A program made the translations under genes and the position numbers. Positions 1-64,000 of a stretch of DNA of 64,000 nucleotides are shown one piece after another. The notes under the pieces are model-generated. The model did not search any database, was not told where the DNA came from, and worked only from the letters and a program-made list of their open reading frames with translations. Numbering within the stretch: the stretch's first letter is position 1; each line of letters opens with the position of its first letter. Source of the DNA: Sarea resinae. Lineage: Eukaryota. Where the stretch lies: the NCBI GenBank assembly GCA_026026165.1, contig JAPEUD010000038.1, positions 1 through 64,000 of the forward strand, written 5' to 3'.

Positions 1-1632
1 TGTTATTGTCAATTTCAATGACTCTGGAGATCCATATAATCCTATCAACTGGCCTCTTTTTAAGAAGCTTGTCACGAGTGGGCTCTATAGTCTGACAAGT
101 TTAGGATCTGTTTGGGCAAGCACTGCGTAAGAATCCCGCGTCAACTTCAGGATCAGAGTTCCCGAGTAACAATTTGCCAATCGCAGATACTCATCTGCCA
201 ACGATAAGATCTCAGATGAATTCCACGTATCTCCTGAAGTAGCCTTGATAGGAACAAGCCTATTACTTTTAGGGTCAGTGAGTGACGAGTACAAAGCAAC
301 TTCACCTCCACTGACATTTCTTATTCCCTAGCTGGGGCTTTGGTCCTCTACTTTGGGCACCATTGTCAGAGGTCTATGGACGGAAATGGCCTGTCTTGAT
401 ACCTTTCTTTGTATCCATGGCAATGTCTTTTGGGACTGCATCGGCGAAAGATATCCAGACAATCCTGATTACTCGTTTCTTCACAGGTTTCTTCGGCGCT
501 GCGCCGATTACTTGCACGGGAGGAGTTTTCGTCGACATCTGGGATGCGTCTCAACGGGGCAATGCTATTGTCGGCTACACGCTCGCCGTCTGTGGTGGTC
601 CAGTATGTTTGAGTTAGATCGTTCATTTGAACAAAGAGCAGCATTGACAAGAAAAAAAGGCTCTTGCCCCCGTTGTTGGGGGTGCCATTATTCACGGTGG
701 CGCGAGCTGGAGGTGGACTGAATATGTAAGTTTGACTGTTCTTCGAGGAATCATTCATAAAGATCTGATTGATAATTTTGTTATAGACGACAGGCATTCT
801 GCAAGCCTCGGTGCTGTTCCTCGATCTGATCTTCATCCAAGAATCATATGTACCAGTATTGCTCGTCAACAAGGCACGCAAGCTTCGGAAGACAACTGGA
901 AATTGGGCCTTGCATGCGGAGTGGGAAGAGACTGAAATCTCGATCAAGGATCTCGCCATAAAGTTTGGTCTCCGGCCTCTCCAGATGTTGATGACGCCAA
1001 TCTGTCTCTCCGTCACGATCTACGCTTCATTCATTTACGGGGTTTTCTACGCCAGTCTCGCCTCGTTCCCTATCATTTTCCAAGAATCTCGAGGTTGGAA
1101 TGAACTTGTCGGGTCGCTTCCATTTCTTGCTGTGTTGCTAGGCATTATACTGGGCGCGGCACTCAGTGTCTTGAACCAAAGGTATTATAACACCGCATAC
1201 AAAGCCAACGCTTATAAGGCTGTACCCGAGGCTCGATTGCCACCAATGATGGTAGCATCGGTTATACTCGCTGGTAGCCTCTTCATCATCGGTTGGACAT
1301 CTTCTCCACATATTTCCTGGATAGCTACCATTATAGGAGTTTGTATGATGGGCTTTGGATACTACACAATTTTCACAAGCGCTCTGAATTATCTTATTGA
1401 TACATTTCAGCGATGGGGTGCCAGTGCTATTGCGGCCAATACATTTGTTCGAAGCGTGCTAGCTGCTATGTTCCCACTCGTCGTTCCACCTATGTACCAT
1501 CGTCTTGGAAATGGCTGGGCATTCAGTGTATTCGCCATTTTTGCAGTACTGAATATCCCAATACCGTTTGTTTTTTGGTTTTATGGCCCGAAGATCAGAG
1601 CAATGGGCAAGTACAGTTCTAATCTAGGGTAG
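1..1632 (+). CDS. MFS drug:H+ antiporter (DHA1 family), 5' end outside the window, multi-exon
   Basis: Spliced reading gives DPYNPINWP, GPLLWAPLSEVYGRK (motif A), ILITRFFTGFFGAAP, WRWTEY, PEARLPPMM and SAIAANTFVRS. GT-AG introns at about 127-186, 274-330, 604-659 and 726-787. Stop at 1632. Confidence 0.9.
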
Positions 1633-1745
1633 TATTTAACGTATTAGATGATGGAATAGCTAGCTGCAGAAGGCCATTCTAGAGTATCTTCCAATAATAA
1701 TAAAAACAATCAATCATTGTAATCTACTAGAACATTCTTTCATAT

Positions 1746-1864
1746 TGTGAGAAGCGCTGCGCTATATACCCGATAAGCAAATAGGCATAACCCGGACGAT
1801 CCGGGTTATAGTAGCCTTTTTAGCGCATATAGGAACAATTTTTGCCTATTTACTAGACCTTACA
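1746..1864 (+). mobile_element. ~119-bp TG...CA dispersed repeat (solo-LTR-like), copy 1
   Basis: Starts TGTGAG and ends CTTACA. Aligns by eye with 52970-53087 and with the reverse complement of 53355-53470 (shared GCAAATAGGCATA, ATAGTAGYCTTTTTAG, TAGGAACA, TTTGCCWATTTMCTAG). Confidence 0.7.
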
Positions 1865-2148
1865 AAAATCAACCAATCCTTATACACAGTAGATCTCAAG
1901 GACCTAAAAACTTATTTGAAAATATCTCTTATTCTTCTCTCTACTCCGATTTACTGTAGTCATATAACTACTAACTAAACGGTAGTTGTAAATTCAACGG
2001 TACCGTTACTTTTTCGTTTCGCCCAATACATGCCTAGCTTCCTGCAAGAAAGCCAAGGAAGCCACCTGACAAAAAGGACAGACCCATAGACGCCCTATAA
2101 GTACCGTGAAGGCATAGCCGCTCCCTAGCGCCAGAGTCTTTTAAAGTT

Positions 2149-3475
2149 TCAGGACTCTTCAACCTCTCCCTCTTCACTGAGTTCGTCCTCCTTGGACCCC
2201 GGAGTAAGATAGTGATTATCTTGAGTGGACCCACTTGTCCGGCCATTCGCCAGCTCATGGCCACCCCCATTAGCATCCAGTCGCTGTCTCTTTGCAGCCG
2301 ACTCCCCACCCCCACCATTTGTAGCATGATGAGAAGGTCTATCATCGATCCCGTTATATTCGCGTCCATCGGTGCCATTCCCTGCTTGGAGGACACTCTC
2401 ATCCCTGGAATGTTTTCCAAGCGTCTGGCCTCCACTCGAGACCGGAGCTGTCTGCTCAGGAAGGTCCGCGGCCTGTATAGGATCGCTACCAGGAGAAGGG
2501 GGCGTATTGGAGATTCTAGCACGAGTCCTGGCAAACATTTCGTCACCATCCTCTGGTGTTCGGGCATAGATGCTCTCAGCATGACGGAGGGGATTCTTTT
2601 CGTATATCGACGCCATACGATTAGATGCTCGTCGAATATCTACAAGCGCGACCCCAACGACCTTCCACCAAGGTTTCCCATCACGATCTTTGAAGGTAAC
2701 ATTGCAATGTCGGGCGGCACAATACAATGCAGCAGCAGCTATGGTCCTCGATGAGAAGAGTACACAGAGCATTGTGAGGTTGCTATCGCTAATGAAGGTC
2801 CACGCAGCGTGTCTTAATCGTTTGTTGTTCTCCTCGCCAAAGCAGGTCAATAAGTCGAAAAGAATTTTGTATGGAGGCTCCACCGACAGGTCGAAGCAAA
2901 TGGCTTCGAGAAGGATGTCTTCGTTGTGTAAGATTGTGTCGCGCCACCTCCAGTATTCCTTTGACTGCTCGTCTATTATCAAGCTTGGATTCTTCTGCGC
3001 AATTCGACAACATGCGATAACCAGCTCTCTCATTTTCCGGCAATTTTCCTCTACCTTAGATGCGAGGAACAGGGCGGTTGCTGCAATTGTCTGAATGGTC
3101 TCCCTATTAGCACGCTAGATAGTTGCGCAACTTCAGCATCGAACATACGTAATAATGGAGTCCAGGTCTTCCCGGAAGGTCTACCATGGAGTGACGCATG
3201 TAGAACCGGTGCAAGAATACACTGGCTACAGCTAGTGTCATCTGCGGTAACTTCAGCATGACACCGACTTGTGTGATGAAATTAACACCCTTTCCCCGGT
3301 TTTCCTCCTCTTTATCAAGGGACAAGCCATCCAGAGCTGACGGCGTTCGTCTTAAGTCTTCCTCTTCGAATAGCCATTGAGACTCAGCTGCCAATAGCAC
3401 AGAGTTTGGTGAAGCTGGAGGAACCTTGGCCGCAGACTGAACGGAGTGATTGATGGATTTGGGAGTAGGCGGCAT
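2149..3475 (-). CDS. pch1: Transcription-associated cyclin (cyclin T/K, Pch1-like), 2 exons
   Basis: QWLFEEEDLRRTPS, RGKGVNFITQVGVMLKLPQMTLAVASVFLHRFYMRHS, then after an intron (~3092-3150) TIAATALFLASKVEENCRK and EDILLEAICFDL: two cyclin folds plus an acidic tail. Confidence 0.88.
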
Positions 3476-4301
3476 CGGAGCTCTGCTGAGATGTCAAGCT
3501 TGAAGAGATCCTTTGACCCTGAGTCACGATCGGATACACATTGATGTCGGCTTTGCGGAAGAATGTAAGCCTTCGTGTGAAATCGTCAGATCGTTTATGG
3601 TGAGTTCGTTGTGCTCCAAAATCATGTAGACAATCAATAACATCGTTGGATCGCGACCAGTAATATGATTAACATCGATTGAGAATAGTAGCCCCTCGAT
3701 ATCTACGGTACGCCATGTGGCTATTATATGTAAATTTGGTGTATTCGGTAGTAATTGCGCGTTCACACGCGTACAAGGACCACTACCGCGTTGCAGGCAC
3801 TCTCATCGCGAACCTTATAATCACGCATCGTTGAAGTCTCTTTGTGTAACTTTAGAGAGAGTTTTATCTGTTTGAAATCATTGTCTCCACTGTATCATTA
3901 AACTAGCAGTGATGAGTTCATATGGATCTCGGACAATTACTCCGAATACTAATCAGGTACCTTATCTGTGCGCATACCTTTTGAGGTACCACATCACCGT
4001 GGGAGAACATGAACATTCACCCTATCAGGACGACGTGAATGGAAGTTAGGAAGTTCGCGCAATATTATTTTCAGATGCGAGACGCAATAAATAGCTTTTT
4101 AGAGACCTCACCAACTTGGAAGAGATGAGTCATAATTTCATGCCGAGTGGCATGTTAATGCGAATAAGTCATGAGCAACCGTGGAAGCATACATGATAGT
4201 AGCGGGCGAACTTATATCGAGCCCAAATAAGGAGAATGATGCGGTATCCCTCGCCAGATTGCTTCTAACAAATCAGAAAAAACGCCTTGACCAATGCAGT
4301 C

Positions 4302-5923
4302 CTACTCAATTGCGGAGACAACCTGGCTCGAAAACACCGGGTTGATCTGGTCATTCCACTTGAATTGGAATTCAGCGCCCAACTCCTTCTTCATGGCAGT
4401 CTGAACGGCTGCCAGGACGTTCTTAAAGACGCCGAAACTCGCAGGATTCTCCTTATCGTTACCCTCGCCCTGGTAAACTCCGGTCCGGACGAGACAGGTG
4501 TTCCATCCGTACATGTTACCGCCAATTATATCAGACTGCGGGTTATCGCCAATCATGTAGACGTTCGATGGCAACTTCTCTTCGTTACCGATTTCACCCA
4601 TCCAGCTGGTGATGACTGTGATTGTTGATAAGTAAATTTCTGATCGCGAGTGGAGGACCATGACTTACCCTCATCAGCATATTTATAGGTGGCCAGTTCT
4701 GGTTTGCCGTAGACGACACGCTCGAGCTCCTCACCCGTTAACGACTTGTACATTGCTTCTAGAGCGATTCTGAAAGTACCCTGAGACATTCTAGGGATTG
4801 GATGCTCGGTTGGGCATAGCAGATCTCCTTGGGAGAAGTAAATTGGGATACGTTGGGAGATCGGGTCTTTGGCGACGGTGAGTAGTCTACCGTTTTCAGA
4901 CTGGAGAAGATCCATGATAATCTGCAAGTCCGTGGCATAGTCTCGACTATCCGAAAAGACCAGAATGGCGTCAATGTTCATCCTATCAAAGTCCCGTGGT
5001 CGGGCATTCGCCTTCTCTTCGGGGGTGAGCTGCCGGTAAGGGGCAATGGTCTCGTCCCATGCAAGGATGTCATTAGAGGTGACCACGTCACGGAAACCGT
5101 ATCCCTCAGCCACCTCTCGGCAGCTTTCGCCAACGCCTCCGACGACTAGAACGGTGTCATAGTACTCTGAAAGCGCCTGCATAGGCGTGTGGGACTGGAT
5201 GAATTGATCGGTTGAGATGGGCGAATGCAGGATCCTCGAAAGCTGTTGCACGCGAGCAGTCTCCGGCTTCCCGGACCCATTGGTAAGAAAGATGTGTGGG
5301 ATCTTAATGCCCAATTCATTATCGCTGTAGACATATCAATCAGCGATGACTTTTCTATATCAAGTCTTGGTGGAACTATACCCATTGAGGATCTCCAAAA
5401 CACGCTGACCCTCTGGAATGAGCCTGTCACCGTGGACAAGCACACCATCAATATCAAAGACAAAAGCCATGTCCTTGGCAGCCTTGACCTTCTCGCCGGA
5501 CAGATCTTGAATTTGTGCAGCGATGATGTCCCTTGAGGGCTGGATCGGGGGCATTCCTGGTCGGGTGGTCCGGTCCGCCGACACCACGGACGAGAGCCTC
5601 GAGGGTCTCTTTGATCGCGGAATGGGCAGAGAGGCTCCAAACGAGTTGCGAGATCCTCTCCGCTCCCTTTGAGAAGGCGAAATACTCAAGGAATGCATGA
5701 AATGCGCGGCCTCGCTCATCGACGACCTCGTAGCAGGGACCTCAATAGAGTTCGCATGCTGATGAGCATCTCCGGGAATACTGAGGGAGGTCCCATAGCT
5801 TCCGCTGCCAGATTTGACACTGCCGTTGTTGCTGGCATTTGAATTGAGACCTGCATCTTGACGAGCTCTCACTGGCGATTTGGGCGGCTCGACACCAAAA
5901 TCGGAATCTTCAAAGGCAGGCAT
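4302..5923 (-). CDS. cutA: HAD-superfamily class IIA hydrolase (Cut-1/CutA, CECR5-like), 3 exons
   Basis: Motif I FVFDIDGVL, motif II FLTNG, motif III YGKP, motif IV MIGDNPQSDI. Ser/Arg-rich N-terminal extension. Divergent from gldB, as known for Neurospora cut-1 and Fusarium cutA. Confidence 0.85.
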
Positions 5924-8601
5924 AGCTTCAAAACGGAAAAATCGCTTGCTGTAGCGTTAGACAAGCTTGTACAGGAATACGTGATGAAGGTTTTGGGAGC
6001 GAAAAGGGGAGTTTCGCAGAAGGTGCTCTTTGGGTATTTATTCCAGCCGCTACATCTCGTTATTATTAAGGAGATTTTTTCTGTTTGAGATTCGGTATGG
6101 CTATGACGAGCTATACGGAAAGGAGGGCAAGCAAGTGAGGTCAGCGTCTCATGCGGGCTCCGCTTGAGTATCCACCTCCGGCGCATGTCGGTCCTAATCA
6201 TTATCTTCGTCATGTTTGAGATTCTCCAGTCAGTCCTTACCAAGTCAGTCAGCACGTAGGTACTCTACTCTAGAACGAAGATGGGCCAGCTGAAAAGCGG
6301 GACCGTCGGAACGTAGCAATGACGGTATCGCGCGCAAGCTTGACCGACGGTTTGACTCGAACGGGTCTTAGTCTGAGCTCCCAAGGCTGCTCTACAGTTC
6401 AACGGGAGGAGGAGGAGGAGATGGATGGAGGTGGTGGTGGTGGCCTACCTGGGTCGTGTACTCGAGGTACCTCGGACACCCTAAGGAGAGATCTCGGCTA
6501 CGGAGGGAAATAGTCATGTCTTCGTACCTTGAGGCGGCAATCTGAAATTAAAAACCCCCCCCCTTCTCTCTGACATTTCGACGGTTCAATGTTCGCTGTG
6601 ATAATTTGATTGATCGACTTGATTAGGGTGGGATGATGCCTTGGACGATGGCGCATCAAGGCGGGGCCACGAGAGCTGCATGCTGCACGGAAGTGGATAT
6701 GGAGGATGGATTTGATATGGTCGATAAGGCAATGTCACATTGATCATTGAACGTCAAAGTCCGAGAACGGGCAGAGCGGGCAGAACGACGGATTGGCAGA
6801 ATTGGCGGTACGGGCCACAAGGCGGCGCATGGTGATGAAACGCTCAGGGCAACTCCCTCCGGCGGTCAAGAGTAGTGTGTGGGTGGGCGGCTGAGATCCT
6901 ACCTTATTATTCTCGAGTACGTACTCCGGAGTACTGTCCAGCCTGTACGGGCACTGCGTTCTGCAGGGTTCCGGGAACCCAGATACTGCGCAGTAGGTTG
7001 GATGAACGTCTTCGATGTACTATGTACGGGATATGCAGGGCCCAACGAACGACCGAAAAGAAGGCTTGGCGTCTGAAAGTGATCGACCGGCAAAGCGATT
7101 CTGCGAGGAACCTCTGAGGAGCCTGTGAGGGCATTGATTGGCATATGGAGGCGTAGCAGGTGGATAACATTGCGTAGTGGTGGGGAGTCGTGACAAAGTA
7201 GGGTGAAGTACTGGGCTGTATCTCCTGGTGCTGGTTTGGCGGCCAATATGTTGGTAAGAAAGGTACTCTAAAGTACAGGCACACTCTGCCGTCTGACCAT
7301 GTATACCCGAGGGTACCTTGGGCAGCCCCTCCCCACCCGCTGGTCGGTAACGAAGAAGCTTTTCATCGGCCGCACTTTCACTCCAAGCTGTCCGGGTCCC
7401 TCATGTTCACCGAGGATGATCTGGTCCCCTAGAGTACTCGTGCACGCATTGAAGCTTTACTCAACGTGAGCGTTCATTTCCCCAGGCATCTGAGCGGGTG
7501 ACCGTGAGCGCAACTGGCTGAAGAAGGCTTACCTAACGGTATCAAGCATAAGACTAAGCGGTAGTAATGACGGGGAATGGGATAAGAGATGGAACCTGTC
7601 GAGTGCACGATCGCTGAGCCCCGCTGAGTAAGGCCATCAAATAAGGTACATGTAGGCCTCTCCTGGAATCGTATAGTGCCTGAAGATCCTTCCTGGTCAG
7701 CAGAAAGGAGGTTGGTGCAGAGGGCGAAGCCCTAAGGTAAGCTCATCCAGGAGGAGAGATTCGCAGGGACTCGCGGGGACTCGCGGAGACTTACGGAGAC
7801 TTGCAGGCACTTAGTGTCGTCCGTGGGAGGGTTTTGCGCAAGGATTCGTTCCTACCTTAGGTATGTCCGTCTCTAGTGCCTGACGACGTACGACCTGCAA
7901 CTCACGAAAATGGGTCCAGTGCCCCCCCTATGCCCCTCCCTTCTGGATAGTCATACGTCACCTCCATGGATGTCTCGGATTGCCCCTCCTCGGCCGTTCT
8001 CGCTCGCAGTTACTTCTCACCAGTATTCCCGTCTCCAAAGTAGCCTTTGCCCCCCCGCCATTCGTCTCCAATACAAGATACTTACTTGAACGATTCAGGA
8101 GACTCCTTCTCTTAGGAATTTCAACGCAACGACAGATTCCTTTCGAACGTTCGAGCACTCTCTTTCTTGTATGCTTTTCCTATGAGAACCATTTTTTCCA
8201 TTTTTTTCCGATTACGTATTGGCCGGTGGCAGCAAGCAGGTAGGCAAGATACTCTTCATCATTGCGCTATCAGGACCCCGCCACTGCCTCTGCGTAGCTC
8301 CTCATAGGTGGTTTCGGCTTCCAAAATGGGTGAGCCGTGAAAAGGGATTACACGGTACCCGCCAGTAGGTAGGATAGAGGGCGAGAGAGCAGGTACCCAT
8401 ACCGCGTAGGCCATAAGTAGTATTGCGCTCAGACGGCCCAGATTCCTTTAGTTTAAGGGAGTATCATATCATCTATCTCCAGACAAACCACGAGCCCTTT
8501 CATACTTGCCACATCCAAGAAGTATTCATAACCAAGCAATCCCTCTTCTTTTCTCGTTCCCCAACCAAATCCAAGTCTACTCTTCAATATCATTCGCAAC
8601 A
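5924..8601. promoter_or_regulatory. Bidirectional promoter region of cutA and gldB with STRE-like and CRE-like sites
   Basis: Head-to-head genes. CCCCT at 7326, 7426, 7925, 7933 and 7983; ACGTCA at 6751; TACGTCA at 7954. Function is inferred only. Confidence 0.5.
7756..7814. repeat. Degenerate 10-bp tandem repeat, about 6 units
   Basis: gagattcgca gggactcgcg gggactcgcg gagacttacg gagacttgca ggcacttag. Confidence 0.75.
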
Positions 8602-9619
8602 ATGTCATCAGGCAAGACCTTCAAATTGAACAATGGCGTCTCCATCCCCGCCGTCGGATTCGGCACCTTTGCCAACGAGGGGGCCAAAGGCGAGACATAC
8701 AAAGCCGTCACCTGCGCGCTGAAGACGGGCTATAGGCATCTCGACTGCGCCTGGTTCTATCAGAACGAGGAAGAAGTTGGAGACGCAGTGAGGGACTTCC
8801 TCAAGGAGACCCCCAGCGTCAAGCGCTCCGATCTGTTCATTTGCACCAAGGTCTGGAACCACTTGCACGAACCCGAGGAGGTCAAATGGTCGTTCCAAAG
8901 CTCGCTTGACAAATTACATTTGGAATATGTGGATTTGTTCCTGGTCCATTGGCCCATCGCCGCAGAGAAGAACGAGAGCTATATGCCTCTGATTGGCCCT
9001 GATGGCAAGGTGAGTTGGCTATATAGAGCCCCTTTGAAGTCTGTCTCTAATACAGCGATAGTATGTCATCAAGAAAGAATTGACGGAACATCCCGAACCG
9101 ACGTGGCGGGCCATGGAGGAAATATACAACTCGGGCAAGGCCAAGGCGATCGGTGTCTCGAACTGGACGATTGCAGGCTTAGAGAAGCTGCTCAAGTTTG
9201 CCAAAGTCAAGCCCGCAGTTAATCAGATCGAGATCCATCCGTTCCTGCCCAATGATGCGCTCATTCAATACTGCTTCGACCACGACATCTTGCCGGAAGC
9301 CTACTCCCCACTTGGTTCCCAGAATCAAGTGCCACACACAGGCGAGAAAGTCAACACCAATCCTGAACTTATTCGCATTGCCGAGAAGGGCGGACATACG
9401 TTGGCTCAGGTCCTAATCGCATGGGGCATCAAGAGGGGGTACGTCGTTCTACCAAAAAGTTCGACACCTTCAAGAATCCAGAGTAACTTCAACACGATCG
9501 AACTTACGGACGAGGACTTCGCGGCAGTCAATAAGGTCGCCGAGGGACGAAATGTCAGATTTGTCAACATGAAGGATACTTTCGGCTACGACGTCTGGCC
9601 TGAAGAGATCACTGTATAG
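8602..9619 (+). CDS. gldB: NADP+-dependent glycerol dehydrogenase (aldo-keto reductase), 2 exons
   Basis: MSSGKTFKLNNGVSIPAVGFGTFANEGAKGETY, GYRHLDCAWFY, TKVWNHLH, LVHWP, IGVSNW, LPKS and NMKDTFGYDVWPEE match the GldB/Gld2 type. Intron ~9010-9061. Confidence 0.9.
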
Positions 9620-10661
9620 ACATTGGACCCGTGAGCCGAAATCTGACGTTGGCAGGGCTATCGAGAGTCTTGGGGCTGTGGTGGCTTGCTCTGAGATGAC
9701 CGTTGTCGAGGCCTTCGTATAAAAGATGGATATATTTGTGATCGGCACGGTGACGTATCAAGATCGCTTCTCAGCAATTGGGAGTAGACGTGTTTCTGTC
9801 CAACGTTGTTCGACGAAATGAATGTATGCGCAGTACAAAGCACAGACTAGTCGTTTAGCTACACCACTTCCTGTCATTGAATGCCAACCCGTGCTCTTTG
9901 ATTCATCAAACGCTCAATAGTAGCCGATTGAAATTACTTGAGACGAGGTGAGATAAGGTACCTTAGCCAGGATGAAGCATAATAGAGTTCAGTAGCTAAA
10001 TTGGTGCAGCGCAAGTCTGTTACTTCGCTACTATTTACATCCAAGAGTTGGGTGTTATCGAGAGAAACGAAATGGCCCAATCGAGTGAATTCGAGGGGAG
10101 ATCCTCAATATAAGTTCCTATCAACAAGGGACTGTTCAATTCAACCTCCGCAAATGCTTAAATGAAAAACAATTTCAAAAATAACGACAAACGCCGGAAG
10201 GAGTTGCATCAAGCAGGTAAACAACCATGCTCCGTCCGATATGCGAAAGAGATGCCAGCTATCTCAATTAAAATGGGAGTCGTATTGAAAGCGGAATGCA
10301 GCCATCCTGGCCGTATACTGCCACGACGTCACCACTAGCAAACAGACCCGCTGATTCCCGAGGAGGACTGAGGGTTCTCCGTAAGAGCAATGACCTATCA
10401 GTGCAGAACGAGGAGACAGGCCTTAGTAGCATCGCTGGGACTTTATCGCTGGGCCATCCATGATCAAGCAAAAGCGGCATCAGAATGTACAAGGGAAAAA
10501 TGCTCGTTTCGAATCCGTTCCTCCTCCGTCATATGAGTTGGAAGCCTTGATCCACTACAGCTGGTAGCAAGAGTTCAGTCATGAGTCGTGCAATTCATAA
10601 GGAATCAAAGCCTCCTGATTTCGTCGCTGGATCCAAGGGCTTTGAGGAAGGAAAAGACAGT

Positions 10662-13518
10662 TTAGATGTCGAAGTTACCATGATTGAACACAGTGTCCTC
10701 TCCGCCGCCGGTACTGACTACTCCGCTCATTCGGTCCTCCCTCTTGGCCTGAGGGGAAGCTGCCTCCTGCCATTGATTGTCTTCAGTTTCATCTTCGTCC
10801 ATTCGCTCAAGATCGTGATGTTTGAAATGCTCGTCGATACTACTCTCGTCGACAAAAGTGAATCCCTTGAAATTTGCTTGCATGCCAGGCGACAAAGGTG
10901 TTGATGCTGTCATATTGCCCGCAGCAAGTGCGGCTGCACGAGCGTTCAATGAGGCACCGGCAGGTGCGTTGGTGAATTCAGGGTCGAAGTTGGAGGTGTC
11001 TGTTTCAGATTTAAGCTTCGGCTTGAAAGGGGGAACGATATCCTTCTTCGCCAATGCTTCCCAATCCACGTCAGCGAAAAAAGGGTGCGCTCTGAGCTCT
11101 GCAGCATCATGAGTGGCACCAAGTCGATGTTTTGGGTTTCTATTGAGCAAGCCCTTGACAAAATTCCGACCCTCGGTGCTTAACGCATCTCTTGGAAACC
11201 TGACTTTGCCGAAAGCGATGTTCTTGTACATCTGCTGCGTGTCTTCGGCGTAGAAAGGGCTCCAACCACAGCACATCTCAAATACCAGGACACCGAGTGA
11301 CCAAAAGTCCACCATCTTCGTATAACCCTGTTCATCAAGCAATACCTCAGGCGCCAAGTACTCGGTAGTTCCACAGAAAGTATTCGTTGTGTCGTTCTTC
11401 GTTAGATTTGCCTTTGACAGACCGAAATCGCAAAGTGCAATGTGACCATTTGCATCGAGAAGAATGTTCTCCGGCTTAAGATCCCGGTAAACGATATCGT
11501 ACTGGTGAAGATGTTCAAGTGCGAGAATTAGTTCCGCGATGTAGAACTTCGCACGCGCTTCTTGAAAGCGACCTTCTTTTTGCAAGTGCCAGAATAATTC
11601 ACCGCCAGACATATAGTCCGTGACCAGGTAGAGGTCGGTCGGTGTCTGGAACGAGAATTTGAGGCCCACGATGAAAGGAGAATCGGCCATCGCGGTTCTG
11701 ACGAGTATATTGCGCTCCCCTAGAGTATGCGCCACCTCTTTCTTCTGCACGATGACCTTTTTGGAAAGGACTTTCATTGCGTATATACGCTGAGTATCCT
11801 TCTTTCGGACTTGATACACCTGACCGAAAGTTCCTGAGAAGTGTCAGTACTGAGATTCCTTGACGTTGCTTTAATGATTGTACCTTTCCCGATCAATTTA
11901 AGTATTTGGAAATCCTCCGGTCCATAATGTCTCTTATCCGTCTTAGTATACTTCATACGCAAGAATATCTCGCCGGAGATATGCTCTGTTTCGTGGCCTC
12001 TCGATTGAAGCTTGAACCATCCTTCTAACAAAGTCTCCTGTTCGTTGAGATTTGGGCAGAATTTGACGTGACCAAGGAATGCTTCTTGGTTGTTGTTGTC
12101 GTAGACAGATACGTCTATCTCGGAGTGCTCGCCAATAACATCGCTATGGGAGAGTCAGCAAGGGCCCTTGTCAACGTGCTCGGAATATATGCATACAAAA
12201 CTGCTTCATGATCCCATTTTGGATCGGTCACCAATCTACCACCTTTAGAGTCCTTAGAGTCAGACAGACTGGTGTTGCTACTCTGCCGACTTTTCATGGG
12301 TATGGCAAGCGGTCGTCCTCCATCGCTATCGGATCGACGTATAGCTATACTGCCTGTAGCTTCATCATTCGGAGAACCCTCTCGACTAGTATCCATTTCA
12401 TCGTTCTTCGGACCTTTAGATATGTACTCGTTCCACTCGAAGACGCAGACCACATAAGGGTCATGGCTTGGACGTAATCCTTTTGCCTCAGATATATTGA
12501 CTGTCAGTTTTCCCTTTGGAGGTCCTACCGGAGAAGCTGTTTCCGTTGAGCCTGTCGAGGTGGACGGAATAGTAGATCGTTCGGCAGCGGCCAATTGCTG
12601 AGCGTTCGGCTGAGATGAGGCGACTTCCTGAACGGCAGAGCTCGCTGTAGTAGCAGAAGCACGCTTGTTATCCGAACTTGGATCATCTGATGAGGCTGAG
12701 GCTCTCGGAGTTCCAGGGGGAGTACTCTTCATTCGTGGCGAGGTTTGAGCGCCCTCAGTCAGCTTTTTGAGCCCATGGTATGAGGAATTCGAAGAACGCT
12801 CAGAACTAGACTGTGCAGGAGGACTTGGGCTTGGGGGAATGGTCGAAGAAGGGGGGATGGTCGAAGGACCGTTTGAGGTAGGGTTCGAAATGTGAGCAGC
12901 ATGAACGTTAAAATCCGTGATAATGCTGGAGAGGGGGGCTGCGACTGTGAGGGTATGTCTGCGCGCTCGCGAAGGCATGGCACTTATGGGCAGGTTCTTG
13001 GCTTGCGCTTCTCGCGCACCCGAACCGGACCCAGCGCCGCTCTCATCATTTGCGCCAGGTTCATCTTTCCTCGATGTGGATAAAGAGGACGATGATGAGA
13101 TTGGGGGAGTCGGATAAGCAAGAAGGTCTTCTTTCTGGGGCGCTTCCTGCTCCGGCTTTTCCAATCGCTCATGCGGAAGAAGCGGCGGATACTCATGCTC
13201 CTCGCTTGCGTTTCCGTCTGGCGAATTTGGAGCCGTGGGAAGCGCACCAACCTCCTGCATCGACTCTCGATAATGTATGGGAGTATAACTTGCAATGCCT
13301 GCATCTAGAGCTGGTGTGACAAGTGCTGCAGAAGGGTTGGTACAAGATCGAGCACGAACCTGTCCAAAGTAGCTGTGCGCGATACCAGGTAGACGCTTGT
13401 CTGCTGGGTTAGGCTGTGGAGTGACTATTCCCGACGGCGACGATCGCTCAGATCCAATCTGATCATGCACATCTTCGTCCATCCGACTGTGAGGTTCGTG
13501 GTCGTTAGTGAATGCCAT
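10662..13518 (-). CDS. sch9: AGC Ser/Thr kinase Sch9/SchA/Sck1 (C2 + kinase domain), multi-exon
   Basis: C2 region (KGKLTVNISEAKGLRPSHDPYVVCVFEWNE), LIGKGTFGQVYQVRKKDT, YRDLKPEN, DFGLSKA, NTFCGTTEYLAPE and hydrophobic motif FKGFTFVD. Confidence 0.95.
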
Positions 13519-14561
13519 AATGTGAGAAGGGTCTAGACTGTGGGCTGCTCGAGGGGGGGCAATTCCACTAGCGAGCTGAGTGTCCCGAGACGAGCTGGGG
13601 TAATCAGGAAGAGCGAGGGGAATGGTTTTGAGACGTTGCGTGTGGGAGGATCAGCGAGGCCGGATCCATCGATTTGAAGGGAAAAGATATAATGGGACGT
13701 GACTGGATAACAAGAGAAAGGAGGAAGAGAAGGGTAGGACGTGAAGGAGGAGGGTTGGAGCGAGTGGAGGCTTGTGCAGAGCCTAATGAGTAGTAGTGAC
13801 GATTCGGCTTTTCCCATCGAGAACCGACACTCGGAATAGACGAAAATCCCAAACCCGGTGTCAACTGGCACCTAAGTAGCAGGGTCGAAAGAGGCCAAAA
13901 ATGGGTTGGATTACTGTAGCAATAAATGCCAAACCCGGAGGTGAATTGCACCAACGATGCATTGCGCATCTGGGCTTGTACACCTTGGGACACAGGAGGG
14001 AAGACGACCGATGGAAGACGAAGAATAAAACATCGCATGCTCACCTTCGTAGCAAAGTCTGTCTCAGCAGCTCCGGACTCGCAGGCGGACCGACTCCGGC
14101 ATGGGTCGCCATTGTTGGACGGGAGACTCCAAAGCGATGTACCGCGCCGCGTCTGACAAGCCAAAGCAGAGCGTATTCACCCAGCAGTACAGGGTCTTGA
14201 AACGCAACGACGGCGTGAAGTGGACGATATGATGATTATTGTTTGGCGTGATTGTTATGTCTGATAAACTCTCTAGTCACAGGCGAGACGGGTCGCGAAG
14301 TCGTCTTGTGGGGTGCTTCGCCTGAGTGGGGAGAAGCTGTGCACTTGGCCACACGAGGTAGGACGTCAAACGGGAAAGAATTCGAGTAAGAAGTGACTTT
14401 GAAGACTGAAGATGTAGGGTATAAGGTATTCCTATGATCAGATGATGGTTTACGACTCCATGTATTGGTGTACTGCCTGAAAGAAGGTGTTGACCGATGA
14501 TACTATGATGCTGTGGTGGTTGCTGAAGCCCAAATGTGACAATATTGGGATCAGGTCGATA

Positions 14562-14678
14562 AGGTAGGTAGGTAGGTGATGATGGTCAAAACGATGGTGC
14601 TGATGGTGATGATGGTGATGATGGTGGTGATGATGGTGACGATGATGATGATGATGATGGAGATGATGGAGATGATTG
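14562..14678. repeat. (AGGT)n followed by an imperfect (GAT/GGT)n microsatellite
   Basis: aggtaggtaggtaggt ... gatggtgatgatggtgatgatggtggtgatgatggtgacgatgatgatgatgatgatgg. Confidence 0.85.
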
Positions 14679-16782
14679 ATACCTTACCTTAGAGTACCTT
14701 TCCTGAACTGAAAACATGTGCAGCTGGCTAGGTAGCATTTGGTATCCAGGATCCGTGATCAGCACGAGCAAGGGCAGGGAGCAGCACAGAGGAGGGGGTC
14801 TTTTCCGAGGAAGCCCGCGATATCCCGCAGGGAAAGATGGGCCCCGTCTAGATATCTCAATGATGTCGACGATACCACTACCTTACTGACGAGTACGACG
14901 AGAACAGGTACGAAGAATACCACCGACTTTACATCCATACCTACCTTACCTTACAGCTTTCGGCTCGACGAAAATTCATGCCGTCCCCCTCAGTCCAGAG
15001 AACTTCCAAGACTTGTACTCATACTCGAGTAGTAGCTGAGGTTTTCTGCGCCATGATCCGAGAGGGGCATTCGGGACACATCGTAGCTACTACACGTACT
15101 TCGTACTCCGTACTCTCAGGTACCTCGCTCTAGAACAGCCATCTATAATCACTCATTATGCCAGCTGTTTACCTACCCGACCTCACCAATACCTACCGTA
15201 TCTAGCTTACATCACTGTGCAGGTCCGAATAGGTACATCAGGTAAGGTACTTGCCCGTAGGAGTACGAATACGGAGTACTCTGTCAGCAATCATTGCATT
15301 GGCACTGCATCAAGGCTGGCTACCTCTTGCTCGTTCATGTGGAGGTACCTCCTCCCTCTTCAAATAAGCATTCGTGCGGCAGTTCAATGCTCAATCCCCA
15401 TTACTCGCGACACAAACAACTACCACAGAGATCCGAGAGCCGTCGGTCGCGTGGAGCAAAACGTGCAAAAGGAACGCACTGATCCCTGAGGTATCAGAAT
15501 CCCATTGTCGCCTTCTACAAATTGTGCGAAGTGCTTCCTGAGGGACGGGGGGTGGGGATATGGAAAGTTGGAAGAGGTGAGATTCCGATGCTGCCTTGCC
15601 GTCAGAGCATACACCGCATCTTGCATTTGACCCATGATCCAAGCGCGCGCACGCAAACTGTTGAGAATGTGCAGACGCGACAGGTAAGCTTGGGCTGAGA
15701 TTGCTTCCAGCTCTCGACTGGGCGCTTTAATTAACCTGACAGCTCATCAGACATGCCCAATGCTATTATGATTGTTAGCACAGCTTCGCTCACAGACAAC
15801 CCTATCGTAGGTCCACTGGACCCACCGCGCTTGTAAAGTACTTCAGTAGAGCCAGCTCAAGCACCTGGAGGACGGAGGATTGAGAGAAAGCTGCGTGGAA
15901 CGAATGAGTACTCCAGAGTACGAAGTACTTCATGTGAAGTGTCGGAACCTGGAAAGAATCACTGTGGGCGGACGATGTGGACGAATTGGTCACTGGTTCA
16001 ATGTACTGTAGGTACGCAGTACTTTCAGGCTAGTAACCAGGCTTCGATATCGAAGTTCTTCGCAGGTCACCACGCTACCCAAGAGGATGTACAGTGTCCA
16101 CCAGATCTGCACCTTCTCCCCCCAAAAACATGCGAGAAGCTTGAGATCTGTTGTTACATCCAACCTACTCGAGTACTATGAGCTCAGAAGGAGATAAGAA
16201 TAATAATTGAATGAGTATTCTCAATCCATACAGTAGGTACGAATCTGTCAGTAGAAGTTCCAACGAAATTTCATTAGCAGAAATCATTTCGAGAAATCAT
16301 CTCGATGTAGGCTTAGGTACCTTCTCGTGGGCCTGCGAGCTGGCTGACCTGCTGAATAATATAGTATCCTAAGGCACTGTACCGCGCGTCGTTTTGCTGG
16401 ACCTACCTGAGAGTACTTAGGTCAGCCAGCTTGTAGGCCCAGGAGATACATGTAGCCGAGGTACACCCGTATTGATGAACCTAAAATACGTAGCTGCGAG
16501 GTTACCCAGGTTCAGCCGCGTTCCAGTCAGAGAGGGTCACCCGGAAGAAGGTTATCCCGTTCTCGTACGCAGTACAACCTGAAAGTACTTACTTCCAGTG
16601 CTCTAGCTGCTTGGGCCAACGAGCAACCCGACCTCTTCTCTTGACAGGCCGATTCGCGTCGCGACTCTGAGACAAAGCAAACCAGTCCCATCTCTGTCCT
16701 CAAAGCATTATGCCGCAAATCTAAATCGCTTGCCTATTTAGCTTTATGGTCGCGCAAGAGTGAATATATTATCATCGGCAGC

Positions 16783-18507
16783 ATGGCTCGCAGACAGCGA
16801 GCGGCGGCTCAGGCTGCTGCGGCTTCTCTCAGTGAATCCCCCATTTCTCTCGTCTTGTGGCTATTTTACCTTATCTGAATTTGGTCTAACAACTGCTGAG
16901 CAGGAACACCTACACCCCATGTTCCTGATCCCTCGGATGATGACATGGCCGATGTGCCCCCTTCCCCAACATCAACACCCCGCGAACAAGAAGAGGTCGG
17001 CACGCCAGCGCAGAACTCTGAAGCTCCGTCAGAACCTTCCACACCCGCTCCAGCGCAGTACCCCGTCTTACGTAGGCGCCGTCTTGGACGACCTCCTAAG
17101 AACAAACCTCCGGACTGGGATCTGGAAGACCCCATCAACGACGGCGGATCGGACGTTGGAACCCCCCAGAAACGTCGACGAGGGCGTCCACCAGCAAGTG
17201 GGGGTAGGTGGAAGCCCAAAGGGGGCCCTTCGCACGTCACACAGGTACCAATAGACAAAGAGGGGAACATGATGGATGTCATCGACGACGAAGTGGCTCT
17301 CCCAGAAGACCCCGAAGGCGAGGAGAAGGTTGACAAGCTAGGCCATTTCAAAGGTGGGAGAGAGTATCGCGTCCGAACTTTCACCATTCTCGGAAGAGGT
17401 GATAGGTTGTACATGTTGTCTACTGAGCCAGCTCGATGCATAGGATTCAGAGACAGCTACTTGTTCTTTCAGAAACACAAACAGCTCTACAAGATAATCA
17501 TCGACGAGCAAGCGAAGCGCGATCTCATCGATAGAGAGATCATCCCGCACTCATATAAAGGGCGTGCCATTGGTGTAGTCACTGCGAGATCTGTCTTCAG
17601 GGAATTCGGCGCACGGATCGTTATTGGGGGGAGAAAGGTCATTGACGACTATCAAGTACAAGCTGCAAGGGCCAGTGGGGAAATCGAGGGCGAGCTAGCT
17701 GATCCAAATGACAAGCTCCCTGGTGTCGGCGAGACTTATGATAGGAACCGATATGTGGCTTGGCATGGCGCTAGCAGTGTATATCATTCAGGAGCGCCGA
17801 GCGTCCCGTTGACAAACGGCAAGATATCTGATGGAAAGAAGAGGAAGGTTGTTGTAACTGGAGTAAACTGGATGTTCGAGCATGCTAGAGAAGCTAGGTG
17901 TGTAGCACAAGGACAGATCTATGCTGCACCAAATACTAATGCTGATCCTTTCACTAGTCGATTCAACTCTGCACTGGTAGCGGCGAGGCGGCAAAATCTA
18001 GATGGGCTCTACGATCCTCATACGAACATTATGCAATTTCCTGCTATCATGCAACCAACGCATGTTCGTTGGGAGCAGATACCGCCTCTTACGGCAACAC
18101 ACCCTGCTGCGGCCATCAATGATGCCGGTGCGGAGTATGGTGTGGCAGTGGACGATGGGATGGCCCTGACGAATGGCACGCGCGCACAATACGCATTTTC
18201 AGATAGTCAGCAACAAGCGGAGACCATATTCGCACCAGTGGCTCCAATCTACACGCGTAGTTTGATGATTGCGGATACTTACTTCAAAACACCTCCGCTC
18301 TCAGGACTTGGCATACCCGGTCCCGACAGGGACGAGTATGATCTCGGCTTTAAAGGACTTTCAGACGTGAGTGATGAGATCGCGAATGAGCTGCCAGCGG
18401 AGTGTAAGAAAGGTTTCCAAAGAGCCAGAAATGAGGAGTTGAAGTGGAAGGAAAGCTGGAGAACAGAGGAGGAGGCTGGGGCGAGAGGAAAAATCAGGGC
18501 TCTGTAG
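16783..18507 (+). CDS. rsc7: RSC/SWI-SNF chromatin remodelling subunit Rsc7/Npl6/Swp82
   Basis: Short exon 1 (MARRQRAAAQAAAASL), AT-hook-like GRPP motifs, and CRC domain GEEKVDKLGHFKGGREYRVRTF...LSTEPARCIGFRDSYLFF...VTARSVFREFGARIV. Probable in-frame intron ~17898-17957. Confidence 0.88.
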
Positions 18508-19124
18508 ACGGCTGCTCTGCTCCTTCTTGGCATTCTCGTTCCGGTGGGGACTTCAGTGGTTCCTTCGAATGGTCACAGGCGTTCACGCGCATCTTCCGGT
18601 TTCGGTGTTCTAGATGGATGAGAGCTGGAATGAATCTCCAGTTTGTATTTGTAGCAATCGATAATTCAAAGGAATATCTTCAATCTCAAGTCTCGCGCGC
18701 GCGAGCGCCAACATTCCAGCTCCTCCCTATCACGCACAGTAAACAATGGCCTGGCTTAAGTGAAAGGCTAAGCCATCACCCGAAATCCGAAGCGTCCTTG
18801 AAGCTTCAATGTGTTCTACGGGCAAGAAGCCCGCAAGGCATCTCCCTTCTTCTTCCCTTGAGCCACTTTTCAAGCCTTGCACCTGCTTGTCAGTTTGTGT
18901 ACATTCTCTGATAGTTGGTTGACTAGTGCCTTAACATGAGGTAGATACCTACCTTACATTGAAACACCTTGTTTCTTCAAAGTTCACTCCGAAGTTTAAA
19001 ACACATGATTTCCGTAAGTAAGCTCCAGATGATGAATTCCTCTCCATCCATACTCCCTTTTTCCAGATCTTTGTCTCGGACAATTACGCTTTACAAGTTC
19101 CGGCATTTCTAGGGTCCACTTCGG

Positions 19125-20042
19125 ATGGTCATGTCTTCTACCCCTGCTAGCTCTTTACTGGCAACGGTCTCAACATCCACCTTTCCACCTCTTTATATCC
19201 ACAACCCTTCTCCAGATCACGCTCACACTCACACCATTCTTCTCCTCCATGGCCGCGACAGCACTGGCCCTGAATTTTGCTCCCAACTTCTCGCGTCCAA
19301 GACCTCCTCTGGCCTCAGCGTCCCAGAGGCGCTGCCACACTGGCGACTTGTCTTCCCGACATCGAAGGAGAGGTGGAGCACAACCTTCGAGGAATTGGAG
19401 GATGTATGGTTCGATATTGCCAGTCTGACTGATGTGAAGAGAAAGAGTGAATTGCAGGTGGAAGGGCTGAGGGAGTCGGCGCGGTATCTCTCCGACGTAC
19501 TACGTGACGAGATCGAGAGGGTTGAGTCGAGCAAGAGGATGATTATCGGCGGGATCAGTATGGGTATGGCTACGGGACTTTGGCTTCTCTTCTACTGGGG
19601 AAGGGTTATGGGTGCGCAGGGAGGTGATAGATTAGGCGGATTTGTTGGCTTCAGTGGATGGCTACCATTTTGGAGTAAGATCATGACGATGCTTGACGAA
19701 GGACATTACAGCCCTCGTGAGGCGACAGCAGAGGTTTCGAGATTTATATCAAGTACTATTGGGTCTGGTAAATCTGCGCCTTCCAATACCACTCACAAAG
19801 CTATGCCCGAGGATGGTTTGTTATTATCCTTTCCACCGCTGTTTTTAGGTCATGGCAGAGATGATATATGGGTGGACGTTTCACTGGGTCAAACGGTTGA
19901 GGATTTGTTCAGGGAGAAGTTTGGGATGGAAGTGCATGCGAAGAAGTACGAAGGAGCAGAGTCGGAAGGTCATTGGCTGAAGGAGCCAGAAGAGTTAGAT
20001 GACACGGTTGAGTTTTTGAGAGGGATAGAGGAGAAGTCTTGA
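19125..20042 (+). CDS. Phospholipase/carboxylesterase (alpha/beta hydrolase), intronless
   Basis: HTHTILLLHGRDS, WFDI, nucleophile GGISMG, FSGWLP, GHGRDD and EGHW triad motifs. Confidence 0.88.
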   Translation: MVMSSTPASSLLATVSTSTFPPLYIHNPSPDHAHTHTILLLHGRDSTGPEFCSQLLASKTSSGLSVPEALPHWRLVFPTSKERWSTTFEELEDVWFDIASLTDVKRKSELQVEGLRESARYLSDVLRDEIERVESSKRMIIGGISMGMATGLWLLFYWGRVMGAQGGDRLGGFVGFSGWLPFWSKIMTMLDEGHYSPREATAEVSRFISSTIGSGKSAPSNTTHKAMPEDGLLLSFPPLFLGHGRDDIWVDVSLGQTVEDLFREKFGMEVHAKKYEGAESEGHWLKEPEELDDTVEFLRGIEEKS

Positions 20043-20109
20043 CTTCTTCAGCTATTTTGATGGCAATATCGAGCCTGAACTTCGTTTGAAGACCAAGATA
20101 GGAGCAATC

Positions 20110-21165
20110 CTTTCAACCCACCAACTGCTCATAAGCCTGTCAATCGGATATTCGCCAGGCCAGACACCGATGGAAGGTTGTAGGAAAACCCACCAATCCG
20201 CGAGTCTTTTTTCGCGCGGAGAGATAGTATTTTGAGGGCCTTTGCGTACTCCTAATACTCAGGATACTAACCACACAATTTTCCGTCTAAAGTACGAGTG
20301 AGTCTGACTTAAGCATCGACGGCGTAAGGGTGGTGGGTTTTGATTGACACCGACATGCTCTTAGCCACCATGATATTCTGGAGATGTAAACCGGCATGTG
20401 TCATTACTATCTTGCGGTATTCGCGGATATATGAACGTATCATTTATATCCATTTGTCTTCAATTCGTCCAGCCCTGAGGTAAGAAAGCTGCTGAATGCA
20501 GCCTCATCTGTGATTGCTTTATCGGACGTGTGGACTTCCCTTCGAATATCCTTACACCTGCGACGGTTACCGGAACCTAAGACTGCATTGTGGTCCTCAC
20601 TTGGAGGTTCGCGAACTGATCTCATCTGGCGAAAATACAGATATAAAGCCAGCTGTCGCTGTATAGATATTTCCGAGCTTCGCTCAATGTGGGTTAGATG
20701 TGTCTGAGTGTCTCTCTCTTCAGCAGACATGAAAACAACTTGCCGACCCTAAGACTCGATGTTTCCATGGATCCATGGTTGGCGTTGGAACATTTGGAGT
20801 ATGGTTGTTGACGTGTTGTAGCATTACAGTATAGTCAAAGTCAATGCCATGGCCTGTTTTGATAACAAGTAGTGGACTAAGACCTAGCACCAAAAGCGGA
20901 CCCAGCTTGTGAATAATCTCGCCTTTGCACATAGCCTTGTTGCTATCTTCTGAGAATTTCGATACATCAAGGTATGGCTCGTAGGTGATATATGTCAGCC
21001 TTGTAAGCTCGGTGTATGTTCTTCAGCGTAGTCACTTTGCGATTGCCGATCCAGGGCCGCTTGAAGATCCGCCGCCAGATTTCCTGACAGTACCGGGCTG
21101 AGATTCCGCATTACAATCGCGTCTATCTCCAAGCAAGCTTATCGCTCAGCTTCTTCTAAGCTCAT
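20110..21165 (-). pseudogene. Decayed aminoglycoside-phosphotransferase/kinase-like (APH family) gene
   Basis: Fragments in order across frames: LSPLLVIKTGHGIDFDYTVMLQHVNNHTPNVPTP; SIQRQL..RQMRSV..VLGSGNRRRCKDIRR..ITDEAAFSSFL; IVMTHAGLHLQNIMV (HxDLHxxN loop); LDGKLCG*YPEY*EYAKAL; DWWVFL..IGVWP. Several stops and frameshifts. Confidence 0.75.
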
Positions 21166-23643
21166 GTTGGATAAATTTGAATTGACGATTATGAAAGATG
21201 AGATATCCTGTTTTAGGTGAAGCACACAAACGAATTTGGCATCAGGTCGTGAATGTTGCAACATCAGTCTGACTTGTTCTTTCCCTAATGCAAATGGATG
21301 AAACAATATATTGAACCTAACTGCTTTTACTGCGGCTCATATCAAGTTTGCACATGCACTTATATTGATTATATTCTATCAAAGTATCAAACAGTAGACG
21401 GGAGATATTCCACGAGGAAGACCTTGGCGCCACAGCTGAATAGCCTTCTAGGGGTGTTATGGCGTGGTTAGAGTAGCCACATGTTAATAGAATGAAAGGA
21501 AAAACAGAAAAGGAAAATATGGAATATGGCTTGTATTAAACGTTGATATAGAAATTAGGAGGTTATAGACTAGGTTAGGGTAACATTGCAATATAACAGT
21601 ATGAGGGTGGAAAATGATAATGTGCGGGCCTGGAGCGGAAATCATCGAGGGAGCTTTTTGCAGCCGCTTTTCGACACTCAAGGAGGCTTAAATCCAAGGC
21701 GGCGACACGTATAGGGGAGTTGCAGTATTTGCCGCATCAAAAGGCACCCATGTACTGCCCGTAACACCAGCATCTCATTCGCCCAAGGCCAAGGAGTCCT
21801 ATCCTCTTTTCTCCCCTCTAGGTTTGTAAGCGGCTCCCCGTTCGTGCCCTCTTTGCAGCTTTGTAGCCTTGAGGCCACGCTACTACACTATCATCAACTT
21901 CACGCCAAAGCTTTACAACCAACCTGAGGTACCTAATTCGATACCTACCCTACCTCCGCTACCTTTAGAAACCTTCCAGGTTCTTACCCAGTTCTTAGGT
22001 ACTAATAGGGTTTGACCATCAGGAAGTGAAGGGGAGGCGTTTTGTTTCCTCCTGTCTGCCTGCGGCTGAGTCATGTTTGGACGAATGACCTGAGCAACTT
22101 CAGCCGGAATCAAGTCCTCTTACCTGGGCATTGACAAGAAGCGGTTTGAAGGGCGGCGAACTGGATTCTTCCAGGTAGGTGATCAGACTGTCAGATGCTT
22201 CCGGTTGGAAACCTCCCACTGTCAGCTGTGGTGCGGGGAATCCTCCGGAGTAGAATCACACGGGGCTCTGGATGCACGAGCAGGTTGCTTTAGCATCCAT
22301 GCGGTGCAGTTGCTTCTGGATACATGAGGTACGAGGTACCTTAGTATCTTACCTGACCGAGAAGTGGAGGTGACGATGGACGTTGATCAAGGCCCGAAGT
22401 CCGACACATTATCATTACTACGGTATTCAGGGGGATGGGGACCTACCCGAAAGAGGCGATACCTTCCATCCATGGATATGTAGGTGCCTAGGTAGCAGGT
22501 AGTGCGCTCCATTTTCTGTGACTCGCTCCCCTGCCACTACATAGTACATGATCCGGCCCCTATCCGTTTGGATACGCCTCAGTACCTGGTAGTATTGTAG
22601 AGAGAGTATTCCCGTCGTATTGGATTGGAAGGTTAGGTAGGTACATAGGTAATCAGTCTACTGCGTCCTTTCGAACGGAAGCACCAAATACCAAGCAAGC
22701 ACCAAGCACAAAACACCAAGCATGACCTGAGTCACAGAGAGCACTGATTCGCTCTTCAGTACCATGTGAATGTTCGTCTCTCGCATTCTCGACCTCCTTT
22801 CCCTCCCGCATCCACGATCCGCATCGGCCAATACCCTGTGCCCCGTAGCAGATTTCGGGTCACGCAGACGGGCGGAGCACTTTGCATTCTGGGTGGACGT
22901 CCATGTCAAGCGGGAGAGTGGAGTATGGGCTTGCAGGGCCGAGGGCCGTACTCCGAAGAAAGTACGAAGTACTCTGCTCTACTCCGGAGTACTCGAGATG
23001 CAGTCACGAGCAGGAGGGAACGAGAGAAGCCGAATGGATGAGGGATGGATGGATTCAGATGGCCCGAGTCAAGCAATAGTCACCAGCAAGGAGTACTACG
23101 GAGTAGTAGTGTGTGTGCGCATGTAGAGTATGTGAGAGCGTGTCTGTGTGAACACCTAAGGTATCTACCTCCAGGACCGAGTCGCCTCGCAGCAGTACTG
23201 CATACTACTACGAACCGTACATACTCCGTATACCTACTACTCCGTAGTAGGTACCTAGTATCGTACGTATGAAGTACTCCACGATCGGCTAATCCTCCCC
23301 AACCTGACTCTGGTGGTTGTCGTGGCCAACAGAGATTTTACTGCTGCCGCGAGATGACTTAGGTAGGTTTTGGACTTTGTGGTTTTTTTTTTTTTTCACG
23401 GCTAGGTCACTTGAAGACAAGGCTGGGAGTATCAAGGATCCCGTCAAACCATCATCATCGTATCATCGGATCATGTACTACGTAGTAAGTCCAATCGTTA
23501 CTCTTCTCTTTGCCTATCCGCAAGAATGATCAATATGCTTACAGGAGTCGTAGCATCAAGTCATCGGAGACCTACTCCGGAGTATTGGAAAGAGAAGTGG
23601 AAATCTCGAACTGCTTAGCTACCTTACCTGGGGCACCCTTGGA

Positions 23644-23669
23644 GGTAGGTAGGTAGGTAGGTAGGTAGG
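23644..23669. repeat. (GGTA)n tetranucleotide microsatellite
   Basis: ggtaggtaggtaggtaggtaggtagg. Confidence 0.9.
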
Positions 23670-24972
23670 AGTACAGAGTACTAGGACGTAGGAGGGTAGT
23701 CGGCACAGGATTACGTACTGGGTACCGTCGTGTTGGGGGTGGGCAGGTACTCCGTAGTGGACTCTGGACTCCCGAATCCCATCATTGCCAATTCAACGTG
23801 CGCCGTCCCGTCGCCCTGCCGCCTTACCCTGGCGTCCTTACCGAAACAACCTTGACCTTGACTGCCATTTCACCTTCATCTTCACCTTCACCTCGACCTG
23901 AGAGGTACGGCGACTTCGTACAGGGAAAGTACCCAGGCTCGCTCTTACTCGGTCCACACACAGACACCCACACCCACACCCGCTCAATCTTAAACTTGCG
24001 CCTTCTTTGGCCCACCAACCACACCTGAAGCACACCTGACACATTATTGGTACCGTCCCGGGTGGACTTGTTAGGTACGCACGGTACCCGGTACCCATTC
24101 ATCCACTTTCCCTCTTCGCTTTCTTTTCCTTACCGCTCCCTTTCCCCTTCGTCACCACATTCCCTTTCGACCAACAGCCAAACTCCCTCCCTCCATCCCT
24201 CTCACTTCCCACCTCACTCACCTAATCATCATCATCACCGCCACCATCATACCTCCTCTCCTCCACCTCCTCCTCTTCTCTCTTTCCTCCTCTTCTCCGA
24301 CTTCGCTGCTGATATCAAAAGCAAGTCGCTATCCGCTTTCCTGTTACGCGCGGCTAGTCTGCAGTTCGTTGCCTCCTTCCAGGCTTCCGTTTCAAAAGAG
24401 CGAGCGGCCAACTTTTTTCGACATCCGACGAGAGAAGATAATCGAACACGAACGGAGGAGCTTATCAACCATCTACCTCATCTCCTGCCGCTGTATCGCC
24501 TGCTCTTCCTTCCAAGCAAGAGGTCGTCTTGTGGCTCGGGTTCAACGCGTGCCACTCGCCGCTTTCAGTAGCATTCGTCTTGTCCCGCCCATTATTGTGC
24601 TCACTCTACGAAACAACCGTGTTCGACGCCAACTTTGAGATCCTGGAACAACATCGGAGGACCTCTTCTACAGTGAACACAACCGTCGCCGAAGTACGGC
24701 AAGCCTCTACTCATCCTCAATTTACTTTCAGCAGCGTCCAGTCCACATACTACATTCGGCGGCGAGCTATTAACTTAGTTTCGACATCTCCGCCTCATCA
24801 AACGCTCGATATTTCTCTTACTCTTAGAAATTTGCAGAATTCAACATCGTCCAGTCTCGCACGCGACTTCTTTCCAGCATAACTTTTTTTTTCAGACGAG
24901 GACATCAGATTTGCCCTGTTACGCAATAATTCCCCCCCCCCCACGGATTACTTGATAGCACAGGCATCTTGC

Positions 24973-24990
24973 ATGTCGCAAGTTCACTAG
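24973..24990 (+). promoter_or_regulatory. Candidate uORF (MSQVH*) in the clg1 5' leader
   Basis: ATG TCG CAA GTT CAC TAG is the only + strand ATG I found between ~23540 and the clg1 start at 25180. Confidence 0.55.
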
Positions 24991-25179
24991 AATTGTCTTT
25001 GAGAAGCCTCAAAGACTACTCGTCTTGAGAAGTATAAGGGTAGGGAGCCCTAGACCTCGTCCTAGACCTCATCTAGCGACCTGCATAACTTTTTATTCGA
25101 AGTGGCCTGTCTAACGAGACTACAGCGCGGTGTGGACCGTCCCTTTGCTTCTCTTGACAGAAGTTCATTCTTCTTGATC

Positions 25180-26649
25180 ATGCCGTCCTTTTACCCTCGC
25201 ACTCTGCCTCGACAGATGCCCCTCACACCACCCGAATATCTTCCTGGATGTGCTCAAAATCGTTGTGGAGGGATGCAGATCAATCAGATGCAGTATCCGT
25301 CGCATCCGGGCAGAGGTGGCCTACATGAGAAGGCCAGGTACGATCTCGCGGAGCAGTACGGTCCGTCGACTACATTCAACGCCCCTGCTCCCATGGCTTA
25401 TCATCACCCGCCGCCAGCTTACAACGGCGCAGCACCTCCGGGCATCACGCATCCTGGCCAGATCTATGGTTCTGTGGGTGCGCCGGCATTGCCACCTATC
25501 AGGACTCAGGATCCGTCCGGTATGGACATCACCAGTGCACGGCAGCAACGTTCACAGGAGCAGGCTTCGCGATCAGAGAGGCGACCGAAAGAAGAAAAAG
25601 CCGTCGGAGGAGTTGCTGCCCACCTTGATTACGAGATGGATCAGATGGCGGATTTTGTGTCTGAGATGGCACAGGGAATGTATGATCTCTACACCTCTCG
25701 GATCTGCCTCGCAGACATTGACATTCTTCGAAGCGTCCAACCAGGGTCACCTGTTCCCCCGGCTTTCCGGAAATGGGTGTCACAGATCTTGTCATCGACT
25801 CGACTTCCGAGCTCAACCATTCTCCTCGGCCTCTATTACCTGTCGACTAGGATGAGCATGCTTTCGGCTGGTGGCCAATACAAAGCCTCCAGCGGACAAG
25901 TGTATCGTATGCTTACAATTGCTTTAGTACTCGGAAGCAAGTTTTTAGATGACAACACCTTTCAGAATCGTTCCTGGTCCGAGGTGAGCGGCATTGCCGT
26001 CGCAGAGCTCAATGGCCTGGAAATGGAGTGGCTTCTTGCTATCGACTGGAAGCTGCACCTTGATCCAACAGAACAACAAGGGCTCTCTTCTTGGAGGATA
26101 CATTGGGACGAATGGAGACAGGAGATGACGTCACGAAAATCACAGGCCTCGAAGCCTGCGAAACTCAGTCCAATAGACACCAACGTGCAGAGAGTTGGAG
26201 TCCAAAGCCGGACCTTTTCGCCTTCTCCTTCATATAATATACCCTACAGCAAACTCACACCAACCCATGTCGTCTCCGAGCGCCAGCATGTTCAATATCA
26301 GACGCCTTCGCATCTGGATCAATGGCTTTACCCTCGGTCTTCTACTGAGCGATCGCCTCCTTCTGCACCCGAGACGGGTCCGAACACGCCCGAATATTTC
26401 GGTCTTCCAGGGACCTGGTCCTTCAATACCGCCCCTCCGCCGTATTCTCTCCGGTCGATGCCGCCGTCTGCACACCTGGCACATGTGTCATCGCAACCAC
26501 CGTCATACCATCACACCCCATATATGGGGCATTATTCTAACAGCGTCTGGAATGGCCACGGAGCTGGCTGTGGTTGTATGTACTGCGCTAGACATAACGA
26601 GCCGTACTTTATGACTCCTGGCTATGGAATGCAGACAGTCGTGGGCTAG
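25180..26649 (+). CDS. clg1: Pho85-type cyclin-like protein Clg1
   Basis: MPLTPPE, GGVAAHLDYEMDQMADFVSEMAQGMY, FRKWVSQILSSTRLPSSTILLGL, LGSKFLDDNTFQNRSWSEVS and C-terminal HGAGCGCMYC. Probable 5'-UTR intron 25040-25125 (GTAGGG...CTAAC...TACAG). Confidence 0.88.
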   Translation: MPSFYPRTLPRQMPLTPPEYLPGCAQNRCGGMQINQMQYPSHPGRGGLHEKARYDLAEQYGPSTTFNAPAPMAYHHPPPAYNGAAPPGITHPGQIYGSVGAPALPPIRTQDPSGMDITSARQQRSQEQASRSERRPKEEKAVGGVAAHLDYEMDQMADFVSEMAQGMYDLYTSRICLADIDILRSVQPGSPVPPAFRKWVSQILSSTRLPSSTILLGLYYLSTRMSMLSAGGQYKASSGQVYRMLTIALVLGSKFLDDNTFQNRSWSEVSGIAVAELNGLEMEWLLAIDWKLHLDPTEQQGLSSWRIHWDEWRQEMTSRKSQASKPAKLSPIDTNVQRVGVQSRTFSPSPSYNIPYSKLTPTHVVSERQHVQYQTPSHLDQWLYPRSSTERSPPSAPETGPNTPEYFGLPGTWSFNTAPPPYSLRSMPPSAHLAHVSSQPPSYHHTPYMGHYSNSVWNGHGAGCGCMYCARHNEPYFMTPGYGMQTVVG

Positions 26650-27952
26650 TACCGAAGGCAATCATGTCAAGACGTCTGTCTGGAGACATGCATCCGTCAT
26701 TTCGACCCGCGGATCGAATCTTTGCTCTCTGGAACATAGTCATCAAAGACCAGACTACAAAAGTGCTCTTTTCTCTTCTACCCCAGCATTGCGATGGGAG
26801 GGTCAGATTTTAATGCGTTCACTGCAAGCGTCGTGCATTTTCAGTTTCTCAGCAGTTTTTCATGTTTCCGAGGTGGATATCAACGCAATGTCTGCACTAA
26901 AAGTGTCATTTGGAATGGAAAATGGGGTTTCTCCTTTGTTGGTTCCTTATTCGTTTCCTTTTCGTGTTCCTGCCTTCATCTCCAGACGGCATCCGCTTGG
27001 TCCCTAAGCGTCCGGTACCGCTTTCTTCCCCATACATAGCTTATGAGTTTTGTCGACGAAATTCTTCACGACTCCAGTTTTCGCTACTTTTTCTTGTGGT
27101 TACTTCTCTTTTTCTCTCTTACTGAAAGACTTTTCTCGACCCGGTTGGAACTTTTTTTCTTCAGTGGTTTTTTCGCGCGCATCGTCAGCTTAGATCTCCT
27201 GACGTCTGGTCCGTTTGGTGGGATATGTGGTTTCTAACGTCTTCTCCGTGATCTTCCTTTCAATTGTCAAAGAATGTTAATGCCTAGTACCATGCTGGGC
27301 TTTTTTCCCCTCCGGTCCACGCTGCGGAAAATACAGCTGCCAAAAGGGCTTGCGGTCTTACTCTCGCGGGAGAGGCAGTATACTCGGGGCATAACTTGGA
27401 CCTAGTGGGGTGTATTTAGTGTGAAAGGAGGTAGCCGTATGAGGTGGCGCCTCGTCCGTTTTACTCAAATTTCTCGTTATTGTTTTGTAATCAGGTGGTG
27501 GATTCGGATGGAGGGTTTTGTCGGGAATTGGGGATTCTCAGGTGGGATATGTGGAGTTCTTTTCTCATCACGCAAATCGTGGTCAGTGGGGTGCTTTTTT
27601 AACAGGCAGAGAAGGCTTTGGCCTTCGGTCAAGAAGAAAAAAAAAATTCGAAAACCATCCATCACTGTTGCATCATTCTAGTTTTTGTGCCTTCGTCTCT
27701 TGTCTGCACATGTCAATCGTATCTGATCTGAGTCGCTGCAAAGATACTTGTAATTTTGATCGTGGAGACTGGTGATTTTCTTAGCTAGAAAGTTATCTCT
27801 TTACTTCATCTCTAGCTAGCTACTATAGGAAAAGACCCAGCGACAAATATCAACCATGCCATGATGCTTGCAGAAGTTCTAAATAGAACGCAAAAAGGAA
27901 GATGACTATCGACTGCTGCCATCAGGCTGACCTCAATCCCTCGATGAAAGGA

Positions 27953-29485
27953 CTATGAATACATTCCCAACGTCTCCTTGCGCTTTGCTTGAACCTCGGC
28001 GATTGCGTCGACGTAGTGCTCATGACTGATCTTCGTCTGGCTGGTCCGTAGAGCTATCATACCAGCCTCGACGCAGACAGCCTTCAGTTGGGCACCGCCA
28101 AACTCGTCCGTGCTCCGGGCCAGCTCGGGCCAGTTGACGGCGTCGTCGACGGTCATCTTGCGGGAATGGATCTTCAGGATCTGGGCGCGGGCCTCCTCGT
28201 TGGGGAGGGGGAATTCGATCTTGCGGTCAAGACGGCCGGATCGAAGCAGGGCCGGGTCGAGAACATCGACACGGTTGGTGGCGGCGAGAACCTTGACGCG
28301 GTCGTCGCTGGCGAAGCCGTCGAGCTGATTCAATAGCTCCAGCATGGTCCGCTGCACTTCGCGGTCACCAGATTTCTCGGAGTCGAATCGTTTTGTGCCG
28401 ACTGCGTCGAGCTCGTCAATAAAGATAATTGAAGGCGCCTTTTCCTTCGCTAACGCGAAGCAATCTCGCACCAGCTTCGCACCGTCACCAATGAACATTT
28501 GTACTAATTGTGGCCCGGCGAGCTTGAGGAAGGTGGCATCAGTCTGGGCAGCGCAGGCTCGCGCCAAGAGGGTTTTTCCTGTCCCTGGAGGGCCGTACAT
28601 CAGGGCTCCTGTAATGATGGTCAGCGGTGGTAATGTGTACAAATGCCCTCAGATGCTAACGAACCTTTTGGTGCTTTGATGCCGATTTTCTTGAATCTCT
28701 CGGCTTCCTTCATTGGCCATACCACAGCTTCTACTAGCTCCTCGATCTGCTTGGTCAAACCACCCACATCCGTATATTTCTCCGTAGGCTTCTCGTCAAC
28801 CTCCATCGCCTTGACTCTGCTGTCGTATTCGGCAGGTAATGTGTCCAGAACCAAATACGAATCCTTATTAACACCGATCAGGTCACCGGGCTTCAGCTGC
28901 TCGGGATCAACGAGACCTATTAAGGGGAGAAAGATGGTCTGTCTCGTAGAAGTTTTGATGACGGCGGATTTACCGACGCGGGTGGCGTCGAGATCGATGT
29001 TTGCCCCTTCCTCGGCAGCCTCTGCTGTGACATCAAGATCTAGAAGTTCGACAACGTTGCCGACGAGGTAGGGCAGTTGTCTGGAATACGATCCGTTAGC
29101 TTATAATGCCGCTACGACGTTGGCCACCACGACGATCATCAGCCTCAATCCCGGGGACGAACCTGTTGTTGGCAATCTTGTCCAGATTATCCTTGATCTT
29201 CTCATTCATCGCCGCCTTCTCATGCGTTAGCCGCGAGAACTCGCTCTTCATGATTCTCATATCGTTTTCTAGTAGCCGTTTTCGGTTGCTAATGTCTCGT
29301 GTGCTAGAATTCAAGATCTCGGCGTCGATCAGGTCCTCTTCCTTTTCATCTTCCTTCTTGTCCGTCTCGGCATCCTTCATCTCAGCGTCGCCGCCTTGGT
29401 TGGCCTTCTTGTCGTCCTTGCCATCATCCTTCTTGTCTTCCTTGCCTTCGCGTTCGAGGTCGTCGAGATCTTCTAGGGTCGACAT
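27953..29485 (-). CDS. rpt5: 26S proteasome AAA-ATPase subunit Rpt5 (6A), 3 exons
   Basis: [70 protein letters not shown] and [14 protein letters not shown]. Confidence 0.96.
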
Positions 29486-30083
29486 GATGTGTTCAACTTC
29501 TGTCTCGTAGAAAGGTGGTGTATAGATTCGAGAGGTTCAAAGAGTGAAGCGGAGATTCGAGTGGCTCGGGTGCGCGGCAGTGGTGGGCGTTGGGTGGTGG
29601 ATTGAGAGCTTGATGAATGAGAGGGTGGTTATCGATGTTGGTAAGGAAGGCAAGGTAGGTAGACAGAGGTATGGCGCTGCAGCTGCTATCATCGTCAGTC
29701 GTTGGACAGGCAGACAGACCGAATCGAGCACGTAAGCTTCACCGTAGCTTAGCGAGCAAGAGAGCTTCGTATCCGTACTGTACTGACACCCTATAGTCCA
29801 GGTACTCTGGATCAAAGTAGATTCAACGGTAGTCTACGAGCAGAGGTACTCGATGTGAAGGTATCTAATTCATCGGTGTACTATGTATTGCGTAGTAATT
29901 CATCTCCTCTGCAGTTCTCAAGCAGCACAACATCAATCGTTTTCAAAGCTTTCTCCCTGCATGGTACGAGGCTATGAGGGTGAGGAGCATGAAGAGGCCT
30001 GATTCCGGACACTATGTGCCGAACTTGAATATGCTATAGCCTTTCCGCACCTTGGATTGCTACCTCCAGCCTGTTTACTATAT

Positions 30084-32005
30084 CTATATCGACTTCAAAA
30101 CATCGGATCGGCTCCAATTCGTCATGCGATAACGCGATATGAAGTCGTCCCGGTTGACTAAAGTTTCCGCATCAGTATGTCTTCAACGCTTTAGTCGACG
30201 ATGGTTTGCTTTACCATAACCGCCACAAAGCCTTCTCTTTCCAGTGAAAGCCGATCTTCCGTGTAGGACCCTCCAATTGTCGAAGACTGCCGCCGAGCCT
30301 TTTCAGCACGGTTTGTTATAGCAAGGAGCACGAACCACTTACTGAGAGGTCTTCCTGGCCGGAGTTGCTCCCAATACTCACTGCTGTTTCTTCTTAGGAT
30401 CTCTGCCCATCTCCTTGCCGCATCATACCACTCTTCCACCTGCTGCTCACTAGTCCACTCATCCATAGTCGCTCTATCATCGTTGTTCCATCTGATTAAT
30501 GCCAATTCGCCCGTGACAGGATGATGGTTCAGCACCGGAAAGGAAGAATAAGGCTGAATGCTTATGCCCTCATTACCACTTGCATGGGTGGGAACACGGA
30601 CATCACTGAGCACTTGATAAGCTTCAGGTGACTCTTCCTTCAATATATGCGCTGCTCGGAACCCGTCCACGAGTAGGGAGGCGCCTCCCTCACCGTGAGT
30701 GTGAGATAGAAGATGGAACATCTGCAACCCCGCAGGGTCGGAAAAATAAGTCGTATCCGTGTGGGCTCCAAGTGCGATTGATGTGTAAGCTGTGTCTTTC
30801 AAGGAGAGATCCGATGTGAAGTCCCAAAAACCACCTAGAAAAGAGGTTTAGCCATGACTCTTCCGGACATATCTAGTGTCTTACCGTAGTGAGTATGGCG
30901 GATGAAGGCTATTCGCTCCAAGAGCTTCTCTGTCGCTTCAGGGGTGACCGGGCACCCGTCGACGTAAGAGAAGCCGTACCGATGCTGTGATATGTTATTG
31001 AAAGATGCACATTTGATGGCGCAGCAAGCATACAATGTTTGATACCCATCTCCTGACTCCGTTGTCCGAGTTCATCACCTCTTTGTATGGAACAGTCGGA
31101 GATTTGTTCTGAATCCCGCAGCCCCAGAACAAGCGACTTGCGGATTTCAGCAAAAAGGTCTCTTGATGCAAGAAGATACTTACTCAGCTTGCTCAAATCC
31201 TGGCGATAGTCTAGGGTTGTAGGAATGCATCTCAAGCCAGTCCCAAGGATAGAAACTTTCATGTTGGTTATGGTCCCCTATTAATTGTTAGTCAACCTGC
31301 GGTGAACAGAATGTGGCCTATCGAACAAAACACTCTCAAGCCGTCTGCTTCAGCAAATGCACATTTTGCCCGGATGTCTTTTGGAATCTGCATCGTGGTT
31401 AGCATCGGAATGCATCTGTGGTAAACGACCATACTGTGAAAGTATCGACGAGCCTCTGGCGTGTGTCTTCATGCATGCATTCTTTGCATTGACAATGGTC
31501 TCTTCAAAACCGTAAGTCTTTGTTTGCGTACGAACGGGAGTGAGCATCAGTAGACCTTAGCCATAAATTATGACTGTAATTATGTTAGCGATGCTGCTTG
31601 AATCTTAGGACGTGATCATCGGGTTATTACAATGCGGTGTGGCCATTCTTATGCCATTTCACCTTGAGGAATCTGTGGTCGAAAGCTACATCATGCTCCT
31701 GGGAAGAGGCTTTGACGCTCAAGCGGCGGCATTTAGACCGACGCCCTGAATTACTATTCTTGCTAGCAGAGACCACGGCGGTAGCCTCCTCGGGTGATTA
31801 GTCCCAGATTTGAAGCTATACAGACGTTGGCACTTACGTTGGCACCTACAGTGGCCAAGCTTCTATGAACCGAGGACAGCCGGTTTCCATTTCCGAAGCA
31901 ATGCGGGCCGGCAGAACGCCTGTAGCACTTCAATAAGCAACTGATCGTACCATTCTAGCACATAGTCGTGAGATCTTACAGTGCCTTTGTTCGCCAAGCG
32001 TTCAT
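30084..32005 (-). CDS. Trimethyllysine dioxygenase (TauD/BBOX-like Fe/2OG enzyme, carnitine biosynthesis), many exons; start approximate
   Basis: LRDHCQCKECMHEDTRQR, YGFSYVDGCP, LLERIAFIRHTHYG, DTAYT..LGAHTDTTYF (HxD), LLVDGF, IRWNNDDR, FDNWRVLHGRSAF and NRDDFISR. The predicted spliced N-terminus resembles a mitochondrial presequence. Confidence 0.85.
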
Positions 32006-32757
32006 TGTGGACAGTACTCAGGGTTCTATTCATGCCGAACGCTGGATATTGGTCGTGATGATCTATCAGAACGCATACTAGATAGGGAGGGGCACCGAGC
32101 AGTTCATACGCGAAAATGCCCCTCATTAGCATGCTCCGTTGTTGTGACTCCGCAAACTACCCTATTCATGGTAGTCGATTGTAGATCATTAGTGTATACT
32201 CCGTGGAGTCCTAATCTTTTTGAACCCGTAACATCAAATGGACCGGCATTAGTCACCCTTGAAAGTCTTATTACTGCGATACTAGTTTCTAATGTTGAGA
32301 ACTGTGGTTGTACCTTGGCCATTTACCTCTATTACCTATGTGATGAGGAGGGGTTACAGTCTATCGATGGATGTCTATCGCCTTGCTGATAAATGGCGGA
32401 ATGGAAGGTTTGTTTGAGCATGATCACCAATTTTCCAAGGACGTCCTCATCATTTCCTTTCCATTGTGTAAATAATAGCCCATCGCAAATTCCGCTTCAT
32501 CAGATCTGCCAGTCCATCACTGCTTCTAGGCAACTAGGGAGGCACCCACGAAAGGGATGTCTTACTGTACTAGGACAGTGGGTATTGCCACCTAGCAACA
32601 ATTTCTCCGGCGAAAATGTCCAGTGTTGCGTTTGCCAAACTCGATCCCGTTTCGCCGTCATTCAGCTGCGAACCTCGAAGTGCGGAAGAAGCCACATGAG
32701 GCGCGAGTGATCTTCGTAAAACATCATTCAAGGAAAAGTAAACCCATCCTTCTCAGA

Positions 32758-33576
32758 TCACAAGCTCTGGTCAACCATCTCGGAGGCCAGGTAGGCCGCG
32801 AATCCACTTTCAATCGAGGCAGAAAACGCGATGAAGAACGCCATGGCGCTAGACACAGGCGGCGGACAGCGGTGAACAATTGCCTTTACATCCAAATTTT
32901 GAAGTCCCTTAACCGCAACCAAGTCTCTCGCCCATTCCAGATCTGCACAGCTATGCTTGACAAGCGACTGAAAGTCTAGTTTGCTATACGTTTGGACTCC
33001 ATCCCATCCAGTTGACGGTCGACCCGCAAATATACCAAGTTCCAAATGCGATAGGTTGGTCGCCTCTGAAAGGACACTGCAGAGGGCAGCCCATTCGAGC
33101 CGATCATACTCTCTGTCAAAGGGGAGCGGACGCTTGACAATTCTGATCCTCTTCATCGCAGCTACTGCATCCGATGTGCGATCTTTGAGAAACGGAGAGA
33201 CGGCTTCGACGTCAACATAAAAATCGAACGTGTTTTCCGAATAAAGGACCGGGAGTGCTTCTTGGTGGCTCTTTCGACTAACGGCCAGGATGGCAGGGTG
33301 CAAGTCTGGGTTGTTCGAAAGGCAGTAGGTCGTTTCAAGACACCGTCCTCGAAAGCGGCCAGACATGATCCAGTATGTCGTCCGGTGACGCTGCAGGGGT
33401 TTCCTGAGTGCAAAGACAGATGGGTCTTCTGATCTGATACGGAGTACATCGTCGTCTACCATTAGATGTCTGTAGATCTTGAGACGAATCTCCGCAGGCA
33501 GATTCATCAATCGTGACTTCTCCATCTTCGGTGGTTGCGATATTGGAACCTTGAGGCTGGTAGCCGGTTCAGCCAT
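32758..33576 (-). CDS. F-box-like domain protein (conserved fungal hypothetical)
   Basis: SRLMNLPAEIRLKIYRHL, then AILAVSRKSHQEALPVLYSENTFDF, typical of fungal F-box-like proteins. 272-aa intronless ORF. Confidence 0.7.
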   Translation of the reverse strand: MAEPATSLKVPISQPPKMEKSRLMNLPAEIRLKIYRHLMVDDDVLRIRSEDPSVFALRKPLQRHRTTYWIMSGRFRGRCLETTYCLSNNPDLHPAILAVSRKSHQEALPVLYSENTFDFYVDVEAVSPFLKDRTSDAVAAMKRIRIVKRPLPFDREYDRLEWAALCSVLSEATNLSHLELGIFAGRPSTGWDGVQTYSKLDFQSLVKHSCADLEWARDLVAVKGLQNLDVKAIVHRCPPPVSSAMAFFIAFSASIESGFAAYLASEMVDQSL

Positions 33577-34652
33577 TGAATCGTTCGAATAGAGCGCCGG
33601 CCACTTCCTCCGAGCTGCAACGCTGGACCTTTATATGAGCCGACAGCATATTTGGCATCAATTGTGATATATCCACATTGAGCCACGATGTTCTGGATAT
33701 TATATGAAGCCAATAAGATGCGTACGGTTAATAGAGCATTATCCAGAGCTATACCAAGGTGTGCTTCCCTCTCCAAGGGAGACCGGCAACCTGATCAAGC
33801 AACTGGGCTGACAGACTCCGCAGCCCGGTGGGGAACGAGGGAAGTGCCAAACGATTACCCCGATCTTGGTAGAGGAGCGCTGAGAGCACGAGAAAATATG
33901 GATCTTATCGCGGAGATACCTTAACTGGAATCATCGGCACATGCTACGGCATATGGCTGTTACCTAAAGCGCAACTCTGCCGACACGTAGTAGCTGCTAT
34001 CTGGGTTGGACGCGAGCACCGTACTGGGCTAGTTCGGTACGAAGTACTTGAGTTAGCTTAGGTAAGCGGGCACATCGCCACGTAATGGAAGGTAAGGTAC
34101 CTACTCTGGCGTACCTACTGTGAAGTTCGCTTAGTCATGCCAGCCACGCGCTTTACCACCAGCCATCGCGCCCGTCGCGCCCATTGCGCCCGCCAACCGT
34201 TGATCTGTATTGACCGTCAACGCTGGTTTGCCAGCCACACAACTCAGCACTGTCCACTGATTCAGGGCCCAGCCTTTCGGATTCTTCGTGGCCTTCAAAT
34301 CACATTCGTCCTCAACAGATTAATCATGGCGGCTCACCAGCACCATGATTTCACTCTCTCATCTGTGCCAGCCTCCAATATTCCATTAGCCGTGGAATAT
34401 TGTTCTATTTATCGTCTGTCTTTGTGTCTTCTGTTCACCATTCTCAACACATTCTTCCTGTACAGTCTCAGAAATCATAGCAACGAGCTTCCAAACGTCT
34501 CCAGAAGCTTGACGACATTATTGACGTACAGCACGATTTGCAAAGTCGCTTGATCCTCTCTTTCTTCAAGATACTATCATCGTTCACCCACCCTTGTTTT
34601 CCTCGGCTTGTTGAGCTGTCTCCTATCCGCCCTCGAAGTCCGAACCTCCAAT

Positions 34653-35786
34653 ATGCGTTTCACCTCTCACTCGACGCTGCTTGCGCTCTCATCTCTATCT
34701 GTACTGACAGATGCGCTTCCGCTTTCCTCTCCTCGAGGTTCCAAGCCACAGCCGCCCCTGAGAAGGGCCGCGGCTTACTCAGTTGTCCCGGTAGATGGTG
34801 GATCATCGTCCCTTTCGCCAACCACGACGACCGAAATCCAAACTATCACCCAAAGTCCTAGCGCATCTTCGGACACGACTGACCTTGTGACGACTACGGA
34901 AATATACAGCACTCCTCAAACAGTGACTTCCACCGTCGTTTCCACTACGATTATCGACGGATCAACTTCCGAAACGCCCGTGGTAGTGACAATGACAGAC
35001 GATGGTGCAGTTGGCGCCGTACCGGCTAGTTCAGTTACGGTTGGAGCCCCCTCCGAGTCTGCAGAATTCCTGGAGCCGACGCCAACATTGAGTCTCGGTC
35101 CGGGACCTGTGGTAGTGCCATCCGTTTGGACCAACTCTACAACTGCGTCAGCCTACTTGACACTTCCGACGTCGACGACAGCCGAGTCATACGATAATGG
35201 CCAATGGCATACATATTATCCAGCGTGGAATGCATCAACGACCCCAGTTCCAACTACGTTCTTCCAGAAAAGAGCTGTCGAAGCGACCTCATCGGAAGAG
35301 TTTCCGACTCTTACTGCCATGACAGAAGTCAATTCGACAGAGGTTCCAAACGTCGTCCTGCCCGAAATTGCTGATGATAGTGTTCCTGATGCTGGCAAAG
35401 TCCGGCGCTTGGCTATTGCGCCATCTAGGACATCTGAGTCCTGGAATGGTACCGATGCATCTTTGCAAATTCGCGCTGTTGCGTCGGGAAAAGCAGTGGC
35501 TAGTGGTATTCGACGCAGAACGATTGGTTCCGATGTCGCTTCCGCCATACCAACGGGCTATGTTCGCAGAGCTATTGCCGCCGAGGGTGCCGTGCCATCA
35601 GGATATGTCCGCAGAGCTAGTACCCCCAAGCCTGCCATGGCATCGGGGTATGTCCGTAGAGTTATTTCTCCCGAGGACGCTCCATCACCCACCGGCTATC
35701 TTCATCAGCGAGCTGTGACAGGAGCATACGCAACACTGCCCACTGGTTTTTTCGCCAAAAGAAGTTGGAATGTTACTGGATACTGA
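34653..35786 (+). CDS. Secreted Ser/Thr-rich protein with C-terminal dibasic-terminated repeats (candidate Kex2-processed repeat protein)
   Basis: Signal peptide MRFTSHSTLLALSSLSVLTDA-LP, propeptide ending LRR, S/T-rich block, YDNGQWHTYYP motif, then repeated (P/A)(T/S)GYVRR units. Confidence 0.8.
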   Translation: MRFTSHSTLLALSSLSVLTDALPLSSPRGSKPQPPLRRAAAYSVVPVDGGSSSLSPTTTTEIQTITQSPSASSDTTDLVTTTEIYSTPQTVTSTVVSTTIIDGSTSETPVVVTMTDDGAVGAVPASSVTVGAPSESAEFLEPTPTLSLGPGPVVVPSVWTNSTTASAYLTLPTSTTAESYDNGQWHTYYPAWNASTTPVPTTFFQKRAVEATSSEEFPTLTAMTEVNSTEVPNVVLPEIADDSVPDAGKVRRLAIAPSRTSESWNGTDASLQIRAVASGKAVASGIRRRTIGSDVASAIPTGYVRRAIAAEGAVPSGYVRRASTPKPAMASGYVRRVISPEDAPSPTGYLHQRAVTGAYATLPTGFFAKRSWNVTGY

Positions 35787-36546
35787 CCTCGCCGGCTTGA
35801 GAGGCTGACCGATAATACGAAGACGCTGAATATTGAAAGACGACAGCACGACGACGATTCTTGGAGGAATATGAAATAGAATGATGGCGATGCATACGAG
35901 ACTACGGATGGCTTGGAATTTCTTCATGTATGGACAGGTTCAAATAAGCGGCATTGGGATTTGGGTCGGGGGCATAGACGGGATATTGCCTCAATCATGG
36001 ACTTGGCGTTACGGACGATTGATGATATCGTGGGATGGCATAATGGTCGTGTCGTATAAGATGATGATATAACAGCAGATGAAAATATATGATTCATGTT
36101 CAAAATATCAGTCTCTCTTTCTTTGGTATGATCGTGAGCTGCAACCCTTTGCTGGTAGGTCTGCTTTATCCACTGAGAATGCCATGGATGTGAAGATCTG
36201 TTCACGTCCTACGCTGTAATTTTCTTGTTGTTGTCTCGCGTGAGAAAGGGGCACCAAGGAGGTGGTTTGGTTGGCGCATTCGACCGCCGTATTATACTTC
36301 GTATGGACACAACAAGGCAGTACGGTACGGCATACTGGCAGTGAAGTGACAGCATTGCGTACTATCATGGATCATCCATCTACAGTCAAGCCCAGTCGGT
36401 CAGTGTAGAGACAACCCCGTGCCTTCGTTCGACAAAGCTTGTCCGCCCGATTGCTCTTCTTTCGATGTCCGACATCCATTGAGTTCTCTAACACCATCAG
36501 CTTTCTCTGCTTACACTGAAGTGCTTCGCTCAGCTCCGGAGCCACT

Positions 36547-39527
36547 ATGGCGACACCGCCAATAGCAGAAGACCAAGCTCGTCTGCTCGAAGATGCCTTG
36601 GCAGTCGTGCGGCAACAGACTCATCTGATGCGCAAATGCTTGGAGACCCCCGGGAAGCTTATGGATGCGCTGAAGTGCAGGTATGGGTGGCCTCACACGC
36701 TTCGACCCTGCCGTAGCATTCGTGGTGCTGTCGGACAATTGAGTGCGTTGCGATGCTGACCTTAACTCAGTTCAACTTTGGTATCAGAGCTTCGGACGAG
36801 CAGTTTAGGACCGAAGCAATACTACGAGCTTTACATGTCTGTCTTTGATGCCCTGCGGCACCTCTCCGTCTATCTTCGCGAGAGCCATCCTGTCAATCAC
36901 CTTGCCGATCTCTATGAGCTAGTCCAATATGCTGGAAACATCGTCCCCCGTCTCTATCTCATGATCACCGTCGGAACTGTTTATATGGCCATAGAGGACG
37001 CGCCCGTCAAAGAAATCATGAAAGACATGATGGAGATGAGCCGAGGAGTGCAACACCCGATTCGAGGCTTGTTCTTGCGATACTATTTATCAGGTCAGGC
37101 CCGGGATCATTTGCCAACAGGGAATGGGGATGGGCCCGAGGGAAACTTGCAGGACTCGATCAGCTTTATCCTGACAAACTTTGTCGAAATGAATAAATTA
37201 TGGGTGCGGCTGCAACATCAAGGCCATTCCAGGGAGAGAGAGCAGAGGACAAAGGAAAGACAGGAATTGCAATTACTTGTTGGCAGCAATCTTGTACGAT
37301 TGAGTCAGCTTGTCGACCTGGAGGCCTATAAGAATGTGATTCTTCAGCCTCTACTAGAGCAAGTTGTACAGTGCCGAGATGTGCTTGCTCAAGAGTACCT
37401 GCTTGAAGGTGGTCATTTCCCCGAACATTCAACGGGCACGCTGACATGCTCCTTTTAGTCATTACGCAAGTATTTCCTGATGAGTTTCACCTACACACTC
37501 TGGACCAATTTCTGTCCGCTACAGCGCGACTGAATCCTCATGTCAATGTCAAAGCCATCGTTATTGGACTCATGGACCGTCTATCAGCGTATGCCGCACG
37601 AGAGTCAGAGTCAGCATCCCGAGAAGAGAAAATCAGCTTAGAAGAAGAGGCTACTGCAAAATTGTTGGAGAAATTGAAGATTTCGAAAGAATCCAAGATG
37701 CCAGCTTCGAAAGCCGACGAGCCTGTTGGAGATTCAACCGAGGGCTCTAAAATCAATGGCGAAGCAGCAGCCACAGAGGAAGTGTCCGAGGAAAATTCGG
37801 ATGAAGCTCCGACGAATGCTGAAGTTCCACCAACTAATGGAGATTCTGGACCGAAGAAGAGTTACGGTATCCCAGAGAATGTGAAACTCTACGAGATCTT
37901 CTACGAGCAAGTACTCAACCTCATTAGCGCGCAGCGCCTCCAGATTCAGGATATCACGGCTCTGCTTGTCTCACTGGTGAATCTGGCATTGTGAGTATTG
38001 GCTTATTTCGGGGGTTGGATGGACGTCCACTAAGTGTGACAGGAATATCTATCCCGAGCGACTCGAATACGTCGACCAGGTCATATCCTATGCCAAGGAA
38101 CAGATCGCCATACATGCAAACAGTCCCGATCTTCACTCTCCCCCATCGCAGACCAACATCCTCAACCTTCTCTTAGCTCCGATCAAATCATACTTTTCTC
38201 TGTTCACCGCCTTGGCACTTCCTAATTACATCCCTCTACTTCAATCTCAGACATATCCGATCCGACGAGCTGTAGCCGCAGAGGTGTCGCGAAGTATCCT
38301 GAGAAATCAAACTAAGATTTCCAGCGCCGAAAATCTTGAAGGTCTGTTAGAGATACTGAAAGTACTGGTCAAAGAGGGTATGCAGCAGTCGGCAGGATAT
38401 CCTGGTGTTCAGTCTCAAAGAAGGGGTGTCGAGACGGACGAGTCCCTCGAAGAACAGGGCTGGCTACCTCGAATCACGCATCTCATCCAGGGCCCGGACA
38501 ATGACACCCAGTTCAAAGTTAGTGGCCCAGCCCTTGTGCTGAAATGCTTGCTAACAACGAATATCAGCTCCTCCAAATCACGCGTAAAGCTTTCGCCGAG
38601 GGCAATGAGCGTATCAAGTTTACTACCCCTGCTCTCATTACCGCCTCCATCAAGCTAGCTCGCCGCTATAAGACTCGAGAGCATTATGACGATAATTGGT
38701 CATCTCAATCTTCAGCCCTATACAAGTTCATGCATACCTCCCTTTCTGCACTCTATACCAGGGTCAATGGTGCTGCAGATCTATGTCTTCGGCTTTTCAT
38801 CGCATGTGGTCAAGTCGCTGACCAGACAGGATTCGAAGAAGTCAGCTATGAATTTTTTGCACAAGCCTTCACTATCTACGAGGAAGCCATCAGTGATTCA
38901 CGGGCGCAATTCCAGGCTGTCTGTGTCATTGCTGGGGCTTTACACGGGACGAGAGGTTTCAGCAAAGAGAATTACGATACATTAATCACCAAATGTGCTC
39001 TACATGGCAGTAAGCTGCTCAAGAAGCCCGATCAATGTCGGGCGGTGTATCTAGCAAGCCACTTGTGGTGGGCAATGGAGATCCCGGCAAGGGGCGAAGA
39101 AGATTCGAAAAACGTAAGTCACCCGATACGACCAAAGAAGTTATCTACTAAATAATCGAGCAGCTTTATCGTGACGGCAAACGGGTGCTGGAGTGCCTTC
39201 AGCGGGCTCTCCGAGTAGCGGATGCTTGCATGGACACTGCCGTCTCAGTCGAGTTGTTTGTCGAAATTTTGAACCGATACGTGTACTACTTTGATCAGCA
39301 GAATGAAGCGGTAAGTTAGACGAAAATTCCGCCGCTCAAGCAATTGTCCTAATGATTGTCCTTAGGTGACGACAAAGTATCTGAACGGTTTGATCGAGCT
39401 CATCCATTCGAATCTGCAAACGAATCAAGATACCGCTTCGCTTGACAATCCGAAGAGGCATTTCCAGAGGACGTTGGAGTATATCTCGTCAAGGGAGTAT
39501 GAGGGCGTTGTCACTTTGCCAAAGTGA
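36547..39527 (+). CDS. vps35: Retromer subunit Vps35, multi-exon
   Basis: [68 protein letters not shown] and [13 protein letters not shown]. Stop TGA at 39525-39527. Confidence 0.96.
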
Positions 39528-39841
39528 AGGAGGAGGCTTTCTATTATTGGTTTCAGACTTACAGTCGAGGGAGGACGAATTGCAAAGTCCGAGTCCCTGC
39601 AAATATGAGCGCTTTGTACATCAGATCAGTGTTACCTACCTTAGCCGTCGCATTCTCGCTTGATTTTCGTTGCTAGCCAGGTGGATGAGAATAATTGTGA
39701 GTAGGATCGTTTCTAGATGTGATACCATGTTGAATAGCCCAGTGTCTGCCCAGAGTAAGCCTGGATTCCTCTATATGGCCACGGTCTATCGAGTATTCTA
39801 AAATGACTAATGCGGTCAAGTTGACATTTCAAAAGCGAATT

Positions 39842-40835
39842 CTAGACTGTCTGTAGAAATCGAACCACTCTCGAGATGAGGTCTGCGACGACCTTTTCGG
39901 GACTGCCGATCAGATTATGAGCAGCGCCTTCAACGACACCCGAGTTTTGATCATCAGCGACCCCTCCTCCCTCCTTGATGATACCGAGCCACTTCTTCAC
40001 GAGTTTGGCCTTATCAAAGAACTTTGGCGCAAACTCGTCATTTCCAGAATATATGATGCACATTGGCGTTGTCTTCGGCAGTTTCCCAAACGTGCCCTGC
40101 AATTTCTCCAATGACAGATCCGAGCTGAAGAAGTCGTCATCCCCATCATGATCCGGACTTGCCAGACTCAACCACCGTCGAGCAGAAACAGCAGAGCCAA
40201 AGAATGATGCCGTCACTTCCCCCGGCATGATATCCTCCCCTTTTCCGTCGTCGACATAGTGTTTCGCAATGGCGCAACTGCGCTCATATACCCCTGGCGG
40301 GAGAGCTTCCACCATGGCCTCGCGATCACTGACGGGAGCCTGTATGATTGCGCCGTTTATAGTCTCTCGCTTCTCATGGCCAGGGCCAACCAAATATTCC
40401 ATCACATCCTGACATCCCGTCGAGTGACCCATCAGGACGATCCTTCCCCCTGGACGGAGGCTCTTGAAGTACGCGACGCATTCGGCGATTTGGGAAGCGT
40501 CTTTGGCAAGAGAGGAGACACCCCAGCCGGCATATGAGGAAGAGAATAGAATTTCGACGAGCGAATAAGAGGCTGGAAGGATGTGGGCGAGACTCGTGGC
40601 ATAGGGCACGGTGAGGAGGCCATCGAATAGACCGCCGATGAAGATGAGGGTATTGTTCGGGGGTACAGGGGCCGTGGGGGAGGCGTGTTCAAATGCTACA
40701 AGACCCTTGGACTGCGAGAAAGTTGGCATTAGCTTTGTTGACTCTAGAGTGGGAGATCGAGTTCTCTTTCATAGCAACAATCGCGCCTACATAATTGTGC
40801 AGCACGCCAGGGCGAGCGGCTGGGGTGAAAGACAT
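39842..40835 (-). CDS. DUF1749-family alpha/beta hydrolase, 2 exons (40791-40835, 39842-40711)
   Basis: PGVLHNY|SKGLVAFEH, LIFIGGLFDGL, MGHSTGCQD, QAPVSDRE, DDDFFSSDL and GAAH. Confidence 0.88.
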
Positions 40836-41179
40836 GTTCGAAGCAGAAGACAAGCTCGCAGAAGTAGACATGGGCGAAGCAGTAGAGGAAATGCTGAGGA
40901 TTGATTTCCCCTTCAGAGGTTGCTCAACTCTTGTAAAGAGGTATGCAGAGTGATAGAAACAAAGCAATCAAGCAATGGAGCTCGTAGGGAGGTCCTACTT
41001 TATGCTCTGGCATGGCTATGGTGTGAGGTGGTGGGGCTTCCCCAGTATTTGGACTCACCGCCCGGCAGAATATCATCGACGTCGGCCGATCGAGTCCAAA
41101 GTTGACATCAACATCAACATCAACACCAACAACGTCGTCAGCGTCCGTTACGTTTGATATTGTATGAGAAGCCAGCAAT

Positions 41180-42998
41180 ATGGCCTCCTCACAGCGTAAT
41201 AGTGCCCCTGTTTCGAGAGGCCATAACAGACAGATCTCCGAGGATCGCAGACGTGGTGAGTCGTGTCTTCATGGATATCATGAGATAGAGCTCTCAATTT
41301 CATCCATTCTACAGCTATATTCAATTACTGACTATCACAGTAACACCTCGACGCATGACTAAAGGGCCCTTGGATGCTCCAGAGCCAGTTATCCGCGCTC
41401 CTGGTCTCCTTATACATGCTGACAACCGTGTCCATACAGCCCCTTAGCAGAATCTACGACCCTCTCCTCAAGAACTCCAACACGATCTCCCAACCCCGGC
41501 CAGCCAACCCGTACACCCTCGTTAACAGCCCCACCCAAAGATTTTGCTTTCCTGCTCCGTCCCGAGATATACCATCCACTAAATCAACTCGTACTCGCCC
41601 CTTTCTTCTTGCTCCTTCACACAACCTAGTGCTAACGTGTGGCTCCTTGCGAATAAGGACATACCACCATCCTTCCGCGCCTCCTCCCACCAGCCAGCCA
41701 GCTCAACTCCTCTCCCTACCCTTCTCCGCCAGGGCCACTTCCGCGCGGCTGCCATCACCGCTGCCCAAACCCTCACAACTACTACCGCTCCGTCCGATAC
41801 CCCCGCAATATTCTCCCTCTTCTACACGCGGCTAGCCACACTCACCCTGATTGACTCCACCGTCCTCGCTGCACAGGAAGTCAAAGCTCTCGAAGATCTC
41901 TCCAGCTCGTACTACCGCGATCCGCTCACCCACGCCCATCTCGTGCCATGGGAGCTCCGCGTGCTCGCTGTGCGCCTCCAGGGCATCGGTTTCGGCGACT
42001 GGAGACGCGGAGTCATGGGATATTACGAGCTTGCGCGCGAAGCCCGTGCCGAAGCCGCGAAGGCGAGAGTAATAAAAAACATGGACGAATACGTGATGTG
42101 GGAGGCTCGGCTCGAGGATCTAGGTTTGCGAGTTGTCAATGCGCTAGTCGAGATGGGCGATCTCGAGAGTGCGAGATTGCATTTGGAGAGTTTGGATCCC
42201 GGGAAGCGGCGGCAGGGACGGGCGGACAGCGCAGACGAGACAGCAACATATAAAGCCCGTCTCGCACTCTTATATCTGCAGATGGGCGACGTAGGAGCTG
42301 CGAGTCGATTATTTCCTGAAGAGTCCGATGAAGCTGCTGCTTCCGAAGCGGAAGAGGTTATAGATAGACATACACCTACGTACGCAGCAACGACCGCACT
42401 CACGATCCGCGCCCTCTGCACCACAGCCTCGGGCGACTACCCAGCCGCCACCGTTCAATGGAAACGTCTCATCGCGTTGCACACCCAGAACCAAAACGAA
42501 AGCATAGATCAGCGGCAGCATCACAACCCCAACCTCGACCTGCCGACCATAAATATAGCCCTCTCTCACCTCTATTCGGGCCATCTGCCTCTAGCACGCG
42601 AGACGCTGGAGTCTCTCCTACCTTCCCTCGCCCCATCTTCTCTCTCGTCACCAAATACCAACACTACCTCTCCCGCCCCTAGCGATAACCCTCTGGCCGA
42701 AATCCAGAGCGAGTCCCAAGCCAACGCCGCCACCGCCACTACCGCACCGCCCGAATCAGAAGAGACGAGTAGGCCCAAAGCGGACGTAGCAGCACCACCG
42801 CCCTTCCACGCCCTCCTCTTCAACCTAGCCACCATCTACGAGCTCTGCACGGAGCGGTCCCGAAATCTCAAAGAAAGATTAGCTGAGAACATTGCTTCGG
42901 TGCCCCCTGTGGCCCTCGGCGCGGCCGGTGACGGCAAGGAGGATGGCGTGGGAGGCGGTTTGGCGTGGGAAAAGAGGAACGCCGACTTTAAGTTGTAA
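41180..42998 (+). CDS. TPR-like protein resembling TRAPP subunit 12; small 5' exons approximate
   Basis: DIPPSFR, GHFRAAA, LFYTRLATLTL, AAQEVKALEDL, HLVPWELRVLAVRLQ, LLFNLATIYELCTERS and C-terminal DFKL. Confidence 0.7.
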
Positions 42999-43296
42999 TG
43001 GTCTTATCATTCTCCTACTTCGAATCGATGCGGGCTGGAGCTGGGCCTGGGCTTGAAATTCGACTGAGTTCATTCATTGTCATGCGCCAGTCAGTATGTG
43101 TGCGTGCGTGGTCAATGACTTCCTACGATGCGGATCCGGGGAAGCAAACAAGGGGTGTTCGGTATCTGCATCTGCGTGTCTATAGCATTCTGTTCTCCAC
43201 CCCCGCCCCGCCCCTCCCCCTCTTCTTCCCTCTACCTTTCCTCTTTCCTCCAGCCGTGGTGAGCAGCCATCAAGGGTATACTGAGATTAGACGAAA

Positions 43297-43528
43297 ACCA
43301 ATCAATCAATCAACCAATCCCTCCCTCCCTCCCTCCCTCCCTCCACCACTACCTACTATAAATACATACATACACACATACACACATACACACAAACAAA
43401 TAAGCACACAAGCAAGCAAACAAGCAAGCAAGTAAGCACGCAAAAAGAAATCACAGTATCCATAGACCCACCCACCCACCCGTCCTCCTCAATCTCCCGC
43501 GTTCAGACTATCTATCTATCTATCTATC
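43297..43528. repeat. Compound microsatellite tract: (CAAT), (CCCT), (TACA/CA), (CAAG), (CCAC), (CTAT)
   Basis: Directly visible consecutive short tandem arrays. Confidence 0.85.
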
Positions 43529-43688
43529 GGGTTCTCACAGGGAAACTACGTGTCTGGGAAAGGAAAGGATTTTCTTTCTTGAGACGCCGTGTCTTTGCCA
43601 CGTCTTGCGGACTCGGGGGGGACCTTGATATGTATCTATCTTGTTTTTGGGGGGGGGGTAGGATCCTTCTTTTCACTTATTTCAGATT

Positions 43689-43722
43689 CGACTGGACCAG
43701 ACCAGACCAGACCAGACCAGAC
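43689..43722. repeat. (GACCA)n pentanucleotide repeat
   Basis: gactggaccagaccagaccagaccagaccagac. Confidence 0.85.
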
Positions 43723-44418
43723 GGGGAATCGAGCCTAGAGTCCGCTTGCATTCGCATTTGCATTTGCATCTCACTACTGACACTCACACAAGAAAGCGTG
43801 CACGTAGCCCACAGCTCAGCCGATGAGCAAGTTACGAGGACGAGCACGAGAACGACGAGAAACGAGGACGAGGGCAAAGATGATATTAGCTACGTACGGT
43901 ACACGAGTCATCTCGACCTCAAGCAAGCAAGCAAGCGAACAAGCGAGCCCGGTTTCATTTCAGGGACAACAAGGAGCTTAGAGAAAGCGAAGGAGAGGAA
44001 AGGAAGAAAAGGAAAAAAGAGGTTTCGCTGTCATATCTTTCATTCATTATCATGGCGGATGCGGAAGGACCGAGACAGAGGGAAGGAGAAAGAGGAGAGA
44101 CGCGGGGAGAGTGAGAGCACATCGTGGACGGTATTGTTGGAGAGAAGAGGCACAGTGGAACCCCGGGAGAAGAAAGCCAAACAAAGAAAAAAGAGCAACG
44201 GAAAGGTGGACAGCAAAAAGCGGTATTATTTCCCATCGATTTCGCCCCTTTCCAAACAGCAACCTCGCTTGTGACTCCGTATCCAGTGCAGTCCTTGGTG
44301 CTCCAGAACCCCATATCCATTCCCTACCCGTTCCATTGCAGATGGTCTAAGAGGCACGAGAGCTCAAGAAGAGATGACCCGCTGGCGCGCTCGAGTAGAC
44401 GACGATGATGACGCTGTC

Positions 44419-45885
44419 TCAAAGACCAGTCTTCCTAGCCTTCTTCGCTGCACCACCGACCCCACTCATGGACCCGGCGCGCTTCTTGCCCTTGACAAAA
44501 CTGCCACGACTACCCTTGGTCTTTTCCGGCGACGAATTCTGACTCGAGGAGCTGGCCGCTGATTTCGTGCGTTTAAACTCATCGAAGGGAGAGTGGACCC
44601 TCGCGATGGAGCTAGCTTCCTCATGACGAATCCTCTCTTCGTGCGTCTGCACGTGTGGAAGTGAAGCGGGCGTGTAGAATTCATCCGCAGAGTCGTGGGA
44701 CGGATGGCGGTCATCGTGGATGTCTTTGGACGGGTCCGAGATGTGCTTGCGGGTTTGGCGAGGAGTGGCCGCAAACTCATCCATTTCGTCGCCATTGGCC
44801 ATGCTGGAATCGGCTTGGGCACGTTCACGGCGTTGCGCTTCGTTGGGGAACAGGAGGCGAGGTTGGACGGACTTGCGGGAGATTTCACGGGGTACACCGC
44901 GTCGGATGTCGCCGTCGTTCAAGATATTCAACTCGTCCATTGAGCCGTTCCCATCAGATTCGGAGCCCTCGTCATTGAATCGGCGGAAAACCTTGTTGCC
45001 ACGGCTAGAGGAGATACTTAATTTTGAATTAGAAGTGAGCGAGGAGTGATTCACTTACAATGTGTAGAACATGCCAATGTCCTTCTCAACGGCGTAATTG
45101 ATCCTGGCGCTCTCATAGGTCTTGTTTTTGGTTTTGTTCACAGCCTCAATGGCCTCCTTTGCCTGACGTTCCTTCCGATCAGGTGCGACGTAGAATGGAT
45201 TGTCCTCACTGGTGTCGAGTTCGGGAACCCGATCTTTCGAATCCGTGAATATCTCAATGTCCTCATCCTCCTCCTCATCTTCACCAATCATCGAGTAGAT
45301 AGCATACTTCTTGCTGCGCTTTGCTTTCTTCGGAGCCGGCATCAATTCATCAACACTGTCTAGATGCGATGAGAAAAGGACCCGCGAGGTCGCGCCCAGA
45401 CCCCCGGAAGGAACATAGCGCTTGCTCTTGGGCGTCTTGGCCGGTGTTGGTAGTACGGCTTTCTTTGCCATTGTTGAGTCCGGTCCGGAGTTGAAATCGC
45501 TGTCGTCGGAAGACATGCTGAAGGAAGGCGGATTGACAAAGTTGGAGTGAATATCTCTCACTTCCGACTCAAATTCAGGACTGCCGGTCCTCGTAATCTT
45601 GGTCAAACGCTTCTTCGGAGACGAATGCGCGGAGGGTGGAGGTGAGAAAGTCAGAGCTGAAGCGCGCGTGAAGTTTGTCTTGCAGGACTTGGAGCGTTTG
45701 CGTAGTGAGAGTTCGAGTGTGGAATTGGCGCTGGACGGTGAAGATGGTAGAGGTGGAGTTTGATGAGCGCGAAGATCGTAACGAGTTTGAGTTGAGTTAC
45801 GCGTGGGCGAGGGGTCAAATCTAGCGCCGAACCGTGGAGCGGATGGAGTGCACACCGAGGTGCGCGGTGGAGGAGTGGTTGCCAT
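44419..45885 (-). CDS. Rum1/Sic1-like CDK inhibitor candidate, 2 exons (45059-45885, 44419-45004), 470 aa
   Basis: Intron 45005-45058 (GTAAGT...CTAAT...TAG) joins GMFYT-F-RGNKVFRRF. Motifs TPPP..CTPS, LPTPAKTPK, DNPF, YxFRGxK and QPRLLF are collinear with S. pombe Rum1 as I recall it. Confidence 0.7.
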
Positions 45886-46653
45886 TTGTGGCAGTCACGA
45901 TCGTCTTGCGACCAGATGAACTCAAAACAAGCCTCGCTCTCGAGGAAGGAAGCCGTCTGAGTGGAATTGAAGGAATAAGAAGGCGCGATGCTGATGCTCT
46001 CGAGAGAGAAGGGACGGATGAAGGGCGTTGTGGACTCGACGGCCGGCGAAAGCTTGATCGACGTATTGATGATGGATTGAGTAGGTGAGTAGGTGATGAT
46101 GTGGAGGTTGGAGTCGAAAAGAAGAAGAAGAACAAGAAGATGAAGAAGAGCAAGAGCGATTGACAACCCGGTGAGCGATGATGCGATGGCGATGGCGATG
46201 TTCGTCGAGCAAGTGAGGTGGTGCGAGTGCGAGTGCGAGTGCGAGAGCGAGACGATGATGTTCACGATAATAATTATGGTGGTGGTGCACGAGGAATGGG
46301 GACGACTTGATGATGATGGGGGTCACGACAGTTCAGCAATCATGGATGGTACAGAGAGCACGGCACGACAGGGCACGGAACAAGTCACTCTGCACACAAA
46401 GGACGGCCACAGGGTACTTCCACGAGCCCCGTCCATGTCAATTCCGGTGGCTGGATCAATGTCAACAAAGAGCTGGAGGGCGAGGGCGAGGGCGAGGGCT
46501 CGTCGGAAGCGAATGGATGGCAGCCAAAGGTACGAAGAAAGAGGTACATGGTACACATGCCAGACACTCCTGCCACACCGGTCACACCGCGCGTAAAGTG
46601 CCTCTCAATGGGGAAAGAGGGTCCAGAGGGTCTAATCCATCAACAACACGTCC

Positions 46654-46776
46654 CACCACCACCATCACCACCATCACCACCACTGTAAGAGCCTCCTCCC
46701 CCTCCCCCTCTTCCTCCTCCCCATCATCATCACTATCATCACCATCATCACCATCACCGCCACCATCATCACCATC
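46654..46776. repeat. (CAC/CAT)n and (CCT)n microsatellite in the duo1 leader
   Basis: caccaccaccatcaccaccatcaccaccac...catcatcatcactatcatcaccatcatcaccatcacc. Confidence 0.8.
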
Positions 46777-46811
46777 CTTGTCGGACCACAACCACAGGCA
46801 CCAACCAAGCA

Positions 46812-47689
46812 ATGGACTACTCCAGCGATACCCCCAATATGGACACGCTGGACCTCTCCGACCACGACTCGGACGATCTCTTCGCCTCCCCATCCCACAA
46901 GAAAGCCCCGAAACCCGTCGCAGCTGACCCCGCCGGCCCAATCCCAACGACGACATCCTCTTCTTCAAAGGCGCGCAATGGCGAGTCGCGCTTCGACGCC
47001 GAGGAAGTGCGAGAAGTGCGAGAGGCCGCGCTGCGGAAAGAACTCGAAGGCGTGCGCAACATCAACCAAGTCATCGAGGGCGTCATCGAGAGCCTGGACC
47101 GCGCAAAGGGCAACATGGATGTACGCAACCCTCTAGCCTATGCCGTCCCTGTACATGAGAGACCCAGTCTTGCTGATATGATGGTCCGTATATGAAGACG
47201 GTCTCGCGCACCGTGACCTCGGCCTCTACCCTGCTCAACACCTGGATCCGGATCCTATCGCAGACAGAGCACAATCAGCGCCTGATCCTGAACCCGTCCT
47301 GGCAAGGCGCCACCCAGGACGTCCTCGATATCGAGAACGAAAGCGTACTTCGGCAGCAGGCAGCCGAGCGGCGCGAACTGGAGGAACAGCAACGGCGGGA
47401 GACGGCTGCTGCACGGAGGGCTGAGGAAGAAAGGAGGAGGGCGGCCGAAGGGACGACTGGTGGCAGGGGTACTACGAGGGGTACTAGAGGTAGGGGAAGA
47501 GGTGCGTCGAGAGGTGTCGTGTCGAGCGGATATGGCCGCGTCACTAGCAGTTCGGCGGGCTATGTTGGGGTTGGGGGCCAGACGGGGACGCGGGGTCGTG
47601 GCATCAGTGGCTCATCTGGCCGGGCGGGGAGTGGGATTGGGAGAGGCTTGGGGAGCACGCGGGGAAGAGCGAGAGGCTCCGCTCGATAG
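46812..47689 (+). CDS. duo1: DASH/Dam1 complex subunit Duo1, 2 exons
   Basis: REAALRKELEGVRNINQVIEGVIESL...NMD|TVSRTVTSASTLLNTWIRILSQTEHNQRLILNPSWQGA with an RG-rich tail. Intron ~47121-47197. Confidence 0.88.
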
Positions 47690-47806
47690 GCATCATGATA
47701 TCTCGGAGAGGGGCATATCATTCCAGATGGTGGATTCCATTCTCAACCCTGCAAAACGCCTTCCTCGTCACTGTTTCGCTCAATTGCAAACATCTGCACT
47801 TGAAAT

Positions 47807-49234
47807 TCATTTCTTCTTCGACGCAGGCTTCTTCCCAAAGAAATCACTCATCTTCCTCATCCCCGACGTGTCGACCTTCTTCAGCTCCCTCATGGCCCTC
47901 GATTCCCCGGCCTTCTTCCTCTTCTCTTCCTCCTCCTTTTTCCGCTTCCTCTCCGCCCGACCCTCCATCGCCTCATCGTCCTCCTCAAAACCCCGTTTCC
48001 GGCTGAAGTCTCCCAATGACCGAGAGGCAAGCGCTTCAGCGCGAAGAGCTGCCAATTTATCCAGATGCTCTGTCAGGGGTGCGAAATTTAACGGACTGGT
48101 TGGAAGGGAAAGAAGGGCGTTGAGTTTGGTAGTGAGAGGGAGCTGGATGTAGGACGCTAGGATGAAATCTAACGATATTCGTAGACGGAGGAGATGTAGA
48201 AGTTCTTTTGATGCTGCTGAAGGAGATTCTTGCGTTACAGGGGCGGATGCCGCATCAGAGACTGACGTCGCTGGAGTGGATGTGTTTGTTTGGGAATCAA
48301 GCGATGGCTCCGAGCTTGTTGACTCGGAAAGCATCTCTATGCGGGGAGAAGCTGTAGCAGCTGCAGGTCCTTCCGTCGCGATCGATTCCTCTGCCATCAG
48401 TGAGATGGAGCTGTCCTCGCGCTTTACGCTCATAATGGGGACCTCGAGCGCCCTGCGGACGAACTTCTCCTCCAAACTTGCCGGGAGGCCTTGGCGTACG
48501 GCTTGCTCTGCTTTCCCCAGGAGGACTTTGAGCAGTTTTTCATGACTCAACCGGTACATCTTCTCGTCCCCTGCATCCACCGTGTCGCATATCGCCTCCA
48601 TTCTGTCTTCGAGGAGCCGGCGGATTTTTGGATGGGAGAATATCCGAGCATGCTTTGGTAACGCATCGGTTAGGGTATCAATATGATCGTCGAAAGAGAT
48701 GAACAGTTGATTGGGCGTTTCGGATTTGGTGGACGGTGAAGTGGGACTCAATGCTGGCAGGAGGAGGAAAATTGGGTCGAGGGGAGTCGCAACGAGAAGG
48801 TCCGCCGAATTCATTATGTAGCCTTCTGAACTTGATGAATTGGGCTCAGTCACGTCGACGGAAGACTCGACCACAGATGGCGCGTCGTTTGCAGCGCCAT
48901 CGTTCTCAATTGGTTTCGCTGCTGCTTCATCTGAGTTTGCCTTTGCCTTTGGGCTTGCTTGCTTTGCGAGCAACCAACTTCGGGGTACGCTCTTTGGGGC
49001 GGCAAGCTTGGTGAATTCGTAGAAACCCTTCTCAGGGCAGAAATAGTAGCGATTAGGAGTCGAGGTTCGGGGATTGGCCAATGTGACTATACGTGCTTCA
49101 GCTGTCGCATTCTGGGGGAGGACGAGGAGTTTGGGGGGATTTGGGTCATTCGCGTGCTGAGCAGGGGCTGGAATGGAAGTTGAGGTGGATGCTTTTTTGG
49201 AGACGGGCTTGGTGGCTTTGGCTCGAGTTCTCAT
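47807..49234 (-). CDS. rnh202: Ribonuclease H2 subunit B (Rnh202/Ydr279 family)
   Basis: RIVTLANPRT..RYYFCPEKGFYEF, LLVATPLDPIFLLLP, ICDTVDAGDEKMYRL and C-terminal PIP-box-like VDTSGMRKMSDFF. Confidence 0.88.
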   Translation of the reverse strand: MRTRAKATKPVSKKASTSTSIPAPAQHANDPNPPKLLVLPQNATAEARIVTLANPRTSTPNRYYFCPEKGFYEFTKLAAPKSVPRSWLLAKQASPKAKANSDEAAAKPIENDGAANDAPSVVESSVDVTEPNSSSSEGYIMNSADLLVATPLDPIFLLLPALSPTSPSTKSETPNQLFISFDDHIDTLTDALPKHARIFSHPKIRRLLEDRMEAICDTVDAGDEKMYRLSHEKLLKVLLGKAEQAVRQGLPASLEEKFVRRALEVPIMSVKREDSSISLMAEESIATEGPAAATASPRIEMLSESTSSEPSLDSQTNTSTPATSVSDAASAPVTQESPSAASKELLHLLRLRISLDFILASYIQLPLTTKLNALLSLPTSPLNFAPLTEHLDKLAALRAEALASRSLGDFSRKRGFEEDDEAMEGRAERKRKKEEEEKRKKAGESRAMRELKKVDTSGMRKMSDFFGKKPASKKK

Positions 49235-49345
49235 CTTTGCGAGTGTGATGAGCTTTCCAATGGAGTGAGAGTGAGAGAAATGAAGGCCGAACAAAGTAAT
49301 AATTACATGCGATGAGCTGCAGTTACGTGCAATCCGCCGTGGTTG

Positions 49346-49397
49346 ACGCGCGGTAGCGAAGGACGCGAAGACGGAGACGAGACGAGATGAGACGCGT
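49346..49397. promoter_or_regulatory. MCB-like (ACGCG) cluster in the rnh202/mcm10 divergent promoter
   Basis: ACGCG at 49346, ACGCGA at 49363, ACGCGT at 49392. Confidence 0.55.
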
Positions 49398-49662
49398 TTC
49401 AACCACTGCACGTACCCCATGTGCAGTGGGCTGTTTGGACCATTCCCGCTGTTTACATGCGTTGGATTTCACCAACCTTCGAGCTTCAAGCTTCAAGCTT
49501 CGAACCCTTCGTGATTGCTTGAGGACAGCGGACTGTAGTCGATCTGCTACCCACCAGCGACAAGACGAGCATGCTCTGACTCTGGGGACGGGCCGTTTAC
49601 CCTCCCCTCCACAAAGGACTGACCATCGAAAAGTCGCATGCTTGGCTGCGCCGCCATGTGCC

Positions 49663-52347
49663 ATGTCAAGAGGTAGGCACTCCGTAATGGGGGAGCTATG
49701 AAGTGAAGTGCAGCATTGACAATAGCCTGCAGCCTCCGTTGAACCAAATTGGCCTCCTCGGTCGCCCCATGAGGCATTCCTAAGTTCACCCTCTGGTCGA
49801 AATAAACAGCGCCGGCTTCAGGAACGACTATCACCCTCTCCATCGCCCCTAAAAGGCCGAACATTGACTCCGTCTTTCCGAGAGCGATCCCGGCGGCTTC
49901 TTCATGAAGAGGAGGATGTGGATGTTGGCGACGAAGACGAAGACGACGAGGAGACGATCCAGCTGCAACTCCAGGCCATCGAGGCCCGCTTGAAACTCAA
50001 GAAGCTGCGTCAGGCGAGAGCGAAAGCTGCTGCGCCAGGTTCCGACGTCGAACATGACCGAGAAAGAGGGTCTGGAAACTCTAGTAGGGCGGGCTCTGCG
50101 GCTGACCGCGAACGAGGTGGCCCCAGGGTGGGGAGGTTGTCGAAATCCAAGTCTCAATCAGATATACAAGTCCCACTTTCGCCTCCAGAAAAGAGAACTG
50201 TTACACAGGAGCCTAAATCGCCAAGCAGAGTGCTTTTGGGAATAGACAAAGGCCTGAAAGGACGCAATGTCTCCCTACGCAGGGCCCCGAGCCTTCGAGA
50301 GGAGAATGGACGGAGCCAAACTGCTCAGGGTTCGAGTCGTGAACTCTTTTGCTCGAATACTTTTGGTGGGTCGCTACGATCAACGAACACGACATCCACC
50401 GGACTAGAGAGACAGCCGAAGACTTTTAGTGAAAGAATAGCAGAGAGCAGATTGAGTGAGCGGGAACGACAGGAGAAGCAGGAACTCCTACGCAAATCAC
50501 GAAGTAAAGGATTCGGACTCGGCGAGAATGAGCTGAAAGGTCTCAAAGCGGCAGCCGAAGCTCAAGAACGCAATGTAGAAAGAGATCCTCCAACGACATA
50601 TGGCGAACGCGAATATACGAGGGAGGAAATCTTGCAGTCGCTTCATGGCAAGCACCTACACAGGGGTCGCACTTCTTCAGACTTAGATGCTGGTTTACGG
50701 CGAGCAAGAACACCGGCAACAAAGAATGCATCAAATGACTCGTCTGCTCGATCTCAAACACCAGCATTTTCCAAAAGGCTCCCAACGTCTGAATCCCAGC
50801 CTCAGTCAACCCCCCCTTCCGACCCCCCTTCCGACCTTCAGCCCAAGGCATCCAACGATACGACCTCTTCCGATCCCTCCCTATTCGAGTCCTTCTCCTC
50901 CCTCCATCTTTCGAAACGTCTTCTCCCCCACAAGTTCCTCACCCGCACTCTCGAGGGCAAGAGTCTATTCTCCATACCAGATCTCCTCAAGATAGTTAAA
51001 GCACCGGCTTACGACGCCCCCGACGTACCCACCGATATTGTCATCTTTGGTACCATCGCCTCAAAATCGACGCCAAGATCACACAAAGAGGATGCTCACA
51101 GAACGGCCACACATGGCGAAAAGTCCGATAGCGGCAGGGGAAAGTACATGATTCTTAAACTCACCGACTTGAAATGGGAACTCGATCTCTTTCTCTTCAA
51201 CACGGGCTTCGACCGCTTCTGGAAACTCACTCCTGGGACCGTCATCGCCGTCCTCAACCCCACCATCATGCCTCCTCCAGCCCATAAACGCGACACGGGC
51301 AAATTCTCCCTCACACTGAACTCCAGTGACGACACTGTCCTCGAGATCGGTACAGCCCGGGATTTGGGCTTCTGTAAGAGCGTCAAGAAAGACGGCCAAG
51401 TATGCAGCCAATGGATTGACAAACGCCACACCGAATTCTGCGAATTTCACGTCAATCTCCAACTCCAGAAAACCAAAGCTGGCAGAATGGAAGTCAATAC
51501 AATGACTGCCCCATTCGCTCCCGGCGGTCGGTCAGCGTCCGGAAATACTTGGAGCCGAGGCCGAGGTGCTAAAGCTAAGGACGACGGTCTTAAGAAGGAA
51601 GGCCCTCAGCACGACCGCGAAACTCATACAGCCTTTTTCATCGCCCCTGGTCGGTCCGGCGGTGGCGGCCGTACCACAGCCTCCCTTCTTGATGACGAAG
51701 ACCATGACCCGGACATCTTCCACCGCGGCACAAACAAGGAAGAACGGCTACGCCGCCGTCTCGCCGAGCGCGAGCGCGAACGCGATATTGCGCGCAAACT
51801 GGGCGAGAGCGGTACTGGTGGCGTGGGGAGTACCATAGGTGCCGAGTATCTGCGCGCTTCTCGCGGTAGTGGCGGTTCAGGCGATACAGCAAACGACGAC
51901 ATCAATAGCAATCCCAACGAAATCCTCGGAGCGGCGAGAAGTCGAGAGCTCATGGGCGTGAGAGCAACTGATGTACGGCTTAGTCCCATGAAGCGCAAGC
52001 GCGCCCTTACGTCTACCTCCAAGTCTTCTTCGGGGGCGATGGGCTGGTCAGGCGCGTTCAGGCAGGATCTCCTACCCATGAGTCCTACGAAGAATACAGT
52101 GGAACGGAGGAGTCGTTCTCCGGCCAAAACAAGTGGCATGGTGGAAGGAGTAGCTGGCGATGCTCAGCCTCCGGTGCGGAAAAAGACCCGATTCGTGACT
52201 GCCAAGGGGATCAGGGAGGCTGGAAGAGAGAGCCTTGGTGGGCTTGGTGGAGGTGCGAGCGGTATCAACAATCACGGAAATGAAGACCATGATAATCACG
52301 ACGGAATTGACGATGACGACGATGACGACGGGCTTGAGATCGTATAG
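49663..52347 (+). CDS. mcm10: DNA replication factor Mcm10/Cdc23, short first exon
   Basis: Spliced N-terminus MSR|ASVEPNWPPRSPHEAFLSSPSGR, coiled coil LQLQAIEARLKLKKL, OB fold (GTIASKS, KYMILKLTDL, PGTVIAVLNP) and CCCH zinc finger DLGFCKSVKKDGQVC...FCEFH. Confidence 0.92.
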
Positions 52348-52383
52348 GTTTCCCTCTCATCTTCTCTCCCCCACGCAAGCAAG

Positions 52384-52397
52384 CACACACACACACA

Positions 52398-52457
<60 letters not shown>
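52384..52457. repeat. (CA)8 followed by (CT)~29 microsatellite
   Basis: Directly visible just downstream of the mcm10 stop. Confidence 0.95.
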
Positions 52458-52461
<4 letters not shown>

Positions 52462-52969
52462 CGAGCACGAGCCGCATACATCCCAGCCGTTCCCGCTGTT
52501 CTCATTCTTCAAACTCACCGAAGGGCATAGGCGCAGTCCGGCGTATTCCTATGCATGGATATTTACGGCGTTCCTTTTCTCTATTCTTTTCTGTCCTTTT
52601 TCTTTAGTATCTAGGCTCATCTCATTAGGATACCCGAAACCAGCTACCGGATAGCGAGGAAAAGGTTTTAGATAATGATCAAAAATCCATTTCGTCTAAT
52701 TTGTTTGCTGAACGTGATTCTTGAGCTTCCTTAGATGATCTTGATGACTGAGAACAACTATAGCTCTGAAAGCTACCCCGGATCCGTTTACAATATCTTC
52801 CTTTTTAGGGGGGAAAGTGGGATAGAAAACCGTAGGAGATAGGGCAAAGCCTAGTACTTAATATTTAATAGAGAAAGAGGATGACATTGGCTTTCTTAAC
52901 TCTACTACTTCTATCTAACAATATATAGATGCTTTGAATCTCTAACTAGGGATTTGATAATCTACAATA

Positions 52970-53087
52970 TGTAAGGAGCACTACGCTATATAGTAGGCAA
53001 ATAGGCATAGCCTAGGCAAGCTAGTTAATAGTAGTCTTTTTAGATAGCTTATATAGGAACAGGTTTGCCAATTTCCTAGTATATACA
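52970..53087 (+). mobile_element. Solo-LTR-like element, copy 2, with 5-bp target-site duplication CAATA
   Basis: TGTAAG...TATACA flanked by CAATA at 52965-52969 and 53088-53092. Confidence 0.75.
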
Positions 53088-53354
53088 CAATAAGAACCTT
53101 ATAAAGCTAGCTTATACCAATGACTGACAATATAAGGGTTAGAACCCTCTCTAAGGACTAAATAAGACAAAGTCTTATAGCGCTATAGCCTAGTTTATCT
53201 AAGTCATACCTAGTATTTACCTACCTCCTATATATAGCAGTATTACTGTGTTTAGATATTAGTAGTATAGTAGATAAAAGTATATAATTAAATATAGGGT
53301 AAGTATACAACGCTAGAGGAAGTAAGCTTTAATAGCAGCAACTCATAATATTTT

Positions 53355-53470
53355 TGTAAGGACTAGTAAATAGGCAAACCTGTTCCTACATAAGCTATCT
53401 AAAAAGACTACTATAACCTGGCTTGTCTAGTCTATGCCTATTTGCCTACTATATAGCAACGCGCCTCACA
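53355..53470 (-). mobile_element. Solo-LTR-like element, copy 3 (inverted)
   Basis: The reverse complement reads TGTGAGGCGCGTTGCTATATAGTAGGCAAATAGGCATAG...TTTGCCTATTTACTAGTCCTTACA and aligns to copies 1 and 2. Confidence 0.72.
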
Positions 53471-53789
53471 TTTCTTATTTCCTGTCAGAACCCGAGCTCG
53501 AGAAGTGTTTCGAGTCATTGCGATTCCTGGTTTCATAAGACTGCTGGTGTATCTGATCAGATGAGCCTCTGCTTCGCACTGTAGGTAGGTATGCCGGTCT
53601 AGTTTTAGTATCTGTAGATGTTCAATCAGACCCTATAAAGGCGAGCCGCTAGAGCGATGTAAAAAGGTCCGGCATGCGAGCGTCGTTATTAACCCCTCCT
53701 CATATCCCACATCTCGGAGAAGAGCACTGCAGTGCGAGAGAGAGCTCTGTTTCTCCCCACGCTGATCCAATTCGAGCAGCGGAAATGGG

Positions 53790-53930
53790 AAACCGCGAAC
53801 GGTCTAGTTCGGCCGAATACTGGAAGAGATATTTGGCCGGTGCCGAATCGTGCTAATTCGCCCAGACACTACTGTCAAACACCGATGCTGCGAAGGAGTG
53901 CCAAACTTACCAATTCGATCTTGGAGAGCG
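53790..53930 (+). pseudogene. Possible NRPS condensation-domain fragment
   Basis: RSSSAEYWKRYLAGAESC*FAQ resembles the fungal C-domain YWxxYLxGxxPCxFP segment. TAA at 53854 could be a mutated CAA. Confidence 0.35.
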
Positions 53931-56184
53931 CCACGGTCGACGAGGGAGCAAGGCGAAGCGGCACGGGCGAAGCGGCACGGGCGAAGGCGGAGCAGGCGGC
54001 GATGCGGAGCAAGCGGAGCAGGGGACGGGGCACGGGGGGCCATCAACGCTCATCGTCCCGCATTATGTCGCCCTCTAGTCGAGGCCGTTCGCCCAGCATG
54101 CCTGATACTGGCCTCGCCTCTGACCGCAATCCCCTCTGCAAACAGACTTTTCAGCAGGCTGCCCACTTGCGAGACCAGTGCCACTGCGAGAGAGATCGGC
54201 GCTCCCTTTCCTCTGCCCTTGCCTTTCCACCAGAAAGGACTGAGCCTGATATATTTTGTACCTTCCTGCAATAGTAATCGAACAAAATGTTGTTGAAGAC
54301 TCTCACGGCTCTGACTTTTCCCTGTAGTTGCTATCGTGATTCATTCTCATTAAAGGGGTGAACTCCTGATAACAGGCAGTCGTAATACATTATGGCGGAA
54401 TTTCTGTTGGTATAAGGCCAGCCGGGTTCTCTGTAGTCCTCTTACATTGCGCCCGGGCTGATTTCATGTTTTTCAATCTTGCAGGCCTGTTATACAAGGT
54501 GGTTCTCAAAGCCTTTCGGTTATCTTTGTTCCCTCCAAGTGTTTTACAAGCTTCCTTTCGATGACCTGACCACTGGTGGCGTATTGTTTCGATGGTAAGA
54601 CAGTCCAATCATGGTGAAAATTGAAAAGAAGGACCGGTAGATCAACTACACTCCCCAGGTTTTGAAGATCGGTAGCTACCACTCCGAGCCATCCGATCAA
54701 ACGCCCTCTTTGCTGCCTTTTTGTTCTTATTCATCGGGACTAGAGATGAAGGTTGCTGATCCAGAACGAACAAGATTTATGGCTTGAAAGAGAGAAGAGC
54801 GTTGATGAGCGTTGATTGACTTGAGACATGCTTTCCGAAAATTGATATAGTAGTTCTGTGAAAAAAATTATTGTCAGAGCTGTGTCCGCGACTCTTTGCT
54901 AGCGGATGTATCCTTCGGGCGATTTTGTATTTTGCGTCCAGATCTTTGCAAGGTATTGAGGGGATTATATATACGGGGCTTGCGGGCCCAGAGTGTCCAC
55001 TTCCGACACACTGGATTATTCGCTGGTTCCTTTTCCATGCATCAGCGTCACGGCTCTATGGCCATCGGAAACAAAACAGAATATCTGGTACAGAAAATCT
55101 GCACTACTCATTGGAGAATAACATAGACAACGTAACTTGTTAGTATCTGATATCAGAAGAAGACAAAATACTCTTCTCACCAACACCGTCATACATGATA
55201 CTTTTCAATATCAGGGTCATCAAGAGAATACCGCGTATGCCCTACAGTCGAGTAAAGCTAGTCGTCAGTTTGACTAAACGGAAGGGTATCTTACCCTCGA
55301 CGGAACGCCGCTCATCTCCTTCAGAAATTTCGCATACATAATTGCCACGTATCTGGCACCCATAATTTTATCCACAGATACACAAAGAACAAGAAAATCT
55401 CCCCACGAACTAAAAGGTAAAGACGCAAAGAGGAGGTTCTGTCCGTCAGACAGCTTTTGTGGTGGTGATATTCCGAATGAAGAGATGAGGCCAGATAGGG
55501 GACTCATTCAGCTTCACTGTCAACGAGAAGACGTGAATGAAGGATCATAGCTCCTATAGCTTCAAGAGGGCCCGAGAGGAAGTAAGAGAGTCAGACTTCA
55601 ATCACACAAACAATTAGACCCGTAAAGCCATGAAAGCTTAGGAGCCACGAACAACGATTTCCGAGATCAAAAACGAGAATCAGAAGCCGATGCAAACGGT
55701 ATGAATGTGTGTGAAGGGAATGCAGAGCAGTGAGCGTCCAAATACGAGTGAATTGGAGGACAAAAGGACTTCAAAGGGAGCAGTGAATGAATGAGAATTA
55801 TGCATGCAAGCGCCAAGGTACTAAGTCACTTATACAACTCTATAGTTACTCCTTTTGTAGATATCGTACGATGGTGTCGTCGGGTGATAGTGCCATGCTT
55901 CGGCTGAACCAAGGCGGATAGGAGAAGGTAGGCAAGGATATATCGGCTTCGAGAGATGAGATAGCGAGATGATTGAGGCCCGCCCTTCCGTGAATGATAT
56001 CACAAGCGCAAAACACGCAAAATAATCAAGGGTCTGCAAAAGAAGATACGAGACGGTCAGGGAGAGAGGAAAATAGGATATCGGTTATCTCTATCGATCG
56101 ATATTATGAATCCAATTCACTCGTGGCCCCCTTCCTCTGTAGACCATGGCTTATACCACCCATCTCTTGCTAGATGGATTCCAA

Positions 56185-58776
56185 TCAACGTCGCCCCAGG
56201 TCCACATCCAACACCTTCTTCAACTCTGGCTTATGTCTTGCAGTCGTACTCTCCTCCCCACTCGCCTTCGCGCTGAACGAGTCCCACCCCAGAAATTGTT
56301 CTAGAGCCAAGCTAACAACGTTTTCCCACAGCCTTGCAACAATTCCCTTCAAGCTGTCGCCCGTCTGCGCAAAGTCGGGAAAGGCGTTGATCTCTAGTAA
56401 CCAAGCGTTAGCCTGGTCGTCGACCAGAAAGTCAACGCCAAAGACCTCGAAGGCATTGGGCAACGGCTGGAAATGCGTTGGCATAGTGCGGGCGGCAGCG
56501 AGGAAGACTTCACCCGTGACGGCGCATATCTGAGCGAAGACGTCTTCCTTCCAACCGGCAGGAGCGGACGACGAATCCTCGAACGACCCAAAGGGCTGGA
56601 CGGAAGAGGGGTCGGGGTTCGCGGACTGGAGACAGGTATTTGTGAGATGGGAGTCTAGATCTTGGTTGGGGTCTTCCGTCGACCACGGTGGTGAGTACGG
56701 CGTCCGAGCGAAGAGAGCGAGCATTTCTGGGTACACGTAGACTTTTAGAGAGCCGATAGCTAGTACGTAAGTTCTGATATGAAATTTGCGGGGTTGTCCT
56801 TCATTCGCCCCTGGAGTCTTGAGCAGAAGAGGAGGGTCAATGTAAGGCTGCGCGATAAAGTGGCGCAGTTGCGACGTGACGATACCTGAGCCAGTCTTCT
56901 CGTCATTTTCGTTGGCCGCCGATTGCTCGGGCTCACTCTCTGGCTCATCATCAGTATCGGGTTCCTCCTCTTCCCATTCTTCGAAGATTGACGTTAGCTC
57001 TTCTTCGGTGCTAAAGAGTCTGATGCCCTGGCCCCGGTCACTCATTCCCGGTTTGAGGATCCACCACTCTCTCTCGTCTTTGTCCTTTCCCTCGTTTCTT
57101 TGCCACGATTCTCGAAGTTCATAGGCCTCGAGAAGTGCATCGTCCAGGAACTCTGCGTAATCTACTTCGAAATCTATAGCTGGCTTAATGTGCTTTTTAA
57201 GGATCGAATCAGGGTGCTTCGTGATCCAATTGAATACTGTCGTTGATAAATAGTGCTTTCGAATCAGCGCCTTCCGGATAACGTACGCGTTGGCGAATGA
57301 TGTCTTTGGATGAGATAGGATATGTTCGAAATCTAGGGATTCATATGAGGTGATCTGTAGGACCGGTACACCCGGTTCTGGGAGATCAGAGGTTGACTGA
57401 ATAGTTTTGTGAAGTGAACAGCGGCAGCTTTCGAGAGCCCGAAGGATAAGCGGTTGCACATAAGGGTCTTCGTAGTCGATCAGCACACTCAATGGGGGCT
57501 GAGAAGAGTTGGGTGCTTCGTTCCTGAAAGGAGATTGGAATATGTTAGAAGACACGAGAGCATCTAGAAAGCTCGTCGTAGGCCGTGAATAGCAGATCGA
57601 AATGCAACAAACTTTTGCCATCATAATCATTCATTCATTGACGGAATATGCCTATTTGCGCTATAAACACGATATGCTAGTCCACTCACAGCTTCAGCTC
57701 TCCTTCGATCGGCGAGGCATGCATGAAATTGGCTTTCAACGGAGTGACACTGATCCCATGTCAGGTCATCGGGGATATTTAGCAGAAACAAAAACAAGGT
57801 ACGACTCACCTGGTGTACCCCTCTTTAACCGCCCAGCCATCATTGCCCGGCGGCGCTTTCTCGACGCTCTGATAGACGTCAGAGAATTTTGGCGCCCACT
57901 TGAAATGCTTATGTTGATGCCTAGAAACTCCATGTTCTATTGTCTCATCCCCATTTATCTCCTCCTCCCTGATCTGTTTTTCGTGTTCCTTCGGGTTCTC
58001 TTCCTCATCCTCAGCTTCGACCTCCTGAAAGGAGCTCCCCGACGACCAATAATTTTGAAGCATATTTGTGAAGACGACCTTGTGGCTCTCCACATCCTCG
58101 ACCAACGGCACGTTCACATTATAGAGGTCCACGCCAGCACTCCAATTTCGATATAGATGCTCGATCACCTTGACGGATAGTCTCGATGCCCCCGCAATGA
58201 TTTCTGGATCATGATTACGTGAGAAAAATGCATATGACAACGCAATGGCTCGCCTTCCGCACACGGCCGCTTCCAGAGCACCGCCGATAGTGCCGCTTGA
58301 TAACGCGAACACTGCCGTCGAGTTTCGACCGTAATTCGGTCCGGAGACCACCAGGTCAACGGGACTTCTGTCCTTGAAAAAGTGATAGAGCCCTATCTGT
58401 ACACAGCTGGCTGGGGTACCATCAACAAGAACCCACTCTTCGCCTTTTGCGCCTTGTGGTAATGGCCGTGAATGTGTCGTTCCGTCATCCTTGTGTACGG
58501 TTCCAGGTCTGAAATAAGTGGGAACTACAGTCGCTCCAACTATATGCGCCTTCCCGATCCATGATCGCTGGGTATGAGGCAGCACAACCGACACGGTGTG
58601 GCCGGCAGCCTGCAGATGGCTGATGAAAGAATGGACATACGGAGACGATTGGTTGGACGGGGGTCCGTCGTCGTTGACGACCTAAAACGAAATCTCTTGT
58701 CAGTCCAGACAGGTCCACCGAAGCAAGCACCAAGCACCGAGCACAGCAAAGGAACCACCCATACCAGTATATGCAT
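56185..58776 (-). CDS. pby1: Pby1-like SurE + tubulin-tyrosine-ligase (ATP-grasp) fusion, 4 exons (58765-58776, 57810-58681, 57690-57749, 56185-57523)
   Basis: SurE motifs MHILVVNDDGP, QRSWIGKAH, GTPASC, SGPNYGRN and SSGTIGGA. TTL motifs IRKALIRKHYL, WILKPGMSDRGQGI, RKFHIRTYVL, HLTNTCLQ, FEVFGVDF and LLEINAFPDF. Confidence 0.9.
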
Positions 58777-59132
58777 GATCTCCGAATGCCTTCAAGAAGT
58801 GAAGAGGAAGAGGAGAAAGAGGGAAAAGGAGGGTCAATTGAGAGGGAACCAGCAGCGACTGCGACGTGGCTTGCATTACCGGTACGTTCGACTGCCCGAC
58901 TTATCGATAGCGCAATGGATACGGTTTGGGTCCAACAGCCCCAACGTACCCAGCAGGTAGTATTATTCACCTGGATCACGTCTTCAGCGCCAATGGCAAT
59001 TGGATACTGAATAAGGCAAAAGGAGCTGGAGGTATTCTAGATTCCGCCCCTGGGGTCCCGAAGCAGAGAAAATCACGGCAGCACCCTTATCATATGGTTT
59101 GATGTGATTAACACATCGTCTATCAAATGCGG

Positions 59133-60495
59133 TTACGTCTCCTCTGACCCCACACCCCCAAACAACCTTGACCTCCTTCTCTGCACTTGCTCCCGCCTGC
59201 CTGCACTCTCTTCCATGCTGGATCCCAGGCCCGAATCCGACCTTCCGCCCCGGCCGTTCCTCATGCTATCCTCGTCATCCGCTGCCTCCCCTACGAGTGG
59301 CTGTATCGCGGTAGTTCCTTCAACCTCTTGGTCTTCGTCCTCGTCCTCATACTTTACTCGTGGGCTGCTATACCGAAGTGGCGGCTGGCGCGAATAAGTA
59401 GGGAACGTCCTTGACGTATCGGATAGATCCTCGGTCAACGGTGTCTCGAGGCCATTCTCTTCCTTCACCTCTCCACTATCTTTTTCGGGCTCTTCTTTGA
59501 CGCTTGGCTGCACGGGCGGAAGAGAGAACGCGTATGCTAGTGCCAGCCATGCAATGGCGGTAGATATCATCTCCACGAACCAGAAGAGAGTTGTGAAGAT
59601 GAAGAAAGAAATTATGCGGTGATTGTACATCAACCAACTGGTGGAGGATCGTCAGTGACTATGACTGAGCGTAGTGGAGCGAAGAAACAAACGAAAACAT
59701 TCTTACCGCAACCCATAAAACCTGGCCACAAATTTGACTTTGGCACTGTAAACTTGCATGGTCTCTCGACTCTGAATCTCAAGTCTTGTCGTGGAGGGTA
59801 TATTTCGCCATCCTCGCGCAAACTCCACACCTTCCATCATCTTGACCTCGAGCAGCTCGGCCTCTTTGCTCCATCCAAGAACGAACCAGGGTATTCCGGT
59901 AAGCTTGTGGGCCGTGCCAACCAGCTCGGAGGCATAGGTCAAGATTCCTGAGCGTCGCGAGTGTGCAAGTACGTCTGTCGATGTGGGCGACGTGAGCACG
60001 CTACCAGATGTGGGAGCGAGAAGCGAGAGATCGAGCATGAAGTTCCCGGCAGCGAGATTCGAGGGAGTGCGCGGAAGGTGAAGAGAGACGGTGACATCGT
60101 AGGGTTGTTCGGAGACCAGTTCCGCACTGTGGGAGACAGTACCATGAGGGAAGGAGCCTTCTCTATGGTCTGGTCAGCCGTGACGGGGAGCAAGACACGG
60201 GAAAGCGTACCGAAACTGGAGGTGCACGACGCGCTCGAGCCCAACTTGAGGAATATAGTTGAAGTAGAAAAGCGTATACGCTACGATCGCAAGCCCAAGC
60301 AAAACGAAGCTGGTGATGAACAGGAGGATTGTGCTGATGTATGCGCGCTGCGCCGGCTTGGAGGTTGCGGCACGGAAGGGGACCAAGGCGTTCGTCTGCA
60401 CATGGAAACGATCAATTGTCAGCTTCCATGAAAGAAGGCAGCTGGCTCACAAGAACATCATAAGCGCCAGGGCGCTCTTCATCAGAGCTCTCCAT
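59133..60495 (-). CDS. sei1: Seipin (lipid droplet biogenesis), multi-exon
   Basis: TM1 followed by FYFNYIPQVGLERVVHLQF, QQPYDVTVSLHLPRTPSNLAAGNFMLDL, QVYSAKVKFVARFYGLR and MYNHRIISFFIF (TM2). Predicted start MESSDEERP. Confidence 0.85.
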
Positions 60496-61092
60496 CAAGA
60501 GGCCTTGTCGCTCAATGCTGGTGGAGTTGATCGCATCACGTTTTGGATTGTCGAAGGCGGGTGCCTTGTTTACTGCTGTCTACGGGTATATTGATGTTTG
60601 TCTCGGTTCGCGAATGACGTTGCAGGCAGGCTTCAATGCCGCACTTGCGAATGCGAATGCGCAGGTTGCAGATCGCACATCGCAGGGAATAGATTTAGAA
60701 TATTCGCCATCGCAAATTCAGTCTACAGGCCTTAGATTACAGCTTGGATAAAATGTTACCGAAGCGAACGGTAGATGAGTAGTCACAGACCATGGTCTAC
60801 GAGTCTGCAAGTCGTGTGTCCGATCCGATAAACTCCATATCATCAATCTTATATACATGGCCCAGCCTGTACCAGAGAGAGAAGAACATTCGATCCCCGA
60901 GAGCGGATCTTCGTATCATGTAGCAGCAACGATAGCAAGAAAAATAAAAAAGGAAAAAGAACAGGCTTAAACAGTGACAGCGTCATCAGAGTCGTGAAAT
61001 ATGCTCCCCAAAGTCATCACAAATAATAGAAACAGACTGCGCTTGTAGAAGATTAGAAAGACACCACGACATTGACTACAGCTGCTTTCTGC

Positions 61093-64000
61093 TCAGCAAT
61101 TTTGCAGATAGTTGCTTGGCACCAGACCAGGCCGGCCCCTCTTTCCCCAGACCTCCGCTTCCCACCAGCCATCATCTTGCAAGCGCAAGACAGCCAGCGT
61201 GTCGCCTTTAGAGAAGCTCAATTCCTCGGGTATGGCTGCTTGATACATGTATAATGCACGAGCTGTGACTTCAATCAGCAATTCATTCTAGCATATGCAG
61301 TCATGAGAATAGGAAAGGGGAGGGAAGGGGAAGAGGGTAGTCTTGACTTACCGAAATGAATAATCGGCCTTCCATCGCGGGTATACTGTCTCGCATCTGC
61401 TACACTCTTGCTTCGCACCCTTCCCGCCTGGCTGACCGCATAGTTTCCGTCTTGTCCGCCACCATAATAGCTCATAGCACCCCCGCCAGTCCGCGGTTGT
61501 CGTGCCCCCTGGTCACCTCCGTACTGGGCAACTTCTGGCCCGGGAGCAAGCTGTAGTTGCATAGCTCCAGCACTACTACCTGGTCTCTCTGGCTGTCTGA
61601 ATTGGAGCTGCGGCTGAGGTGAAACAGCTCGAGGAGCTTCAGTAGCGGGCGATCCGCGCCGCGAATAGGAATAGCTCTGCTCGGAGCTCCGCTTGACTGG
61701 GCTCGAAGATTGTGCCCTCGGCCTGCCACTACCACTATATGGGTTCGGAGAAGCTGAACGGAATTTCTGGCGCTGCTCCCCATATACTGATGGCCGTGGG
61801 CTAGTACTTCTTGGTGGAGCCGGGCTTGTTGCTCGGATCACCTCTTGATTTTGTCCACTTCCGCGCTTTGCCTGCCTAGGCTGAGAGCCAGCATCGTACG
61901 GTTTTGCATTGCGACTCGCCGGGTTGAACATGTTCTGGGTCTGATTGGTATACTTGCGGGTGGTTTGTTGCATCTGTGCGGACGTGAACGCAGCCTGAGG
62001 TAAATCAAGCCTCTTCACAGGTTGCTCATAAGATGGTGGTGGTGTACCACGTTGAGCAGAAGCCAGCGCGCCGTTAGCCATTGGCGTTGGAACTGCACCC
62101 GCGCCAGGTGTACTAGGTGGAGCTGGAGTGGCAAGCCCATGGTATCGATCCGCAGACATACGCACAGATGACTGCTTAGTGACACCTTTGAGCTCCTCCA
62201 GGGCCTGAGCAATGGGATCCAGTTGTTCTTGGCTCGAACCTTGACCATCTTGCTTTTTCTTGCCTTGCTTATCCGGAGAGGCAACGTCAAAAACGTTGTT
62301 GCCGACATTGAGTTGGAAATTCGCGCGCGGATCAACCGGCTCAGGACTTCCAGAACGGCGGTCGCCACCTAGGATCATCGACCGAGGATCTTCTGTATAC
62401 ATTTGAGACCGTCGTTCAGCAGTTCCTGCACTTCCATTCCCACTTCGGCCGGACGAAGGACCCCAAGTATTCCGACTTCCAGGCAGGGCCATGCCGCCAG
62501 ACGGCTGAGACTGCTCCCGACCATCCTTATCATGCTTGCTCTTGCGTCTGAAAGGACTATGGCTCTGAAAAAATCCACTCTTCTTCTTCTGGACCACTCT
62601 CTCGTCTTCCACTGTCGCATTTTGGCCCAGCCCTCCTTGTTTCACTGGTGATTGCTTTCCACTAGGTGGTTCTTGGCTCGAAAACGAAGTTGGATTGGAA
62701 TATTCGCTTTGAGAGTCCCGACTGGATGGCCTAGCTGGGCTTGCGGCCGAACTTCGCTCAGACGGAGGGCCCGCACGGCAATACATGGTCATGCCATCCA
62801 TGGGATATTCATTATGGGGCACTGAGGGTACGGCGCCCATCGACTTAGCTTGCGCCCGTTGATACTCGGCCGGTGACTTCCTCTGGTAATCAAGCTGAGG
62901 CGGTCTCATTGGAGGCTGGGCCGCCGTTTGTGGCGTCATAGTGGTCTCGCGACTAGGTGGCGTGTGCGGATCTTGGTGAGACAGCTGCGCTGCCAGAATG
63001 GACTGAGGGTCATGGTGAGACTCATAGGTTGATGGTTGAGGTGATGAACTTCTGAATGCCGGATTGATCGTGCGCTGAAATTGAGCAACCGAGTAATTGT
63101 CATCCTCTGACGCCTCAGACGAAGTGTCGTTGATATCTCCTCGGCAGAAGTTGATGTATTTTGGAGGGTCCGGAATCTCTTGTCCAGTTCCTTTGCCCTG
63201 TATAAAACTGTTGATGTCTTTCTCTACTTCGCATCCTTCGAGCGAAAGTCGAATTTTCTCGCATGACTGGCGATTGGATCAGAAGATGAGAAGCGATAGA
63301 CAGGTGCTTGGACTTACTGCATCATCACTGACACACACCGTTGACGCAATATTGGCAAAGCTCCAAAGACTGCTCTTCGTAAAGTCTAATCTCTCTTCTT
63401 CAAGATCTTGGAATTTCTGCATCCCTCGTCAGCCACAAGAAACAATCTACGAAGACGGGCAATACTGACATCACAAGCGGCCTTCCAATCCCGATTCCAC
63501 CGACCTGTGGTTTCTTCCAGTACCTTTACTGCAGCCTCATACTCATTACTTGTTGTCGCTAGTTGGATTTGCGTCTTCTCCAATTTTGCCTTGTTCTTCC
63601 GCTCTTCTTGGCCCATCACCATGTGTCCCTGTGCAAGATAACCTTTGATCCTGAGGCAATCTTGCTCATATCGATCTCGTGTCTTTTGCCGAATCAGTCT
63701 TGCTCTTCTGCAACCTTGAGAGCTTGTGTTTGACAAACCTTGTTGACGGCGTGTGTCTGCTGAACCTTCACCTTCAACAACTTTTCAACGCCGCTTTGCA
63801 CGATTTTCCGTCTCTCTTTCATACCGCCAGCGAATGCTGCCAACGGCTCCTCAAGCTCACTCTTCATTTGGGCGGCAATGCTCTGATGCGCTTTGCCCAT
63901 GGACTCAACCTCGCCACGCATGACATCGAGAGATATTCGTAGCGTGCCGGCCTCCTGAGAGCCTAAAGGTTTACGGCATAAAGAAAGTAATTTGCGGGAA
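61093..64000 (-). CDS. cdc15: F-BAR/SH3 cytokinesis protein (Cdc15/Imp2/Hof1/SepA-interacting type), 5' end outside the window
   Basis: F-BAR (GEVESMGKAHQSIA, TRDRYEQDCLRIKGYLAQ, EEERLDFTKSSLWSFANI, GTGQEIPDPPKYINF), a disordered SP-rich middle, and SH3 ARALYMYQAAIPEELSFSKGD...DDGWW...GLVPSNY. Confidence 0.9.

Follow-up and report, generated by a model that had tools for sequence, protein, structure and literature searches.

The minus strand of the window (the whole stretch of Sarea resinae DNA that was analysed, 64,000 nucleotides) carries at 44419..45885 a coding region of 470 codons, running from ATG to TGA in two exons. Judged by its sequence, the locus most likely represents in moulds what the cell-cycle brakes Rum1 and Sic1 are in yeasts. 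Exon 1 (45885-45059, minus strand) begins with the ATG at 45885, an in-frame stop being found four codons 5' of it, and exon 2 (45004-44419, minus strand) terminates with TGA. Between them lies a 54-nt phase 2 intron (45005..45058, minus strand) with canonical splice signals (GTAAGT...CTAAT...TAG), situated in the Phe codon of YTF|RGNK. When the two exon translations were fused via the split Phe codon, the 470-aa product exhibited 100% identity to an NCBI entry (P0003), 'MAG: hypothetical protein M1819_003916 [Sarea resinae]'. The sequence-only reading had claimed that removal of a 54-nt intron creates a 470-aa protein, and this claim holds, since the NCBI model has the same sequence and the intron position is conserved.

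The conserved position is apparent from the relatives. Of 184 short prokaryote-style ORF calls, 157 stop exactly at ...DGxxYVL*, i.e. where TT|GTAA is read through, while five extend slightly further and two continue through YVFRGKK. The shared exon junction also appears as contiguous FRGKK in 132/133 full-length models of the family. The RNA found was a single 163-nt soil metatranscriptome contig (one run), which matches positions 44804-44966 with one letter different; it lies wholly within exon 2, covers nothing else of the gene, leaves the intron unbridged and is thus uninformative on splicing. That the spliced model is an annotation artefact, with expression limited to the 276-codon exon-1 ORF or absent, has a practically negligible probability: no read among the RNA found spans the intron, but the splice signals are canonical, the junction is common to nearly all full-length models, intron-less homologues on contigs of 12.5 kb and 27.5 kb (L003 and L008) run uninterrupted across YVFRGKK, and exon 2 has been kept in frame with the conserved islands RPLTRSSIKPRLLFP, EEA.TDIE and SPFD.W.

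Conserved blocks in a disordered protein

The gene product had previously been described as disordered and S/TP-rich, in agreement with its 14 S/T-P sites and with an AlphaFold2 model (alignment A1) having a mean pLDDT of 51 and values below 50 for 287/470 residues. The ESM Atlas model has a pLDDT of 0.45. Conservation was scored in a family alignment of 49 sequences with a mean column identity of 37%, in which the motif blocks form conserved islands. The five blocks named in the sequence-only reading are all present, collinear and located where that reading had placed them: MATTPPPRTSVCTPSAP (45885-45835), LPTPAKTPKS (45453-45424), EDNPF (within 45258-45193), GMFYT|F|RGNKVFRRF (across the intron) and QPRLLF (within 44880-44845). 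The analysis thus shows the gene model, the disordered character of the protein, and that the motifs are present, ordered and conserved.

The N-terminal S/T-P cluster typical of Rum1/Sic1 inhibitors is found as MATTPPPRTSVCTPSAP (45835..45885, minus strand), with T4, P5, P14 and P17 invariant in the alignment. It is followed by LPTPAKTPKS (45424..45453, minus strand), containing the CDK sites T147 and T151 and constituting a candidate di-phosphodegron of the Cdc4/Fbw7 type. Residues L145-P148 and K150-P152 are invariant, and T147 is within a full S/T-P-x-K/R consensus in the Sarea resinae protein. The first R-x-L-F motif, a candidate cyclin dock, reads TSRVLFS (45370..45390, minus strand) where the family has AR.LFP (ARILFPS in member P0005); F171 is invariant, and A167, R168 and L170 are conserved to at least 90%.

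Two further islands separate this motif from the central block. KKYAIYSMIG (45283..45312, minus strand) corresponds to KK..G.SL.SF of the family, and IEIFTDSKDRVPELDTSEDNPF (45193..45258, minus strand) ends with an invariant NPF. In the latter block I212, T214, D215, P221, N229, P230 and F231 are invariant, and the pLDDT is 82 over residues 221-230.

The confident AlphaFold2 elements are limited to two helices (residues 256-267 and 331-344) and a beta-hairpin (271-284). The first helix and the hairpin (strands 271-276/279-284, GMFYTF-RG-NKVFRRF) are encoded at 44977..45120 on the minus strand, intron included, reach pLDDT 84-90 and form a candidate kinase-inhibitory element. The hairpin coincides with the most conserved block of the family, R.DG..YVFRGKK.FRKF. 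The second R-x-L-F (and an L-x-F) lies in SRKSVQPRLLFP (44845..44880, minus strand; pLDDT 71-83), where R319, R325 and L327 are invariant and K323, P324, F328 and P329 are conserved to at least 90%, and is followed by the helix 331-344. The model thus combines overall disorder with a short predicted element that may fold on a kinase.

Toward the C-terminus, SPFDEFKRTK (44563..44592, minus strand) corresponds to a motif, SPFD.W.R.K, found in 44/49 members. The basic C-terminal tail GKKRAGSMSGVGGAAKKARK (44431..44490, minus strand; R451 and K463 invariant, K450 conserved to at least 90%) is a candidate bipartite nuclear localisation signal. LPTP[AS]KTP, NPF and two R/K-x-L-F/W motifs are each present in 49/49 aligned members, and FRG[KRN][KR] in 48/49. 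The Sarea resinae protein is a divergent member, with FRGNK in place of FRGKK and QPR in place of KPR, and without TDIE and SPFD.W.

Comparison with known inhibitors and searches for relatives

Rum1 of Schizosaccharomyces pombe is described as the sole CKI of that yeast and as needed for G1 arrest before quiescence and mating, with T58 and T62 as its main CDK sites and a PP2A-B56 motif, 39-IDEIPE-44, upstream of the degron (PMC7195536). The Cdc4 phosphodegron at T58, with T62 at +4, has been printed as PPTPAKTPK (Table 1, PMC1802738), which is near-identical (8/9) to LPTPAKTP(K/R) of the family. The TPAKTP motif proposed earlier is confirmed as a sequence, and by this identity it may act as a phosphodegron of the Cdc4/Pop1 type. 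Rum1 is a CDK-phosphorylated unstable regulator, and by its design the family protein would be so too. Unlike Rum1, whose name p25rum1 implies about half of the 470 aa, the family has the extra conserved blocks AR.LFP, KK..G.SL.SF, I.I.TDS.D..PE, EEA.TDIE and SPFD.W.R.K, and the B56 motif exists in canonical form in only 17/49 members.

Sic1 is likewise disordered, and its N-terminus, printed as MTPSTPPR (bioRxiv 10.1101/427476) and including the Cks1-dependent priming site T5 (PMC7160111), resembles MATTPPPR of the family protein. The RXL2 peptide of Sic1, RVNRILFPT, which competes with Clb5-dependent phosphorylation / docking (PMC3115021), and the dock KRTLFQF (PMC7160111 and PMC3115021) correspond to the candidate dock AR.LFP. 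With two R/K-x-L-F/W motifs per member in 49/49, the first of them Sic1-like, the earlier proposal of an RxL-type dock, putatively for B-type cyclins, is substantiated at the motif level. Sic1 is also assigned an LP motif, VLLPP (PMC7160111), destruction via SCF-Cdc4 after multisite phosphorylation, which the family may share, and an inhibitory element that follows the degron and the docks toward the C-terminus (PMC7139818, PMC7160111), the location of the candidate element here. The Sic1 inhibitory domain comprises the last 70 residues (cited in PMC7139818), whereas here about 140 residues lie beyond the candidate element. Unlike Sic1, the family carries one strong di-phosphodegron.

Inhibitors of the Cip/Kip/KRP type (p27Kip1) are also disordered, dock on cyclin by RxL(F) and fold on the kinase; p27 and Sic1 are reported to be functional homologues, although their sequences have very little in common (PMC7139818). 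Their CDI domain, which we take to be Pfam PF02234, was not detected in the exon products or in five full-length members, for which Pfam returned 0 families at E up to 10. Further differences are that no p27, p21 or p57 chain in PDB was matched by the family profiles, and that the element order is another one, with one RxLF before and one after the hairpin. The hairpin block YVFRGKK.FRKF together with KP(K/R)LLF is presumably the region of similarity to Rum1 and Sic1. We take the Rum1 inhibitory block to contain the strings GLYYVFRGKRIKKSF and FKPKLLF and, adding its N-terminus, assume a Rum1 order of TP cluster, NPF, YVFRGK-type block and KP.LLF that is collinear with the family. A literature search for YVFRGK, FRGKRI, KPKLLF and KPKALF gave no paper printing an inhibitory block of Rum1 or Sic1, and one for MEPSTPP no paper printing the Rum1 N-terminus. 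The sole hit to KPKALF was an unrelated COVID paper.

The family is present in many Pezizomycotina, and the names seen for relatives are all hypothetical, uncharacterized or unnamed, except two probable misnomers; the entries of Aspergillus niger, A. oryzae, A. flavus and Coccidioides are named 'hypothetical' or similar. The sequence-only reading had anticipated such names and a family little characterised in moulds, and both points are supported; the literature searches found neither a characterised Rum1/Sic1 homologue nor any other CKI in Pezizomycotina. A 'Rum1' in an A. fumigatus paper, occurring as a name in a strain table, was rejected as a homologue and presumably denotes an unrelated PHD/JARID factor.

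Sequence databases were queried with exon 1, with a family profile whose first row had been shortened to admit a wider range of lengths, with residues 1-340 of one relative against proteins shorter than 243 aa, and with a 73-position profile (exon junction plus KPRLLF) against 1.84 billion representatives. Rum1 and Sic1 were absent among the matches listed, which for the family profile were the best 120 of 666, for the one relative 120 of 153 and for the 73-position profile 150 of 265, because these were taken up by closer relatives; the matches listed in homology and representative searches were family members or own exon fragments only. Of the matches newly found with the 73-position profile, 136/137 had the extra blocks of the family. 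Metagenome contigs were scanned with a degenerate DNA pattern for uninterrupted G..YVFRGK(K/R)I.(K/R).F, bypassing the intron-bearing DNA of Pezizomycotina. Nine of the 12 loci obtained are family members (intron-less or transcript-derived, with full-length or partial ORFs), and a short Rum1-like architecture was seen in none of the 12. The others were discarded as relatives, L009 being a weak, chance-like ORF of 62 aa and L007 and L010 having no family match.

PDB sequence searches gave no real match to any chain, whether they started from the individual products or from the profiles A1 and A3, and the best rows were taken as chance (Mam1, E 0.14; a nucleotidase, E about 1; MJ1481, E 0.1). 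Foldseek with the low-confidence model gave nothing at E up to 0.001. The ESM Atlas returned the family's own clusters plus weak leads to Sld2 (rank 11, score 0.79) and to a 239-aa Ascomycota cluster (0.77).

Genes for Cdk1 or a B-type cyclin are absent from the 64-kb window, where only Pho80-like and cyclin T/C-like genes were found. The window contains 8 MCB boxes (ACGCGT), where 9.9 would be expected, and none lies in the 5' flank of the gene. The neighbouring genes encode RNase H2 subunit B and Mcm10, and both are related to replication.

A putative G1/S inhibitor and the alternatives

We conclude, with a probability of roughly 0.7, that the protein is a stoichiometric inhibitor of B-cyclin-Cdk1 of the Rum1/Sic1 type, destroyed via SCF-Cdc4 after phosphorylation by CDK. 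This conclusion is based on a real and conserved gene model encoding a disordered protein, and on the close match of LPTPAKTPK, found in all 49 members, to the T58 degron of Rum1. It is also based on the similarity of AR.LFP to RXL2 of Sic1 with two R/K-x-L-F/W motifs per member, on an N-terminus resembling that of Sic1, where T5 is a priming site, and on the position of the confident hairpin on the most conserved block. In addition, no other family claims the protein in the Pfam searches, and Rum1 is the only S. pombe CKI according to the paper cited above, with no CKI of Pezizomycotina emerging from the literature search.

In the mechanism that we infer, comprising all steps of binding, inhibition and degradation, the protein would be stable at low CDK activity, and its basic C-terminal tail would keep it in the nucleus. 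Its two R-x-L-F motifs would engage B-type cyclins at their hydrophobic patch, and the small hairpin (YVFRGKKIFRKF) with the following KPRLLF segment would block Cdk1 stoichiometrically. Rising G1-CDK activity would lead to phosphorylation of the N-terminal TP cluster, and Cks1-assisted multisite phosphorylation would then reach T147 and T151 in LPTPAKTPK. SCF-Cdc4 would bind the resulting di-phosphodegron, and upon ubiquitination and degradation of the inhibitor the S-phase and M-phase CDK would be released.

We count against this reading that the matches backed by papers (degron, RxL and TP cluster) are short linear motifs, which ordinary CDK substrates contain as well and which may evolve convergently. 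To the same side belong the missing CDI/Pfam and real PDB matches, the B56 motif in 17/49 members, the divergent FRGNK and QPR, and the fact that the family aligned to no Rum1/Sic1 sequence among the matches listed.

The main alternative, which we regard as unlikely, is that the protein, as a substrate of CDK and a target of SCF-Cdc4, does another job than kinase inhibition, e.g. as a regulator of replication, mitosis or transcription that CDK switches off; some other partner would then be bound by the hairpin and the remaining islands. A TP cluster, full-consensus CDK sites, a di-phosphodegron, RxL motifs and disorder are equally typical of CDK substrates, and KK..G.SL.SF, I.I.TDS.D..PE, EEA.TDIE and SPFD.W.R.K are conserved without an assigned partner. 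The Atlas cluster of Sld2, albeit a mere lead, and the replication-related neighbours point the same way. However, there is no Pfam match (E up to 10) to Sld2/Drc1, Whi5/Nrm1, Shugoshin_C or others, KEN boxes occur in 0/49 members and D-boxes in just 2/49, and the degron is almost letter-identical to that of Rum1, beyond mere consensus. The hairpin block, through its presumed match to the inhibitory region of Rum1 and Sic1, also points to inhibition.

Improbable to a still higher degree is a convergent resemblance, in which the family, inhibiting CDK or not, would be unrelated by descent to Rum1 and Sic1 and would have acquired similar short motifs independently. Short linear motifs are stated to evolve convergently (PMC7139818). 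The lack of a significant Rum1/Sic1 alignment among the matches listed, and a size about twice that implied by the name p25rum1, are in line with this alternative. Yet the degron shares with Rum1 the non-consensus residues A and K, and the N-to-C order of TP cluster, RxL and C-terminal inhibitory domain (a candidate here) is the one reported for Sic1. Vertical descent throughout the ascomycetes is the simpler explanation.

An extension of the Rum1/Sic1-type reading, which we put forward tentatively and consider less probable than its negation, is that the family goes beyond Rum1 orthology and represents the full-size ancestral ascomycete CDK inhibitor, of which Rum1 and Sic1 are reduced derivatives. 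This hub with some ten motifs would combine the strong di-phosphodegron of Rum1 type and the RxLFP dock of Sic1 type with four further conserved modules. These modules, KK..G.SL.SF, I.I.TDS.D..PE, EEA.TDIE and SPFD.W.R.K, would recruit further regulators, such as phosphatases, Cks1 or export/import factors.

According to a review, stoichiometric CDK inhibitors determine how long G1 lasts and safeguard replication licensing. If the assignment as a Rum1/Sic1-type inhibitor holds, moulds would offer in this one gene a concrete handle on G1/S control, on the asynchrony of nuclear cycles and on developmental arrest, with T147/T151, both RxLF motifs and the hairpin as well-defined targets for point mutants, and alignment A1 could serve to define a Pfam-type family. 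If the ancestral hub is real as well, moulds, many pathogens among them, would have their missing G1/S brake in this family.

Structure of the gene and age of its intron

The gene runs on the minus strand from 45885 to 44419 of the window and consists of two exons. Its ATG lies at 45885, with an in-frame stop four codons upstream, and exon 1 (45885-45059) encodes MATTPPPRTSVCTPSAP...GMFYT and ends two bases into a Phe codon. The intron (45058-45005, 54 nt) carries GTAAGT, a CTAAT branch site and TAG, and exon 2 (45004-44419) continues with RGNKVFRRF... through to TGA. The sequence-only reading had proposed this 54-nt intron and a product of 470 aa, and the spliced translation equals letter for letter the NCBI protein record P0003 ('MAG: hypothetical protein M1819_003916 [Sarea resinae]', 100% identity). 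No RNA bridging the intron was found, the sole RNA run sharing words with the locus having a 163-nt contig within exon 2.

The intron was compared across 184 short ORF calls of relatives, which are prokaryote-style gene calls on fungal contigs. An exact end at ...DGxxYVL*, the expected product of reading through TT|GTAA, was observed for 157 of them, while a further five extend a few residues beyond and two read through. Among 133 full-length annotated relatives, FRG(K/R/N)(K/R) is contiguous in 132. The conserved ends, taken together with the contiguous FRGKK, indicate by sequence comparison that the phase-2 intron, which splits the Phe codon in YVF|RGKK, is ancient and conserved and that exon 2 is part of the protein. 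Some lineages have an uninterrupted frame and no intron, as seen on two metagenome contigs of 12.5 and 27.5 kb (L003:1260-2588, plus strand; L008:1458-2786, minus strand). The homologue they carry is complete, with no more than 443 aa in its stop-to-stop frame, and reads LPTPNKSP where the family has LPTPAKTP; one lineage or more has lost or altered the conserved intron and the second degron threonine.

A disordered protein family with ten conserved islands

The exon 1 query matched 125 proteins at E up to 0.001, and a profile built from 49 aligned sequences (A1, the studied protein and its relatives) gave 666 matches at E up to 1, the best 120 of which were listed. Named matches among those listed come from Lecanoromycetes-type lichen fungi, Eurotiomycetes, Dothideomycetes, Sordariomycetes, Leotiomycetes and Xylonomycetes. 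As had been anticipated, the relatives listed are called 'hypothetical', 'uncharacterized' or 'unnamed'. The exceptions are two: members of the A. niger group go under 'RNA recognition motif family protein', and one automatic name is 'Shugoshin C-terminal domain-containing protein'. These names were seen in P0093, P0485 and an Atlas cluster of 51 members, the former in A. niger and A. tubingensis. Since Pfam (E up to 10) returned zero families for five full-length members, both names look like misnomers; the two exon products likewise gave zero families, and PDB sequence searches gave no credible match. The 133 full-length members fall into 22 clusters (50% identity, 80% coverage), and their sequences indicate rapid evolution of the family in the stretches between motifs.

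Mean column identity in A1 is 37%, and ten conserved islands stand out against a variable S/T/P/K/R-rich background. In order, these are TP.TP.HG (preceded by the N-terminal M(A)TTPPP), MLPTPAKTP(R/K)K, AR.LF(P), KK..G.SL.SF, I.I.TDS.D..PE.D.S..NPF, R.DG..YVFRGKK.FRKF, RP.TRSSIKPR.LFP, EEA.TDIE, P..PP.T..R..R and SPFD.W.R.K, the last followed by a basic tail. The studied protein is a divergent member with FRGNK and QPRLLF and without TDIE or SPFD.W. All five blocks first noticed in it (the N-terminal TP cluster, LPTPAKTPKS, EDNPF, the hairpin block across the intron and the QPRLLF block) were found in the window at the coordinates the sequence-only reading had assigned to them. A divergent partial homologue (L001:804-1619, minus strand; L002:1-738, plus strand) scores 123 bits against the A1 profile, as compared with 216-400 for other family loci; it carries IFKKF, its acidic linker is shorter, and SIFD replaces SPFD.W.

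The disorder claimed for the protein was borne out by AlphaFold2 on A1, with a mean pLDDT of 51 and 287 of 470 residues below 50. Confident structure is limited to a helix (256-267), a beta-hairpin (271-276/279-284; block pLDDT 84-90) that coincides exactly with YTFRGNKVFRRF, and a helix (331-344) following QPRLLFP. Foldseek with the predicted model found no related fold, as expected for a largely disordered protein.

Likeness to Rum1 and Sic1

Table 1 of PMC1802738 gives the Cdc4 phosphodegron of Rum1 as T58 PPTPAKTPK with a +4 phosphosite, and an excerpt of PMC7195536 names T58 and T62 as its main CDK sites. The suggested Rum1-like phosphodegron holds up as a string: LPTPAKTPK of the studied protein is near-identical to the printed Rum1 sequence, all 49 aligned members carry LPTP[AS]KTP, and a degron function would follow by analogy. 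The PP2A-B56 motif of Rum1 (39-IDEIPE-44, same excerpt) has no canonical conserved counterpart in the family, [LMFYWIC]..[IVL].E being present in 17 of 49 members. An island D(R/K)(I/V)PE with an invariant proline (residues 218-222; 45193-45258, minus strand) resembles the core of IDEIPE, although the first hydrophobic position is missing and the island follows the degron instead of preceding it. The family proteins are about twice the size implied by the name p25rum1 in reference titles.

The predicted RxL-type motif proved to be two, both present in 49 of 49 members: AR.LFP (ARILFPS in P0005, ARVLFPT in P0010) and a second R-x-L-F within KPRLLFP. The former resembles the Sic1 RXL2 peptide RVNRILFPT, a Clb5-specific docking competitor in the excerpt of PMC3115021, and may likewise dock; the excerpt of PMC7160111 prints the 89-RXL site of Sic1 as KRTLFQF. 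The start of the studied protein, MATTPPPRTSV (T4 and P5 invariant in A1), is like that of Sic1, MTPSTPPRSRG (bioRxiv 10.1101/427476, in part), in which T5 is a priming site (PMC7160111). The inhibitory domain of Sic1 is C-terminal (excerpts of PMC7139818 and PMC7160111), and the order in the family (N-terminal TP cluster, degron plus RxL, candidate inhibitory element) agrees with that described there. Unlike either yeast protein, the family unites a strong degron of the Rum1 type and an RxLFP dock of the Sic1 type, and it has extra conserved modules.

Homology searches listed closer relatives or exon fragments, Rum1 and Sic1 being absent from the best 120 of 666 matches to the 49-sequence profile, from the best 120 of 153 among proteins shorter than 243 aa, and from the best 150 of 265 obtained (E up to 0.001) with a 73-position profile across the exon junction against 1.84 billion representatives. 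Family-type extra blocks were present in 136 of the 137 new matches listed for the latter. A DNA pattern scan for the uninterrupted YVFRGK-type block, designed to bypass intron-bearing genomes, yielded further family members and chance matches only. YVFRGKK.FRKF and KPRLLF are putative counterparts of the inhibitory region common to Rum1 and Sic1. No published text printing YVFRGK, FRGKRI, KPKLLF or MEPSTPP was found, and KPKALF appeared only in an unrelated COVID paper.

Proposed role and genomic setting

We favour, at a probability of roughly 0.7, a Rum1/Sic1-type stoichiometric inhibitor of B-cyclin-Cdk1, removed by SCF-Cdc4 after multisite phosphorylation. By analogy with the yeast proteins, from which we infer all interactions, the RxLF motifs would bind the cyclin as docking sites, and the hairpin, together with the segment after it, would obstruct the kinase; Cks1-assisted multisite phosphorylation, primed at the N-terminal TP sites, would complete a T147/T151 di-phosphodegron, and SCF-Cdc4 would then remove the inhibitor. 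In the main rival reading, to which we give a low probability, the protein is phosphorylated by CDK and targeted by SCF and serves a different function; having a degron, RxL and TP clusters is not enough to make a protein an inhibitor, and no partner is assigned to four of the conserved islands. Convergent assembly of the motifs without common descent is improbable, because Rum1 and the family share non-consensus degron letters and the motifs are collinear. An artefact of annotation is all but ruled out as the source of the gene model.

The window is ordinary fungal chromosome, with no operon-like logic around the gene and no MCB box in its 5' flank. The next gene on the higher-coordinate side encodes RNase H2 subunit B (Ydr279 domains; 47807-49468, minus strand), followed by Mcm10 (OB fold and primase zinc finger; 49726-52347, plus strand), so that two replication-related genes adjoin the candidate G1/S regulator. 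A DUF1749 hydrolase (39842-40768) and Vps35 (36766-39155) lie on the lower-coordinate side. Farther genes include Rsc7, a TTL gene and an AGC kinase catalytic-domain frame (10662-11843, minus strand); directly upstream of the latter, on the same strand, a 511-codon frame without Pfam match (12115-13650) is probably its disordered N-terminal exon. No B-type cyclin occurs in the window, its two cyclin genes being Pho80-type (PF08613; 25066-26649, plus strand) and cyclin T/C-like (Cyclin_N and CycT2-like_C; 2149-3114, minus strand). A SurE gene lies 12 kb away (57806-58681, minus strand). P0502, a 1505-aa Colletotrichum lupini model named '5'/3'-nucleotidase SurE', shares a 90% cluster with the family member P0114 and is therefore probably a fused gene model; together with the nearby SurE gene it hints at old synteny.

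No description of a Rum1/Sic1 homologue in Pezizomycotina was found in the papers searched, orthology databases and subscription papers lying outside the search. The family is a credible, unannotated and clade-wide CDK-inhibitor candidate; such a candidate in Pezizomycotina would be no surprise to a cell-cycle specialist, and it comes with clear experiments.
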